Below, piece after piece: positions 1 to 64,000 of a stretch of DNA of 64,000 nt; the first letter of the stretch is position 1; each line of letters starts with the position of its first letter. This DNA is from Alphaproteobacteria bacterium MarineAlpha5_Bin9 (GTDB lineage: Bacteria; Pseudomonadota; Alphaproteobacteria; HIMB59; GCA-002718135). The notes under the pieces were generated by a model that was not told the origin of the DNA, did no database searches, and saw only the letters and a list, made by a program, of their open reading frames with translations. The stretch is taken from contig PTKV01000007.1 of assembly GCA_002937895.1 (NCBI GenBank), positions 9,440-73,439 of the forward strand, in the 5' to 3' direction. A program made the position numbers and the translations under genes.

Positions 1-1080
1 GCAGGAGAAACAAATAAACTTCAAAAATATTTAGATATTGTTTCAGAAAAATCCTCATATTCTTCTGATTTAGTAATCACTTCTGGTGAACATGTATCTG
101 TAGGACTTTTATCAATAATATTAAATAAATTAAAAGTTAAATCTATCTGTCTCTTAGGTTGGCAAATTCCAATTATAACAGATAATTCATATGGTAAGGC
201 AAGAATATTAAAAATTAATAATAAAATAATTAAAAATTATTTTAAAAAAAATGAAGTAATAATTGTTCCTGGTTTTCAGGGTATAAGCAAAGAAGGTAAA
301 ATTTCATCCTTAGGAAGAGGCGGTTCAGATACAACTGCAGTAGCCTTAGCGTGTTCTTTAAAAGCAACAAGATGTGATATTTATACTGATGTTGATGGAG
401 TGTATTCAACAGATCCAAATATAGATAAAAAAGCAAAAAAAATTAAGAAAATATCTTATGAGGAAATGTTAGAAATGGCTTCTCTTGGAGCAAAAGTTCT
501 TCAAACTAGATCTGTAGAATTAGCAATGAAAAATAATTTGGTTTTACAAGTATTATCATCTTTAAATAATTCTCCTGGAACTTTTATAGTTAATGAGAAA
601 AATTTAATAGAAAAAGAAATGGTAACTGGAATTTCATATACGAAAAATGAAGCTAAAATTACTATTTCAGGTATTCCAGACAAACCAGGAGTTTCATCAC
701 TTATCTTTGGTATTTTATCTGATAGTAACATTAATGTAGATATGATAGTTCAAAATATATCTCAAGATGGTTTAAGAGCTAATGTAACTTTTACTGTACA
801 AGAAAGAGAAATGAATTTAGCTAAAAAAATTTTAGAAAAAAATAGAGATTTAATAGATTTTCATTATATCTCTACAAATGCTGATGTTTCAAAAGTTTCA
901 GTTATTGGGGTAGGTATGAAATCTCAATCAGGTGTAGCGAAAAAAATGTTTAAAGCTTTAGCTGATTTAAAAATAAATATATTAGCTATTTCAACTTCTG
1001 AAATTAAGATTAGTGTTTTAATAAATAGAAAAATGACAAATAAAGCAGTAAAAAAGCTCCATAAAGCTTATGTATTATAG
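1..1080 (+). CDS. lysC: Aspartate kinase, 5'-truncated by the window edge
   Basis: Frame 1 is open from base 1 (AGETNKLQ...SGE...GFQG...LGRGGSDTTAVALA...IYTDVDGVYSTDP), followed by two ACT domains. The ORF-track start at 400 is an internal GTG. Confidence 0.97.
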   Translation, partial: AGETNKLQKYLDIVSEKSSYSSDLVITSGEHVSVGLLSIILNKLKVKSICLLGWQIPIITDNSYGKARILKINNKIIKNYFKKNEVIIVPGFQGISKEGKISSLGRGGSDTTAVALACSLKATRCDIYTDVDGVYSTDPNIDKKAKKIKKISYEEMLEMASLGAKVLQTRSVELAMKNNLVLQVLSSLNNSPGTFIVNEKNLIEKEMVTGISYTKNEAKITISGIPDKPGVSSLIFGILSDSNINVDMIVQNISQDGLRANVTFTVQEREMNLAKKILEKNRDLIDFHYISTNADVSKVSVIGVGMKSQSGVAKKMFKALADLKINILAISTSEIKISVLINRKMTNKAVKKLHKAYVL

Positions 1081-1131
1081 TAAAAATGCAATAATTTGAC
1101 TGTATTTAATATCTATAATATAGGTAAATTA

Positions 1132-2004
1132 ATGAGTGTAGGTGATATTTTAAAAACAGCTAGATTAGATAAAGGATTTACTTTAGACCAAGTTAGTCAA
1201 AATTTAAAAATCTCTAAGCATTATCTTGAAGCAATAGAAAAAAACAATTTTGATAAAACAGCTGGTAGAGTTTATGACTTAGGCTTTATTCGATCTTACT
1301 CAGAATTTCTAGAACTTGAATCAAATAAAATTATTTCAATTTATAAAAAGCAAGTTTCATTTGATTCAATATCCAATGAAATAAATTTACCAAAGCCTGC
1401 TCAAATGTTTCAAATTTCTCAAGTATCAAAATTATTATCTATAATTGGGATTGTTGGAATAAGCACATCTTTTTATATTATGTTTATCTCACCTACAAAA
1501 TTAGGCAATAATAATAATTTTGCTATTACCTCTTTAATACCAGAAGAAAATATAGCTGAATTAGAAAAAATTGAATTAGAAGTTGGTTTAAAAGAAATTA
1601 ATCTAGCAAAGAATGCATTAAAAAAAGATTTATTTAAAAAGGATTTAAATCAAATAAATATTGATAAAGATAATCAATTAATTAAAAATACTTCAAAGCA
1701 ATTGAATGTAGTAGCCAATATTTCAAATGAATCAGTTGACACAGAGATTCAAAACATTGTTACTTTGAGATTATCTGAACCTACTTGGATACAAGTTAGA
1801 AATAATGAAAATGAAATAATACTTAGTAAATTAATGAAAAAAAATGATGAATTTGTCTATTCGTTATTAGATAATTATTCTATTACGACAGGAAATGCAG
1901 GAAATATATATATTTTAATCGGAGGTAAATTAAAGGGTAAACTTGGTAAAAAAGGTCAAGTATTAGATTCTGTAATTTTAACAGAAAATTATTTTAGTAA
2001 TTAA
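1132..2004 (+). CDS. rodZ: RodZ-like protein (N-terminal HTH, TM helix, DUF4115-like C-terminus)
   Basis: [43 protein letters not shown] segment, WIQVR...GNAG C-terminal motif; sits upstream of ispG as usual. ATG 1132 preferred over TTG 1096. Confidence 0.85.
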
Positions 2005-2018
2005 CAAATAAATTTTTA

Positions 2019-3110
2019 ATGTTAAGAAGTTATCAAAAGATAAAAAGAAGAGTAACTAAAGAAATAAATGTTGGAGATGTAAAAATAGGTGGAAGTGCTC
2101 CAATTTCTGTTCAAACTATGACAAATACATTAACTTCCGATGTAAAATCAACAGTTAATCAAATAAAAAAAATTGAAAAAGCCGGAGCTGATTTAGTTAG
2201 AGTCTCTGTTCCTGATGAGGAATCCTCAAAATCACTAAAAGAAATTGTTAAAAAATCAAAAATTCCTGTTATTGCTGATGTTCATTTTCATTATAAAAGA
2301 GCTATTGAGTCAGCAAATAGTGGAGCTTCATGTTTGAGGATTAATCCAGGAAATATAGGTTCGAAAGAAAAAATTAAAGATGTAATTCAATCTGCTAAAG
2401 ATAACAATTGTTCTATTAGAATAGGTGTTAATGCAGGGAGCTTAGAAAAAAAAATTTTAGAAAAATATGGAGAACCTAATCCAGAGGCTTTAGTTGAGAG
2501 TGCATTAAATAATATTAAAATTCTTGAAGATAATGATTTTTATAACTTTAAAATTAGCGTAAAAGCCTCTGATGTTTTTTTATCTATAAAAGCTTATGAA
2601 AGCTTGTCAAAAAAATGTAATTATCCTCTTCATTTAGGGATAACTGAAGCAGGAGCAAAACGGTTTGGTTCGGTGAAATCTTCCATTGGAATAGGAAATT
2701 TATTGTTAAAAGGTATAGGCGATACAATTAGAATTTCTCTAACAGATTCACCTGAAGAAGAAGTTAAGGTTGGTTTTGATATATTAAAAAGTCTGAATTT
2801 AAGACACCGAGGTGTAAAAATTATATCCTGCCCATCTTGTGCAAGACAGCAATTTGAAGTGATTAATGTGGTTAAAAAACTTGAGAAATCTCTAGAAGAT
2901 GTGAAAACTCCTATTACAGTTTCTATTATTGGTTGTGTAGTTAATGGTCCTGGAGAGGCAACAATGACGAATATTGGTATTACTGGTGGAGGAAACAATA
3001 CTCACATGATATATATAGATGGAGAAAAGAATCACAGAATAACTAATGAGGATTTAGTCCCGTACTTATCTTCGTTAATTAGAAAAAAGGCCTTAGAAAA
3101 AAAAAATTAA
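2019..3110 (+). CDS. ispG: 4-hydroxy-3-methylbut-2-en-1-yl diphosphate synthase
   Basis: [34 protein letters not shown] and [10 protein letters not shown] motifs. Confidence 0.98.
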
Positions 3111-3124
3111 AAAAATACAAGTAA

Positions 3125-4399
3125 ATGTCAATTATACAACCTGCTAGAGGAACTCATGATTATTATGGAGATAAAATTAATCTCTATAATAGGATAAGAT
3201 CTATTATATCTAAAATTGCGAAAATATACGATTTTAAAGAAATTCAAACTCCAATTTTTGAATTGAGTAATTTATTTAAAAAACCATTGGGAGAAAATTC
3301 AGATGTGATTCTTAAAGAAATGTACACATTTGAAGATAAAAATGAAACCATGCTTTCTCTCAGGCCAGAATTTACGACTCCTATAATTAGAGCTGCTATT
3401 TCAAATAATTTAATAAGTAATTTGCCACTTAAGTTGTTTAGTTTTGGCCCTACTTTCAGAAGAGAAAGACCACAAAAAGGGAGATACAGACAGTTTAATC
3501 AAATCAATTTTGAGATTTTTGGTACTCATGATCCTTATTCAGATGTTGAACTTATTAATCTAGCAGATAAGTTTTTAAAGGAAATTTTTTCAATAAATAA
3601 ACTTATAGAGCAAAATATTACGCTAGAAATAAATTCTCTTGGAGATATACATACCATACAAAAATATAAAGAAAATTTAACAACTTATTATGAAAAATAT
3701 AAGTTTGATTTATCAGAAGACTCTGTAAAAAAAATTAAATTGAATCCTTTAAGAATTTTAGATTCAAAAAAAGAAATAGATAATAAAATTAATCTTGGTG
3801 CTCCAAAAATTAAAAATTTTTATTCTAAAGAATCGCATCAAGCATTTGATAAAGTGCAATCATATCTTAATAATGAAAATATTTCTTATAAAATTAATAA
3901 CAACTTAGTTAGAGGACTTGATTATTATTGTCACACAGTTTTTGAGTATAAGACTTCTAATTTAGGAACGCAGGATACTTTAATTGGTGGCGGAAGATAT
4001 GATGGTTTAATAAAAAATATAGGAGGGCCAGACGTTCCTGGAGTAGGTTGGGCTGGAGGGGTTGAAAGAATTTTATTAATGTTAAAAAATTTAAAAGAAA
4101 ACAAGGCAATTGTTGAATTGATAATTCTTGATGATGAATCAAAAGAATATGGCACAAAAATACTCTCAAGTTTGAGAAATAAAAATGTATCAACTAAATA
4201 TAGTTATAATAAGAACATAAAAAAAATACTTAAAAGAGCAAGCAATGAAAATATTAATTTTGTAATTATTGTTGGCGAAAATGAACTTAACAATAAAACT
4301 TTTGTTTTAAAGGATTTAAAAAAAGAAAAACAAGAAATTATAAAAATTGCAGAACTAGATGAAATTATAAAAAATGAAAGATTTAAATCAGAAAATTGA
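3125..4399 (+). CDS. hisS: Histidine--tRNA ligase
   Basis: [35 protein letters not shown] and GGGRYDGL motifs. Confidence 0.98.
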
Positions 4400-5450
4400 A
4401 AATATTTTACAAAAGTTTAAAGAAATAGAAATTAAACTTTCTGAGTCAAGTGGTTTGAATAGCAATACTTTAATTAAATTAAATAAAGAGTATGCCGATT
4501 TGAATCCAGTAGTAGATAAAATTAATTTATATAATAAGTGTATTTCAAATATTAATGGAATTAATGAGTTAATTAATGATGAAGATAATCAAATTAAATC
4601 TGAGGCTGAAAAAGAGTTAGTAAAAGAAAAAAAAAATTTGGAAATTATTGAAAATGAATTGCTTAGATTGTTAATACCAAAAGATATAAATGATAATAAA
4701 AATTCAATATTAGAAATAAGAGCTGGGACCGGAGGTGAAGAAGCATCGTTGTTTGCAGCCAATCTTTTTAATATGTATCAAAAATATTCTGATTTAAAAA
4801 ATTGGAAATTTGAAATTATGTCCCTTTCGGAAACTGGATTGAAAGGTATAAAAGAGGTAGTTTGTAACATTAAAGGTAATAATGTTTTTTCTAGATTAAA
4901 ATTTGAGTCTGGAGTTCATCGTGTGCAAAGAATACCTGTTACTGAAACAGGTGGGAGAATTCATACATCAGCTGCCACAGTAGCAGTTTTACCTGAAGCT
5001 GAAGAAGTGGACATAGTAATTGAAGAAAAAGATCTAAGAATTGACGTTTTTAGATCTAGTGGACCAGGAGGTCAATCAGTTAATACTACTGATAGTGCAG
5101 TTAGAATTACCCATATTCCTTCAGGTATCGTTGTTTCGCAACAAGATGAAAAATCTCAACACAAAAATAAATCTAAAGCTATGAAAATTTTACGTTCTAG
5201 AATTCTAGACAGAGAAATTCAAATCAAGAATATTGAAAGAGCAGAAAAAAGAAAATCACAAGTTGGTTCAGGAGATAGATCTGAAAGAATTAGAACTTAT
5301 AATTTTCCTCAAGGTAGAATTTCTGATCATAGAATTAACTTAACAATATATAAATTAAATGAAGTTTTAGAGGGCAATCTAGATGAAGTTATTGATCCTT
5401 TGATTATTGATAATGAAACAAAGCTAATATCTGAATTAAATAATGATTAA
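4374..5450 (+). CDS. prfA: Peptide chain release factor 1
   Basis: [14 protein letters not shown] tripeptide (RIPVTE), [19 protein letters not shown]. Confidence 0.98.
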
Positions 5451-6297
5451 TTTTATCACCTTTCATTTAGAAAAACTTAAAACAAATAAAATTTCTAATC
5501 CTGAATTTGAACTCAGACTTCTTTTCAATTATTGTTCTATAAATAAAAAAGAAATTTTTTTAAATGATTTTAATTTAAATAAAATTAATCTAATAAAATT
5601 TAAAAATGCATTTCAAAGAAGAATTTTTCATGAACCTTTATCTAAAATATTTAATATAAAAGAATTCTATAGTCTAAATTTTTATGTTAACAATAAAGTT
5701 TTAGATCCAAGGCCCGAAACAGAATTTATAATTGATGCTGTAAAAGATTTTTTTTTAAATAATGAGTCTTCAATTAAGATATGTGATCTTGGCACAGGTT
5801 CAGGTTGCTTAGCAATAACACTGGCAAAAATTTATAAAAATTCTAAAATATTAGCAACAGATATATCTAAAGATGCTTTAAATGTTGCAAAAAAAAATGC
5901 AATAATTCATAATGTTCAAAACCGTATAGACTTTAAGTTTTGTAACTGGATTAAAAATAAAGATATATTTGATATTATAGTTTGCAATCCTCCATACTTA
6001 TCTGAAAAAGATTATATTAAATGTGATCAAAATATTAGAAAATATGAGCCAAAAATCGCATTATTAGGAGGTAAAAATGGTCTTAAGTATTTTTCTGAAT
6101 TATCAATAATTTTTAGAGAAATATCTCATCATAAATCATTGATATTTGTTGAAATAGGCCACAGACAACTCGAACAAGTATTAACTATTTTTAAAAATAA
6201 TGACCTAATTCCATTAAAAATTATTAAAGATTATCAACAAATTAATAGAGTGATAGTGCTTAAAAAAAGACAAAGAAAGAAAAAACTTGAAAAGTAG
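5443..6297 (+). CDS. prmC: Release factor glutamine methyltransferase
   Basis: [16 protein letters not shown] and NPPY motifs; directly follows prfA. Confidence 0.96.
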
Positions 6298-6382
6298 AAA
6301 AATAAATGTATGAGAGTGAATATATAGTATAATAATAGATATAATCTATTAATTATATTTCCAATAATATATGTAGGTTAAT

Positions 6383-6817
6383 TTGAATTTTACAAGAAGA
6401 AATAGTCGTTCGTCGTATAGACATAAGAGAACAAATAGTGGTTATAAGCATCCAAGTTCATATGCTGGAAATAAAAACCGCTCAAGAGGTAACGTTTCAC
6501 AGCTATATGAAAAATATTTTAAACTTGCAAAAGAAGCATCTTCTTCAGGAGATAGAATTCAGGCTGAATATTATTGGCAGTATGTTGATCATTATTCACG
6601 TACTATGTTTGAAAACGGTATAAAAACTGAACCTCTTTCAACAAATTTTGAAAATGAAAAACCTGAAATAGCCAAAAATGATTCTAATTCAGCTAGTAAT
6701 AAAAAAGAAAAAAAAGAACTAAATAATGTAGAAAAATTAAGTGAAGAAGATAATATTGAATCTGATGATTCATCTATAGATCAAGTTTCTTTTATTTCAA
6801 ATCCTGTTAAAAAATAA
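6383..6817 (+). CDS. DUF4167 family protein
   Basis: RGNVSQLYEKYFKLAKEASSSGDRIQAEYYWQYVDHYSR resembles the DUF4167 core; conserved position after prmC in alphaproteobacteria; TTG start. Confidence 0.8.
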   Translation: MNFTRRNSRSSYRHKRTNSGYKHPSSYAGNKNRSRGNVSQLYEKYFKLAKEASSSGDRIQAEYYWQYVDHYSRTMFENGIKTEPLSTNFENEKPEIAKNDSNSASNKKEKKELNNVEKLSEEDNIESDDSSIDQVSFISNPVKK

Positions 6818-6823
6818 ATAAAT

Positions 6824-8146
6824 TTATTCATATAAATTAAACAAAAAATCAGAATATCTTTTTTTAACAATTTTCTTGAATTCTTTTAATTCATTTCCTT
6901 CTAATTTTTTTCCTGAAGGAAGCTTTAGTGTTAAAGGATTTATTTGTTTGTTTTGATAAATAATTTCATAGTGGAGATGAGGGCCTGTAGAACGTCCTGT
7001 TGATCCAACGAAACCTATGATTTGTCCTTGTTTTACTTTGCTACCTTTACTTATATCTTTTTGATATCCATTTAAATGTGCATATGCTGTTTTATACGAA
7101 TTATTATGCCTAATTCTTATATATTTACCATATGCACCATTTCTTCCAATGTATTCTACAACTCCATTTCCCGCAGCAAATATAGGTGTTCCTATAGGGG
7201 CAGCGAAATCTATTCCTCTATGCATTTTATTATAGCCTAAAATAGGATGCATTCTCATTCCGAATGTTGAAGATAATTTTGCTCCATCAATTGGAGTTTT
7301 CATTAGAGCTTTTTTTACATTTTTTCCCTCTCTATCAAAATAATCTATGTAACCTTCTGTTGTTTTAAAAGCAAAATATTCTAAATCATTTTTTTCAAAA
7401 ATTATATTTGTGTATATTATATTTCCATAAGAAACTGTTCTTCTATTTTCATTGTAAAAAACTTCATACATTACCTGCAATTTGTTTCCTTTTTTAATAT
7501 CTCTTTGAAAATCTAAATCAAAGCTATATAATCTTATTAAATCATTTAGTATTGAAGTTGGGATATTATCATCTCTTCCATCCCTAAAAATAGAATAATT
7601 AATAATTACATCATTTGAAACAAGTTCTTTATATATAGGTATTTCAATAATTTCAGATTTAAAATTGTTGTTAGAAATTTTTTCAATTTTTAAATCAGTT
7701 TTGAAATTCAGTGGGATTAATATTTTAATTAATTCTTGTGTTTTATTTGTAAATATATAAATTTTATGTCCAATATTTAACTTTCTTAGATCAAATTTAT
7801 CATTTATCATTTTAATAATTTTTTGTTTTTCTTCATTATTTTCTATAAAAGGGTTTATTAATTGTGAAAATGTATCATTTTTTTTTACTATTAAGACGCT
7901 TTCATTTAGCTCAGCATTCAACTCTTTATTATTTATAGTTAATTTATCATCTAATATATTATTCGATTTTTCATTTTCTTTTAAAATTTTATTTTCCTTT
8001 TTAAGTATTGATTTATTTATATTTATTTTTAATATAGAGTTGTATTTATAAAGTGAATTATAACCTTGGTAAAAATAAAATATTGATAAAGTTAAAAAAG
8101 AAAATATAAAAATAAATTTAGCTAAGTTGTTAAATAGACTATACAT
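6824..8146 (-). CDS. M23 family peptidoglycan metallopeptidase
   Basis: N-terminal TM; MHRGIDFAAPIGTP, YAHL and TGRSTGPHLHYE M23 motifs. Confidence 0.95.
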   Translation of the reverse strand: MYSLFNNLAKFIFIFSFLTLSIFYFYQGYNSLYKYNSILKININKSILKKENKILKENEKSNNILDDKLTINNKELNAELNESVLIVKKNDTFSQLINPFIENNEEKQKIIKMINDKFDLRKLNIGHKIYIFTNKTQELIKILIPLNFKTDLKIEKISNNNFKSEIIEIPIYKELVSNDVIINYSIFRDGRDDNIPTSILNDLIRLYSFDLDFQRDIKKGNKLQVMYEVFYNENRRTVSYGNIIYTNIIFEKNDLEYFAFKTTEGYIDYFDREGKNVKKALMKTPIDGAKLSSTFGMRMHPILGYNKMHRGIDFAAPIGTPIFAAGNGVVEYIGRNGAYGKYIRIRHNNSYKTAYAHLNGYQKDISKGSKVKQGQIIGFVGSTGRSTGPHLHYEIIYQNKQINPLTLKLPSGKKLEGNELKEFKKIVKKRYSDFLFNLYE

Positions 8147-8202
8147 AAATTAAAATTAATTTATAAATTATTTGTAATTTTTTCTCAAACTTAATAATTT
8201 TT

Positions 8203-8231
8203 TTGAAATTATGACGAATAACAAGTAATAT
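8203..8231 (+). promoter_or_regulatory. Putative sigma70 promoter of tRNA-Val
   Basis: TTGAAA-17 bp-TAATAT ending 10 nt before the tRNA; AT-rich context weakens the call. Confidence 0.4.
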
Positions 8232-8241
8232 AGTTCTATAT

Positions 8242-8316
8242 GGGTGCGTAGCTCAGTGGTAGAGTATTGCCTTGACATGGCAAGGGTCACAGGTTCAAGT
8301 CCTGTCGCACCCACCA
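8242..8316 (+). tRNA. tRNA-Val(GAC)
   Basis: Acceptor stem GGGTGCG/CGCACCC, anticodon arm TTGCC-TTGACAT-GGCAA, GGTTCAAGTCC T-arm, encoded CCA. Confidence 0.97.
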
Positions 8317-8320
8317 AAAA

Positions 8321-9178
8321 TTATATTTTTTTTGATCTTGTAGCAATATAAACTCCAGCTGAACTTATCAAAAGTCCTAAAATATCATATTTGGATATAT
8401 CTTCTTTTAAAAAAATCCAAGCCATACAAGCAGATACTGGAGCTATTAAAAAAAATAGATTTGAAGTTTTGCTGGCAGTTCCTATTTTTATTAAATACAT
8501 TAATATCGTAAAAGCTCCAAAAGAAATTGCTATAATTTGCCAGCTCATTGATAAAACAAATTGATAATTAAAATCAATATAAGGATCTTCCACAAGTAAC
8601 ATAATTAAAAACAAAAAAATACTAGCGCCGATAGCTTGATAAAAATTACTTACTGCAAGAGGCAACTTGTCACTTAATTTTTTTTGCCATAAAGTTGCTG
8701 TTGTGGCTGCTAATAAAGCAACTATAATAGAAACTAATGCTATTAGAGGTATATTTTGTTCAAAATCATAACCAATAACAAAAAAAGTTCCTAAAAAACC
8801 AAATAAAATTCCTATCCATTGTTTCCATGTAACTTCTTCTTTAAGAAAAGGACCCGCTAAAAGATTTGTAAGTATTGGCTGAAGTGAAACAATCAAAGCA
8901 CCTATTGTTGCTGATAAACCTAAAGAAAATGAATAGAAGACTCCCCCAAGGTAAAATCCATGAAATAGTATCCCAGATAAACATGCTTCAGTTAATGCTT
9001 TCTTATTAACAATTATCTTTTTTCCAAGGTAAATTGAAAAAATTAAAAAACCTATTGCTACTATTACAAATCGAAAGGATAGTGAAGCAAAGGGTGAGGC
9101 ATTTTCAACAATAACTTTACTAGTTATGAAAGCAGATGACCACAATATTACAAAAAATAGTGAGAAAATTTGAGGCAT
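8321..9178 (-). CDS. DMT/EamA family transporter
   Basis: About ten hydrophobic helices in two EamA-like repeats (LWSSAFI...FR...; LQPILT...; FLKE). Confidence 0.9.
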   Translation of the reverse strand: MPQIFSLFFVILWSSAFITSKVIVENASPFASLSFRFVIVAIGFLIFSIYLGKKIIVNKKALTEACLSGILFHGFYLGGVFYSFSLGLSATIGALIVSLQPILTNLLAGPFLKEEVTWKQWIGILFGFLGTFFVIGYDFEQNIPLIALVSIIVALLAATTATLWQKKLSDKLPLAVSNFYQAIGASIFLFLIMLLVEDPYIDFNYQFVLSMSWQIIAISFGAFTILMYLIKIGTASKTSNLFFLIAPVSACMAWIFLKEDISKYDILGLLISSAGVYIATRSKKI

Positions 9179-9247
9179 ATTAAATAAATTATAATTATAA
9201 TTTAAATTAGAACTTGTATATTTATTTTATTATACTAGTTTATATAG

Positions 9248-9655
9248 ATGAAAGAAACTTTAACTGCTCTTACTCTAGCTTTTCTAATTTTTTTGATTAT
9301 TGATGGTATTTGGCTGTCAATAGCAGTAAAATATATTTATAGACCTTATTTGGGAGATATTATTTCAGATAAGCCCGTGATTTGGGCAGCAGTTTTATTT
9401 TATCTATTGTTTCCTATTGGATTGACATTAGTTGTTATTAATCCAACGATGATAAATGGAGATATAATGAAAGCAATGTTTCTAGGCGCTATTTTTGGTC
9501 TAGTTGCTTATGGTACTTATAATTTGACTAATATGGCAACTGTAAAAAATTGGGCTTATCAAATTGTAATTATAGATATGATATGGGGTTCTTTACTTAC
9601 AGGTATAACTTCAGGATTAACTGTTTTTTTAATTAAATTGTTTTATAATAATTAA
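9248..9655 (+). CDS. DUF2177-like small membrane protein
   Basis: IDGIWL, FYLL, GAIFGLVAYGTYNLTN and IDMIWG pattern; four TM segments. Confidence 0.8.
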   Translation: MKETLTALTLAFLIFLIIDGIWLSIAVKYIYRPYLGDIISDKPVIWAAVLFYLLFPIGLTLVVINPTMINGDIMKAMFLGAIFGLVAYGTYNLTNMATVKNWAYQIVIIDMIWGSLLTGITSGLTVFLIKLFYNN

Positions 9656-10539
9656 TATTTTCTTTTAATTATATAGCGAATTATTTCTTCTAAATGATTC
9701 CATTTATTAAAATAAAGCTTATTATTACTTATAAAATCTTCAATTAATTTTTCACAAAAATCAATAATATTTCTTTTATTTATATGATTTATGATTGTGC
9801 TTTTTCCTTGAATTTTATCTTTACCCGGTGTTTTTCCTAGAAGATTATAATCACTAATTAAATCAAGATAATCATCAATTATTTGAAACACTAATCCAAA
9901 ATTAGAACCAAAATTTTTTGCAAATTTTATTTCTCTATTTGATCGTTTAGCAATTAAAAATGGAGATAAGCATGAATATTCAAATAATTTTCCAGTTTTC
10001 ATTTTATACATTTTTATTATATTTTTTTTACTAATTTTTTTGTTCTCAAATTTTAAATCAAGTGACTGTCCTCCAGCTAGTCCTTTAATACCTGTAGAAA
10101 CAGATAGTAAATTTATTAATTCTAGTCTGATTTTATAACTATCATGAATCAAATTATCTGATAATATTTCAAATGCTAAATCGTGTAAACTATCACCAGC
10201 TAAAATAGCTTCCGCTTCATTGTATTTTTTATGAACACTTAACTTTCCTCTTCTATAATCATCATCATCCATTGATGGTAAATCATCATGTATTAGTGAA
10301 TAGGAGTGAATACATTCTACAGCAGCTGACAAATATAATGAGTTATTTTTTTTCAATCCAACAATTTCAGAAAAAGTATCTATTAAAAATGGACGGATTC
10401 TCTTTCCCCCATTCATCGCTCCATAAATAATGACTTCAGATAAGCTTTCCTTTGGCAATTTTTTAAGTAATAATTTATGAAAAAAATTATTAAATTTTTC
10501 ACTGTTTTTTTTAATCTTTGTGCTAGTATTATACTTCAT
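9652..10539 (-). CDS. ispA: Polyprenyl (farnesyl diphosphate) synthase
   Basis: GGKRIRP, HSYSLIHDDLPSMDDDDYRRG, GGQSLD, KTG and FQIIDD motifs. Confidence 0.95.
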   Translation of the reverse strand: MKYNTSTKIKKNSEKFNNFFHKLLLKKLPKESLSEVIIYGAMNGGKRIRPFLIDTFSEIVGLKKNNSLYLSAAVECIHSYSLIHDDLPSMDDDDYRRGKLSVHKKYNEAEAILAGDSLHDLAFEILSDNLIHDSYKIRLELINLLSVSTGIKGLAGGQSLDLKFENKKISKKNIIKMYKMKTGKLFEYSCLSPFLIAKRSNREIKFAKNFGSNFGLVFQIIDDYLDLISDYNLLGKTPGKDKIQGKSTIINHINKRNIIDFCEKLIEDFISNNKLYFNKWNHLEEIIRYIIKRKY

Positions 10540-10628
10540 TTGATTTAAATAACATGTTGTATAATGTAATTCTATAGGATTAAATATGATTATAACAAAA
10601 CTTTTGCTATTTAAATTTATATATTTTT

Positions 10629-11666
10629 ATGCGAATTGAAGAAGAAATAAAACTTGATTACTCAGATGTTCTTTTTAGACCTAAAAGAAGCACTCTAAGT
10701 AGTAGAAAAGAAGTAAACTTATCGAGAGTATATAAATTTAAATATAGCAATCATGAATGGGAAGGAATACCTATAATTTCTTCTAATATGGATGGTGTGG
10801 GAGAATTGGAAGTAGCAAAAGTTTTATCAGATTATCAAATTATGACTTCTCTTACTAAACACCATGATCTAAAAAAAATATCAAACTGTAAATATATAAA
10901 AGATATATATAAATATATTGCATTAAGTTGTGGAACTAGTAAAAATAGTTATGAAAGACTTAATGAGATATTAAAAGAAAATAGTTTTTTTGAATTTATT
11001 TGTATAGATATAGCAAATGGATATTCAGAACACTTTAGTAAGTTTGTTTCAAATGTAAGAGAAAATCATCCTACAAAAACAATTATAGCCGGCAATGTTG
11101 TTACGGCAGATATGACTCAGGAATTGATTTTAAGTGGAGCTGACATTGTTAAAGTTGGAATTGGCCCAGGTAGTGTTTGCACAACAAGAATTCAAACTGG
11201 AGTTGGCTATCCTCAATTGAGCGCTGTTATAGAGTGCGCTGATGCTGCTCATGGATTGGGAGCTCATATTATAGCTGATGGAGGATGTACTTGCCCAGGT
11301 GATGTTGCAAAAGCTTTTGGCGGAGGAGCAGATTTTGTTATGCTAGGCGGTATGCTTGCAGGTCATAAAGAAGGAGGAGGTCAAATAGTTAAATTAAATG
11401 ATAAAGAATATGTTGAATTTTATGGATCAAGCTCAGAAGAAGCAAATAATAAACATTATGGGGGATTGAATGATTATCGTTCAAGTGAAGGAAAAAAAGT
11501 AATGTTACCATATAGAGGAGATTTAAATTTAACAGTAAAAGATATTTTAGGGGGAATCAGAAGCAGTTGTACTTATGTAGGTGCTCCAACATTAAAACAA
11601 TTAAGTAAATGCACAACTTTTGTTAGGGTAAACAATCAATACAATGATACTTTTGGAAAAAGTTAG
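10629..11666 (+). CDS. guaC: GMP reductase
   Basis: [33 protein letters not shown] and RSSEGK match the E. coli-type GuaC. Confidence 0.96.
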
Positions 11667-13249
11667 ATACCTAAAGCGCAACCATCTTTTCGGGAATCAG
11701 AACCTCCTACAAAAACTCCATTTTTATAATCAACAAAGATAGCTTGAGCTCCTCCTAGTGGATTACTAGTATATATTAAATTATGACCAATTTTTTTTAA
11801 TTTTGAAAAAATATCTTCAGGAATCGTTTTTTCTAAATATAATTTATCATTTAGGCAGAATGCTCTAGGAAAATCTATAGCTTCTTGAATATTCATTTCA
11901 TAATCAAATATATTTTGAAGTAAATTAGCCTGACCTACTGGTTGATATTGACCACCCATAACACCAAATGAAAGTAAAGGATTAAGATCTTTGGTGGTTA
12001 TCATGCCAGGAATTATTGTATGCAGTGGTCTTTTATTACCATTTATAGAATTTGGATGTCCTGGGGTTAATCTAAAATTGACACCTCTGTTTTGAAGAAG
12101 AATTCCTGTTTTTTTAGTTGTAATGCCGCTTCCATAAGCAAAACATATTGAATTTATAAAAGATACAGCATTTTGATCTTTATCTACAACAGTTATATAA
12201 ACTGTTTCTGGATGAGCAGTGATTGTAAAATTTTTTGGCATATAACATTTATCCATGCTAATTTTTTCAAATAGATTTTTTATATTTTCTTCTGAAATCA
12301 ATGACTTAATATCTATTTTCATTGATTTAGGATCTCCAAGCATTTTTTCTTTAATTTCGAAAACAATTTTTGTAACTTCAGCTTGAATATGCAATCTTTC
12401 AAAGCTTAGAGGCTTTATATTTTTAAAATTAAACTTATCTAGAATTGCCATCATTAATAATACAGTTACTCCAGGACCATTAGGAGGACATTGGTGTAAT
12501 AAATTATTTTTATATTCATGAAAAATGCTATTTGTTACAATAGTGTTTTGATTATTTAAATCTTCTATATCGTGACAACCTCCAAGTTCGTTTAAACTAT
12601 CAACAATGTCTTGAGCTATATATCCATTGTAGAAATCATTTATTCCATTCTTGCCAATTGATTTTAGTGTATCAGCTAAATTTATATTTTTATGTATTTC
12701 TTTAAAATTATATAGATAATCATTTTTTAAAAAAATTTTTCTTGATATTTCATTTTTTTTTAATTTTTCAATATTATTTTTTAAACTTTCAGAAACAATT
12801 TCGTATATAGGGAATCCATAACGTGCATAATTTTCTGCTTGAAAAAATAATTGCTCAAATTCTAATTTTCCATAACTTTCATGCATAGTTTTCCATGCAT
12901 GAACAGCCCCTGGAACTGTAACAGAATGTGGACTAGTTAATTCAATTTTATCAATATTTTTTTTCTTAAAAAACTCTAATGATGCTTTTTTTGGTGCAAT
13001 GCCAGAACCATTAAATGATACGACATTTTTTCCATTTATTGAGATTAATGCAAAACAATCTCCTCCCACTCCTGTAGAGCCAGGTTCAACAACTGATTGT
13101 ACGGCTGAAGCGGCTATAGCAGCATCAATCGCATTCCCACCTTTTTTAAGTATAGAAATTGCTTCCAAAGTACTTAAAGGGTGGGAAGTAGCAGCAATTC
13201 CTTTATTACTTAAGATATTTGATCTTCCAGGAATTTGAATATTTCTCAT
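11663..13249 (-). CDS. ggt: Gamma-glutamyltransferase family protein
   Basis: [25 protein letters not shown] (nucleophile Thr), [17 protein letters not shown]. Confidence 0.93.
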
Positions 13250-13272
13250 ATATATTATTTATTTTTAAAGAA

Positions 13273-13301
13273 TTGACATAATATAGCTTTGAATTTAATA
13301 G
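13273..13301 (+). promoter_or_regulatory. Putative sigma70 promoter of rpmJ
   Basis: TTGACA-17 bp-TAATAG, 20 nt upstream of the ATG. Confidence 0.5.
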
Positions 13302-13321
13302 CCAATATAAATTATTTTGTT

Positions 13322-13447
13322 ATGAAAGTAAGATGTTCTTTAAAATCAGCTAAAAAAAGAGACAAAGATTGTAAAATTGTACGAAGAAAAGGTAGACTTT
13401 ACGTCATAAATAAAAAAAATCCAAGAATGAAAGCCAGACAGGGCTAA
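13322..13447 (+). CDS. rpmJ: 50S ribosomal protein L36, type B (zinc-ribbon-less); absent from the ORF track
   Basis: Manual translation: [41 protein letters not shown] (41 aa), with the L36 signature VRRKGR.YVINK.NPR.KARQG. Confidence 0.97.
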
Positions 13448-14388
13448 TTTACTTCAGATAAAAATTTTTCAACTTCTAGAGCAGCCATACATCCCATACC
13501 AGCTGCTGTTACTGCTTGCCTATATATTTTATCTTTAACATCTCCAGCAGCATAAACCCCTTTGATACTGGTCTCAGTACTATCAGGTTTTGTAATAATA
13601 TAATTGTTATCATCCATGTTTAATTTACCTTTAAATAATGAAGTAGCTGGATCATGACCTATTGCTATAAAAGTTCCTGAAACATTTAAATTACTAGTTT
13701 CACCTGTTTTAGTATCTTCTAAAATTAAATTAGTTAATTGTTTTGGCTGATCAATACCTTCAAATTCTTTTACTTTTTTATTCCATAGAATATTAATTTT
13801 TGAATTTTTAAAAAGTCTATCTTGTAAAATTTTTTCAGATCTTAATTTTTCTCTTCTATGAATTAATGTTACTTTAGAAGCAAAATTAGTTAGGTATAAT
13901 GCTTCTTCTGCAGCAGTATTTCCCCCACCTATTACAGCAACCTCTTTTTCTTTAAAGAAAAAGCCATCACAGGTTGCGCAAGCTGAAATCCCATATCCTT
14001 TATATTTTTCTTCAGACTCTATTTTTAACCATCTTGCTTGAGCCCCTGTTGCAATAATTATACTTTTGGATTCATATTTAATACCAGATTCTCCCATTGA
14101 GCAAAAAGGTGAATTTTTTACACTGACTTCAGTTATAATATCATTTTTGATTTGAGTGCCAACCTTTTCAGCTTGTTTTTTCATTTCTTCCATTAACCAA
14201 GGTCCTTGGATTATATTTTCATATCCTGGATAATTTTCTACATCAGTAGTTATAGTAAGTTGCCCTCCTGGTTCTAGACCAGTTACTACAATAGGTTTTA
14301 AATTAGCTCTAGCAGCATAAATTGCTGCAGTATACCCAGCTGGACCTGAACCAATAATTAAAACATCTGTTTTGAATACTTCTTTCAT
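13444..14388 (-). CDS. trxB: Thioredoxin reductase
   Basis: [25 protein letters not shown] and AAGDV motifs. Confidence 0.98.
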
Positions 14389-14404
14389 AAATTTAAATTA
14401 TATT

Positions 14405-15016
14405 TTACTCAACAGGAAAATCTGTTTTAAATGTTACATAGTTTATTTGGATACATCTTCTTTCTTTAATAATTTGTTTTTTTTCTAATCCATGCCAAGT
14501 GTCTTGCCCAGATGAAAAGAAATAACCGCAATTATTTTCATATTTAATAGTTTTTACTACTTCAAATTTGTCATTATATAAATCCGTACCTAAATTTTTA
14601 GGTTCATTAAAAGGATTACACCAAATCATCATAGTCATTAGTTTTTCTTCAATATCTTTATGAGGTTTGAGCCAAAAACCTTTTTTATCACCTATTAATT
14701 CCAATCTTACATATGAGTTTTCTAGGTCTTTATTTAAATAATCAGAAATTTTTTTATAAATATCTTTTTTTTGTAAACTTTTTATTAATTTTCTTAAATT
14801 AGGAAAATAATCTTCATTATTTTTTGTTAAAAACAATCTCAATTTTCCATCAATACCCCCACCAGTATGATCAGCTGCTCTTGTTCCATCATAAGATCTA
14901 TCACCTTTAGGAATTGTTGCAGTTCCAATTTCATCTAATGTTATTTTATCTAAACAATCCGAGATTTCCCAATGTTTAAAAGGATTAGTATGCTCTATAA
15001 TATTATCTAAATTCAT
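14405..15016 (-). CDS. 2OG-Fe(II) oxygenase-like protein
   Basis: HxD (PHKD), distal His (TWHG) and Arg (RRCIQINY) give the facial-triad layout; substrate unknown. Confidence 0.7.
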   Translation of the reverse strand: MNLDNIIEHTNPFKHWEISDCLDKITLDEIGTATIPKGDRSYDGTRAADHTGGGIDGKLRLFLTKNNEDYFPNLRKLIKSLQKKDIYKKISDYLNKDLENSYVRLELIGDKKGFWLKPHKDIEEKLMTMMIWCNPFNEPKNLGTDLYNDKFEVVKTIKYENNCGYFFSSGQDTWHGLEKKQIIKERRCIQINYVTFKTDFPVE

Positions 15017-15975
15017 ATATTTTCTTTATTTAATATTCTTATTCTTAAAATGCTAGCAATTCTTTTAGCTTCATTTAAAGACTTATAATTCCAAGTACTT
15101 AAATTATAAGAAATTTTTCTAGTTATACCCAATTTTTCAAATTCATTGTGAAAATTTTCAAATCTAACACTTTTTCTTTTAAAAGGTAAATCATATATAT
15201 AAACCGGTTTTCCTGTAAAGGCACATTCTGATATCATTGATGTTGAGTCAGAAGTAACAATAAAAAACTTGGAATTTTTAAGACAATATAAATAAGGATT
15301 AATTCCTTTTTTTTCCCAAATGAAAGCTTTATCACCTAAACTATTTTTTATTTTGTTGATTATATTATCAGTTGTTCTTCTAGAAGGAACTATAAAATAT
15401 GAAAAATTTTTGTTTTTAGAAATTATATCTTTAAGAAAAGATATTATTTTATCTGTTTCATAATTAGAAAAATGGTAATGATTATTTGGGCCTCCTATAA
15501 TTATAGAAATTATATTTTTTTTAGAATCTAAATAAAAATTATCTTTATTATTTAAAATTTTTTCTTTAGTTAAATGGTGTAATGCACCTGTTGAATTTAT
15601 AACATTTTTGCCTACAAATCTATCATGGTTTGGAGCAATCACGAAATCAAATTTATTAGGATTAATTTTAGGATTTTGGATATGGATTGTAGTAATTTTT
15701 TTTTTAAAAACACTTTTTAAATATAATGAAGCATATACGCTTTTTCTCCCGCATGATATTACCATAAAAGGTAAATCATTTAATCTAAATTTATTTTTAA
15801 ATATAAATTGATTAAAAGGTAAAAAACCTGGTTGTAATATTGACCAAGGAAAAAATAATGCAGTTTTAATTTCACTAATATTTTTTGAGAATTGTTGAGC
15901 TAATCCATTGACTTGATTTCTCATACCTTGTGAGCCATCAGTAATAGTCCAAATTAATTTTTTATCAAAAGTCAA
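15013..15975 (-). CDS. Mitochondrial fission ELM1 family protein
   Basis: DGSQGMRNQVNGLA, ISCGR, IQNP, FVIAPNHD, IGG, SRRT, NPY and VTSDSTSMISE motifs; TTG start. Confidence 0.88.
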   Translation of the reverse strand: MTFDKKLIWTITDGSQGMRNQVNGLAQQFSKNISEIKTALFFPWSILQPGFLPFNQFIFKNKFRLNDLPFMVISCGRKSVYASLYLKSVFKKKITTIHIQNPKINPNKFDFVIAPNHDRFVGKNVINSTGALHHLTKEKILNNKDNFYLDSKKNIISIIIGGPNNHYHFSNYETDKIISFLKDIISKNKNFSYFIVPSRRTTDNIINKIKNSLGDKAFIWEKKGINPYLYCLKNSKFFIVTSDSTSMISECAFTGKPVYIYDLPFKRKSVRFENFHNEFEKLGITRKISYNLSTWNYKSLNEAKRIASILRIRILNKENI

Positions 15976-15984
15976 AATAAAATT

Positions 15985-16458
15985 TTAAATAAATTTAACA
16001 GAAATTATATTATATATTTTTATACCTTTAGGGCTATTCACTTCCACTAAATCTTGTTTTTTCTTACCAATTAAAGCCCTTGCTATAGGACTTGTAACAG
16101 ATATTTTTTTATTTTTTACATCAGATTCATACTCACCTACAATTTGGTAAGTTGATGTTTCTCCGCTATCTTGATCTTGTATTTTAACAGTTGCACCAAA
16201 CTTTACTTCATTTCCAGATAATTTTGATACATCAATTATTTCTGCATTTGCAATTGCTGATTCAAGATCGATTATTTTACCTTCTATTAAGCTTTGTTGT
16301 TCTTTTGCATATTGGTATTCAGCATTTTCTGACAAGTCTCCATGACTTCTAGCTTCAGCAATTGCTTCAATAATTTTTGGTCTTTCAGTATTAACTAGTA
16401 TTTTTAATTCATCTTGTAATTTACTATAACCAGAAGAAGTCATTGGAATTTTGTTCAT
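15985..16458 (-). CDS. greA: Transcription elongation factor GreA
   Basis: ARSHGDLSENAEY and ISVTSPIARALIGK motifs. Confidence 0.98.
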   Translation of the reverse strand: MNKIPMTSSGYSKLQDELKILVNTERPKIIEAIAEARSHGDLSENAEYQYAKEQQSLIEGKIIDLESAIANAEIIDVSKLSGNEVKFGATVKIQDQDSGETSTYQIVGEYESDVKNKKISVTSPIARALIGKKKQDLVEVNSPKGIKIYNIISVKFI

Positions 16459-16508
16459 ATTATAATATTTTTCTATAAAAAAAAAATAAAGTCAATAATT
16501 TAATTAAT

Positions 16509-19500
16509 TTATAAGGATTGGAGAGGCATTACAGATAAATCATGCTCTTTTATGTATTTTATAGCTTTAACTCCTACCTTAGCACTATTAAGGTTGGTAA
16601 AATAAGGTATATTATTCATTAAAGCAGTTCTTCTTATGCTAAAACTATCTTTTATTGATATCTGAGTTTTAGTGGTATTTATTACCAAATTTATTTTGCT
16701 ATTTATTAATAATTCAACAATATGCGGGCTTCCTTCCTCAACTTTATTTATGTGAAAGGAGTTTATACCATGAATTTTTAAAAATCTTTTAGTTCCTTTC
16801 GTTGCAAATAATTTAAATTTTAAATTACTCAATAACTTCGCTATGGGAATTATTTTATGTTTATTATCATCATCAATGGATAAAAAAACGTTGCCTTTTT
16901 TAGGAAGATTAATTCCTGATCCAATTTGACTCTTAATAAAGGCACCTATAAAATTTTTGTCAACTCCCATGACTTCACCTGTTGATTTCATTTCAGGTCC
17001 TAAAATTGGCTCAACTCCATCAAATTTATTAAAAGGAAATACAGGTCCTTTTAAAGTAAATATTTTCTTTTTAGTATTTGATTTTGGAAGAAGTTTTTTT
17101 AAACTTAAACCTAACATAACTTTTGCAGCAATTTTTACTATGGGAATACCTATTGATTTTGCAACAAATGGGATAGTTCTGCTTGCCCTTGGATTAACTT
17201 CTAAAACGTATACTTTATTATCTTTTATAGCAATTTGTGTATTCATTAAACCAACAACTTTTATTTTTTTTGCTATTTTTTTAACAGTTTGGATTATTTC
17301 GTTTTTTATTTTGGAATTAATTGAAAAGGTTGGAATTGAACAAGCACTATCTCCGGAATGCACACCAGCTTCTTCAATGTGTTCCATTATTCCTGCAATA
17401 AAAATAAAACCTTTTTTATCTCTTATTAAATCAACATCTATTTCTTTTGCATTGGTTAAATACTGATCAATAAGTATAGAATTATTTGAAGAAGCTTTGA
17501 GAGCATTTAAAGAAAAATATTTAAGACTTTTTTCATCTCTAGCTATTTCCATTGCTCTTCCACCTAAAACATAAGATGGTCTAACTAAAATTGGATAACC
17601 TATTTTTTTAGAGATTTTTATAATTTGCTTTATGTTTTTACCTATTCCATTTAAAGGTTGTTGAATTTTAATTTTTTTCAAAACTTTACTAAATAAATCT
17701 CTATCTTCGGCCAAATCAATTGATTGAGTAGAAGTCCCTAAGATCTTAATTTTTTGATTTTCTAATTCTTTTGCTATTTTTAAAGGGGTTTGACCACCAA
17801 ATTGAACAAATATCCCTAGCACTTTTCCATTTTGATTTTCCTTATTATAAATTTCTATTACACTTTCAGCATTTAATGGTTCAAAATAAAGTCTATCTGC
17901 AGTATCATAGTCAGTAGAAACGGTCTCCGGATTGCAGTTGATCATAATTGTTTCTATTCCAATTTCTCTCAAGCCATATACTGCGTGAACACAACAATAA
18001 TCAAATTCAATTCCTTGACCAATTCTGTTTGGCCCCCCACCCAAAATTATTACTTTATTTTTTGAAGAAGGATTTGATTCACAAAACTTTTTATTTTCAA
18101 AGCTCCAATCATAGGTAGAATATAAATATGGTGTTTTAGAATTAAATTCACCAGCACAAGTATCTACCAATCTAAAAACTGGTCTTATATCTAATTTATA
18201 TCTTTTTTTTCTGATATAGCTTTCATCTAATTTTTTAATTTTGGCTATTTTTTTATCACTAAAACCTAATTTTTTTGCTGATAATAATATTTGTTTATTA
18301 AGTTTGTTATCTTTTAAAAATTTTTCAAATTTTATAATTTCATTTATTTTACTAACAAACCAATAATCATATTTTGTTTCTTTACAAATTTGTTTAATAC
18401 TATATCCAAGTCTGAGAGACTCACCTACAACCAATAGTCTATCTGATGATTTTTTTCTTAGATTCTCTAAAGCATTATTTTTATTTATTAATAAATTTTT
18501 TGGAAGATCAAGACCATCTAATCCATATTCAAGAGATGTAAATCCTTTTTGAAGTGATTCACAAAAATTTCTTCCAATGCTCATAGTTTCACCAACAGAT
18601 TTCATTGAAGTAGTAAGTGTTGAGTCTGTTGAAGAAAATTTCTCGAATGTAAATCTTGGTATTTTAGTTACTATATAATCTATACTAGGTTCAAAACTTG
18701 CAGGAGTAGTTTTCGTTATATCATTTTTAAGTTCATCTAAAGTATAGCCCACAGCTAATTTAGCAGCTATTTTTGCTATTGGAAATCCTGTAGCTTTTGA
18801 TGCGAGTGCCGAAGATCGGCTTACTCGAGGATTCATCTCAATAACATTTATCTCACCATTTTTTGGATTAATAGCAAACTGAACATTTGATCCACCAGTA
18901 TCAACTCCAATTTTTCGCAATACTTTAATACTAGCATTTCTAAGTATTTGGTATTCTTTATCTGTTAATGTTAAAATAGGTGCAACTGTAATACTGTCTC
19001 CAGTATGAATTCCCATAGGATCTACATTCTCTATTGAACAAACAATTATACAATTATCTTTTGAATCTCTTATTACTTCCATTTCATATTCTTTCCATCC
19101 AGCTACAGATTTTTCAATCAAAATTTGATTAGTTGGACTTGCTAAAATTCCTCTTTTACATAAATTAATAAACTCTTTATTATTATGAACTAATCCACCA
19201 CCTGTGCCGCCAAGTGTAAAACTTGGTCTTATAACTAGAGGAAGCTTTAATTTATTTTTGACCTTAATTGCTTGATGAATATTATTAACTATTAAACTTT
19301 TAGGAGTAGATAAACCTATCTCGTCCATAGCTATTTTAAATTTTTCTCTATCCTCTGCTAATTCTATAGATTTAGGATTAGCCCCTATCATCTTAATATT
19401 ATTCTTTTTTAAAATACCACTTTTAAAAAGTTCCATTGAAACATTAAGTGCGGTTTGTCCTCCCATTGTGGGAAGTAGGGCATCAGGTTTTTCGATTTTA

Positions 19501-19733
19501 ATAATTTTTTCTATAAATTCTTTTGTTATTGGTTCTACATAAGTTTTATCAGCAATTTCTGGATCTGTCATAATTGTAGCTGGGTTTGAATTTACTAAAA
19601 TAATTTTGAATCCTTCTTCTTTGAGTGATTTACAAGCCTGAGCACCAGAATAATCAAATTCACATGCCTGACCTATTACAATAGGGCCAGCTCCTATAAT
19701 TAAAATTTTATTAATATCATTTCTTTTTGGCAT
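16509..19733 (-). CDS. carB: Carbamoyl-phosphate synthase large subunit
   Basis: [30 protein letters not shown] start, two ATP-grasp halves and an MGS-like C-terminus. Start ATG 19733 chosen. Confidence 0.98.
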
Positions 19734-20898
19734 ATTTCTCAACTAGTTTTTTAAATTCTTTAAATAAATAATGACTATCATGAGGCCCTGGACTAGCCTC
19801 AGGATGATATTGAACGCTAAATACTGGTAAATATTTATGTTTTATTCCTTCGTTTGTTCCATCAAAAAGAGAGGTGTGAGTTTCCATAATATTTTTTGGA
19901 AAAGAACTTTTATCCACTTCAAACCCATGATTTTGAGATGTAATTTCAACTTTACCAGTTTTAATGTTTTTTACAGGATGGTTTGCTCCTCTATGCCCTT
20001 GAAACATTTTTTTTGTTTTACATCCCAGTGCAATACTTATTAATTGATGACCAAGACAAATGCCAAAAATGGGAATTTTATTTTTAATTAGTTTGTTTAA
20101 AGTTTTTTTAACATATAAACTAGTTGCAAAAGGATCACCAGGACCATTTGAAAGAAAAATTCCCTTAGGTTTAATTGACATAATTTCTTTAAAAGATGCA
20201 TCAGCTTTAAGGATATGGCATTCAAAATTATTATTATTTAAGCATCTTATTATATTTTTTTTTATACCATAATCTAAACAAGCAATAATATGTCTTTTCT
20301 TATTATTATTAACTAAATACTTGTTTTTTTTGATATCCCATATACTTTCATTAGATTTATAATTTGAAGTAGTTGTAACAATTTTAGCTAGATCCAAATT
20401 TTTTAGACCTTTCCATTTTTTTATTTCTTTTTTAAAAAAATTAAATTTATTATTATTTTCGATATTTATTATAGCAGCTTTAATCGCCCCTTTTTTTGCT
20501 AAGAGCCTTGTTAGATATCTAGTATCAATATTGCTAATACAAGTAATATTATTTTTAGATAAAAAAAAATCCAAACTTTTTTGACCTCTCCAATTACTAA
20601 AATTTTTTATTTCTTGATTTATAATGCATCCACAAGCATGAATTTTAGAAGATTCTAAATCAAGTTTATTTGTTCCAACAATGCCAATATGTGGAAATGT
20701 AAAAGTAATGATTTGTTTAGCATAAGATGGATCAGTTAATATTTCTTCATATCCTGTTTGAGAAGTGTTAAAACAAAGCTCCCCTATAGTATTTGTTTTA
20801 GAACCTATGCCTTTTCCAAATAATATTTCTCCATTTTCAAGTAAAAGCGCTGCTGTTGGTTTATTTAGGGTCGATTCTTTATCTTTTTTATCCAACAT
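19717..20898 (-). CDS. carA: Carbamoyl-phosphate synthase small subunit
   Basis: [26 protein letters not shown] and [12 protein letters not shown] motifs. ATG 20898 preferred because TTG 20910 lies only 2 nt after the predicted TSS. Confidence 0.97.
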
Positions 20899-20905
20899 TA
20901 ATTTA

Positions 20906-20947
20906 GGCAAACGGCCGTTTAGTAGGCATTTTGAGAGGTTTAGTCAA
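20906..20947 (-). promoter_or_regulatory. carA promoter: -35 TTGACT, 17 bp, -10 TACTAA, GC-rich discriminator ACGGCC, predicted +1 GTTTGCC
   Basis: Minus strand reads TTGACT AAACCTCTCAAAATGCC TACTAA ACGGCC GTTTGCC TAAATTA ATG. Confidence 0.7.
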
Positions 20948-21027
20948 GGACTAGTTGTATTTAATTGTATCAGTTATAATACTTTAAGAGCTTTTATTAT
21001 TCGATTCTAAAATATATAGGAGGATAA

Positions 21028-21492
21028 ATGGACTTAAGAAAAAAAATTGATGAAAAATATAAAATAGCTATTAAATCAAGACAAATCGATGAAGCTAACA
21101 CTTTAAAACTTATTCGTAGTGCCATAAAGGATAAAGATATAGAAAATAGATCTGGAGACAATTCTAAACTTATTGATAATAATAAAATTTTGTCATTATT
21201 ACAAAATTTAATTAAACAAAGAAAAGACTCTATAGAATCTTTCAAAAAAGCATCTAGAAACGATCTCGTTCAAACTGAGGAAAAAGAAATTGAAATAATT
21301 AATCAATTTTTACCTAAACAACTAATGGAATCTGAAATTAAAGAAATAATAGAAAAATTTATTTCTGAAAACAAAATTGAGTCTATCAAGGATATGGGTA
21401 AGATAATGAGTTTTTTAAAATCAAATTATTCAGGAAGTTTAGATATGAGTTTGGCCGGAAAAATTTCTAAAAATTTACTTGGCTCACAGTAA
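21028..21492 (+). CDS. GatB/YqeY domain protein
   Basis: LIKQRKDSIESF, EKEIEIINQFLPKQL and KDMGKIM patterns; SD GGAGG upstream; precedes dnaG. Confidence 0.93.
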   Translation: MDLRKKIDEKYKIAIKSRQIDEANTLKLIRSAIKDKDIENRSGDNSKLIDNNKILSLLQNLIKQRKDSIESFKKASRNDLVQTEEKEIEIINQFLPKQLMESEIKEIIEKFISENKIESIKDMGKIMSFLKSNYSGSLDMSLAGKISKNLLGSQ

Positions 21493-23244
21493 ATGAATTC
21501 AGATAATTCAGAACTTCAAAATATTAAAGATAGAATTATATTAAGCTCAGAAATTGAAAAAAAAACTCCAATAATCACAAAAGGTAATGACAAGTGGTGT
21601 TTATGTTTATTCCATAAAGAAAAAACACCATCCATGAAAATAGATGATGAGCAAGGTTTTTATTATTGTTTTGGTTGTGGAGCCAAAGGAGATATATTTA
21701 ATATATATACTGATTTATATAATTATAACTTTTCTGATGCTGTGTCAGAATTAGCTCAAAAAACAGGAATTATACTTAATCAAAACAATCAAAAAAAAAT
21801 TAAAAAAGATGAAAAAATTTTAAAAATATTAGAAGTTGCAACAAAATGGTTTGAAGAAAATTTATCAGAAAAAAAGTCTAATAATGTAAGTCAATATTTA
21901 AAGAAAAGAAATTTATCACAATCAACAATTAAAAATTTTAGAATTGGTTATTCTTATAATAATAAGAATTCAATATTTAATTTTCTAAAAAGCCACTCTT
22001 TCTCTGAAGCAGACATAATTAAAAGTAATTTAGTAAAAATAGATAAAAATAAAAAGTATAGAGATTATTTTTATAAAAGATTAATATTTCCTATTATTGA
22101 CTCAAAATCACGTGTTATTGGATTTGGTGGTAGATCTCTCGACAATAGTAATCCAAAATATCTTAATTCACCAGAAAGTAATTTTTTTCAAAAAAGATAC
22201 ATTTTATATAATTTAAATGTTGCAAAGAAATACTCAAGAATAAAAAATAATTTGTTAATTTGCGAAGGTTATATGGATGTAATTTCACTTTATGAAAAGG
22301 GAATTAAAAGTGTAGTAGCCCCTCTTGGAACTTCTTTAACAGAACAACAATTAAATATTTTGTGGAAATATTGTAAAAAGCCTACAATTATGTTTGATGG
22401 CGATGTAGCTGGTGTCAAAGCATCTTATAAGATAGCTTTAATGAGTTTAAAATATATTAATTCAAATAAATTTCTTCAATTTATTAATCTGCCTACTAAT
22501 GAAGATCCTGATTCTTTAATTAATAAAAATAGAAAAAGTTTTTTAGAATTTTTAAAAAATCCAATTTCTCTAATTAATTTTATTTTTGAACAAGTTAAAA
22601 TAGCTAAATCTTTGAAAAGCACAGATGATAAAATAATTTTTGATAAATTTATTGATGATATTATAAATATGATAAATGATAAAAAAACAAAATATTTTTA
22701 TAAGAATGAGTTTAAGTCTTTATTTTTTAATACATTAAGAAAAAATCACAATCAAAACAAAGGAATAAGAGTTGATATGTCTAAGAAAAATAATTCATTG
22801 TTAAAAAAACAAATTTATTCTTTTATAGCTACATATATTAACCACCCAAGTTTAAGGGATAAATTGACTGAAGTAATAAATAATTCAGATCTTCTTGATC
22901 AGAAGTGCAGCAAATTATTTATTAAAATTTCTAGTAAAGATTTTATAAGCAAGAATTCTGAAGAAGTTGTTAATGAAGCTAAAGACCAAGAATTTTCAGA
23001 AATTTTAAAAAATTGTTTAAATTCAGAAATTTATCAGCTTTTTCCTTATTCTTTCTATAAGTATAATAGTGATAAAGCTTTTGAAGAGGTTAAAGAATCT
23101 TGTAAAAACTTGAAGTCAAGACTTTTAAATTTGGAAAAATTAAATAAAAGCCTAGATAGTTTTAATAAAAACTCTAATTCTTTAAAATGGATAGAGTTGA
23201 AAGAAATAAGTAAAGAATTAATAGAAGATAGTAATAAACAATGA
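21493..23244 (+). CDS. dnaG: DNA primase
   Basis: [10 protein letters not shown]...YYCFGCG zinc ribbon, FGGR, KYLNSPE, EGYMD and FDGD TOPRIM motifs. Confidence 0.97.
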
Positions 23245-25400
23245 AAAAAAAGAAGAAAAATACTATTAAAAAGAAAATTTTAAAAAAAATAACAAAAAAG
23301 AAAATTATAAAATCAAAAAAAAATAAAAGCAAAAGTATTAGTAAAAAGAAGAAAAAAACACTTAAAAAAAATAAGACTATTTTAAAGAAAAAAAAGCTAT
23401 CAAAAAAAGAGATAAAAATACAATTACTAAAAAAAGAAAAAGAAAAAGAATTAGCAAAAAAAAATAAATTTGAACTTAAAATACAATCTATAGTTACTAA
23501 AATAATTGAAAAACATAAGGTTGATGGAATATATACATCTAAAATTATTTCTAAGGGAATACCAAAAAAAATAAGAACTGATGAAAATATTTCTATAGTT
23601 CAAAACTTATTACTTAAAAATGGAATTTCAATATTAACTGAAGAAGAGGTAGCTGAATTAAAAAAAGAAAAAGATGAAGCGAATAATCTTCTAAAGAATA
23701 ATGTTACTGAAAAAAGTCAAACTGGTAAAACTGATGATCCAGTAAGATTATATCTCAGAGATATGGGTTCAGTAGAATTATTAAGCAGAGAAGGTGAAAT
23801 AGCAATAGCCAAAAGAATTGAAGCTGGAAGAGAAAAAATGATTGGGGCAATATGTGAAAGTCCCATGACTATAAGATCAATAATTAGTTGGAAAGATTCT
23901 ATTAAAGAAGGAACTATGCTTTTAAGAGATATAGTAGATCTAGAAGCTACTTATGATATGTCTGATATCGGAGTTAAAATTGATGATACCCTTAAAATTA
24001 TTGAAAATGCATCAAAAAAAGAAAATAAAATAGAAGATAAAAAAGAAAAATCAAAAAAAACATCAGCAATAGAAACAGAAGATGAAGAAAAAGATCCTGA
24101 AGAAATAGAAGAAGAGGAAGAAGAGGAAAGTTTAAATGTTTCACTTGCAGCTATGGAAGAAAAACTTAAACCTAAAGTTTTAAAAGATTTTGATGAAATT
24201 ACAAAAAAATTTAAAAAACTACACAAATATAGTCTCGAATTAAGATCGATTAATAAAAAAGAAAATAAAATTTCATCTACAGAAAAAAAATATAAAAAAA
24301 TTCAAAAAGAAATGATTGTTGCGATGAAAGGAGTGCATTTTAATAGTAATACTATTGAAGCCTTAATGGAAAGTTTGTATGAATTAAATAAGAAACTTTT
24401 AATGCGAGAAGGAAGACTTTTAAGATTAGCACTTTCAGTAGGCGTTTCTAGAGAAAGTTTTATACAAAGATATTTAGATTTTGATTTCAAAAAAAATTGG
24501 ATACAATCTTTACTAAATTTAGATGACAAAAAATGGGGAAAATTCGTAAATAAAAACCATATAGAAATAAATAAGATATTAGAAGAAATAAAAGAAATAG
24601 AATTAGCTACAGAATTAGAATTAAATGAATTTAGAAGAATAGTTAATACTGTTCAACAAGGTGAAAGATCTGCTAATCGAGCAAAAAAAGAAATGATAGA
24701 ATCTAATTTAAGATTAGTAATTTCTATAGCAAAAAAATATACAAATAGAGGACTTCAGTTCCTAGATTTGATTCAGGAAGGTAATATTGGATTAATGAAA
24801 GCAGTAGATAAATTTGAATACAGGAGAGGTTATAAGTTTTCAACATATGCAACCTGGTGGATTAGACAGGCAATTACAAGGTCAATAGCAGATCAAGCGA
24901 GAACTATAAGAATCCCAGTCCATATGATTGAGACTATAAACAAAATTGTAAGAACTACTAGACAGATTATGTCTGAAATTGGAAGAGAACCCACTCCTAA
25001 AGAATTAGCAGAGAGATTGCATATGCCTCTAGATAAAATAAAAAAAGTTTTGAAAATAGCTAAAGAACCAATTAGTTTAGAAACCCCAGTTGGAGATGAG
25101 GAAGATAGTTCATTAGGAGATTTTATTGAGGATAAAAATGCAATGGTACCAATTGATGCTGCTGTAAAAAGTTCACTCAGAGATACCACTACAAGAATAT
25201 TATCTTCATTAACTCCAAGAGAAGAGCGAGTTTTAAGAATGCGTTTTGGTATTGGTATGAATAGTGATCACACCTTAGAAGAAGTAGGTCAACAATTTAG
25301 TGTAACAAGAGAGCGTATTAGACAAATTGAGGCAAAAGCTTTAAGAAAGCTTAAACACCCAACTAGAGCAAGAAAACTAAAAACATTTTTAGATGAATAA
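23241..25400 (+). CDS. rpoD: RNA polymerase primary sigma factor with Lys-rich N-terminal extension
   Basis: [58 protein letters not shown] and RERIRQIE motifs. Confidence 0.98.
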
Positions 25401-26227
25401 TGGAACTAACTTTACTTGGCACTGGATGTCCAAAAGTAGATTATAAGAGATTTGGTCCTTCAAATTTAATTTCTTCAAAATCATCTAAAATTTTAATAGA
25501 TTGTGGCTCTGGTGTTACACAGAGACTTGAGGAATTAAAAATATCTTCATCAGAAATAGATGCTTTATTGCTCACGCATTTGCATTCAGATCATGTTATT
25601 GATTTTTATCAATTGATAATTTCTAGTTGGCATTTAGATAGAAACAAATCATGGAAAATATATGGACCTAAAGGCACTAAGAAATTTTTATATTCATTAA
25701 TGCAGGCTTGGAAAGTTGAAAGAGATCTGAGGATAAGTTATGAAAAACGGTCTTCTACAAAAGCTTTTAATTTAAATGTTAAAGAGTTTAAAAAATTTGG
25801 TGAAATTAAAATTAAAGATATTAACATCAATTATTTTGAAGTTGATCATAAACCTGTAAAATACGCTTATGGATTTAATTTTTTAAGAAAAAACAAAAAA
25901 ATAACTATAAGTGGTGATACAAGACCTTGCGAAAATATTATGAAATATGGGAAATATTCTGATATTTTATTACATGAGGTATTTATAGATGGAGAAATCA
26001 AACCTTCTAAAGGTCTTAAAACAAAAAAAACTCTTCACAATGTGAAAAGTTACCATACTTCATCTAATGAAGTTGGAAAAATAGCAAAAATATGTAAGGC
26101 AAAAAAACTAGTTTTAACTCACTTTGTACCAACTAAGTTTAATGAAAAAAAATTAAAAAATCTTGTTAAAAAAGATTTTGGAAAAACACCTATTATTGGT
26201 AAAGATTTGCTTAAAATTTCTATTTAA
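25400..26227 (+). CDS. MBL-fold hydrolase, RNase Z/AtsA-like
   Basis: LLGTG, IDCG, THLHSDH, SGDT, HE, YHT and LTH motifs; ATG overlaps the rpoD TAA. Confidence 0.85.
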   Translation: MELTLLGTGCPKVDYKRFGPSNLISSKSSKILIDCGSGVTQRLEELKISSSEIDALLLTHLHSDHVIDFYQLIISSWHLDRNKSWKIYGPKGTKKFLYSLMQAWKVERDLRISYEKRSSTKAFNLNVKEFKKFGEIKIKDININYFEVDHKPVKYAYGFNFLRKNKKITISGDTRPCENIMKYGKYSDILLHEVFIDGEIKPSKGLKTKKTLHNVKSYHTSSNEVGKIAKICKAKKLVLTHFVPTKFNEKKLKNLVKKDFGKTPIIGKDLLKISI

Positions 26228-26241
26228 ATTTATAATATTAA

Positions 26242-26270
26242 TTGAATCTTTACATATAGGTGTGTATTAA
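26242..26270 (+). promoter_or_regulatory. Putative sigma70 promoter of the CAT tRNA
   Basis: TTGAAT-17 bp-TATTAA, 10 nt upstream of the tRNA. Confidence 0.45.
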
Positions 26271-26280
26271 CCTTATTTTA

Positions 26281-26357
26281 GGGCCCTTAGCTCAGCTGGT
26301 TAGAGCGCTCCGCTCATAACGGAGTGGTCCGGGGTTCAAGTCCCTGAGGGCCCACCA
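26281..26357 (+). tRNA. tRNA with CAT anticodon, most likely tRNA-Ile2 (lysidine)
   Basis: Acceptor GGGCCCT/AGGGCCC, anticodon arm CTCCG-CTCATAA-CGGAG, encoded CCA. Resembles E. coli ileX, which also follows rpoD; no fMet C1:A72 mismatch. Confidence 0.92.
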
Positions 26358-26389
26358 AAATTTTTTTAAAGATATTTTTAATAGTTGAA

Positions 26390-26992
26390 TTATTTTATTA
26401 TTTTATCGAAACTCAATTCGTTTTGTTTTTTTAGAGAAATATTAAAGTTTTCTAAATCATAATCTACTTTTTTTAACATTGAATTGAATTCAGATCTTTT
26501 TGTGAGAACCAGTGATATATCTGCAACTATTAAATCTATTACAAAAAATCTCCCTTTAGATTCTTTTATCCTCCAAGTAACAACAAAGCTATTATTTTGA
26601 TCTAATATTTCCATATCTATTAATATTAGTTGATTTGATTCATCAATTTCAGTTTTAATTAAATTGTAAGATTGGTCTGCATAACCTTGCATCATAGAAG
26701 CTATGTTAAGAGCGAGATGTTTTTTAAATAATTTTATATATTCTTTTTTTAAGTCTTCATTTGCTGAAGCCCATGCTTTTCCTGCGACAAATTTAGCAAT
26801 TCCGGCTCCAGCAAAGTTTGAATTTACTGTTTTTTCAACTATATTAAACCTTTCTAAATTGCTCAGAGATGAATTTTTGTAAGAATTTAAAATATTATCT
26901 ACTTCTGATTGGAGCCACGTTGTTACTTCTTGAGCTTTTACATAGGTTGTTAATAAGAAAAATATTATTAATGTTTTTTTTATAAATTTCAT
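26390..26992 (-). CDS. mlaC: MlaC/Ttg2D phospholipid-binding protein
   Basis: Signal peptide; VTWRI...FVIDLIVADISLVLTKRSEF C-terminal motif; downstream of mlaA. Confidence 0.85.
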   Translation of the reverse strand: MKFIKKTLIIFFLLTTYVKAQEVTTWLQSEVDNILNSYKNSSLSNLERFNIVEKTVNSNFAGAGIAKFVAGKAWASANEDLKKEYIKLFKKHLALNIASMMQGYADQSYNLIKTEIDESNQLILIDMEILDQNNSFVVTWRIKESKGRFFVIDLIVADISLVLTKRSEFNSMLKKVDYDLENFNISLKKQNELSFDKIIK

Positions 26993-26994
26993 AA

Positions 26995-27783
26995 TTATTC
27001 AAATTCTATACTTATTATTGGAGCCGGGGCAGAAACATTATCTTCCTCATTTCTAATTGCTGCTTTTCTATTTTGATAATAAGAACTTCTTACTGCTGCA
27101 TAATAATCTACAGAGTTGTTTCTTAATGCATTGACTTCATCAATAATTTTTGATCTATAGTCTATTGCATTACCTGTTATTCTATAAGGAATAAACCAGC
27201 CTTGATTTTGATCAATTAAAAAAGAGTTAATAGGATCATATGTATATGTTAAAAAAGTTCCTGCTGCATCTCTAACATTTGAAGGACCAAATATTGGAAG
27301 AACTACATAAAAACCATCTCCAACTCCCCACGCAGCAAGAGTTTGTCCAAAGTCTTCATCTTTCTCTTCAAGACCAACTCTAGAAGCAACATCTACAATT
27401 CCAACTAACCCAATAGTACTATTAATAACAAATCTACCTGTCGATTCTATTGCGTTTCCTCCTTGTCCTTGAAGCACTTGATTTATGATAATCAGAGGCA
27501 TTCTAAGATTACCAAAAAAATTACTAATTCCACTTTGTAAAGGTGAGGGTAATTTTCTATAACCTTTAGCAGTCGGTTCAAGTATTAATTTATCTAAAAC
27601 ATTATTAAAACTAAATATTACTCTATTTAAAGGCTCGAGCGGATCATATACCTCATCTTCAAATGTTGATGTTTCAAAATCATTTGGATAGGTTGTAACG
27701 TTATCTGCTGTTTCAGCAGAAAACAATTGAAAAGAAAATAGAAATAATATTGTAAAAATTGTTTTTTTTAGAAAAATTTTCAT
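26995..27783 (-). CDS. mlaA: VacJ/MlaA family protein
   Basis: YDPLEPLNRVIFSFN, RFVINSTIG, EDFGQTL, VVLPIFGPSNVRD and YAAVRSSYYQNR motifs. Confidence 0.95.
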   Translation of the reverse strand: MKIFLKKTIFTILFLFSFQLFSAETADNVTTYPNDFETSTFEDEVYDPLEPLNRVIFSFNNVLDKLILEPTAKGYRKLPSPLQSGISNFFGNLRMPLIIINQVLQGQGGNAIESTGRFVINSTIGLVGIVDVASRVGLEEKDEDFGQTLAAWGVGDGFYVVLPIFGPSNVRDAAGTFLTYTYDPINSFLIDQNQGWFIPYRITGNAIDYRSKIIDEVNALRNNSVDYYAAVRSSYYQNRKAAIRNEEDNVSAPAPIISIEFE

Positions 27784-27857
27784 AAATTCTATTATATTGT
27801 TTATTACGATTATTATTCTGATGTTATATTAATATAATTAAATTTGGTATATGAAAA

Positions 27858-32902
<5,045 letters not shown>

Positions 32903-32945
32903 TTTTATTCTTATTATTTTATATATCCTTTAAGGTTTAATTTGA

Positions 32946-33677
32946 ATGAAATTAATAGAAAAATATAAATCCAATAATTTCGATAAAAGACAAAAAAATC
33001 TTAATTTGGAATATATAATTATACATTACACAGCTATGCATTCATGCCAAGAAGCATTAAAATTCCTTTGTAATGAAAAAAACAAAGTTAGCTCACATTA
33101 TTTAATATCAAAAAAAGGTCAAATTTATTATCTTGTAGATACGGAAAAAAGAGCTTGGCATGCTGGAGAATCTTATTGGAAAGGAGAAACTGATATTAAC
33201 TCATGCTCAATTGGGATAGAAATTGATAATTCAGGACATATGAATAATTTTGAGCCATACAATAATATTCAGATTAATTCACTACATAAACTATTATCTT
33301 TTTTAAAGAGTGAATTTAAAATTTTAGAGCAAAATATTCTTGGACATTCAGACATTGCTCCTTTTAGAAAACTAGATCCAGGGGAAAAATTCCCATGGGA
33401 TTTTTTATCAAAGTTTGGAATAGTATATATGCCTAAAAAAAATAAGAATATTTCCTTTAATGAAAATATATTAGAAAATATAGATTTTTTAGAAGATTCT
33501 ATAAAAATGCTTGATTTCATAGGGTATGATTTGAGAAATGTCGAGCCAAATTCAACCAAGTTTAAAATGTTAATAAAAGCTTATCAAATGCATTACGTTC
33601 AAAATAATGTTACAGGAAACCTAGATAATTTAACTTTTGAGATAATTAAAAATCAATTCAAAGATATGTTGACCTAA
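32946..33677 (+). CDS. N-acetylmuramoyl-L-alanine amidase (AmiD/AmpD-like)
   Basis: IIHYT, SSHYLI, RAWHAGES, SIGIE and GHSDIAPFRKLDPG motifs. Confidence 0.93.
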   Translation: MKLIEKYKSNNFDKRQKNLNLEYIIIHYTAMHSCQEALKFLCNEKNKVSSHYLISKKGQIYYLVDTEKRAWHAGESYWKGETDINSCSIGIEIDNSGHMNNFEPYNNIQINSLHKLLSFLKSEFKILEQNILGHSDIAPFRKLDPGEKFPWDFLSKFGIVYMPKKNKNISFNENILENIDFLEDSIKMLDFIGYDLRNVEPNSTKFKMLIKAYQMHYVQNNVTGNLDNLTFEIIKNQFKDMLT

Positions 33678-33697
33678 GCTTGATTTTTTAATAATTG
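33669..33697 (+). promoter_or_regulatory. Putative rnpB promoter
   Basis: TTGACC-17 bp-TAATTG, 7 nt before the P1 helix. Confidence 0.5.
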
Positions 33698-33704
33698 CAG
33701 AAAT

Positions 33705-34050
33705 AAGATGGTGCGATGATCGCTTGAGAAATCAAGAGGAAAGTCCGGGCTCCTCTGGAAAATGAAACCAGGTAATTCCTGGCAGGGGCAACCCTAGGGA
33801 AAGTGCAACAGAAAATATACCGCCTTAGTATCTAAGGTAAGGTTGAAATGGTTGAGGTAAGAGCTCACCGCATAATTGGTAACAATTATGGCTATGTAAA
33901 CCCTTTCAGGAGCAAGGCCAAATAGGAATAACATAAATTCCAGTGAAGTTATTCGGGTAGGCTGCTTGAAACAAATGGTGACATTTGTTCTAGATTAATG
34001 ATCATCAAAATTAGAGATAATTTTACAGAACCCGGCTTAAGCACCATCTT
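33705..34050 (+). ncRNA. rnpB: RNase P RNA (type A)
   Basis: GAGGAAAGTCCGGGCTC, GAAAGTGCAACAGAAA, GGTAAGAGC, GAGCAAGGCCAAATAG and ACAGAACCCGGCTTA conserved regions; terminal P1 helix AAGATGGTGC/GCACCATCTT. Confidence 0.97.
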
Positions 34051-34054
34051 TATA

Positions 34055-34070
34055 GAACACAATAGGAACA
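34055..34070 (+). promoter_or_regulatory. Putative LexA (SOS) box, alphaproteobacterial type
   Basis: GAACAcaatagGAACA = GAAC-N7-GAAC, intergenic between rnpB and mraZ. Confidence 0.6.
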
Positions 34071-34084
34071 AAATTTTATACTTT

Positions 34085-34119
34085 CCCATTGACGCCCATA
34101 AAAACCCATGATAACCCAT
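34085..34119. promoter_or_regulatory. Four direct CCCAT repeats (ATGGG on the minus strand) at an exact 10-bp period; putative MraZ operator
   Basis: CCCAT starts at 34085, 34095, 34105 and 34115; resembles the TGGGN MraZ boxes known upstream of mraZ. Confidence 0.75.
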
Positions 34120-34139
34120 ATATAAAGGTTTGGTTTAGG

Positions 34140-34607
34140 GTGAAATTATTTTTATCTACATATGTAAATAAAATAGACAGCAAGGGAAGAATCTCTCTAC
34201 CTTCATCATTTAGAAATATTCTTTCAAAAGAAAATAAAAAAGAAATTATATTATTCAAATCAATAAAATTTGCAGCAATAGATGGTTGTAGCTACGAAAG
34301 AATAAACACAATTTCTGAAAGAATTGACAATTTAGATATTTTTTCAGAAGATCAAGATGATTTTTCTACATCTATTTTTTCTGAAATAGTTCCTACTTCA
34401 TTAGATAAAGAAGGAAGATTCATAATTCCAAATTTTTTAAAAAAACATGCTAATTTAAAAAATGAAGCTGCATTTATAGGTCAAGGTAATTATTTTCAAA
34501 TATGGCATCCTAAGTCAGCTTTAGAAAAACAAAAAGCTTCAAGAGAAAGAATAAAAGCAAATAAAAAAACTCTAACTTCAATATTAATAAACAAAAGCAA
34601 TGACTAA
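34140..34607 (+). CDS. mraZ: Division/cell wall cluster transcriptional repressor MraZ
   Basis: FLSTYVNKIDSKGRISLP, LDKEGRFIIP and GQGNYFQIW motifs. GTG 34140 preferred; the track start at 34089 runs through the operator. Confidence 0.93.
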   Translation: MKLFLSTYVNKIDSKGRISLPSSFRNILSKENKKEIILFKSIKFAAIDGCSYERINTISERIDNLDIFSEDQDDFSTSIFSEIVPTSLDKEGRFIIPNFLKKHANLKNEAAFIGQGNYFQIWHPKSALEKQKASRERIKANKKTLTSILINKSND

Positions 34608-35559
34608 GAGGATTAATAAACATATTCCAGTGATGCTTAATAATATTAAACAATATATTCCTGATGATAGGAAAATTAATGTAATTGATGCAACTTTTGG
34701 TGGAGGAGGATATTCTAAATTTATTCTTAACAGATATGATGTAAACAAATTAATAGCTATTGATAGAGATGACTCTGTAAAAATTTATGCGAAAAAACTT
34801 GAAAAAAATTTTCCAAAAACATTTAAGTTATTAATTGGTCGTTTTAGCAAGATAGATGAATTAGTATTTCAATTTAAAGATAAAATATTTTTTGATCTTA
34901 TAATTTATGATTTAGGACTGTCTTCAAATCAATTAGAAGATCCAAAAAGAGGATTTTCATTTGATTATAGTGGTCCTCTTGATATGAACATGGGATTTTC
35001 AAATATATCTGCATTAAACGTAATTAATGATTTTTCAGAAAAAGAAATATCAGATATCTTATTTAATTATGGTCAGGAAAGATATGCAAAAAAAATTGCG
35101 AAAACTATTATAAAAAAAAGAAAAATCATTCCTATAAACACGACTAAACAACTTCAAGATATAATAAAATCTTGTGTTCCTTATTCAAAAAAAGTTAAAA
35201 TTAATCCTGCTACTAGAAGTTTCCAAGCAATTAGAATTTATGTTAATGATGAATTAAATGAATTAAAAAAATCTTTAGAAAAGGCTGAAAACTTATTATC
35301 AGATAAAGGTAGAATAATTGTAGTTTCTTTCCAAAGCTTAGAAGATAAGATTGTGAAAGATTATTTTAACCGCAAAAGCGGTAAAAAGTGGCGTTCCTCC
35401 CGCCATTACCCGGAGTTAGTAGAAAAAGGTCCAATTACCCTTAAAAACTTAACCAATAAACCTATAAGACCTGACATTGAGGAGATTAATTTAAATTCAA
35501 GATGTCGATCTGCTAAACTTCGGGTAGCTGAAAAATTAGTATTTGAAGAAAGATTATGA
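34600..35559 (+). CDS. rsmH: 16S rRNA m4C1402 methyltransferase
   Basis: HIPVM, DATFGGGG, DLGLSSNQL, FQAIRIYVNDEL and SAKLR motifs. Confidence 0.97.
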   Translation: MTKRINKHIPVMLNNIKQYIPDDRKINVIDATFGGGGYSKFILNRYDVNKLIAIDRDDSVKIYAKKLEKNFPKTFKLLIGRFSKIDELVFQFKDKIFFDLIIYDLGLSSNQLEDPKRGFSFDYSGPLDMNMGFSNISALNVINDFSEKEISDILFNYGQERYAKKIAKTIIKKRKIIPINTTKQLQDIIKSCVPYSKKVKINPATRSFQAIRIYVNDELNELKKSLEKAENLLSDKGRIIVVSFQSLEDKIVKDYFNRKSGKKWRSSRHYPELVEKGPITLKNLTNKPIRPDIEEINLNSRCRSAKLRVAEKLVFEERL

Positions 35560-35867
35560 AATTTTTAAAGATTAGTATTTTTTTAAATGTTTTTAATTTT
35601 ATAATTTTTTTTGCAATATTTTTTTTTGCAAATTTATCTGAAAAAATTCAGAAGGAAAATAATAGAATAAATTTAGACTTAAATTCTCTTAATAATATTT
35701 TAAAATTAAATAAATTAGAACTTTCTGCTCATTTAAACCCAAATTATTTGAAAAAACTAGAAAAAATTTATCTTAATAATACCTACACAGAAAGTTTGAA
35801 CATAGTTGACTTAAATAATGAAAGTTTTTTTTATATAGAAAAGGTTATTAGAGCAAAAACAAATTAA
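35556..35867 (+). CDS. ftsL: FtsL-like cell division protein
   Basis: Small TM plus coiled-coil protein with LSAHLNPNYL, between rsmH and ftsI. Assignment is mainly positional. Confidence 0.65.
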   Translation: MKFLKISIFLNVFNFIIFFAIFFFANLSEKIQKENNRINLDLNSLNNILKLNKLELSAHLNPNYLKKLEKIYLNNTYTESLNIVDLNNESFFYIEKVIRAKTN

Positions 35868-35882
35868 AATTTTAAATTTTAA

Positions 35883-37520
35883 ATGAAAAAAAATATAAAA
35901 ATTTTCGATAGTGATGCTCTTAAAAATATACATGGTAGAGTATTTTTATCTATAACAGTTTTTATTGTATTTTTTTTGTTAGTTTTCATTCAAATATTTA
36001 ATGTAATGATAATACAAAATTATTTTAGTATTGAAAAAAAGATATCAAACAATCATGAAAAAAATAAAATCGATAAAGGAAATATTTTTGATAGAAACGG
36101 AGTATTGTTAGCAAGTACAATTTTAAACTATTCTCTTTATGTAAAACCTGACAAGATTAAGGATATAAAAGGCTTGACAAAAAAATTATCTAAAATTTTA
36201 AATCTTCCTTCTCAAGATTTAAGTAAAAAACTATCATCAAAAAGAAGAATTAGAATTAAAAATAATATTTCTCCAAAACAGCATAAAGAAATAATCAATT
36301 TAGGAGAAATTGCATTAATAACTGAAGTTGAAAAAAAAAGAATTTACCCTCTTGGAGAAATAACTTCTCATATTGTTGGTTTTACAGATCTTGATGGAAA
36401 TGGATTAACTGGAATTGAGAAAGGTCTTGAAGATGAATTAAATTTAGGAAAAGATATTTATTTAAGTATCGATTTTCGAATTCAAAATGTGGTAAGAAAT
36501 GAATTAATTAAATCAATTGAAAAATTTTCAGCACAATCTGCTATTTCTTTGGTGATGGATATACAAACAGGTGAAATTATTTCTCTAGTAAATTATCCAG
36601 ATTTTGATCCAAATATTCATGACATAAAAATGTCTAAATATGAATTTAATTCTGCCACACAAGGTCTCTATGAAATGGGATCAACTTTTAAACCTCTAAC
36701 TATTGCCATGGGATTAGAAAAAAACATAATAAATGACAATATGAAATTTGATGTTTCAAAACCTATTAAAATTGGAAAATATCAAATCCAAGATTTTGAA
36801 CCTTATGAAGGTGAAATTTCTATAAAGGATGTTATTGTTATGTCTTCTAATATAGGAGCAGCAAAAATAGCCTTATTAATCGGTAAGGATAATCAAAGGA
36901 ATTTCTTTGATAAGTTAGGATTTTTTGACAAGATAGATTTAGAAATAAAAGAAACTATTAAGCCCAAGGAACCCATTAATTGGAAAAATACTGAGATTAT
37001 GACTATGGGTTACGGATATGGTATAGCTATTTCCCCTTTACATCTTTGTCAAGCTTATGCATCTATAATAAATGGTAATTCTATCAAACCAACATTAATA
37101 AAAAATAAAAAAACATCTTTAAAAAAATTTTATAAAAAAACTACGTCAAATAGAATTAAAAATTTATTAAGATCTGTAATAATTGAAAATGAAATAACTG
37201 GTAAATTGTCAAATATACCAGGATATGAATTGGCTGGCAAAACAGGAACTGCAGAATATTTTCCAGGATCAGATAAAAATAGAGCTTCGTTTATTGGGGT
37301 TTTTCCTATCTCTCAACCAAAATATTTAGTTTTTGCAATTGTAAATGATCCTAAGGGAATTAAGGAAACTTATTATTATAATACTGGAGGTTGGGTGGCT
37401 GCACCATTAGTAAAAAATATTATTGAAAATATTATTAAAATTTTTTCTTTACCACCAACTTCATCTGAAGATTTGTTGAAAGCAAAAAAACATTCTTTTA
37501 AACAAAATGAAATTATATAA
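35883..37520 (+). CDS. ftsI: Penicillin-binding protein 3
   Basis: N-terminal TM, IFDRNG, EMGSTFK (SxxK), SSN and GKTGTA motifs. Confidence 0.95.
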   Translation: MKKNIKIFDSDALKNIHGRVFLSITVFIVFFLLVFIQIFNVMIIQNYFSIEKKISNNHEKNKIDKGNIFDRNGVLLASTILNYSLYVKPDKIKDIKGLTKKLSKILNLPSQDLSKKLSSKRRIRIKNNISPKQHKEIINLGEIALITEVEKKRIYPLGEITSHIVGFTDLDGNGLTGIEKGLEDELNLGKDIYLSIDFRIQNVVRNELIKSIEKFSAQSAISLVMDIQTGEIISLVNYPDFDPNIHDIKMSKYEFNSATQGLYEMGSTFKPLTIAMGLEKNIINDNMKFDVSKPIKIGKYQIQDFEPYEGEISIKDVIVMSSNIGAAKIALLIGKDNQRNFFDKLGFFDKIDLEIKETIKPKEPINWKNTEIMTMGYGYGIAISPLHLCQAYASIINGNSIKPTLIKNKKTSLKKFYKKTTSNRIKNLLRSVIIENEITGKLSNIPGYELAGKTGTAEYFPGSDKNRASFIGVFPISQPKYLVFAIVNDPKGIKETYYYNTGGWVAAPLVKNIIENIIKIFSLPPTSSEDLLKAKKHSFKQNEII

Positions 37521-38940
37521 TTTTATCAAATTTATTGATCATAAGAAACAATTTATTTTTAATAAGAAACTTAAAATTAAATATCTAACCAAAAATTCAA
37601 AACTGGTAAGAAAAAATTCAATTTATATTGTTGATTACAAAAAAAAAATTAAAAAAAATTATCTACTTGAGGCAAAAAAAAATGGAGCAGTTTTTATCTT
37701 AACAAATAAAAATATCAGAAATTCTCCCATTCCTTATGTAAAAAGCAAAAATATTGATGAAGATATTAAAAAAATACTCTATAAGTTAAAGCCAAATAAA
37801 CCAAAAAACATAATTGGCATAACTGGAACAAACGGCAAAAGTTCTGTTTTATTATTTTTATCATCAATTTTAAGTAATTTAAAAATAGAAACAAGTTCAA
37901 TTGGCACTTTAGGATACTATAAAAATTTAAAATATATTTGTAATTCTAATTTAACTACACCAGAGTATGAAGAAATTTATCAATATTCTCACTCATTAAG
38001 ACCTAATAAAAATGTGTTCGTTTTTGAAGTTTCAAGTCACGCTATAGCTTTAAAAAGACTTAACAATATTTTATTAGATATAGCTGTATTAACAAATATT
38101 ACAAGAGATCATTTAGATTTTCACGGCAATTTTAAAAATTACCAAAAAACAAAATTTAATCTTTTTATTAAACATCTAAAATCAAATGGTTATGCAGTAC
38201 TAAATAATAAAATAAAAGACATAAATCTTTTAAAAAAAATAATTAAACAAAAAAAAATAAAAATAACAACTTATGGAAATCAAGCTAGTGATGTATACTG
38301 TTTTATAAAAAACAATATTACTAAATTAAAAATTAAATCTAAAATTTATAATATAAACTTTAAGCCATATGCAAATTTTGAACTTGATAATTTGAGTTGT
38401 GCGATTAGTTGTTGTATACAATTAGGAATTTCAGAATCTTCTATAATAAAATCTATTAATAAAATAAAAAGACCTCAAGGAAGAATGGAATTAATAAAAA
38501 AATTAAAAAATGGATCTAAAGTTTTTATTGATTTTGCTCATACGCCAGACGCTCTTGAAAACGTATTAAAATCTCAAATTTTAGAAACAAATGAGATAAG
38601 TCTAGTGTTTGGCTGTGGTGGAAATAGAGACTATGGCAAGAGAAGGAAAATGGGTTTAATTGCAAACAAATATGCAAAAAATATTTATGTAACAGATGAT
38701 AATCCAAGATATGAAAATCCTAATAAAATTAGAGAAGAGATACTTAAATACTGTAAAAGGGCTAAAAATATATCTAATAGAAAGGATGCTATATTATCAT
38801 CACTTAAAAATTTAAAATCTAAATCAATATTAATAATAGCTGGAAAGGGACATGAAAAATTTCAGATCATTAAAAATAAAAAAATTAAATTCGATGATGC
38901 TGAGGTAGTTAAAAATTGTATAAAAAAGCTAAAGTTATAA
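37507..38940 (+). CDS. murE: UDP-MurNAc-dipeptide--meso-DAP ligase
   Basis: ITGTNGKS, LTTP, EVSSH, DHLDFH, DFAHTPD, FGCGGNRD and DNPR (mDAP specificity) motifs. Confidence 0.96.
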   Translation: MKLYNFIKFIDHKKQFIFNKKLKIKYLTKNSKLVRKNSIYIVDYKKKIKKNYLLEAKKNGAVFILTNKNIRNSPIPYVKSKNIDEDIKKILYKLKPNKPKNIIGITGTNGKSSVLLFLSSILSNLKIETSSIGTLGYYKNLKYICNSNLTTPEYEEIYQYSHSLRPNKNVFVFEVSSHAIALKRLNNILLDIAVLTNITRDHLDFHGNFKNYQKTKFNLFIKHLKSNGYAVLNNKIKDINLLKKIIKQKKIKITTYGNQASDVYCFIKNNITKLKIKSKIYNINFKPYANFELDNLSCAISCCIQLGISESSIIKSINKIKRPQGRMELIKKLKNGSKVFIDFAHTPDALENVLKSQILETNEISLVFGCGGNRDYGKRRKMGLIANKYAKNIYVTDDNPRYENPNKIREEILKYCKRAKNISNRKDAILSSLKNLKSKSILIIAGKGHEKFQIIKNKKIKFDDAEVVKNCIKKLKL

Positions 38941-38942
38941 TA

Positions 38943-40322
38943 ATGAAAAATTTAAAAAATAAAATAAATTCATATTTAATAAAAAATAAAGATAAGTTAA
39001 AGATTAATAGCAAAGATATTGCTAAAAATGATGTTTTTCTAGCTTTAACTGGCTCTAGTCAACATGGGAAGAATTATATTCAGGAAGCGATTAATAAGGG
39101 AGCTAAATATATAATAGTTGATGAAAAAATTAACAGAGTGATATCTTCTAAAATTTTATATCAAAAAAATATTTTTAAATATTTAGAAACATTAGCAATT
39201 ATTAAGAGGAAAAAGTTTAAAGGTCAAAGAATAGCCGTAACTGGAAGTGTAGGAAAAACAACTATTAAAGAATATTTAAATTTTTTCCTATCAATTGAAC
39301 AAAAAACATTTTCCTCAAAAAAAAGCTATAATAATTATTTAGGTGTGTTACTCACTATGATAAATTTAGATTTAAAATCTTTTTTTTCTGTTTTTGAAGT
39401 TGGAACAAATAGTTTTAATGAAATTAGAAAATTAGCTTCATTAATTTTACCTCAGCAAGTTGTTATTACTAATATAAATCCTACACATTTAGAAAATTTA
39501 ATTAATACTAGAAATATTGCAAAAGAAAAATCTGATCTTTTTAACCCAAGGTATAACCCAAAAGTTAAATTTTTAGTTTTGCCAAATTGGAATAAAGATG
39601 AAAAATTTATGATTAATAAAGCAAAGAAATATAAAATAAAAAAAATAATAACTTTTGGAAACAATAAATCTGATTATTATATAAAAGATTATACTAATTT
39701 AAAAAAACATATATCTAAAGTAAAATATATAACTCCTTATTCAAATTTTGATCTTAACACTTCTCTTAATTTTGAACATCAATTTATAAATTTACTTATT
39801 CCATTAATTTTTTTTGATTATAACAAACTATCACGAGAAAAATTAGCAAAGAGTGCTCTAAAAGTTCCTTCTATAGAAAGAAGAGGGAAAATCTCAAAAA
39901 TTACTATTAATAAAAAGAAAATTAAGATTATAGATGAGAGTTATAATGCCAGTCCTATTACTATGCTTAATTGTATTAAATACTTACAAAAAATTAATAT
40001 TCCAAATCATGCAAAAAAAATTATAGTTTTAGGTGAAATGCTAGAATTAGGAAAAAAATCAAATTTTTTTCATAAACAAATAATTGTAAAATCCTTTAAT
40101 TCTAATATTGACATCATAGTCTTTTGTGGCGAAAAATTTAAAAAAATTTTATCTAAAATAAAAACACAAAATAATATATTTTATTTTGACCAAGAATATC
40201 AAATTTATGATTTTATATTTAAAAAAATTCAAAAAAATGACATAATTCTAGCTAAAGGTTCAAACTTATCAAAAATTAGTTTTTTTGTTAAACTGCTATT
40301 TAATAAACAAAAGGTAGAATAA
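38943..40322 (+). CDS. murF: UDP-MurNAc-tripeptide--D-Ala-D-Ala ligase
   Basis: [32 protein letters not shown] and KGS motifs; ATG 38943 follows the murE stop. Confidence 0.95.
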
Positions 40323-40323
40323 A

Positions 40324-41412
40324 TTGTTTTTATATATATCAAATGAATTCACATCAAATCTCAGTTTTTTGAATTTATTTTCTTATATTACTTTTAGAAC
40401 TGGAGGGGCGATACTAACCGCTTTATTTTTTTCATTAATATTTGGTGAAGTAATTATAAAACTTTTATCCTCTTTTCAGCCTGTAGGTCAACCTATTAGA
40501 AAAGATGGACCTGAAAGACATATTGTTGAAAAAGCTGGAACACCAACAATGGGGGGAGTTTTAATTGTAAGTAGTATTTTGATTTCTGTATTGATGTGGT
40601 CAGATCTTACAAATATATTTATTTGGATTTCTATTTTTTCTATTGTCTCTTTTGGATTAATAGGTTTATTAGATGATTATAAAAAAATCAAATCTTCAGA
40701 TTCAACTGGATTAAAAGCTTCAACAAGAATTATCGTACAAATTCTTTTTAGTTTTGTTATAATATTAAGTATATATTTAGTTATGCCAGAAAATTTGAAG
40801 ACTATAGTAACTTTTCCATTTTTTAAAAATTTATTTATTGATTTGAGTTTTTTTATTTTTCCTTTTGCCATTTTTTTAATTATTGGATCAGCAAATTCTG
40901 TAAATTTAACTGATGGGTTAGATGGATTGGCAATTGTTCCGGTTCTTATAGTAGCATTATCATTTAGTTTTATAGCTTATGTTTGTGGAAATGTTATTTT
41001 ATCAAATTACTTGCAATTAATTCATATTCCAGGGAGTGGAGAATTAGCTGTAATATGTGGCTCACTAGTAGGAGCAGCTTTAGGATTTTTGTGGTTTAAT
41101 GCACCACCTGCTAAAGTATTCATGGGCGATACTGGATCACTATCAATGGGGGGAGCTCTAGGAACATTTTCAATAATCACTAAACATGAAATAGTTTTAG
41201 CTATAATTGGAGGACTATTTGTTTTGGAAACAATGTCAGTAGTAATACAGGTTATAAGTTTTAAATTAACAGGCAAAAGAATTTTTAGAATGGCTCCTCT
41301 CCATCATCATTTTGAAAAAAAAGGATGGGCTGAATCTACTATTGTTATTAGGTTCTGGATTATAACAATAGTTTTAGCATTAATAGGTTTATCAACTTTG
41401 AAAATTAGATAA
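40324..41412 (+). CDS. mraY: Phospho-N-acetylmuramoyl-pentapeptide transferase
   Basis: [25 protein letters not shown] and MAPLHHHFE motifs; TTG start. Confidence 0.98.
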
Positions 41413-41438
41413 TTGTTACTGAAAGTTGATATAATATT

Positions 41439-42779
41439 ATGATTTATTTATATGGTTTAAGCATAAGTGGAGAGTCATTAATTAGATATTTTAATGCAAA
41501 AAAAATTTCTTTTTTAGCCTGGGATGACAATGATAAACAAAGAAAAAATTTAAAAAAAAAATATAAAAAAATAAATTTGATTAATCCAAAAAAAATTAAA
41601 TGGGAAAACATAAAGGAAATTTATGTTAGTCCAGGGATTGATTTAAATATAAATATTTTTAATAGACCAAAAAAATTTCAAATTCCTATTTATAGAGATT
41701 TAGAATTATATTCACAAAAAAGAGATAATAAAAAAGTTATTGCTATTACAGGCACAAATGGAAAGTCAACATCTGTTAAATTATTAAGTGATTTATTTAA
41801 AAAAAATAAAATTAATCATTTTGTTGGTGGAAATTATGGCACACCACTTTTTGATGTTTTTAATAAAGAAAAAAAATATCAATTTGATATAATCGAACTT
41901 AGTTCATTTCAATTAGAATCAGCTCCTTCTTTTAAGTCACTTATTTCTGTTTTGTTGAACATTTCTATAGATCATCAAGAAAGATACAAAAATGTCAATG
42001 AATATATAAAAACTAAAGAAAGGATTTTTTGTAATGGAAATTTTAATTATGGAATAATTTCTGTAGATGATAAATATTGCAAAAAAATATATATAAAAAA
42101 TTCTTATAATAAAAAAAAATTAATACCAATTTCTATTATAAAAAAATTGTCTCATGGAGTATCAATAAGAGATAATTATATTTATGATAATTTTTTCAAA
42201 AAAGGTTTTTGTCATAAATTTGATAAAAGTTCTTCTTTAAATGGAGAATTTAACAATCAAAATATTTTAATATCATATATAGTTTCAAAATTATTAAAAT
42301 TAAATTTTGAACTTTTTAATAAAACAATTTCTTTTTATAAAGGGCTACCTCATAGACTTGAAAAAATATATGAAAGTAAAAAACTAATAATTATAAATAA
42401 TAGTAAAGCTACAAATATGAATTCAACATTAGAATCCATAAAAATTTATGAAAATATTTTTTTGATATTAGGTGGAAAAATTAAAGCTAATAATTTTAAT
42501 GATTTGAAGATAGTAAAAAACAAAATATTACAATGTTTTGTGATAGGTAAAGAAACTGAATTTATTTATAATCAAATTTTAGATTATTTCCCAACATATA
42601 AAAGCTATCAATTACATAATGCTATAAATCAAATTTTCAAAGAAATAAACAAGACTAGCAAAAAAATTATTATATTATTTTCACCTGCTTGTTCTTCTTT
42701 TGATCAGTTTAAAAATTTTGAAGATAGAGGTAATAAATTTAAAAAATTAATAAAGCATAAAGTTTCGAGTTATGAATAA
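41439..42779 (+). CDS. murD: UDP-MurNAc-L-Ala--D-glutamate ligase
   Basis: SPG, ITGTNGKST, ELSSFQL, DHQERY, NSKATN and SPACSSFDQFKNFEDRG motifs. Confidence 0.96.
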   Translation: MIYLYGLSISGESLIRYFNAKKISFLAWDDNDKQRKNLKKKYKKINLINPKKIKWENIKEIYVSPGIDLNINIFNRPKKFQIPIYRDLELYSQKRDNKKVIAITGTNGKSTSVKLLSDLFKKNKINHFVGGNYGTPLFDVFNKEKKYQFDIIELSSFQLESAPSFKSLISVLLNISIDHQERYKNVNEYIKTKERIFCNGNFNYGIISVDDKYCKKIYIKNSYNKKKLIPISIIKKLSHGVSIRDNYIYDNFFKKGFCHKFDKSSSLNGEFNNQNILISYIVSKLLKLNFELFNKTISFYKGLPHRLEKIYESKKLIIINNSKATNMNSTLESIKIYENIFLILGGKIKANNFNDLKIVKNKILQCFVIGKETEFIYNQILDYFPTYKSYQLHNAINQIFKEINKTSKKIIILFSPACSSFDQFKNFEDRGNKFKKLIKHKVSSYE

Positions 42780-43842
42780 AATTTTTCAAAATTGGCTAAA
42801 AAATATAGATTTGTTTAGTTTCTTGAGTTTTATGATATTAATTATCATTGGGATTATTTTATCATTTTCTACTCAAGATAATCTCGCATTTATCCAAAGG
42901 CATTTATTTTATTCTTTTTTTTCCGTAATCTTAATTATTATTTTATCTTTCTTAGATGTTAAAAGAATAAGAAGAGTTTCTTTGATTGGATTAGTTATAT
43001 GTATTTTAATTATGATATTAATTCTATTCAACGATTTTGAGATAAATGGAGCAAAAAGATGGCTAAAATTTTTTGGTGGATTTACAATACAGCCATCTGA
43101 ATTTGTTAAACCATTTTTTTTTGTAATAAGTGGATGGTTTCTAACTAAAGGAATTGAAGGAAAAAACGAATCTTTATATTTTGTTTTTTTATCATTTCTA
43201 ACTCTAATTACATTATTAATATTACAACCTGATTTTGGTATGACAGTATTAATTTCTGTGACTTTTTTCTGTCAACTTTTTATGGCAGGATTATCTATAT
43301 ATTTAGTTGCTGTAGTATTTATTTTAATGATTTTATTGTTTTTTTTATCCTATATATTTTTAGGACATGTAAATTTAAGAATTAAATCTTGGATAGAACA
43401 TTTTATTAATCCAGATCCTTACTCACAAATTTCTAAAAGCTTAAATTCTTTTATGTCTGGTGGATTTTTAGGAAAAGGTCCAGGGCAGGGAAATCTAAAA
43501 AATCAATTACCTGAAGCAAATACTGATTTTATTTTTGCTGTTGCTGGTGAAGAATTTGGATTTATTTTTTGTAGCATAATTGTATCTGTTTTTTTAATCA
43601 TAATAATTAGAAATTTATTAAAATTATTAAAAATTGAAAAGCCATATATAATCATATCTATAGTTGGATTAATTTGCTCTTTTGGAATTCAAACACTAAT
43701 TAATATATTTAGTTCTCTTAGTTTAATTCCTGCAAAGGGAATGACTTTGCCATTAATAAGTTATGGCGGATCTTCAATGCTATCTACTGGAATATTAATT
43801 GGATTCTTATTATCTTTTACAAATAAAAAAAATTATGATTAA
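42772..43842 (+). CDS. ftsW: Peptidoglycan polymerase FtsW
   Basis: NGAKRW, QPSEFVK, QPDFG, LPEANTDF and KGMTLPLISYGGSS motifs. Confidence 0.96.
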   Translation: MNKIFQNWLKNIDLFSFLSFMILIIIGIILSFSTQDNLAFIQRHLFYSFFSVILIIILSFLDVKRIRRVSLIGLVICILIMILILFNDFEINGAKRWLKFFGGFTIQPSEFVKPFFFVISGWFLTKGIEGKNESLYFVFLSFLTLITLLILQPDFGMTVLISVTFFCQLFMAGLSIYLVAVVFILMILLFFLSYIFLGHVNLRIKSWIEHFINPDPYSQISKSLNSFMSGGFLGKGPGQGNLKNQLPEANTDFIFAVAGEEFGFIFCSIIVSVFLIIIIRNLLKLLKIEKPYIIISIVGLICSFGIQTLINIFSSLSLIPAKGMTLPLISYGGSSMLSTGILIGFLLSFTNKKNYD

Positions 43843-44911
43843 AGTCGAATACATCATTCTTACGGGAGGAACGGGAGGTCATGTTATACCAGCAGTAAAT
43901 TTTGCTAATTATCTTATTAAGAATGACAGAAAATGTATTTTAATTTTAGATAAAAGGGGAGATTTATATGCTAAAAATTTTTTAGGTAAAAAAATAATCA
44001 TTAATTCAGATTATTTCTCAAAAAATATTTTAAAATCTTTAAAGGCATCTTTTTTTTTATTTACTAGTTTTTTTTATACTTTATTTTTATTTTTAAGTAT
44101 TAAACCACAAAAATGCTTATCCTTTGGGAGTTACTCAACTTTTTCACCTTTATTAGCAGCTTTGATACTAAAATTATTTTTTAAAACAAAAATATATTTG
44201 CATGAACAAAATTCTTTTATTGGTAAAGTTAACAATTTTTTTGTTCCTTTTGTAGATAAAATTTTCTTAAATTACGAAAATACTCTTAATTTTAAAAAAA
44301 AATATTATTCAAAATCAATTTTATCTGGAATGCCCAACATATATAATAAAAAAAATATTAGAGATATTTATGTAAAAAATAAACAAATAAGTATTTTTAT
44401 TAGTGGAGGTAGTCAGGGTGCAATAAACATGAATAAATTATTATTAAATATAATAATTAAATTACCTCAAAATATTACTGATAAATTAAATTTAACTATT
44501 CAATCTTCATTAAATGAAAAAGAAAATTTGCAAAAAATAATTAAGAATTATATCAAAAATTATTCAATAGAGCCGTTTTTTAATAATTATATAGAAAAAT
44601 TAATTTCATCAGATTTATTAATTTCTAGATCGGGAGCAGGCACAGTAAATGATGTAATAATCTCACGAACTCCTAGTTTATTTATTCCTTACCCTTATTC
44701 CACAAGAAATCATCAAACACATAACGCTAGGTATCTAGTTGATAAAAGTGCTGCATTAATTATTGAACAAAAAAATTTATCAAACGACGAATCTTTTGAT
44801 CAAATCTATAATTTTATTTCAAATTTTGAAATGAGATATAAAATTTTTTGTAAATTGAAAAATATTCAATTACAAAACGCAAATGAAATAATTATTAGTA
44901 ATATAAAATGA
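43835..44911 (+). CDS. murG: Undecaprenyl-PP-MurNAc-pentapeptide GlcNAc transferase
   Basis: GGTGGHVIPA, HEQN, GGSQGA, SRSGAGT and HQTHNA motifs. Confidence 0.95.
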   Translation: MIKVEYIILTGGTGGHVIPAVNFANYLIKNDRKCILILDKRGDLYAKNFLGKKIIINSDYFSKNILKSLKASFFLFTSFFYTLFLFLSIKPQKCLSFGSYSTFSPLLAALILKLFFKTKIYLHEQNSFIGKVNNFFVPFVDKIFLNYENTLNFKKKYYSKSILSGMPNIYNKKNIRDIYVKNKQISIFISGGSQGAINMNKLLLNIIIKLPQNITDKLNLTIQSSLNEKENLQKIIKNYIKNYSIEPFFNNYIEKLISSDLLISRSGAGTVNDVIISRTPSLFIPYPYSTRNHQTHNARYLVDKSAALIIEQKNLSNDESFDQIYNFISNFEMRYKIFCKLKNIQLQNANEIIISNIK

Positions 44912-46305
44912 AATATTTTAAAAATATTAATACTTCAGTTATTCATTTTGTTGGAATAGGAGGTATTGGAATGTCAGGAATAGCAGAACTAATGATAAAG
45001 TTAGGATATGTTGTTCAAGGTAGTGATATTAGTAATAATCTTAGTATTGAAAAATTAATTAAGAATAAAATTAGAGTTTTCTTTAAACATGAGTCAAAAA
45101 ATATAAAAAATGCAAATGTAGTTGTTTACTCATCTGCTATTAAAAAAAATAATCCTGAACTTATTGCTGCGAAAAAAAAATCAATACCTATTGTTAGTAG
45201 AGCAGATATGTTGGCAGAATTGATGAGAACAAAACAATCTATAGCTATAGCTGGATCTCATGGAAAAACCACAACGACTAGTTTAGTAGGAACAATGTTA
45301 CAAGATTGTAATATGGATCCCACTATAGTTAATGGGGGTATAATTAATTCATTTTCTAGTAATTATAGATTTGGCTTAAGTCAGTTAATGGTAGTTGAGG
45401 CAGATGAAAGTGATGGTTCTTTTCTTAAACTTCCTCACGAAATAAATATAATTACAAATATTGATCCCGAACATATGGAATACTATAAATCTTTTAAAAG
45501 TTTATTTAGAGCATTTCAAAAATTTGCTTCTAATATACCAATTTATGGAGTTTCAATTATTTGTATTGAAAATATTAACTCAAAACAGCTTGCATTAAAT
45601 ATTAAAAATAGAAACATTATTACATATGGAATAAATAAAAAACAAGCAGATTTAAATATAACAAATATAATTTTTAAAAAAAAATATTCATATTTTGAAG
45701 TTGAATTAAAAAAAAATAGATTTTTTAAATATAAACAAAAATACAAATTTAAATTAAAATTATTTGGTAAACATAATATTTTAAATTCAACAGCATCATT
45801 AGCGGTAGGTTTGCATTTAAAAATTCCAATTATAAAGATCAAAAACTCTTTTTCAAATTTTGAAGGAGTTAAAAGAAGATTTTCATTAATAGGAAGAAAA
45901 AATCATGCATATATATATGATGATTATGCTCATCATCCAGAAGAAATAAAAGCAACTTTAGAAATATCAAAGTTAATTAATAAAAATAAAGTAATTATAG
46001 TTTTTCAGCCACATAGATACTCTAGAACAAAATTTTTATATAATGAGTTTATTAGAATTTTGTCAAAAATAGATATTTTATATGTATGTGATATTTATTC
46101 TGCTGGCGAAAAACAAATTAAAAATTTAAATTCTTTAAAGATTGTTAATGATTTAAAAATAAAAGGCTCTAAAAACGTATTTTATGTTAAAAATTCAAAT
46201 AACCTAAAATATTTATTAGAAAAATATTTTCATAGTAACAATGCAATAATTTTTATGGGCGCTGGAACAATTAGTCAATTTGCTAAAGATATAATGGTAA
46301 AATAA
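44908..46305 (+). CDS. murC: UDP-N-acetylmuramate--L-alanine ligase
   Basis: GIGGIGMSG, GSHGKTTT, EADESDGSF, DDYAHHP and FQPHRYSR motifs. Confidence 0.98.
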   Translation: MKYFKNINTSVIHFVGIGGIGMSGIAELMIKLGYVVQGSDISNNLSIEKLIKNKIRVFFKHESKNIKNANVVVYSSAIKKNNPELIAAKKKSIPIVSRADMLAELMRTKQSIAIAGSHGKTTTTSLVGTMLQDCNMDPTIVNGGIINSFSSNYRFGLSQLMVVEADESDGSFLKLPHEINIITNIDPEHMEYYKSFKSLFRAFQKFASNIPIYGVSIICIENINSKQLALNIKNRNIITYGINKKQADLNITNIIFKKKYSYFEVELKKNRFFKYKQKYKFKLKLFGKHNILNSTASLAVGLHLKIPIIKIKNSFSNFEGVKRRFSLIGRKNHAYIYDDYAHHPEEIKATLEISKLINKNKVIIVFQPHRYSRTKFLYNEFIRILSKIDILYVCDIYSAGEKQIKNLNSLKIVNDLKIKGSKNVFYVKNSNNLKYLLEKYFHSNNAIIFMGAGTISQFAKDIMVK

Positions 46306-46306
46306 A

Positions 46307-47209
46307 TTGTACGAAAATTTAGAAAAAATTGCTACAAAATTAAAAAGTAAGTTTTATTTTAATTTTGATATTTATAAAAAAACTTGGTTTAGAACAGGCG
46401 GTAAATGTGATGTTTTCTGCGAGGTTTACGATCAAAATGAATTTGAAATAATCCTAAACAATCTAGATGAAATATTACCAACATATGTAATAGGTTTAGG
46501 ATCTAATATTTTAATAAGAGATAAAGGTTTTAGAGGTATAATTTTTAAACTTGGAAAATCTTTTAATAAAATTGATATTATTGAAGATAAGATTTATGCT
46601 GGAACAAGTATTTTAGATATAAATTTTTCTAAATTTGCACTTATGAATTCTTTATCTGGTGCAGAATTTTTATCTGGTATTCCTGGAACTTTAGGAGGAG
46701 CAATTAAAATGAATGCAGGATGTTGTAAAAGTGAAACAAAAGACATTTTGTTAGAAATTAATTTGATTAATAAAAAAGGCCTAAAAAAAAGATTAAAAAG
46801 TAATGATCTCGAACTTTCTTATAGAAATTCAAATATAAAAGATGATGATTACATACTTTCAGCATTATTTAATTTAAATAAAGCAGACAAAATTACAATT
46901 AATAAAAAAATGAAGGAAATTTATGAATATAGGAAAAAAACCCAACCTCTTAAGGTAAAAACTGGTGGTAGCACTTTTAAAAATCCGTTAGATAATCACG
47001 CAGGTAAGCTAATAGAAAATTCAGAATGTAAAGGTTTGATGCTAGGTGATGCGATTGTAAGCTCAAAACATGCTAATTTTATTATTAACTCAAAGAATGC
47101 TTCAGCATCTAATATTGAAGATTTAGGTAAAATTATTCAAGACAAAGTTTATAAGAAGTTTAACATTCTCTTAGAATGGGAAATCAAAATAATTGGTGAA
47201 AAAAATTGA
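46307..47209 (+). CDS. murB: UDP-N-acetylenolpyruvoylglucosamine reductase
   Basis: GLGSNIL, GIPGTLGG, MNAG, GSTFKNP, HANF and LEWE motifs; TTG start. Confidence 0.96.
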   Translation: MYENLEKIATKLKSKFYFNFDIYKKTWFRTGGKCDVFCEVYDQNEFEIILNNLDEILPTYVIGLGSNILIRDKGFRGIIFKLGKSFNKIDIIEDKIYAGTSILDINFSKFALMNSLSGAEFLSGIPGTLGGAIKMNAGCCKSETKDILLEINLINKKGLKKRLKSNDLELSYRNSNIKDDDYILSALFNLNKADKITINKKMKEIYEYRKKTQPLKVKTGGSTFKNPLDNHAGKLIENSECKGLMLGDAIVSSKHANFIINSKNASASNIEDLGKIIQDKVYKKFNILLEWEIKIIGEKN

Positions 47210-48162
47210 GTATTATAAAAATTTTAATTTTAAAAGGTGGTATGAACGAAGAACATTTAGTCTCTTTATCTTCAGCAAAAGAAGTAAAAAAAGCAATTAT
47301 TGAATTGGGATATAAATGCCAATCAATTATTGTTGATCCCAAAAATTTTAAATCTAAAATTAAAAACTATAAATTTGATGTTTGTTTTAACGCACTTCAT
47401 GGCACTTTTGGAGAGGATGGAAAAGTGCAAAAAATTTTATATGATAAAAAAATTAAATTTACACATTCTGGTATTAAAGCTTCAAAATTAGCTTTTAATA
47501 AACATTTAACAAAAAAAAAATTAACAAATAAAAAAGTAATTTTACCAAATTATAAATATATAAAAAAAAGGTTAATAAACAAAAAAATTTTAGAAAAATT
47601 TTTATTAGAAAATGGTGAATTTATTATAAAACCTGTATCTAGTGGTTCAAGTTATGGAATTAAGATTATATCTTCATTAAAACAAATCAATATTTTTTTA
47701 GATTTAATTAATAAAAAAAAATCAATTTATAAAAATCATAAAGACTTTTTATTAGAAAAAAAGATACAAGGTAAAGAATTAACAGTTGCAGTAATAAATG
47801 AAAAAGCAAAATCTAAAGCTATTGCAGTAACAGAAATTTTGTCAAAAAATAAATTTTTTGACTATAATGCTAAATATACAAACGGGAAATCAAAACATAT
47901 CTTGCCTGCAAAAATTCCTAAAAGAATTTATAAATTATGTTTAAAACAATCAAAAATGATTCATGATAAATTTAAATGTAAAGGTGTCACAAGATCAGAT
48001 TTTATTTATGATAATATTAATAATAGATTATATTTTTTAGAAATAAACACACAACCGGGATTAACAAAAATTTCTTTAGTTCCAGAGCAATTAAAATATT
48101 TCAAAAAAAGTTTTAATCAAATTATTAATGAGTTGATATTATCAGCTTCACAATCAAAATGA
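47206..48162 (+). CDS. ddl: D-alanine--D-alanine ligase
   Basis: EHLVSLSS, NALHGTFGEDG, GSSYG, FDYNAKY and EINTQPG motifs; TTG start overlaps the murB TGA. Confidence 0.96.
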   Translation: MSIIKILILKGGMNEEHLVSLSSAKEVKKAIIELGYKCQSIIVDPKNFKSKIKNYKFDVCFNALHGTFGEDGKVQKILYDKKIKFTHSGIKASKLAFNKHLTKKKLTNKKVILPNYKYIKKRLINKKILEKFLLENGEFIIKPVSSGSSYGIKIISSLKQINIFLDLINKKKSIYKNHKDFLLEKKIQGKELTVAVINEKAKSKAIAVTEILSKNKFFDYNAKYTNGKSKHILPAKIPKRIYKLCLKQSKMIHDKFKCKGVTRSDFIYDNINNRLYFLEINTQPGLTKISLVPEQLKYFKKSFNQIINELILSASQSK

Positions 48163-48920
48163 CAATTAATAGAAAAAAATTAAATTTATTTAATATTATA
48201 AAAAGAAATTACTTTTTTTTAATATCAATTATAGTTTTTTTTATCTTGTTTTTTATTTTGATAAGAAATGTTTCTAATATTAATTATATTATTAATTCTA
48301 TTTCATTAAGATATAATTTTATTTTAAGTGATGTAAGCATTAAAGGACTGAATAGAGTTTCTAAAGAAGAAATATCTTTATATTTTGAGGAATATTTTGA
48401 TAAATCTATATTTATAATTCCTATAAAAACCATTTCTAGAGATATAAAAAAAGAAAATCAATGGATAGAATCAATATCAATTAGAAATGATTTAAAAAGC
48501 AAAATTTTTATTAGTATTAAAGAATGGCAGCCATTAGCAATTTATTATAATGAATCAAAATATCTTTATATCAATGATAATGGAGAAATAATAGATTTTG
48601 TAGATAATAGTATAAATGAAGATTTAATTATAATATTTGGAAATAATTCACTTAGCAATTCACTTTTGCTTATAAATTCTATGCCAAGTGAATTAAAAAA
48701 ATTAACTTTGAGGATAGAATATGTCAACGATAGAAGATGGAATATATACACTAAAGATAATTTAATTATTAAACTTCCAGAAGAAAACTATACCGAAGCT
48801 ATGAAAAATTATTTAGATATATATAAAGATAATAATTTTACAAATTTAGATAACATTGAATCTATTGATATGAGAATTCCAAAAAAAGCTATTATAAAAT
48901 TTATAAAGAAAGATTCATAA
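48159..48920 (+). CDS. ftsQ: Cell division protein FtsQ
   Basis: TM plus POTRA-like domain, RRWNI, VKLP-like and IDMR motifs; lies between ddl and ftsA. Confidence 0.9.
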   Translation: MTINRKKLNLFNIIKRNYFFLISIIVFFILFFILIRNVSNINYIINSISLRYNFILSDVSIKGLNRVSKEEISLYFEEYFDKSIFIIPIKTISRDIKKENQWIESISIRNDLKSKIFISIKEWQPLAIYYNESKYLYINDNGEIIDFVDNSINEDLIIIFGNNSLSNSLLLINSMPSELKKLTLRIEYVNDRRWNIYTKDNLIIKLPEENYTEAMKNYLDIYKDNNFTNLDNIESIDMRIPKKAIIKFIKKDS

Positions 48921-48922
48921 AA

Positions 48923-50143
48923 ATGATCAGGGTAGGATTAGATATAGGAAATTCAAAAATATCCTGTGTTGTTTGTGATAAAAAGACTAATGGAAAAATT
49001 GAAATACTATCTGTTATTAATCACCCCACAATTAATGTAAAAAAATCATTAATTATAGATATTAAAAAAATATCTAAAGAAATAGAAGAGGTTTTAATTC
49101 AATCTGAAAAAGAATCTCAAACTAAAATAGCTAGTGTAAGATTGAATGTTTCAATTGTTAATTCTCTAAATAAATTTATATCTAATCAGATTTTCATATC
49201 TAATGAAAAAATTTCTGATTTACATTTAAAAAAATTTATAAATAATTCAGATATACTTGAACCAATAGAAGATTATGAAGTAATATACAGATCAATAGTG
49301 AATTATGAATTAGACAAAGAAACAGTAACTAATCCAAGAGGAATGTATGGCGAGACTCTTAAAGTTTTATTTTATAAACTTGCAGTAAAACAAAATCATG
49401 TAAAATCTCTTAAAAATATTTTTGAAAAAATTAATATTGAAATAGAAAGTTTTATACCAACACCTTTATCTTCAGCCCTTGCTATTCTTTCAAATGATGA
49501 AAAAGAATTAGGATCTATCTCTATTGATTTTGGAGCTGGATCCACGTCAATCTGTGTTTTTAAAAATAACAAGGTTGTTTTTTTAGATGCCATTCCTATT
49601 GGAAGTAAGCATATCACTAATGATATTGCTAGAGGCATTCAAACAACCCTAGAGAGTGCTGAAAGATTAAAAAATTTATATGGTTCTGTAATTACAAATC
49701 CTAGCGATGATTACGAATTTATAGATGTCCCTAATATTGCTTCAAATGTAGAAACCTCTAAACAAATTAATAGAAGTGAATTAAATTCTATAATTAAGCC
49801 TAGAGTTGAAGAAACTCTTGAAATATTAAGACAAAAATTAAAAGAATACTCTTTGGATAAAAGGGGGATAAATAACCTAGTTATTACAGGTGGAGGATCC
49901 TTGCTAGAAGGCATTGAAGAATACTCAGAAACAATATTCGATAGTAAAACTAGAGTAGGAAAACCTTTATTTATTAGTGGTCTGAACAAGGAGAAAAATG
50001 TCCCCCAAATAGCACAAACCATTGGACTATCACTATATAATGAAAATGAGCATGATATTGATTTTCTGCCAAAAAACATCAAAAATAAAGAAAAAAATAC
50101 ACTTTTTAAGCGATTTTCTTCTTGGTTAGATGAATTTATTTAA
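48923..50143 (+). CDS. ftsA: Cell division protein FtsA
   Basis: LDIGNSK, IDFGAG, ITNDIA, AERLK and ITGGG motifs plus a C-terminal amphipathic helix. Confidence 0.96.
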   Translation: MIRVGLDIGNSKISCVVCDKKTNGKIEILSVINHPTINVKKSLIIDIKKISKEIEEVLIQSEKESQTKIASVRLNVSIVNSLNKFISNQIFISNEKISDLHLKKFINNSDILEPIEDYEVIYRSIVNYELDKETVTNPRGMYGETLKVLFYKLAVKQNHVKSLKNIFEKINIEIESFIPTPLSSALAILSNDEKELGSISIDFGAGSTSICVFKNNKVVFLDAIPIGSKHITNDIARGIQTTLESAERLKNLYGSVITNPSDDYEFIDVPNIASNVETSKQINRSELNSIIKPRVEETLEILRQKLKEYSLDKRGINNLVITGGGSLLEGIEEYSETIFDSKTRVGKPLFISGLNKEKNVPQIAQTIGLSLYNENEHDIDFLPKNIKNKEKNTLFKRFSSWLDEFI

Positions 50144-50170
50144 ATAATATATTTTTTAAATGGTTATTTG

Positions 50171-50219
50171 TTGACGGTTTCGGACATAAATCGTTAATAA
50201 ATAGATAAAACGGCGGAGA
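50171..50219 (+). promoter_or_regulatory. Putative internal ftsZ promoter and Shine-Dalgarno
   Basis: TTGACG with TTAATA/TAATAA 17-18 bp downstream; GGAGA 5 nt before the ATG. Confidence 0.5.
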
Positions 50220-50224
50220 ATATA

Positions 50225-51871
50225 ATGACAATCAATATTTCATTACCTGATGCAGGTCCTAATTTGCATCCTAAAATTACCGTTATGGGTGTTGGTGGAG
50301 CAGGAGGAAATGCAGTTAATAACATGATTAAATCTAACCTTGAAGGGGTAGATTTTATAATAGCTAATACAGATGCACAAGCTTTGGAAAATTCAAATTG
50401 CGAAAGAAAAATTCAATTAGGATTAACTATAACTAGAGGATTAGGAGCTGGAATGAGACCTGATATAGGTCGAAAAGCTGCTGAAGAAAGTTTTGAAGAA
50501 ATAAAATCAAAATTTGAAGGTTCTCACATGATTTTTATAGCTGCAGGAATGGGAGGTGGCACTGGTACAGGCGCAGCCCCTATTATTGCTCAATTAGCAA
50601 GGGAATGTGGAATCTTAACAGTTGGAGTAGTTACAAAGCCATTTCATTTTGAAGGTTCACAAAAAATGAAATTAGCTAATGAGGGAATAGATAGTTTGCA
50701 ACAACATGTTGATACACTCATTTCGATTCCTAACCAAAATCTTTTTAGAATTGCCAATGAAAAAACAACCTTTGCTGATGCTTTTAAAATGGCTGATGAT
50801 GTTCTTTACGCAGGTGTTAGAGGTGTAACAGATTTAATGGTGCAGCCTGGATTAATCAATTTAGATTTTTCTGATATCAAAACTGTTATGAGTGAAATGG
50901 GTAAAGCTATGATGGGAACAGGTCAATCTGAGCACGAAGAACAAAGAGCAGTTAAAGCTGCTGAAGCAGCAATTGCTAGTCCTCTTATAGATGATGTTTC
51001 ATTAAGCGGAGCTAAAGGTCTTATAATAAATATTACTGGTGGTAAGGATCTTACTTTATATGAGGTAGATGAAGCAGCAAATAGAATTAAACAAGAAATA
51101 AGAGAAGATGCTAATATTATTTATGGAACAACTTGTGATGATAGACTAGAGGGCAAGGTAAGAGTAAGCATAGTTGCTACAGGAATAGATGTTAACAATT
51201 CAATTCAGAAACCTTCTCCAATAAATTCAGATAATTTATCATTTAATAATGCTGTTTATTCTCATCAAAATTCCATAAATGATAATCATTTATTAATAAA
51301 TGAGGAAGGTAAAATTGATGAAAATAAAGTAACAAATGAAACTAATTCAGAAAACAACATTCATTTTTCGGAATCTTTGCATGATAGTCATGATCAAGAA
51401 CAAGAAAAAATAATATCAAGTGAGCTATTTGAAAAAGAATCTAATCATGAAAGTTTATCTGAGAATCATCTTAATGTTCATGAAAATAATTTTGAATCTA
51501 ATCAAGATGATCAAAAAATAGAAGAAGAAAATAATGATGAAGAAAGAATGGAGATAAGTGATCATTCTGATGCAAAACAAGACCAAGATGATAAAATTGC
51601 TGTAAGAAAACTTAGTTTATTTGATACTTTAGAGGAAAAGAATGAAGCTCAGGAATCTAAAAAGGATGATGAAAATATCTTAAAAAATGAGCCTATTCTT
51701 GAAAAAAATGATATTGATGAACAACAAGAATCTATAAATGAAAATTTCTCAGACAATAATTTTAAGCATACTGATTTTGTTGATGAAGAAGGCTCAGAAA
51801 GTGATTTAAATCAAGATCAAGAAGAAGAATTGCTTGATATTCCAACGTTTTTAAGAAGGCAGGCAAATTAA
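50225..51871 (+). CDS. ftsZ: Cell division protein FtsZ
   Basis: [16 protein letters not shown] tubulin signature, long acidic linker, C-terminal [12 protein letters not shown]. Confidence 0.99.
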
Positions 51872-51930
51872 CTATAAGTAATAATTTGAAATATTAAGTT
51901 AATTGTAGAAAAATGAAAATATTGATATTT

Positions 51931-51960
51931 AAAAAGTGCTGGTTATCCAGCACTTTTTTT
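51931..51960. terminator. Intrinsic, probably bidirectional, terminator hairpin after ftsZ
   Basis: AAAAAGTGCTGG-TTAT-CCAGCACTTTTT followed by more T; perfect 12-bp stem. Confidence 0.8.
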
Positions 51961-51964
51961 AAAA

Positions 51965-52837
51965 ATGATAGCAAGTACAATAAATAATCAAAATCAAAAG
52001 ACAATAGGGCAAACAATTAAATTTTCTGGAATTGGTTTGCATTCAGGTAAAAATTCAGATGTAATTATTTCTCCTAACCTAGAAAATAAAGGTATTGTCT
52101 TTATTAGGAATGATATTGATAAAGATAATATAATTAAAGCTAACTGGAAAAATGTAACCGCAACTAAACTTTCTACTACAATTACAAATAAACATGGTGT
52201 TTCTGTCTCCACAATTGAACACTTAATGAGTGCTTTAGCGGGAATGCATATTGACAATGCCTTAATCTATATTAATGGCCCTGAGGTTCCAATTATGGAT
52301 GGAAGCTCAAAACCATTTGTAAATCTTATAAAAAAATCAAAAATTATTGAGCAGAACTTAAAAAGAAAAAAAATTAAAGTTTTAAGAGAAATTGAAGTTT
52401 CTAAGTCTGACTCCTATGTAAAATTATCTCCAAACAAACAATTTTCAATTAATTTTGAAATTGAATTTGATAGTCCACTAATAAACAAACAAGAGTGTAG
52501 ATTGCAATTATTAAATGGTAATTATGTTTCTGATGTATGCTCTGCAAGAACTTTTGGCTTTGAAAAAGATGTAAATCAACTAAGAGAAAATGGGTTTGCT
52601 CTTGGAGGAACTTTAGAAAATGCAGTAGTTGTAGGAGATGATAAAGTTCTTAACAAAGAAGGTTTAAGATATAAAGATGAATTTGTTAGACATAAAATTT
52701 TAGACTCTATTGGTGATTTGTACCTAGCTGGCTATCCTTTAGAAGGCTTTTTTTATGGGAAAAAATCAGGTCATTATTTGAATAATGAATTGTTAAAGAA
52801 ATTATTTTCAAATAAAAATAATTATTCCTTAATATAA
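51965..52837 (+). CDS. lpxC: UDP-3-O-acyl-GlcNAc deacetylase
   Basis: GIGLHSG, STIEHLMSAL, PIMDGS, ARTFG and RHKILDSIGDL motifs. Confidence 0.98.
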   Translation: MIASTINNQNQKTIGQTIKFSGIGLHSGKNSDVIISPNLENKGIVFIRNDIDKDNIIKANWKNVTATKLSTTITNKHGVSVSTIEHLMSALAGMHIDNALIYINGPEVPIMDGSSKPFVNLIKKSKIIEQNLKRKKIKVLREIEVSKSDSYVKLSPNKQFSINFEIEFDSPLINKQECRLQLLNGNYVSDVCSARTFGFEKDVNQLRENGFALGGTLENAVVVGDDKVLNKEGLRYKDEFVRHKILDSIGDLYLAGYPLEGFFYGKKSGHYLNNELLKKLFSNKNNYSLI

Positions 52838-52839
52838 GT

Positions 52840-54222
52840 TTAAATCATTTTTTTGGGTTGGATAATTTTATCAAATTCCTTTTCACTCATCATTTTTAAA
52901 TCTAAAACTGCCTTTTTAAGAGTTATTCCTTCTTTGTGGGCTTTTTTGGCTACTTTTGCAGCATTATCATATCCAATTTTAGAATTTAGGGCTGTTACTA
53001 GCATTAATGAGTTGTTAAGATGTTTTTTAATCATTTTTTTATTTGCTTTGATTTTGACCAAGCAATTTTTTGTAAAACTATTTATGGAGTCAGAAAGTAA
53101 TCTTATTGATTGCAATACGTTAAATATTATTAGTGGTTTAAATGTATTTAATTCAAAATGACCTTGTGAACCGGCAAAGTTTACTGATGTGTGATTTCCC
53201 ATTATTTGAAGACATACCATTGACAAAGCCTCAATTTGAGTAGGATTTATTTTTCCGGGCATAATAGATGAGCCAGGTTCATTTTCAGGGAGAATGATTT
53301 CGGCTAAACCTGACCTTGGACCGGAAGATAAAAATCTAATGTCATTTGAAATTTTAAATAAGGAAGTAGCTAATAAGTTAAGACCAGAAGAAAAATTTAC
53401 TAGTGCATCATGAGCGGCAATAGTCTCAAATTTGTTTTTAGCTGGATAAAATTTATTTTTTGTTATTTTAGATAAATGCTTACAAAAGACTTTGTCAAAA
53501 TTTTTTGGAGCATTAATTCCAGTTCCTACTGCAGTACCACCTTGCGCCAAGTAAGATAATTCTGATACAGAGATAAGCAATCGTTTTTTATTATTTTTTA
53601 TTTGTTCTAAATATCCAGAAAATTCTTGCTTTAGAGTTAATGGAGTTGCATCTTGCGTATGAGTTCTTCCGATCTTTATAATATTTTTAAATGTTTTAAT
53701 TTTTATCTCTAGAGAATTAATTAAATAATCAATATTTTTTATTAATTTATTATTAAATTCAAGTTTAGCAGCTATATGCATAGCTGTTGGAAAAACATCA
53801 TTTGAAGATTGAGATAAATTTACGTGATCATTTGGATGCACTGGAGTTTTTGAACCAATTTTTCCTTTAATTTTTTTTATACAATAGTTGCTAATTACTT
53901 CATTTAAATTCATATTTGTGTGTGTTCCAGATCCAGTTTGCCATATAGATAAAGGAAATTCATTTATAAGTTTTGCATTAATAATTTGATCACAGGACTC
54001 AGAAATTAATTTTCCTAATTTTTTGTCCAATTTACCTAATTCAACATTAGCAAGAGCAGAGGCTTTTTTTTGATATCCTAAAGCTATTATGAATTCTCTA
54101 GGCATTTTTTCACTACCTATTTTAAAATTTTCAAGTGATCTTTGCGTTTGAGGGCCCCAAAGCTTGGTTTTTTCAATTTTTTTAGGTCCCAACGAGTCAA
54201 ATTCTGTTCTTTTAATATTCAT
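52840..54222 (-). CDS. fumC: Class II fumarate hydratase
   Basis: WQTGSGT, HPNDHVN, GRTHTQDATP and GSSIMPGKINP motifs. Confidence 0.98.
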   Translation of the reverse strand: MNIKRTEFDSLGPKKIEKTKLWGPQTQRSLENFKIGSEKMPREFIIALGYQKKASALANVELGKLDKKLGKLISESCDQIINAKLINEFPLSIWQTGSGTHTNMNLNEVISNYCIKKIKGKIGSKTPVHPNDHVNLSQSSNDVFPTAMHIAAKLEFNNKLIKNIDYLINSLEIKIKTFKNIIKIGRTHTQDATPLTLKQEFSGYLEQIKNNKKRLLISVSELSYLAQGGTAVGTGINAPKNFDKVFCKHLSKITKNKFYPAKNKFETIAAHDALVNFSSGLNLLATSLFKISNDIRFLSSGPRSGLAEIILPENEPGSSIMPGKINPTQIEALSMVCLQIMGNHTSVNFAGSQGHFELNTFKPLIIFNVLQSIRLLSDSINSFTKNCLVKIKANKKMIKKHLNNSLMLVTALNSKIGYDNAAKVAKKAHKEGITLKKAVLDLKMMSEKEFDKIIQPKKMI

Positions 54223-54264
54223 TTTTTTACTTATAACATTTTCATTAACATTAATGTAGATAAT

Positions 54265-54903
54265 ATGAAGATGAATTCATTAATAATTTTAAGACATGGA
54301 CAAAGTCAATGGAACCTAGAAAATCGTTTCACAGGATGGAAAGATGTTCCTTTAACTGAAAAAGGCATAAACGAAGCAATCCAAGCAGGAAAAGCAATTA
54401 AAAGAAAAAAAATTAAAATTGATATAATTTTTAGCAGCACGCTCCAAAGAGCCAATGAAACAGCTATTTTAGCAATTAAACAAATTAAACAAGAAAATTT
54501 GTGGGATGTGAAAGGCAACTTAATTATGCAAAAAGACAATTCTCTTAATGAAAGAGATTATGGTAAATTAGTTGGTTTAAATAAAAAAGAAACTGCTAAA
54601 GAGTTTGGAAAAAAGCAAGTTCACATATGGAGAAGATCTTATGATGTAGCTCCTCCTGGTGGAGAAAGTTTAAAAGAGGTTGTAGAAAGAGTAAATTCTT
54701 TTTACATTAAAAATATAGAGTCAAATATCAAAAATAATAAAAATGTTTTAGTAGTAGCTCATGGGAATTCTTTAAGAGCTTTATTAATTTGTATTAAAAT
54801 GTTTAAGCCAAAAGAAATTTCTAAGATAGAAATTCCCACAGGTAATCCTTTCGTTATTAGTTATAAAGATAATAAATTAATTAAAAAAAAATATTTAATT
54901 TAA
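54265..54903 (+). CDS. gpmA: 2,3-bisphosphoglycerate-dependent phosphoglycerate mutase
   Basis: LRHGQSQWNLENRFTGW, LNERDYG, WRRSYDV and AHGNSLR motifs. Start is ATG 54265 or 54271, not the track's 54142. Confidence 0.95.
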   Translation: MKMNSLIILRHGQSQWNLENRFTGWKDVPLTEKGINEAIQAGKAIKRKKIKIDIIFSSTLQRANETAILAIKQIKQENLWDVKGNLIMQKDNSLNERDYGKLVGLNKKETAKEFGKKQVHIWRRSYDVAPPGGESLKEVVERVNSFYIKNIESNIKNNKNVLVVAHGNSLRALLICIKMFKPKEISKIEIPTGNPFVISYKDNKLIKKKYLI

Positions 54904-54904
54904 A

Positions 54905-55447
54905 TTATTTGTATAAGAAGTATTCTATTTTTAGGTTTTTGTAATCTGCTTTCTTTAATTTTAAAATATTATGATTAAAAATCATACCATTATCATTAAA
55001 TAAATGATCTTTAACAATAATTTTCTTTTTTGGTATTTTTTTCCAATTAAATTTTTTGTAAAAAAGAATTAATTTTTTTTTGCAGATCAAAAAAGAATGC
55101 AACTTTGATTTTAAAATAATTTCATTATTTTTTTCCATCAAAATTTTACTAATATTTTTTTTTCTAAAACTTTTATTAATTATTAAAGTATCGAAATAAA
55201 TATATTTAATTTTTTTGGATTTATTTTTAACTAAAATAGTTGATGATCTTTTTCTTAAATATGTATATCCAATCAATTTATTTTTAATATATAGTAAATT
55301 GTGTATATCACTTTTTTTTGTATTTTTTTTATACCATTTAATTTGAGATTTTATTCCAAAATTCCAAAAAGAGTTTTTTAACTTGCAGATATCATTTATT
55401 TGTTTATTTGTTAGATTAGCTGATTTTATTGATGAAATATTTATCAA
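54905..55447 (-). CDS. GNAT-family acetyltransferase-like protein
   Basis: IINKSFRKKNIS acetyl-CoA-loop-like segment and FYKKFNW motif; otherwise divergent. Confidence 0.6.
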   Translation of the reverse strand: MINISSIKSANLTNKQINDICKLKNSFWNFGIKSQIKWYKKNTKKSDIHNLLYIKNKLIGYTYLRKRSSTILVKNKSKKIKYIYFDTLIINKSFRKKNISKILMEKNNEIILKSKLHSFLICKKKLILFYKKFNWKKIPKKKIIVKDHLFNDNGMIFNHNILKLKKADYKNLKIEYFLYK

Positions 55448-55786
55448 TTACTTATTATCTAATATATCTGCTTTTAATTCAAAAGGATTAACTTCTTCTA
55501 AACATCCTGTGTTAACACCCATACCGTTTGGATCGGATTTTCTTATGTGATGTGTATAAATTCCACAAATTTTACAAAAAAAGTGTTTTGCATTATAAGT
55601 TCCAAATTGGTAGAGAGATATTTCTTTTTCACCCTGAGTTAACTGAAAGTCATCTTTATGAATTATGCTCATTTTAGCACTTTTTCTTACACAAATTGAG
55701 CAATTACATTGTTTTATATTTTGCAAATCTGTTTTGACATTAAACTGAACCGCTTTGCAGTGACATGATCCTTGGTATATCATCAA
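55448..55786 (-). CDS. GFA/CENP-V family zinc-binding protein
   Basis: GSCHCKAV, CNCSIC and FCKICG motifs. Confidence 0.92.
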   Translation of the reverse strand: MMIYQGSCHCKAVQFNVKTDLQNIKQCNCSICVRKSAKMSIIHKDDFQLTQGEKEISLYQFGTYNAKHFFCKICGIYTHHIRKSDPNGMGVNTGCLEEVNPFELKADILDNK

Positions 55787-55881
55787 TATTTTACTTATCC
55801 TTTATTTTATTTATTTTCAACTTTTTTTAATTTGTTTGTAAGAACAAAACTATATAATTAAATATATTTAAAGGAAAGCTT

Positions 55882-56151
55882 ATGAAATTTATAATGAATG
55901 TAGAACTTACAGAAGGTTATGAGAAATGGAAACAACTTTTTTTAAGTGTTGATCATATAAGAGAGAAATATGGTATGAAAGTTTTGGCATATGGCCATCC
56001 AAAAGATAATGAAAATAAAGTTTATCAAGTAATAGAAGCTCCTTCGATGGAAAAAATTCAGGAAGCTATGCAAGATCCTGAAATTGCAAAACTTAGAACA
56101 GATGCGGGAGTTAATATTAATAGTCAAGAACTTGTATTTTTAGTTGAATAA
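55882..56151 (+). CDS. Small hypothetical protein (DUF3764-like)
   Basis: 89-aa ORF with SD AAGGA; YEKW...REKYG...D.ENKV...DPE...LR..AG pattern. Family call is from memory. Confidence 0.7.
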   Translation: MKFIMNVELTEGYEKWKQLFLSVDHIREKYGMKVLAYGHPKDNENKVYQVIEAPSMEKIQEAMQDPEIAKLRTDAGVNINSQELVFLVE

Positions 56152-56179
56152 TTAAAACTTATATTTAAAGTTTTGAGTT

Positions 56180-56215
56180 GTGAGGCTAATCTTTATCAAT
56201 TTAACCTCACTTTTT
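56180..56215 (+). terminator. Putative intrinsic terminator
   Basis: GTGAGGcTAA-11 nt-TTAaCCTCAC stem with one mismatch, followed by TTTTT, 28 nt after the stop at 56151. Confidence 0.55.
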
Positions 56216-56294
56216 ATAAAATAATGAATTGTCATTGGTGTTAAGGGTGATGGTGTAATAACACACTTGCTAAAAGGTTTTTATTTTTTATATA

Positions 56295-57239
56295 TTACGG
56301 AATGGTAATCAAGTAATTGCTATTTGATAAATCATTACAATTTTTTATATTATGTCTGTAATAATCGTCATTATTATAGTCTAAATAAAGTGAACCTGAT
56401 ACTTTATTTAACACATCTTGTTCGTTATCATTTACATGAAATAAACTTTGAGGATCTAGATTTTTAGCACATCTAGGTGGCATGCCAAAAGTATGTAAAA
56501 TTTCATGTAAAATAGTTTCTTCACTTTGATTAAATTTTTTATCAGATAAATCATAAAAATTATTAATTGTGCAACTTTCACTTTTTTTATTCTTTGAATT
56601 TGTATAAAAAATTGCAACTTTACCTTCAAATCTTGATCTGCCACATATTTCTATGAAAAAAGAATTTGATTTTTCCCAACCTTCAAAAAAAACTATAAAT
56701 TTTTTTTCGTTAAAATTATTAAAGAGCAAAGAATTAGATAAAATTATTTTTTCAATTTTTGAACCTGTATCTTTCTCTTTATTTTGATTTGAGCTATATT
56801 CTGTAAACCATTTCATAGTTTTGTTTACTCTTATGAAAGTTGTATCTATTATATTATTATTTTTTCTATCATATCTGATAATTTGATTTTTAGTTTTGTC
56901 TAGGAGCCAATTATTTATTTTTTCAAGAGAATGGTGTATATTTTTATTAATATCAAATTTTCTATCTTTTTGATCACATGGCAATAAATAAATAGCATGC
57001 AATTTTGAATTAGATAAAATATCTTTCTGATCTTTAAATGATCTGTTCATTAAATTATCTGATAGATGTTTAATGATTTTTATATCATCTTCATCATCAC
57101 AGTTTTCTGGTATTATTTTTTCTGTTTTTGTTCCAATTACATCGTATTTCCAATCTTCATAAATATTTTGTAAATAAAAAACTAATATGCTTATTATTGC
57201 AAAAAATGTAATTATAGGAATTAGAAAATATTTATTCAA
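56295..57239 (-). CDS. Membrane-anchored hypothetical protein with an HEXXH zinc-metallopeptidase motif
   Basis: N-terminal TM, ILHEILHTFG motif, downstream FHV; several Cys in the exported part. Confidence 0.65.
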   Translation of the reverse strand: MNKYFLIPIITFFAIISILVFYLQNIYEDWKYDVIGTKTEKIIPENCDDEDDIKIIKHLSDNLMNRSFKDQKDILSNSKLHAIYLLPCDQKDRKFDINKNIHHSLEKINNWLLDKTKNQIIRYDRKNNNIIDTTFIRVNKTMKWFTEYSSNQNKEKDTGSKIEKIILSNSLLFNNFNEKKFIVFFEGWEKSNSFFIEICGRSRFEGKVAIFYTNSKNKKSESCTINNFYDLSDKKFNQSEETILHEILHTFGMPPRCAKNLDPQSLFHVNDNEQDVLNKVSGSLYLDYNNDDYYRHNIKNCNDLSNSNYLITIP

Positions 57240-57319
57240 AATCAGATTAAAATTAATTTTTTATACATAATTTATTTTTTTTAGATACTATATTCTTTAT
57301 TAAAAATTTAATAAATAAA

Positions 57320-57724
57320 CTAAATCTTTTTTTTACATTTTTGACATATACCAAAAATTTCTAAATTATGTTTTGTGTATTTAAAATTAGATTTTTCACT
57401 TTCCTTAGAAAAATATACAGATAAGTTATTTTTTTTAAGCTCAGTTACTTTGTCGCACATTTCACAAATTAAAAAAGAGGTAGATGTTTGAGAGTTACAA
57501 TTATTATTACTACAAGCAATATAGGAATTTTTGCTTTCAATTTTATGCACTTTTCCTATTTCAATTAATTTATCTAACGCTCTATATACTTGAAGAGGTG
57601 ATTTTATCCCTTTTTTTTGAATATCAAAAAGAATAGCGTAAGCCTTTAAAGGCCCCTTAGTTCCTTCTAATAAGTTAAGAACAGTTTGTTGATTACTTGT
57701 TAATTTTTCAGTTAAAAGAGGCAT
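57320..57724 (-). CDS. zur: Zinc uptake regulator (Fur family)
   Basis: PLQVYRALDKL, VHKIESKNSYIAC, CEMC and CQKC motifs; co-oriented with znuCB. Confidence 0.9.
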   Translation of the reverse strand: MPLLTEKLTSNQQTVLNLLEGTKGPLKAYAILFDIQKKGIKSPLQVYRALDKLIEIGKVHKIESKNSYIACSNNNCNSQTSTSFLICEMCDKVTELKKNNLSVYFSKESEKSNFKYTKHNLEIFGICQKCKKKI

Positions 57725-57747
57725 TTTAAGTAAATATCAAATTGTTT

Positions 57748-58551
57748 TCATTTTTGCAATGAAGTGCTTTTTTTTAGAGGGAAAAGTGATAGGATAAAAA
57801 ACGCTAGTGCAACAACTATAATCGTAGGTCCAGAGGCAGTATTAAATTCCAAAGAACAAAATAAGCCTATTACTACCGATAAAATTCCTCCTAATATTGA
57901 TAATATTATCATTTGCTGAGGATTATTACTAATATTTCTTGCCATAGCTGCAGGTATTAATAGTAAACCAGTTATTAATAATACCCCAACCATCTTTATT
58001 GAAATTGCAATAACACCTGCTAATAGTAAAGTAAAAATCAAATTAGATCTATCAGGTTTCATTCCTTCGGCTGCTGCTAAATCATAACTAACTGTTGCCG
58101 CAAATAGAGATTTCCAAATAATAAATAATATTCCAAGTATTGATAAACCACCAAGCCAAATGACGAAGATGTCTTCAATATTTACTGCAAGTATATCTCC
58201 AAATAACAAACCCATCAGATCAAAACGAATGAATGACAAAAAACCGATAATTACTAAACCTATAGCAAGAGTTGAGTGAGCAAGAAGACCGAGTAAAGCA
58301 TCTCCAGGCAATTTTGTTCTTTTTTGTAAATTTATTAGTATGATAGCAACAATTCCAGAAATTAAGAAAACTGATAAAGAAATATTAATACTAAAAGAAT
58401 AAGCTAATGTTATTCCCAACAGTGCTGAATGTGATAGAGTATCACCAAAATAAGATAATCTTCGCCATATTACAAGACATCCAAGAGGACCTGCTACAAT
58501 AGCTACTCCTATTCCAGCAATTAATGCTCTAATAAAAAAATCATCAAGCAT
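57748..58551 (-). CDS. znuB: Zinc ABC transporter permease
   Basis: GPLGCLVIWRRLSYFGDTLSHSALLG, LFGDILAV and VGVLLITGLLLIPAA motifs. Confidence 0.96.
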   Translation of the reverse strand: MLDDFFIRALIAGIGVAIVAGPLGCLVIWRRLSYFGDTLSHSALLGITLAYSFSINISLSVFLISGIVAIILINLQKRTKLPGDALLGLLAHSTLAIGLVIIGFLSFIRFDLMGLLFGDILAVNIEDIFVIWLGGLSILGILFIIWKSLFAATVSYDLAAAEGMKPDRSNLIFTLLLAGVIAISIKMVGVLLITGLLLIPAAMARNISNNPQQMIILSILGGILSVVIGLFCSLEFNTASGPTIIVVALAFFILSLFPLKKSTSLQK

Positions 58552-59282
58552 TATTCAGATATACTTCCATCATGTTGATGTGAGTGATCGTGGTGATGTT
58601 CATATAAAGACAGTGTAGAAGAGGTATATTCGCCAAATAATTTAATATAAGCTGGATCTTTTGCTACAGAGCTTGGTGTTCCTGAACAACATATATGTCC
58701 ATTTAAACAAATAACATGATCTGTAGCTGACATGACAAAATGAATATCATGTGAAATTAATAAAATACCACAATTTAAAGTATCTGAAATATTTTTGATA
58801 AGTTTATAAAGAGCAATTTCACCATTGAAATCTACTCCTTGAACAGGCTCATCTAATACTAACAAATCAGGTTTTTTAGCTATAGCTCTAGCAATCAAAA
58901 CACGCTGAAACTCTCCTCCTGATAAATCTCGTACTTCATGATAAAGTAATTTTTCAACTCCTGTTAGGGTTAAGGATTCTAATATTTTAGAGTTATCAAT
59001 AAGACTTGTAATTTTCATAAAATCAATAACTCGTAAAGGTAATGTCCAATCAATATTAATTTTTTGTGGGACATAAGCTATTTTATTAGCATTATTTGTA
59101 ATCAATCCTTCATCTGTATTATAAATATTTAATACCATTTTTGCAGTTGTTGTTTTTCCAGATCCGTTAGGACCAATTAAAGTAACAATTTGACCATTAT
59201 AAATTTCAAGAGAGACTCCTCTTACTAACCATTTAGATGATTTGAAAACACCAGCATTTTCTAATTTAATCAAAGAATTCAT
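58551..59282 (-). CDS. znuC: Zinc ABC transporter ATPase
   Basis: GPNGSGKT, LSGGEFQR, LDEP, SHD and His-rich tail. Start ATG 59282; the track's 59369 would run over the Zur boxes. Confidence 0.95.
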   Translation of the reverse strand: MNSLIKLENAGVFKSSKWLVRGVSLEIYNGQIVTLIGPNGSGKTTTAKMVLNIYNTDEGLITNNANKIAYVPQKINIDWTLPLRVIDFMKITSLIDNSKILESLTLTGVEKLLYHEVRDLSGGEFQRVLIARAIAKKPDLLVLDEPVQGVDFNGEIALYKLIKNISDTLNCGILLISHDIHFVMSATDHVICLNGHICCSGTPSSVAKDPAYIKLFGEYTSSTLSLYEHHHDHSHQHDGSISE

Positions 59283-59314
59283 TTTTTTTTGACATTTTCT
59301 ATTTACAAATTGAT

Positions 59315-59345
59315 ATGTTATAATATAACATGTAATATTATTACA
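59315..59345. promoter_or_regulatory. Two abutting Zur boxes
   Basis: ATGTTATA-A-TATAACAT (59315-59331) and TGTAATA-T-TATTACA (59331-59345) both fit TGTNATA-N-TATNACA; they lie between divergent znuC and znuA. Confidence 0.9.
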
Positions 59346-59360
59346 CGATTTTATATTAGA

Positions 59361-60365
59361 ATGAAACAAAATAAAACATTAATAAAACTGCTAAAAATCT
59401 TATTTTTTTCCATTATATTTATAATCACATCATCAGTTAGGGCTGAACTAAAAGTTGTAACAACTATAAAACCTATACATTCTTTAATTACAAATGTCAT
59501 GCATGGAATAAATGAACCTAATCTGATAATAGAAGGAAGTACTTCACCACATAATTTTACACTAAAACCCTCTCATGCAAAACTATTAGAAGAAGCTGAC
59601 ATAATTTTTTGGATTGGAGAAGGCTTAGAAACATTTATGGAGAAGCCTCTTGATTCTATAGTTAAAAATGCAAAAATTATTGAATTTATGGATCTAGATA
59701 ATATTGAGAAATTAAAATTTAGAGAAGAAAATATTTTTGATGATCACAACGATCACGATGACCACGATGACCATGGCGATCACGATGACCACGATGACCA
59801 CGATGACCATGGCGATCACGATGACCACGATGACCATGGCGATCACGATGACCATATTCATGGTGAATTTGATGCTCACATATGGTTAGATCCAATAAAT
59901 GCTAAAGAAATGATTCATAAAATAGCTCATGAATTATCTGAATTAGATCCAGTTAATAAACAAAAATATTTCCAAAATGCTGATAAAACCATTAAAGCTC
60001 TTGACCAATTAATTTTTGATATTGATCAAAATATCAATAAAGAAGCTCGCTTTGTTGTCTTTCATGATGCTTATCAATATTTTGAAAAAAGATTTGGAAT
60101 TTATACTTCAGGGGCATTAACATTAAACACTGATGTTTTGCCAGGAGCCAAACAAATATCTGATATTCAAAGTATAATAAAAGAAAAAAGAGTTAACTGT
60201 ATTTTTTCTGAACCACAGTTTAATCCTAAAATTATAGAAACAATTGCTCAAGATACTGGAATCAAAACTGGTATTTTTGATCCTTTAGGAGCAAATATTG
60301 AATCAGACAAAAAACTTTATTTTAAACTTTTAAATAATTTAACTAACAATCTTGAAAATTGTTAA
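59361..60365 (+). CDS. znuA: Zinc ABC transporter substrate-binding protein
   Basis: VVTTIKPIHSL, SPH, His/Asp-rich loop, DAHIWLDP, FHDAYQYF and CIFSEPQF motifs; start ATG 59361. Confidence 0.96.
   Translation: MKQNKTLIKLLKILFFSIIFIITSSVRAELKVVTTIKPIHSLITNVMHGINEPNLIIEGSTSPHNFTLKPSHAKLLEEADIIFWIGEGLETFMEKPLDSIVKNAKIIEFMDLDNIEKLKFREENIFDDHNDHDDHDDHGDHDDHDDHDDHGDHDDHDDHGDHDDHIHGEFDAHIWLDPINAKEMIHKIAHELSELDPVNKQKYFQNADKTIKALDQLIFDIDQNINKEARFVVFHDAYQYFEKRFGIYTSGALTLNTDVLPGAKQISDIQSIIKEKRVNCIFSEPQFNPKIIETIAQDTGIKTGIFDPLGANIESDKKLYFKLLNNLTNNLENC
59742..59858 (+). repeat. In-frame 9-nt tandem array encoding the ZnuA (D-H-D/G)n loop
   Basis: 13 units of GAYCAYNNN with a 27-nt higher-order unit GATCACGAT-GACCACGAT-GACCATGGC; 61 of 117 bases are G+C. 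Confidence 0.95.
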
Positions 60366-60423
60366 TTTAACTAAATATTTCTGTTTTCCGAATCTTTAAA
60401 AAATAAATAAAGTATTTCATAAA

Positions 60424-61422
60424 ATGGCGCGAGAATGGGTGATCAATGACTATTCAGGATATAAAGGACTTGTCTTACAGGAGTGTGATACCCAAAATCC
60501 TGGTCCAGGAGAAATTCGTCTAAGAATTGAGGCATTTGCATTAAATTGGGGTGATATGGATTTAATGCTGGATCGCTATTCTTTCAGCTTTAATAATTTC
60601 CCTGCAAGGATAGGGATGGAGGCAGCAGGAATTGTTGATCAAATTGGTGAAGGTGTAACCGGAATCGAAATTGGTGCTCGATATTGTACTTTACCATATT
60701 TCTATTTCAACAAAGGAGCCAGTGCTGATTCTGTTACAATAGATGCTCGATATGTCACACCTGCTCCAAAAAATTTATCGGCAGTAGAAAGTTCTTCAGT
60801 ATGGATGCAATTTATGACAGCATATTATCCAATTGTTGAATTAAGTAAAGCTGCGCCAGGCAAAAATATTCTCGTAACAGCGGCTACTAGCACAGCTGGA
60901 AATGCTGCTTTAAACATTGGAAAAATTTTTGGAGCCAATATGATTGCCACAACAAGGTTTGAACAAAACCGTGATTATCTTCTTGAATCTGGTGCTTCGC
61001 ATGTCATTGTAACTGGTGAAAATGAAATTGCTGCGACTTTACGAAAGATGACTGATAATCATGGGATTGATGCTGCTTTTGATCCGGTTGGAGAGGGTAT
61101 GATTGCAAAATATAGTCCAGCACTTGCTCGTGATGCAACTATTTTTTTCTATGGAACTCTTGATGGTGTTTTTCCGCAATTACCTATTGTTGATATGTTT
61201 CAAGCAAATGCTACTTTTCATCCTTATTCACTATTTAACTATGTAGAAGACTCTAATATGCAGGCAAAGGGAACTGCTTTTGTATACAAAGCTCTTGAAG
61301 AAGGAAAGCTTAGGCCAAATATTGACAGAGTTTATCCGATGGAAGAGTATCGAGAGGCCTGGGAATATCTTAGAAAACCTCGCACCAAGCATGGCAAAGT
61401 TGTGATCGAAACCGGACTCTAA
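60424..61422 (+). CDS. MDR-family NAD(P)H quinone-oxidoreductase-like protein
   Basis: ALNWGD, GMEAAGIV, WMQFMTAY, LVTAATS, AFDPVG, IDRVYP and GKVVI motifs; no catalytic Zn ligand set; GC-richer than its neighbours. Confidence 0.88.
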   Translation: MAREWVINDYSGYKGLVLQECDTQNPGPGEIRLRIEAFALNWGDMDLMLDRYSFSFNNFPARIGMEAAGIVDQIGEGVTGIEIGARYCTLPYFYFNKGASADSVTIDARYVTPAPKNLSAVESSSVWMQFMTAYYPIVELSKAAPGKNILVTAATSTAGNAALNIGKIFGANMIATTRFEQNRDYLLESGASHVIVTGENEIAATLRKMTDNHGIDAAFDPVGEGMIAKYSPALARDATIFFYGTLDGVFPQLPIVDMFQANATFHPYSLFNYVEDSNMQAKGTAFVYKALEEGKLRPNIDRVYPMEEYREAWEYLRKPRTKHGKVVIETGL

Positions 61423-61541
61423 ACTATAAACAAATACAATCAGTAATTTAGCTAGGTGTTACTTTGAGAAAATTTAAAAACTAATAATAAATATATTTTT
61501 TTCATGTTACTTTTTTAATTTAAATATGATTAAATATACAA

Positions 61542-62003
61542 ATGGATAAAATAGATAAACAAATAATTTTAATGCTCCAGGAAAATGCCATGCTTCCTGT
61601 AGGGGAAATTGCAAATAAAGTTAATCTTTCACTTTCTTCATGTTGGAATAGAATAAAAAAACTTGAAGAAGAAAAAATAATTAAGAAGCGAGTAACAATT
61701 TTAGATGGAAAAAAAATTAATTTACCAATTGTGGTTTTTGTTTCTATTTCTGTTATTAAACATGATCAAAAATTTACTGATTTGCTAAAAAATTATAATG
61801 AGGTAATTGAAATTTGGAGATTATCAGGCGAATTTGATTATTTGTTAAAAGTGGTATCAGAGTCTTTAGAAAAATATGATATTTTTATTAAAAAATTGGT
61901 CAATGAAATGAAATTTATTAGAAGTTTTCATTCCAATATAGTTTTGCAAGAAATAAAATATACTACTTCCTACCCCATAGATTCATTAGATAATTTAAAG
62001 TAA
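61542..62003 (+). CDS. Lrp/AsnC family transcriptional regulator
   Basis: MDKIDKQII, LSLSSCWNRIKKLEE and LSGEFDYLLKV motifs. Confidence 0.94.
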   Translation: MDKIDKQIILMLQENAMLPVGEIANKVNLSLSSCWNRIKKLEEEKIIKKRVTILDGKKINLPIVVFVSISVIKHDQKFTDLLKNYNEVIEIWRLSGEFDYLLKVVSESLEKYDIFIKKLVNEMKFIRSFHSNIVLQEIKYTTSYPIDSLDNLK

Positions 62004-62042
62004 AAATATATCGTACTTGCAATTAAAATATAGAATTAATGA

Positions 62043-63179
62043 CTAATGAAATGATTTAATAAAGTTTTTTAAAATTAAAAAATAATCTTCAAGCTCTTTG
62101 ATTCTAAGGGTTTCATTTGATTTGTGACCTTGATCCCCATCACCAGGTCCAATATTAATAATATTTATTTTTTCATTAGCAAAATATCTACCATCGCTGA
62201 CACCAATAGAATTTAAAAAATTAGGTTTCTTTTTATTAATTACAGAATATGAATTTACTAAGCTTTTTAAATATATATTAGATTTATTTGATTTAAACGC
62301 ATTAGTTCCTCTTAAGAAAGATACTTTTGCTGATTTATCAATATTTGTTATAAAATTTTTAATTTCTTTAAAAGATTTATTAATATCTTCTTTGATAGTA
62401 ATTCGTCTGTCAATTTCAAAGTTAGTTATGTGTGGAACAACATTAACGTTTTCACCCCCATTAATAATTCCAATATTAATTGTTGATTTGGAATATTTAG
62501 TGTCATATTTTTTTAATCTTTTTTTATATTTATGTTCTAGAAGATTAATTATCTTTGCAGTTTTAGTTATTGAATTAATTCCCTTAATAGGATCACCTGC
62601 ATGAGACGTTTTTCCAAAAACTTCCACATTTACCCAAAATACGCCCCTTTCTTCAACAATAAAATTATTGTTTGTTGGAGCACCTAATATTAAAGTATGT
62701 GGTTTGATAATTTTTTTATCTTTTAAAAATTTAGTTCCTTCGGGACCTAAATTTTCTTCATCAGTTACAAAGGTAAAACAAATTCTTTTTTTATAATTAG
62801 GAAAGAGTTTTTTAAAATTTTTTGCAAAATAAAGATGTACTGCTGTGCTCCCTTTGCAATTAACAGATCCTAATCCAACACATTTTGAACCTCTAATTTT
62901 TAAAGTGAATGGAGGAGTCTTCCATTCTTTCAGTATTGGTTTTACAGTATCTATATGACAATTAAAAACAAGAGAGCTTTTATTGCCTTTATAATTTTTC
63001 AAAACAATGTTTGGCTTATTTTTGTTTTTAGAATGCATGCTTATAATAAATCCAGATTCAGATAAATATTTTTTTATAAATTGAGAAATTTTTAAAGTAT
63101 GTCCTGGAGGGTAACATGTGTCAATAGCAACAATATTTTTAAGAACATCTAAGATTTCATCTTTAATTTTATTAGTCAT
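62043..63179 (-). CDS. M20 (ArgE/DapE-like) peptidase-fold protein with substituted metal ligands
   Basis: HIDTV, GLGSVNCKG, DEE, GAPT, GKTSHAG, GGENVNVVP, SDGRYF and GHKSNE motifs. Confidence 0.88.
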   Translation of the reverse strand: MTNKIKDEILDVLKNIVAIDTCYPPGHTLKISQFIKKYLSESGFIISMHSKNKNKPNIVLKNYKGNKSSLVFNCHIDTVKPILKEWKTPPFTLKIRGSKCVGLGSVNCKGSTAVHLYFAKNFKKLFPNYKKRICFTFVTDEENLGPEGTKFLKDKKIIKPHTLILGAPTNNNFIVEERGVFWVNVEVFGKTSHAGDPIKGINSITKTAKIINLLEHKYKKRLKKYDTKYSKSTINIGIINGGENVNVVPHITNFEIDRRITIKEDINKSFKEIKNFITNIDKSAKVSFLRGTNAFKSNKSNIYLKSLVNSYSVINKKKPNFLNSIGVSDGRYFANEKINIINIGPGDGDQGHKSNETLRIKELEDYFLILKNFIKSFH

Positions 63180-64000
63180 TTGTTTTAATTTTGAATAAAT
63201 TCATAGTATTGTTTGATATCATATCCTTAATCTCACTATCATCAAATCCTTGCTGTTTTATCATTAATAAAAATTTAACAAAACCTCTAACAGGAATAGG
63301 TAGAACTGAAACTCCACAATCACTAGATAATATAGTATTTTTTATTCCTGCTGCTTTAATTAATTTTGCCATTTTATTCAAATTTACAGGAGTTGCTTTA
63401 TGTTTTTCTTCATCAATATGTGTCAAAGCTACCTCAGTTGCATTAGATACAAAAAAAAATGAGAATTCTGAATAACAATCTAGTTTAGTGATTTCTCCTA
63501 CGATATCTTCTTCATAATGTGAGCTGGGAACCATAATTCTTTTAACTCCTCTTTTTTTTGCAAAACTAATTAATCTTATTGCTTCTTCACCCGATAAATG
63601 ACCTGTATTAAGAACAACATCATTTTCAGCAATTAAATCAAGAATTTCTGGTAAAGGATCTGCTAATTGTTTAGATTCAGGTATATGTAGGCATGATTCA
63701 ATATAATTTTCAGATCTATTTTCTAATTTAGCTATGTAGCGAGTATGATGGGTAGGCATTGAAATAAATCTGGTGTTTAGATTATCACCATAATTATAAC
63801 TCAGGGCAATTTTTACTGATTCTGCAGATATACCTCCCGCATATGGCTCCATGATTAATCCTCCAAAAACATCTAATTTAATATTCTCCATTTCTTTGTT
63901 TATTAAAGCAGCGTATCCTGAAGTATTACAAAAATTGTCCATTAGACCAATCCCCTTCATTTTGAATGCTAGAGCGTGTCTTACAGCTTCAAAGATATGA
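63172..64000 (-). CDS. DUF6282-like amidohydrolase/PHP-fold protein, 5'-truncated by the window edge
   Basis: VFGGL...GG, MPT, ILDLIAENDVVLNTGHLS and ILSSDCG motifs. The frame stays open upstream of 63960 (HIFEAVRHALAFK) to the window end. Confidence 0.75.
   Translation of the reverse strand, partial: HIFEAVRHALAFKMKGIGLMDNFCNTSGYAALINKEMENIKLDVFGGLIMEPYAGGISAESVKIALSYNYGDNLNTRFISMPTHHTRYIAKLENRSENYIESCLHIPESKQLADPLPEILDLIAENDVVLNTGHLSGEEAIRLISFAKKRGVKRIMVPSSHYEEDIVGEITKLDCYSEFSFFFVSNATEVALTHIDEEKHKATPVNLNKMAKLIKAAGIKNTILSSDCGVSVLPIPVRGFVKFLLMIKQQGFDDSEIKDMISNNTMNLFKIKTND

What the first reader, a model, noticed from the sequence alone, without database searches (positions are those of the whole stretch)
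20898..20947. carA promoter predicted to start at GTTTGC: candidate UTP-sensing reiterative transcription in a streamlined alphaproteobacterium
Seen (minus strand): TTGACT-17 bp-TACTAA-ACGGCC-GTTTGCC-TAAATTA-ATG. This unusually GC-rich patch includes a perfect palindrome, AAACGGCCGTTT (20909-20920). The predicted +1 is the G at 20912, giving a 14-nt leader without an SD. Established: E. coli carAB P1 has a GC-rich discriminator and initiates GUUUGC, where high UTP makes RNAP slip on the three Ts and abort productive transcription. Inference: the same factor-free pyrimidine sensor, plus stringent control, may regulate carbamoyl-phosphate synthesis here. I am not aware of this being described in this lineage. 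The palindrome could alternatively be a repressor site.
Basis: partly seen in the sequence, partly recalled or inferred. Interest (0 to 1): 0.7.

Follow-up and report, generated by a model that had tools for sequence, protein, structure and literature searches.

The report
carA promoter with conserved T-tract start
The promoter of the carbamoyl-phosphate synthase genes in this tiny marine bacterium has the same layout as the E. coli promoter that senses UTP by RNA-polymerase "stuttering", and the key T-run is conserved across the whole bacterial order, so the same protein-free pyrimidine sensor probably works here, though this has not been tested experimentally.

Summary
On the minus strand the window reads TTGACT, 17 nt, TACTAA, ACGGCC, GTTTGCC, TAAATTA, ATG(carA), and it includes the palindrome AAACGGCCGTTT. 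E. coli carAB P1 reads TTGACT, 17 nt, CAGAAT, GCCGCC, G(+1)TTTGCC, which is the same geometry with ten identical bases.

In family f1, 38 of 40 genomes from 8 genera have a G or A placed 6-8 nt after an invariant TA(C/G)T(A/T)A, usually preceded by C, and always followed by T3-4. The TTT columns are invariant, while the discriminator and leader around them have diverged to 24-31% pairwise identity. The run keeps its distance to the -10 but not to the ATG (14-21 nt). Sister family f2 has TACTAA, 7-8 nt, then GATTTAA or GTTTTAA in 10 of 10 genomes.

Among 27 promoter-like sites in this 27% G+C genome, only carA has a purine, T3-4 and G at the start position, and only carA has a G+C-rich discriminator (5 of 6). 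The full palindrome is not conserved.

Metatranscriptome contigs from a relative put the 5' boundary of carA RNA just downstream of the promoter but cannot resolve +1. UTP dependence cannot be tested with these tools.

Verdict: a well-supported candidate, and if confirmed a new member of a known kind (UTP-sensitive reiterative transcription), probably in the HIMB59/AEGEAN-169 order.

The parts
20942..20947 (-). -35 hexamer TTGACT
   Evidence: It is present in 39 of the 40 family f1 genomes examined (G003 has ATGACT), always 17 nt from the -10. It is identical to the -35 of E. coli carAB P1.
20948..20958 (-). Conserved block ACAACTAGTCC directly upstream of the -35; function unexplained
   Evidence: near-invariant in 11 representatives from 6 genera; the other 7 genomic copies all lie inside coding sequences, so there is no regulon. 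It may double as the -35 of the divergent yqeY promoter.
20925..20931 (-). Conserved block AAATGCC at the 3' end of the spacer, directly upstream of the -10; unexplained
   Evidence: invariant in the 11 representatives, while spacer positions 2-10 are variable.
20919..20924 (-). -10 hexamer TACTAA, weak (3 of 6, no T at -7)
   Evidence: It is TA(C/G)T(A/T)A across f1 and TACTAA in all of f2.
20913..20918 (-). G+C-rich discriminator ACGGCC (5 of 6 G+C)
   Evidence: the other 26 promoter-like sites in this genome have 0-3 G+C in these six positions. The sequence varies among relatives, but G+C is enriched in most genera. The E. coli P1 equivalent is GCCGCC.
20906..20912 (-). Predicted initially transcribed region GTTTGCC: predicted +1 is G at 20912, T-run at 20911-20909
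   Evidence: The TTT columns are invariant in 11 representatives, against 24-31% pairwise identity in the flanks. A purine lies 6-8 nt after the -10 in 38 of 40 f1 genomes.
20909..20920 (-). Palindrome AAACGGCCGTTT, spanning the end of the -10 to +4
   Evidence: unique in the genome. Only the AAAC and GTTT arms are conserved. The centre is palindromic only here and in G002.
20899..20912 (-). 14-nt leader without a Shine-Dalgarno sequence
   Evidence: Leader length in relatives varies from 14 to 21 nt, with indels that break the frame from the in-frame TTG at 20910, so the leader is non-coding.
19717..20898 (-). carA (glutamine-hydrolysing carbamoyl-phosphate synthase small subunit)
   Evidence: TIGR01368, E = 5.5e-130.
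16509..19733 (-). carB (large subunit); overlaps carA by 17 nt
   Evidence: NF003671, 1631 bits. The ATG was read from L001.
21028..21492 (+). Divergent yqeY-like gene, first gene of yqeY-dnaG, which shares the 129-bp intergenic region
   Evidence: PF09424, E = 2.9e-38. dnaG is identified.

Best explanation
A single sigma-70-type promoter drives carAB: TTGACT, 17 nt, then the deliberately weak -10 TACTAA. Transcription most likely starts at the G at window position 20912, giving an RNA that begins GUUUGCC.

After GUUU is made, the weak rU:dA hybrid can slip back by one base.
- When UTP is plentiful, extra U residues are added again and again, and the GUUUU(n) products are released instead of being extended, so little carAB mRNA is made.
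- When UTP is scarce, the next templated base (G) is added and the polymerase escapes.

The G+C-rich discriminator ACGGCC, combined with the poor -10, probably gives a short-lived open complex. That would add sensitivity to ppGpp/DksA.

Shown here: the promoter elements, their strict conservation, and the fixed position of the T-run relative to the -10. Also shown: the base-for-base match in spacing to E. coli P1, the uniqueness of the layout in this genome, and an RNA 5' boundary just downstream of the promoter in a relative.

Inferred: the exact +1, the slippage, its dependence on UTP, and the ppGpp effect.
For: 1. Same geometry as the proven E. coli case. E. coli P1 is TTGACT, 17 nt, CAGAAT, GCCGCC, G(+1)TTTGCC. 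The GUUUGC start, the GCCGCC discriminator and the loss of control when the T-run is interrupted are described in PMC6245113.

2. Conservation. A purine followed by T3-4 lies 6-8 nt after the -10 in 38 of 40 genomes from 8 genera of the family and at 8-9 nt in 10 of 10 genomes of the sister family. The TTT columns are invariant, while the discriminator shows 0.24-0.31 and the downstream leader mostly 0.22-0.53 pairwise identity. C is usual at -1, as expected for a pyrimidine(-1)/purine(+1) start.

3. The run keeps its distance to the -10, not to the ATG (14-21 nt), and frame-breaking indels show the leader is non-coding.

4. Within this genome, only 1 of 27 promoter-like sites has purine-TTT(T)-G at the start position, and carA is the only one with a discriminator above 3 of 6 G+C. 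The null probability is 0.014.

5. A run of at least 3 nt at or just after the start is the stated requirement, and the mechanism is expected to be conserved across bacteria (PMC8812562). The process is enriched at nucleotide-metabolism genes in S. agalactiae (PMC4448216).

6. RNA contigs on a g8 relative:
- Depth is about 2.4 upstream and above 40 downstream of positions 1471-1488.
- An adapter is fused at 1479, 11 nt after the predicted +1.
- In two other samples the contigs end at 1493 with nothing upstream.

7. No ArgR in 16 genomes. A dksA homologue and one relA/spoT homologue are present.
Against: - No start site is known at single-base resolution, for this genome or any relative.
- Several RNA contigs span the whole intergenic region, so either upstream transcription or DNA carry-over exists.
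- The one fixed fragment end lies at +12, not +1.
- The -10 lacks the normally critical T at -7.
- A T3 run gives only about threefold control in E. coli.
- A large g8 subclade has ATTTC, so the base added after the run would be CTP, which fits a simple low-pyrimidine logic less neatly.
- Two genera (G003, G005) lack the purine-TTT signature.
- Other pyrimidine genes in the genome show no such starts.
- Extra invariant blocks next to the -35 and -10 hint at a protein factor.
- The layout does not extend to other alphaproteobacterial families.
Confidence: 0.5

Rival explanations
1. The promoter and start site are as predicted, but the conserved 5'-terminal (G/A)UUU serves another purpose in this short leader, which lacks a Shine-Dalgarno sequence. 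It could be a U-rich contact for ribosomal protein S1, a determinant of mRNA stability, or an initial transcribed sequence tuned for promoter escape. No UTP sensing is involved.
For: The leader has no Shine-Dalgarno sequence, although the neighbouring yqeY has GGAGGA. Leaders are short and A+U-rich in all relatives. The base after the run is not fixed: G, C or A.
Against: The run is fixed relative to the -10 and not to the start codon, from which it lies 14-21 nt. That is the opposite of what a translation signal would show. The rest of the leader is free to vary. Any run of three or more T at +2 is expected to slip to some degree (PMC8812562).
Confidence: 0.2
2. The sequence from the -10 to +4 (AAAC-N4-GTTT), perhaps together with the invariant AAATGCC and ACAACTAnTCC blocks, is the operator of an unidentified DNA-binding regulator that represses or activates carAB.
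For: There is a perfect 12-bp palindrome in this genome and another (AAACTGCAGTTT) in G002. G010 and G008 have 5+2+5 partial palindromes. Conservation extends well beyond the two hexamers.
Against: - The centre of the palindrome is variable. The palindrome is absent from the largest genus (g8) and from family f2.
- The two arms are explained independently, as the -10 extension and the T-run.
- None of the blocks recurs at another promoter in the genome.
- No ArgR is present.
Confidence: 0.12
3. The real start lies elsewhere and the T-run is not at +1. One possibility is an upstream carA-sense promoter. Another, in genus g8, is a promoter that uses CATTTT as its -10 and starts about 11 nt further downstream.
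For: Contigs in five RNA runs cross the intergenic region. The adapter-fused end at L010:1479 lies exactly 7 nt after CATTTT.
Against: Half the genera have G, not A, at the position that would be -11, which is incompatible with a -10 element. This reading leaves the invariant TTGACT-17-TA(C/G)TAA unexplained. The region has no RNA fold (z = -0.62) and no Rfam match. In one sample, depth upstream is about 15-fold lower than in carA.
Confidence: 0.1
4. The resemblance to E. coli P1 is a coincidence, and the conservation merely reflects shared ancestry.
For: T-runs are common in 23% G+C intergenic DNA: purine-TTT falls in a 3-position window with probability 0.097. The first-stage reader flagged similar layouts in many genomes.
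Against: The neighbouring columns have diverged to 24-31% identity while TTT stays invariant across 7 genera and a second family. Only 1 of 27 promoter-like sites in the genome shows the layout.
Confidence: 0.06

Closest known systems
Escherichia coli carAB P1 promoter (UTP-sensitive reiterative transcription plus stringent control; Han & Turnbough 1998, as reviewed in PMC6245113)
   Same: It controls the same operon and has the identical -35 (TTGACT) and a 17-nt spacer. Both have a weak -10 (3 of 6), a 6-nt G+C-rich discriminator, a G at the 7th base after the -10, and the identical GTTTGCC initially transcribed region. Ten consecutive bases (GCCGTTTGCC) are identical.
   Different: E. coli adds a second, arginine-repressed promoter (P2) and at least five proteins acting on P1 (PepA, IHF, PyrH, RutR, PurR). 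Here there is one promoter, a 14-nt leader and no ArgR. The host is an alphaproteobacterium with 27% G+C. Other alphaproteobacterial families lack the layout, so convergence is more likely than inheritance. Function is not tested here.
E. coli pyrBI promoter (initially transcribed region AATTTG)
   Same: An A start followed by a T-run and then G, as in the ATTTTG variant of genus g8. According to PMC6245113, an A start and longer -10-to-start spacing increase stuttering.
   Different: pyrBI combines this with a leader-peptide attenuator. No attenuator, hairpin or leader peptide is present here.
E. coli codBA and upp-uraA promoters (GATTTTTTG-type; UTP-sensitive start-site switching plus reiterative transcription)
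   Same: The sister family has G-A-TTT-AA 8-9 nt after the -10. That layout offers alternative G and A starts ahead of a T-run.
   Different: The run has only three T, where the E. coli promoters have six to eight. The genes are biosynthetic rather than salvage genes. Not tested.
Bacillus subtilis pyrG (CTP-sensitive reiterative transcription)
   Same: Control of a pyrimidine gene without a transcription factor, through slippage at the start site (PMC8812562, PMC4448216).
   Different: There the added bases are G, they act positively by preventing attenuation, and CTP rather than UTP is sensed.

Membership tests
UTP-sensitive reiterative-transcription promoters (E. coli carAB P1 / pyrBI type) | A run of at least 3 T (non-template strand) at or immediately downstream of the start site | tested here: met
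   TTT lies at 20911-20909, the 8th to 10th bases after the -10, directly after a C-G pyrimidine/purine step. The requirement is stated in PMC8812562. It is met relative to the predicted start, not a measured one.
UTP-sensitive reiterative-transcription promoters (E. coli carAB P1 / pyrBI type) | Transcription actually starts at the purine preceding the T-run | tested here: inconclusive
   No RNA covers the window itself. In a g8 relative the 5' boundary of abundant carA RNA lies within about 11-25 nt downstream of the predicted +1. Other contigs span the intergenic region.
UTP-sensitive reiterative-transcription promoters (E. coli carAB P1 / pyrBI type) | Non-templated poly-U products whose yield rises with UTP, with productive transcripts falling | not testable with these tools
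   This needs in vitro transcription or 5'-end sequencing of raw reads.
UTP-sensitive reiterative-transcription promoters (E. coli carAB P1 / pyrBI type) | Control is lost when the T-run is interrupted | not testable with these tools
   This needs mutant reporters. The natural exceptions G003 and G005 lack the purine-TTT signature, but their phenotype is unknown.
UTP-sensitive reiterative-transcription promoters (E. coli carAB P1 / pyrBI type) | The controlled gene belongs to pyrimidine nucleotide metabolism | tested here: met
   carA and carB are identified. pyrB, C, D, F, G, H and upp are present in the genome.
UTP-sensitive reiterative-transcription promoters (E. coli carAB P1 / pyrBI type) | The T-run is under selection at a fixed distance from the -10 | tested here: met
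   38 of 40 family genomes and 10 of 10 in the sister family have it. The columns are invariant amid diverged flanks.
Stringently controlled (ppGpp/DksA-sensitive) promoters | A G+C-rich discriminator between the -10 and +1 | tested here: met
   ACGGCC has 5 of 6 G+C, against 0-3 in 26 other promoter-like sites. Relatives range from 1 of 5 to 5 of 6.
Stringently controlled (ppGpp/DksA-sensitive) promoters | The organism has the ppGpp synthase/hydrolase and DksA | tested here: met
   tblastn finds one RelA/SpoT homologue (E = 1.8e-150) and a DksA homologue (E = 2.6e-24).
Stringently controlled (ppGpp/DksA-sensitive) promoters | Promoter activity falls when ppGpp rises | not testable with these tools
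   This needs an experiment.
Palindromic operator of a dimeric repressor | The inverted repeat is conserved in relatives | tested here: not met
   The full palindrome occurs only in this genome and in G002. It is absent from g8 and f2.
Palindromic operator of a dimeric repressor | The site recurs at other promoters (a regulon) | tested here: not met
   AAACGGCCGTTT and ACGGCCGT are each unique in the genome.

The most novel reading that the evidence does not exclude
The whole order (probably HIMB59/AEGEAN-169) may have replaced the multi-protein control of carbamoyl-phosphate synthesis with a single promoter that reads nucleotide pools directly. UTP would be read through slippage on the T-run, ppGpp through the discriminator, and the next nucleotide through the base after the run. 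Lineage-specific variants (GTTTG, ATTTTG, ATTTC, GATTTAA) would set different sensitivities. The ATTTC subclade would then read the UTP/CTP balance rather than UTP alone.
Probability: 0.2. Interest if true: 0.6.

Novelty: new member of a known kind. Interest (0 to 1): 0.4.

Why it matters
Streamlined marine bacteria carry very few transcription factors, and how they tune biosynthesis is largely unknown. If confirmed, this promoter would show that control of a branch-point enzyme can be written entirely into about 45 bp of promoter DNA. It would extend UTP-sensitive reiterative transcription to an abundant marine alphaproteobacterial order. It would also be a striking case of convergence on the E. 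coli carAB P1 design. The natural variants of the run give a ready-made mutant series for testing the rules of slippage. No paper in the searched library links reiterative transcription with Alphaproteobacteria.

Tried and rejected
- **RNA element in a longer leader:** no significant fold (z = -0.62), no Rfam match and no terminator-like hairpin.
- **TTG at 20910 as the true carA start:** rejected. Indels and a stop codon break that frame in G006, G008, G004, G001 and G021.
- **A regulon sharing the promoter blocks:** none found. The only other TTGACT-17-TACTAA lies inside a lipoprotein gene. All other ACAACTAnTCC copies are coding. The only other purine-plus-T-run 'promoter' lies antisense inside a gene that reads like ribosomal protein L29.
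- **The same signature at other pyrimidine genes of the genome:** not seen.
- **A start site from public RNA:** metatranscriptomes from the window's own sample do not cover it. Contigs for the G025-like strain cross the short intergenic region. Contigs for a g8 relative only bracket the start. I first misread the X61 contig as ending at 1471; its true end is 1493.
- **Extension to other Alphaproteobacteria:** the upstream regions cannot be aligned. Family f105 has a T-run too far from its -10. Family f152 (NCBI 'Pelagibacteraceae') has a different promoter.
- **ECF-type, sigma-54 and sigma-32 promoter readings:** considered from the sequence and dropped, because the spacing or the key bases do not fit.
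- **The 81-aa antisense ORF at 20765-21010:** judged spurious, because relatives carry indels there.
- **The original Han & Turnbough and Turnbough review papers:** not held in the library.

Full report
**What is there.** Read on the minus strand, window 20947-20896 is TTGACT (20947-20942), a 17-nt spacer, TACTAA (20924-20919), ACGGCC, GTTTGCC (20912-20906), TAAATTA and ATG. The ORF that follows is carA (TIGR01368, 433 bits), then carB, which overlaps it by 17 nt. On the other strand, 129 bp away, a yqeY-like gene (PF09424) starts an operon with dnaG. The palindrome AAACGGCCGTTT (20920-20909) is exact. The consensus promoter scan did not list the site, because the -10 matches TATAAT at only three positions and lacks the final T. 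The case for a promoter must rest on other evidence.

**The genome.** The window lies in a 1.23-Mb, 22-contig marine metagenome-assembled genome, estimated 93% complete and 27% G+C. Its order contains two families, one of which holds a complete single-contig genome of 1,410,127 bp. This fits the published description of GTDB order HIMB59 (AEGEAN-169), with families HIMB59 and GCA002718135 at about 29% G+C (PMC10734472). The assignment is an inference. NCBI labels a 55%-identical CarA relative 'Pelagibacteraceae'.

**Comparison with the proven case.** In E. coli MG1655 the region upstream of carA reads TTGACT, 17 nt, CAGAAT, GCCGCC, GTTTGCC. The review by Charlier and colleagues (PMC6245113) reports the following:
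- P1 RNA starts GUUUGC.
- The 6-bp GCCGCC lies between the Pribnow box and the G start and may act as a stringent discriminator.
- High UTP causes slippage to GUUUU(n), and those products are not elongated.
- Interrupting the T-run abolishes this control.
- The starting base and the -10-to-start spacing modulate stuttering.

The window has the identical -35, the same spacer length, an equally weak -10, a 6-nt G+C-rich discriminator and the identical GTTTGCC. Ten consecutive bases are the same.

**Conservation.** I aligned carA upstream regions from 19 relatives in all 8 genera of the family, from 20 more species of the largest genus and from 10 genomes of the sister family.

In the family:
- The -35 is TTGACT, always 17 nt from the -10, in 39 of 40 genomes; G003 has ATGACT.
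- The -10 is TA(C/G)T(A/T)A.
- In 38 of 40 genomes a G or A lies 6-8 nt after the -10 and is followed by T3-4.
- The base before the purine is usually C, the preferred pyrimidine/purine start step.

In 11 representatives the three T columns are invariant. The discriminator columns show 24-31% pairwise identity and most of the downstream leader 22-53%. The distance from the run to the ATG varies from 14 to 21 nt, with indels that break the frame from the in-frame TTG. The leader is therefore non-coding, and the run is positioned relative to the promoter, not the start codon.

The sister family has TTGAA(A/T), 16 nt, TACTAA, 7-8 nt, then GATTTAA or GTTTTAA just before the ATG, in 10 of 10 genomes. 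The exceptions within the family are G005 (C-TTTT) and G003 (no run).

**Background.** In this genome's intergenic DNA (22.8% G+C):
- Purine-TTT falls in a given three-position window with probability 0.097.
- Purine-TTT(T)-G does so with probability 0.014.
- Among 27 promoter-like sites (TTGAC, 16-18 nt, TAnn[A/T][A/T]), only carA has purine-TTT(T)-G at the start position.
- Its discriminator has 5 of 6 G+C, against 0-3 for all the others.
- The one other site with a purine plus T-run lies antisense inside a small gene that reads like ribosomal protein L29.
- CGGCCG occurs at three sites in the genome, and GCCGTTTGCC once.

**The palindrome.** Only its arms are conserved, and each arm belongs to an independently conserved element: AAAC to the -10 extension and GTTT to the start region. 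The centre is palindromic here (GGCC) and in G002 (TGCA), partly so in G010 and G008, and not at all in the largest genus or the sister family. The site is unique in the genome. A repressor operator is therefore an unlikely reading, though not excluded. That caution holds because two further blocks are invariant and unexplained: ACAACTAnTCC upstream of the -35, and AAATGCC upstream of the -10. They recur at no other promoter.

**RNA evidence.** Metatranscriptomes from the sample that holds the window do not cover it. For a relative in genus g8 (locus L010) the predicted elements are: -35 at 1434-1439, -10 at 1457-1462, +1 at A1468, TTTT at 1469-1472 and ATG at 1489. The runs show three patterns:
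- Two runs from one sample contain a contig in which an Illumina adapter is fused to the carA sense strand at 1479. In one of them, depth rises from about 2.4 to above 40 between 1471 and 1488.
- Two samples from another study have contigs that end exactly at 1493, with no coverage upstream.
- Five other runs have low-depth contigs that cross the intergenic region.

Contigs carry no strand and have flat depth. This shows only that abundant carA RNA begins just downstream of the proposed promoter. It does not fix +1. The 11-nt offset could reflect loss of the 5' end during cDNA synthesis, a processing site or a second start.

**Context.**
- The genome holds pyrB, C, D, F, G, H and upp, a dksA homologue and one relA/spoT homologue. 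Their upstream regions show no similar layout.
- Ornithine carbamoyltransferase scores above the family cut-off in 12 of 26 genomes of the order and just below it in most of the sister family. In this genome, G003 and G005 only the pyrB-like hit appears.
- No ArgR domain is found in 16 genomes.
- Outside the order the layout is not conserved. Twenty class-level upstream regions cannot be aligned. Family f105 places its T-run too far from its -10 and has a longer leader. Family f152 has a different promoter.

The resemblance to E. coli is therefore more likely convergence than inheritance.

**Mechanism and odds.** I put it at 0.5. My rough odds on the steps behind that figure:
- Promoter and approximate start are right: about 0.8.
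- The T-run is constrained by a role in initiation: about 0.65.

The rivals are:
- a non-regulatory role of the 5' U-run (0.2);
- an unknown DNA-binding factor (0.12);
- a different start site (0.1);
- coincidence (0.06).

General literature supports feasibility. A run of at least 3 nt at the start suffices, and the mechanism is expected to be conserved across bacteria (PMC8812562). Reiterative initiation is pervasive and enriched at nucleotide genes in S. agalactiae (PMC4448216).

**Novelty.** If true, this is a new member of a known kind. No paper in the searched library links reiterative transcription with Alphaproteobacteria. Unchecked first-stage notes from this scan flag comparable car promoter layouts in other lineages. 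That suggests the design may be widespread and tempers the surprise.

Noticed in passing
window 20948-20958 and 20925-20931 (minus strand): Two blocks flanking the -35 and -10 (ACAACTAnTCC and AAATGCC) are invariant across 6 genera yet occur at no other promoter in the genome. The first may double as the -35 (TAGTTG) of the divergent yqeY promoter, whose perfect TATAAT lies at 20975-20980 on the + strand.
   Followed up: partly
window 21001-21009 (carA-sense strand); also L072-L088 just before the carA ATG: TAGAATCG(A/T) is conserved between the yqeY start codon and the carA promoter in most genera of the family. A similar AAATCTAGAATCA sits directly before the carA ATG in family f152 (NCBI 'Pelagibacteraceae').
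   Followed up: no
G000 whole genome; G003 and G005: In this genome and two relatives the ornithine carbamoyltransferase model (TIGR00658) finds only the pyrB-like hit. It scores above the cut-off in 12 of 26 genomes of the order and just below it in most of the sister family. This is either arginine auxotrophy or assembly gaps (the genome is 93% complete). No ArgR domain is found in any of 16 genomes.
   Followed up: partly
G000:C8, about 26359-27492 (outside the window): The pyrB open frame is about 385-406 aa across family f1 but 304 aa in family f2. This implies a conserved N-terminal extension of about 90 aa of unknown function on aspartate carbamoyltransferase.
   Followed up: no
L062-L089 (family f105, relatives of G143): Upstream of carA there is an invariant ATGAGTTGTATTT mini-ORF (MSCI...) whose stop overlaps the likely TTG start of carA. 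One genus also has a T7-8 run. This may be a leader-peptide or translational-coupling device distinct from the one studied here.
   Followed up: no
window 19717-19733: carA and carB overlap by 17 nt, which suggests translational coupling of the two subunits.
   Followed up: no
window 20765-21010 (+): An 81-aa open frame runs antisense across the carA start and promoter. Indels in relatives argue that it is not a gene.
   Followed up: partly
L010:1479 (g8 relative): Logan contigs from two RNA runs of one sample carry an Illumina adapter fused at exactly the same base of the carA leader. This is a fixed fragment end that could be mined in the raw reads for start-site mapping.
   Followed up: partly

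What the first reader, a model, noticed from the sequence alone, without database searches (positions are those of the whole stretch)
34055..34082. Perfect alphaproteobacterial LexA-type box ahead of mraZ: possible SOS control of the dcw operon
Seen: aGAACAcaatagGAACAaaa in the short rnpB-mraZ spacer, 7 nt upstream of a TATACT -10-like hexamer (34077-34082), so it covers the corresponding -35 position. Established: alphaproteobacterial LexA binds GAAC-N7-GAAC/GTTC-N7-GTTC, and MraZ overproduction inhibits division in E. coli. A rough composition-based estimate makes a 10-base match unlikely in the few kb of intergenic DNA here. Inference: DNA damage would derepress a promoter driving mraZ/dcw, giving either an MraZ-mediated division checkpoint in place of SulA/SidA-type inhibitors or a post-damage boost of division genes. 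With the adjacent MraZ boxes this would form a two-repressor switch I do not know to be described.
Basis: partly seen in the sequence, partly recalled or inferred. Interest (0 to 1): 0.7.

Follow-up and report, generated by a model that had tools for sequence, protein, structure and literature searches.

The report
LexA site ahead of mraZ operon
A binding site of the type used by the DNA-damage repressor LexA sits directly in front of the cell-division and cell-wall operon of this small marine bacterium; all its family relatives and nearly half of alphaproteobacterial families keep it, so DNA damage is probably wired straight into division control there, a link I found described only for gut Firmicutes.

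Summary
GAACAcaatagGAACA lies at 34055-34070, just after rnpB and 14 nt before four MraZ-type CCCAT repeats and mraZ. In the window alone it is not significant (0.5 expected). Three wider comparisons make it convincing.

1. Own genome: there are 16 GAAC-N7-GAAC sites, and 5 are intergenic. These lie at lexA, recA, umuDC, nrdA and mraZ. An apparently cleavable LexA is encoded.
2. Own family: all 36 mraZ loci fetched, plus a pattern hit in the eighth genus, keep GAACA-N6-GAACA at this spot while its spacer and flanks vary. Some copies are identical to the lexA or recA operator.
3. Class Alphaproteobacteria: 48 of 110 families have an exact box within 400 nt upstream of mraZ (about 1 expected). 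It occurs in 32 of 58 families with full-length LexA and in 0 of 18 without (p = 1e-5).

Best reading: a LexA operator overlaps a damage-inducible promoter that fires through the MraZ-controlled promoter into mraZ-rsmH-ftsL-ftsI-mur. LexA binding, the start site and the physiological outcome are untested.

Precedent: mraZ as an SOS target in gut Firmicutes (Cornish 2014). I found nothing for Alphaproteobacteria. It is a new, probably ancient, member of a known regulon.

The parts
33704..34055 (+). rnpB (RNase P RNA, bacterial class A). It has the same orientation as mraZ, and no terminator is predicted after it.
   Evidence: Rfam RF00010, 306.2 bits, full length. No + strand terminator in 33600-34300. 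Metatranscriptome contigs cover 33700-34017 only.
34055..34070 (+). LexA operator of the alphaproteobacterial type, a direct repeat GAACA-N6-GAACA.
   Evidence: Sequence. The same motif lies at lexA, recA, umuDC and nrdA in the genome. All ten core bases are invariant in 33 distinct family sequences. In the class it co-occurs with LexA.
34077..34082 (+). TATACT, candidate -10 of a LexA-controlled distal promoter (inferred).
   Evidence: A -10-like hexamer starts 2-9 nt after the box in 28 of 30 distinct family sequences, against 14.4 +/- 2.6 in shuffles. The simple sigma-70 scan does not call it. No start-site data.
34085..34119 (+). Four CCCAT repeats with a 10-bp period (34085, 34095, 34105, 34115), read as the MraZ operator. 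TTGACG (34089-34094) is embedded as the likely -35 of the proximal mraZ promoter, and GATAAC (34110-34115) is its likely -10.
   Evidence: Sequence. CCCATTGACGCCCAT...CCCATGATAACCCA is conserved in the family, and TTGAC-bearing CCCAT repeats occur across the class. In a SAR11-like relative an RNA contig starts just downstream of the repeats.
34140..34607 (+). mraZ, starting at GTG 34140 rather than the longer TTG 34089 reading frame.
   Evidence: NF001477 MraZ, 165 bits against a cut-off of 162. Relatives start with ATG at the aligned position.
34600..35559 (+). rsmH (mraW).
   Evidence: TIGR00006, 299.9 bits.
35556..35867 (+). Small membrane protein in the ftsL position.
   Evidence: Reading frame with overlapping stop and start codons. 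No family match. Assigned by position only.
35883..37520 (+). ftsI-type penicillin-binding protein.
   Evidence: Matches to PBP2/FtsI families, all below their cut-offs; position in the cluster.
37507..38940 (+). murE-like ligase, continuing the division and cell-wall cluster.
   Evidence: Reading frame. Assigned from its sequence by eye and its position, not scanned.

Best explanation
The direct repeat GAACAcaatagGAACA (34055-34070) is an operator for the genome's own LexA repressor. It overlaps the -35 and spacer region of a weak distal promoter whose -10 is about TATACT (34077-82). That promoter lies immediately upstream of the proximal mraZ promoter, whose -35 (TTGACG) and -10 are buried in the four MraZ repeats. 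In undamaged cells LexA keeps the distal promoter shut, and the operon runs from the MraZ-autoregulated proximal promoter. After DNA damage, RecA-stimulated self-cleavage of LexA opens the distal promoter. Transcription then enters mraZ-rsmH-ftsL-ftsI-mur through the MraZ operator.

Shown here: the sequence, the native motif, the presence of LexA, conservation of the box, and its co-occurrence with LexA.
Inferred: LexA binding, the distal promoter, and the direction of the effect.

The net outcome is open. Extra MraZ could act as a brake on division, or extra division and wall enzymes could help recovery.
For: - LexA is encoded (TIGR00498, 176 bits). By eye it carries an Ala-Gly site (IAAGDP), a Ser motif (GLSM) and a Lys motif (ITLKT).
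- The motif is read from canonical SOS genes. GAACATATATAGAACA abuts the lexA start in this genome, and the GAACA-N6-GAAC core is kept there in the 42 family lexA loci examined, with a few spacer variants. GAACAAAAATAGAAC lies upstream of recA in all 27 family loci. It also lies upstream of umuDC.
- Of the 16 GAAC-N7-GAAC sites in the genome, the 5 intergenic ones are lexA, recA, umuDC, nrdA and mraZ.
- All 36 family mraZ loci fetched carry the box, in 33 distinct sequences; a pattern hit in G005 adds the eighth genus. All ten core bases are invariant. The N6 spacer, the flanks, the distance to rnpB (6-27 nt) and the distance to the MraZ repeats (10-21 nt) all vary.
- In sister genera the orthologous site is letter for letter the lexA operator (L010, L011, L013, L014) or the recA operator (L012).
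- In the class, an exact box lies within 400 nt upstream of mraZ in 48 of 110 families. Shuffles give 1.2, the first 400 nt of coding sequence give 2 of 110, and the region -800 to -400 gives 0 of 41.
- The box is present in 32 of 58 families with full-length LexA and in 0 of 18 without (Fisher p = 1.3e-5).
- A -10-like hexamer follows the box in 28 of 30 distinct family sequences, against 14.4 in shuffles. In GC-rich taxa a weakly conserved GCC-TAtT follows the box.
Against: - There are no binding, start-site or expression data for this organism. Metatranscriptome contigs stop at the rnpB 3' end.
- The consensus promoter scan finds no sigma-70 promoter in the spacer. In DNA that is 73% A+T, -10-like hexamers are common, and the shuffle test ignores the relatedness of the sequences.
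- This genome's box has an unusual spacer (C at position 6, G at position 11). A family-trained matrix ranks it 55th to 92nd genome-wide, so its affinity may be lower.
- The sister family in the same order keeps the GAAC-N7-GAAC motif at its umuD-like gene but has no box at mraZ. The link is therefore dispensable.
- In larger genomes the box lies about 135 nt upstream of the MraZ repeats, so the architecture is not uniform.
- The Caulobacter SOS regulon paper does not name mraZ. Genes with the tags I guessed for that region are not induced. Whether Caulobacter has the box was not checked.
Confidence: 0.6

Rival explanations
1. LexA binds here but acts as a roadblock or insulator. Sitting 6-27 nt after the heavily transcribed rnpB, it would stop read-through from the rnpB promoter into mraZ. 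Damage would release that read-through, with no separate distal promoter.
For: - rnpB and mraZ have the same orientation, with no predicted terminator between them.
- The box directly follows the rnpB 3' end in the whole family.
- In the class the box is commoner where rnpB lies upstream (30 of 47) than where it does not (18 of 63).
- One RNA contig in a SAR11-like relative spans the rnpB 3' end, the box and mraZ.
Against: - Eighteen families have the box with no rnpB detected upstream.
- The sister family has the same rnpB-mraZ junction with neither box nor terminator.
- Box orientation flips in 10 families.
- A -10-like element follows the box.
- A roadblock role for LexA has no precedent that I know of.
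Confidence: 0.12
2. LexA acts positively on the proximal mraZ promoter. Bound at about -60 to -70, it would help RNA polymerase, so that LexA cleavage after damage lowers transcription of the division operon and delays division without any inhibitor protein.
For: - In this family the box centre lies roughly 60-70 nt upstream of the expected proximal start site, a position typical of upstream activators.
- From my own knowledge, dual activity of LexA at recA was reported for Rhodobacter sphaeroides. I did not check this here.
Against: - The distance from the box to TTGACG varies between 10 and 21 nt with no helical phasing.
- In most other families the box is about 135 nt further upstream.
- The sister family runs the same promoter with no box.
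Confidence: 0.08
3. LexA binds, but there is little regulatory consequence in this genome. The site would be an inherited remnant of an ancestral alphaproteobacterial arrangement, squeezed against the mraZ promoter during genome streamlining.
For: - The arrangement is old and has been lost repeatedly: 26 of 58 LexA-bearing families lack it, as does the sister family.
- This genome's copy scores low with the family matrix.
Against: - All ten core bases are invariant across the eight genera, whose MraZ proteins are only 57-70% identical to this one, while neighbouring bases vary freely.
- Such small genomes keep very little non-functional spacer.
- The family's whole set of conserved boxes is only about six sites, and mraZ is one of them.
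Confidence: 0.1
4. The site is not a LexA site. It would be a chance match, part of rnpB 3' end formation, or the site of another direct-repeat-binding protein.
For: In the window alone one match is unremarkable. The box touches the last base of the Rfam rnpB match.
Against: - The same motif lies at lexA, recA and umuDC.
- The box is absent from all 18 LexA-less families.
- It is present upstream of mraZ in 18 families where no rnpB was detected.
- It is absent after rnpB in the sister family.
Confidence: 0.04

Closest known systems
Alphaproteobacterial LexA operator (GTTC-N7-GTTC / GAAC-N7-GAAC direct repeat) at recA, lexA, uvrA and the imuA-imuB-dnaE2 genes of Rhodobacter, Sinorhizobium and Caulobacter
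   Same: It has the same direct-repeat core and spacing (motif as stated in PMC3323433). The same extended form, GAACA-N6-GAACA, lies at this genome's own lexA, recA and umuDC.
   Different: The target is the first promoter region of the division and cell-wall cluster. I did not find that target named for this class in the papers I could read. The two key older papers (Erill 2004; da Rocha 2008) are not held.
LexA site upstream of an mraZ homologue in the human gut microbiome (Cornish, Erill et al. 2014, PMC3998124)
   Same: It links the same regulator to the same target, also found by comparative sequence analysis. There, binding was shown by gel shift with B. subtilis LexA.
   Different: The phylum differs (Firmicutes) and so does the motif (palindromic GAAC-N4-GTTC). 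That study did not analyse the architecture with MraZ repeats. Here the link spans nearly half of one whole class and tracks the presence of LexA.
MraZ autorepression at the first mra promoter of E. coli (Eraso et al. 2014) and B. subtilis (bioRxiv 10.1101/2022.02.09.479790)
   Same: Short repeats with a 10-bp period lie directly upstream of mraZ, the first gene of the cluster. The B. subtilis preprint's title calls MraZ a transcriptional inhibitor of cell division.
   Different: Here the repeats read CCCAT on the coding strand, number four, and contain the -35 hexamer TTGACG. A second repressor's operator sits 14 nt upstream.
SOS-induced division inhibitors (SulA of E. coli, SidA of Caulobacter, YneA, DivS, ChiZ)
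   Same: If extra MraZ blocks division, the logic would be the same: LexA cleavage leads to a halt in division.
   Different: Those are dedicated small proteins that act on FtsZ or the late divisome. Here the LexA target would be the division operon's own regulator and promoter. No SulA family member is found in this genome.
UpsM leader of the division cluster in Rhodobacteraceae (Weber et al. 2016, PMC5089854)
   Same: It shows that in an alphaproteobacterium mraZ can be driven solely from a promoter far upstream (268 nt). Many class members place the LexA box at a similar distance (-250 to -290).
   Different: In this window the whole rnpB-mraZ spacer is 84 nt, with no terminator and no room for a small RNA. 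Weber et al. do not mention LexA.

Membership tests
Alphaproteobacterial LexA operator (SOS box) | Direct repeat GAAC-N7-GAAC (or GTTC-N7-GTTC) | tested here: met
   GAACACAATAGGAAC at 34055-34069, with no mismatch.
Alphaproteobacterial LexA operator (SOS box) | A LexA repressor with self-cleavage residues is encoded in the same genome | tested here: met
   TIGR00498, 176 bits against a cut-off of 111, full length. The motifs AAG, GLSM and TLK were read by eye from the protein.
Alphaproteobacterial LexA operator (SOS box) | The same motif stands at the organism's own lexA and recA promoters | tested here: met
   lexA: GAACATATATAGAACA. recA: GAACAAAAATAGAAC. Both boxes are conserved in the family.
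Alphaproteobacterial LexA operator (SOS box) | Conserved at the orthologous promoter in relatives, more than the neighbouring bases | tested here: met
   36 of 36 family loci fetched, plus a pattern hit in G005 for the eighth genus. The core carries 2.0 bits at all ten positions, while the flanks mostly carry under 1.2 bits. 48 of 110 families in the class have it.
Alphaproteobacterial LexA operator (SOS box) | The site occurs only where the regulator occurs | tested here: met
   32 of 58 families with full-length LexA, 0 of 18 without; p = 1.3e-5.
Alphaproteobacterial LexA operator (SOS box) | Overlaps or abuts a promoter so that binding blocks RNA polymerase | tested here: inconclusive
   A -10-like hexamer follows the box, but the consensus scan calls no promoter and there are no start-site data.
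Alphaproteobacterial LexA operator (SOS box) | Bound by LexA; the gene is induced by DNA damage in a way that depends on RecA and LexA | not testable with these tools
   The organism is uncultured, and the RNA runs hold only rnpB for this stretch.
MraZ operator | Three or more short direct repeats with a 10-bp period immediately upstream of mraZ | tested here: met
   Four CCCAT repeats at 34085, 34095, 34105 and 34115, conserved in the family, order and class.
MraZ operator | Bound by MraZ | not testable with these tools
   Inferred from the position and from the MraZ family match of the gene.
UpsM-type extended leader of the division cluster | A 5' leader of about 270 nt with an intrinsic terminator that releases a small RNA | tested here: not met
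   Only 84 nt lie between rnpB and mraZ, and no terminator is predicted.
SulA/SidA-type SOS division inhibitor gene behind the box | A small inhibitor gene between the box and the next operon | tested here: not met
   There is no room in this window. No conserved small reading frame lies between the box and the MraZ repeats in 41 class loci. No SulA family match in the genome.

The most novel reading that the evidence does not exclude
In Alphaproteobacteria the SOS response may be hard-wired, from an early ancestor, into the master promoter region of the division and cell-wall cluster. In streamlined marine lineages that keep only about half a dozen LexA sites and no known division inhibitor, MraZ itself would be the damage-induced brake on division: LexA cleavage, then a burst of MraZ, then shut-down of the proximal promoter and of other MraZ targets. 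That would give the long-enigmatic MraZ a physiological role. Together with the Firmicutes report and this scan's actinobacterial notes, it would point to repeated or ancient coupling of LexA to mraZ across phyla.
Probability: 0.25. Interest if true: 0.8.

Novelty: new member of a known kind. Interest (0 to 1): 0.6.

Why it matters
How bacteria without SulA-type inhibitors hold division while they repair DNA is known for only a few model species. What MraZ is for has also stayed unclear since it was shown to be a repressor.

A LexA operator fixed in front of mraZ gives a concrete, testable link between the two questions. It is universal in one family of abundant, tiny-genome marine bacteria. 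It is present in almost half of alphaproteobacterial families. It is absent wherever LexA is absent.

Many cultured alphaproteobacteria should carry the box. The link can therefore be tested with ordinary genetics: lexA deletion, mitomycin C, start-site mapping and cell-length measurement.

For surface-ocean bacteria exposed to daily UV, it suggests that sunlight damage feeds directly into the timing of division.

Tried and rejected
- **Window-only statistics.** One hit against 0.5 expected. This is not evidence by itself.
- **Weight matrix.** A matrix trained on the family's lexA, recA, umuD and nrdA sites is overfitted to their A/T spacers. In a 27% G+C genome the cores carry few bits, and this genome's mraZ site ranks only 55th to 92nd. 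I report it as a caveat and do not use it as a test.
- **Expression of this organism.** Metatranscriptome contigs from the source sample cover only rnpB.
- **Expression in a relative.** In a SAR11-like relative, contigs hint at a proximal start just after the MraZ repeats, and one transcript spans the box. Contigs carry no strand or 5'-end information. A second relative, L218, had only weak RNA holders and I did not pursue it.
- **A hidden small gene or RNA as the true LexA target.** No conserved reading frame lies between the box and the MraZ repeats in 41 class loci. In this family there is no room for one.
- **Terminator after rnpB, or a consensus promoter in the spacer.** None was called.
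- **Sister family as a LexA-loss control.** Rejected. That family has a divergent LexA-like gene and keeps the motif at its umuD-like gene. Its lack of the mraZ box is a lineage difference, not loss of the system.
- **Literature.** Erill et al. 2004 did not turn up in the library search, and da Rocha et al. 2008 is not held. I cannot exclude that a table there lists mraZ. The Caulobacter and Dinoroseobacter SOS papers I could read do not mention it.
- **SulA.** The Pfam model is absent from the genome, but it only rings for E. coli among the controls, so this says little.

Full report
**What is there.** The window comes from a 1.23 Mb genome in 22 contigs with 27% G+C. Its nearest named relatives are uncultured marine Alphaproteobacteria, for example MarineAlpha5_Bin3 and the single-cell genomes AG-447-I04 and AG-404-D18. 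Rfam places a full-length RNase P RNA gene at 33704-34055 on the + strand.

Then, in order:
- GAACAcaatagGAACA at 34055-34070.
- TATACT at 34077-34082.
- Four CCCAT repeats with a 10-bp period at 34085-34119. They contain TTGACG (34089-34094) and GATAAC (34110-34115).
- mraZ from GTG 34140.

mraZ matches NF001477 above its cut-off. It is followed by rsmH, a small gene in the ftsL position, an ftsI-type gene and a murE-like gene.

**Chance.** In the window alone the 8-base core is expected 0.5 times, and 43 of 100 shuffles have a hit. The whole genome does. There are 16 GAAC-N7-GAAC sites. Eleven lie inside long reading frames. The five intergenic ones lie upstream of:
- recA;
- lexA, where the box abuts the start codon;
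- a umuD-umuC pair;
- the divergent spacer between nrdA and an OmpR-type response regulator;
- mraZ.

**The regulator and its native motif.** A full-length LexA is encoded (176 bits against a cut-off of 111). By eye it has the Ala-Gly, Ser and Lys motifs needed for self-cleavage. Across the family:
- lexA is preceded by a GAAC-N7-GAAC box in the 42 loci examined, GAACATATATAGAAC in most of them.
- recA is preceded by GAACAAAAATAGAAC, plus a second imperfect copy, in all 27 loci.
- An exact-pattern scan of four family genomes finds 7-10 sites each. These again include lexA, recA, umuD and mraZ.
- The nrdA site and an intragenic site in mnmE are also conserved.

The family's set of conserved boxes is thus about six sites, and mraZ is one of them.

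**Conservation at mraZ.** All 36 family mraZ loci that I fetched carry GAACA-N6-GAACA between the rnpB 3' end and the CCCAT repeats. They give 33 distinct sequences. MraZ identity to this genome is 57-70%. A pattern hit in G005 adds the eighth genus. The evidence for selection on the box itself is:
- The two fifth-position A's were not part of the search, yet they are 33 of 33.
- The N6 spacer varies: tatata, aaaata, tacaaa, caatag, tttaga and others.
- The flanks vary.
- The distance to rnpB varies from 6 to 27 nt.
- The distance to the first CCCAT varies from 10 to 21 nt.
- In four sister sequences the site is identical to the lexA operator, and in one to the recA operator.

This pattern is what phylogenetic footprinting expects of a protein-binding direct repeat.

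The sister family of the same order has the same rnpB-mraZ junction with three CCCAT repeats but no box (27 loci). It has a divergent LexA-like gene, 31-39% identical. It keeps GAAC-N7-GAAC at its umuD-like gene. The link is therefore specific to some lineages, not universal.

**Breadth in the class.** I took one genome per family, giving 110 alphaproteobacterial families in which I could place the mraZ start with a profile.
- 48 families have an exact GAAC-N7-GAAC (41) or GTTC-N7-GTTC (10) within 400 nt upstream of mraZ.
- Controls: 1.2 in shuffles, 2 of 110 in the first 400 nt of coding sequence, and 0 of 41 in the region -800 to -400.
- Unconditioned positions again follow the LexA-box pattern: A at position 5 in 38 of 41, and A after the second core in 36 of 41.
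- The box usually lies 250-290 nt before mraZ, a median of 135 nt upstream of TTGAC-bearing CCCAT repeats.
- rnpB lies upstream in 47 of the 110 loci, so rnpB, LexA box, MraZ repeats and mraZ form an old arrangement.
- The box also occurs in 18 loci where no rnpB was detected.

Among 80 of these families the box is present in 32 of 58 with full-length LexA and in 0 of 18 without (Fisher p = 1.3e-5). This co-occurrence is the strongest computational argument that the site is read by LexA.

**How it probably works.** The CCCAT repeats enclose a good -35 (TTGACG) and a -10-like GATAAC. MraZ would therefore shut its own proximal promoter by occupying it. In a SAR11-like relative that has the same layout, one metatranscriptome contig begins just after the repeats and two more begin about 100 nt further on, inside mraZ. 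That suggests the proximal promoter is used under ordinary conditions. One contig runs from the rnpB 3' end through the box into mraZ. This is weak evidence, since contigs carry no strand or 5'-end information.

The LexA box lies too far upstream to occlude the proximal promoter: its centre is at about -60 to -70 in this family and about -190 elsewhere. A -10-like hexamer follows the box within 2-9 nt in 28 of 30 distinct family sequences, against 14.4 +/- 2.6 in shuffles. In GC-rich taxa a weakly conserved GCC-TAtT follows it.

The best reading is therefore a LexA-repressed distal promoter that fires through the MraZ operator into the operon.

I cannot tell which outcome follows. Extra MraZ may brake division, or extra FtsL, FtsI and Mur enzymes may help recovery. 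Work in E. coli and B. subtilis names MraZ a repressor and an inhibitor of division, which makes the brake plausible.

The rivals are a LexA roadblock against rnpB read-through, LexA as an upstream activator of the proximal promoter, and a bound but inconsequential remnant. They are listed above with their tests.

**What is known.** The alphaproteobacterial GTTC-N7-GTTC motif is established. Cornish et al. 2014 proposed mraZ (COG2001) as an SOS gene in gut Firmicutes and showed binding by B. subtilis LexA. That is the only published precedent I found.

Weber et al. 2016 showed that in R. sphaeroides mraZ is transcribed only from a promoter 268 nt upstream, through the UpsM leader. They do not mention LexA.

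The SOS papers for Caulobacter and Dinoroseobacter that I could read do not name mraZ. Two key older papers are not held.

Earlier notes of this scan report LexA-type boxes at mraZ in uncultured actinobacteria and in one other alphaproteobacterial window. I treated these as leads. My class-wide count was made independently of them.

**Verdict.** This is a new and apparently ancient member of the alphaproteobacterial LexA regulon, not a new kind of element. Binding, the start site and the physiological direction remain to be shown.

Noticed in passing
L251:845-859, L253:869-883, L259:840-854, L261:869-883 (own genome contig 12, 88857-88871): An exact GAACA-N6-GAAC box lies inside the mnmE coding region at the same place in this genome, in two other genera of the family and in the sister family. 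Its spacer differs between them. It could be an intragenic LexA site, perhaps serving the downstream mnmG. It could also simply reflect conserved codons.
   Followed up: partly
L252:805, L254:814, L257:830, L258:788 (own genome contig 17, 52287-52301): A conserved LexA-type box lies in the divergent spacer between nrdA (ribonucleotide reductase alpha subunit) and an OmpR-type response regulator with its kinase. It occurs in at least four genera of the family. Either gene, or both, may belong to the SOS set.
   Followed up: partly
L039-L064, L067; L099-L104: The sister family of the same order keeps the rnpB-mraZ junction with three CCCAT repeats and no TTGAC. It has no LexA box there or at recA. 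Its LexA-like gene is only 31-39% identical and has no box directly upstream. The motif survives at its umuD-like gene. Its SOS network appears to be rewired.
   Followed up: partly
window 33704-34140; L141-L250: rnpB lies directly upstream of mraZ, in the same orientation, in this order and in at least 47 of 110 alphaproteobacterial families. No terminator is predicted between them here. I have not seen this synteny remarked on.
   Followed up: partly
window 34085-34119: The MraZ-type repeats read CCCAT on the coding strand and enclose the -35 hexamer TTGACG between repeats 1 and 2. The block CCCATTGAC(G/A)CCCAT is conserved from this family to distant GC-rich Alphaproteobacteria.
   Followed up: partly
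window 34089-34140: The longest reading frame for mraZ starts at TTG 34089, inside the operator. Relatives start with ATG at the position aligned with GTG 34140, which is therefore the likely true start.
   Followed up: yes
L137 and L111-L140 (recA upstream): recA carries the exact box and then, 10 nt further on, a second imperfect copy, GAACAAAACGTGTAC. The second copy is conserved across the family with minor variants. This suggests tandem LexA sites at recA, whereas mraZ has only one.
   Followed up: no
L070, L074-L098 (lexA upstream, largest genus of the family): A conserved TTGTTCTTGTTTTGATC lies about 10 nt upstream of the lexA operator in the largest genus. A similar TTGTTCTTGTTT lies before recA in one genome of the sister family (L134). 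Its meaning is unknown.
   Followed up: no
L189:751-1243: In a complete 1.2 Mb, 32% G+C relative that looks like SAR11, the LexA box also lies between rnpB and mraZ (798-812). One metatranscriptome contig bridges the rnpB 3' end, the box and mraZ. Some read-through or distal transcription may therefore occur in the sea.
   Followed up: partly
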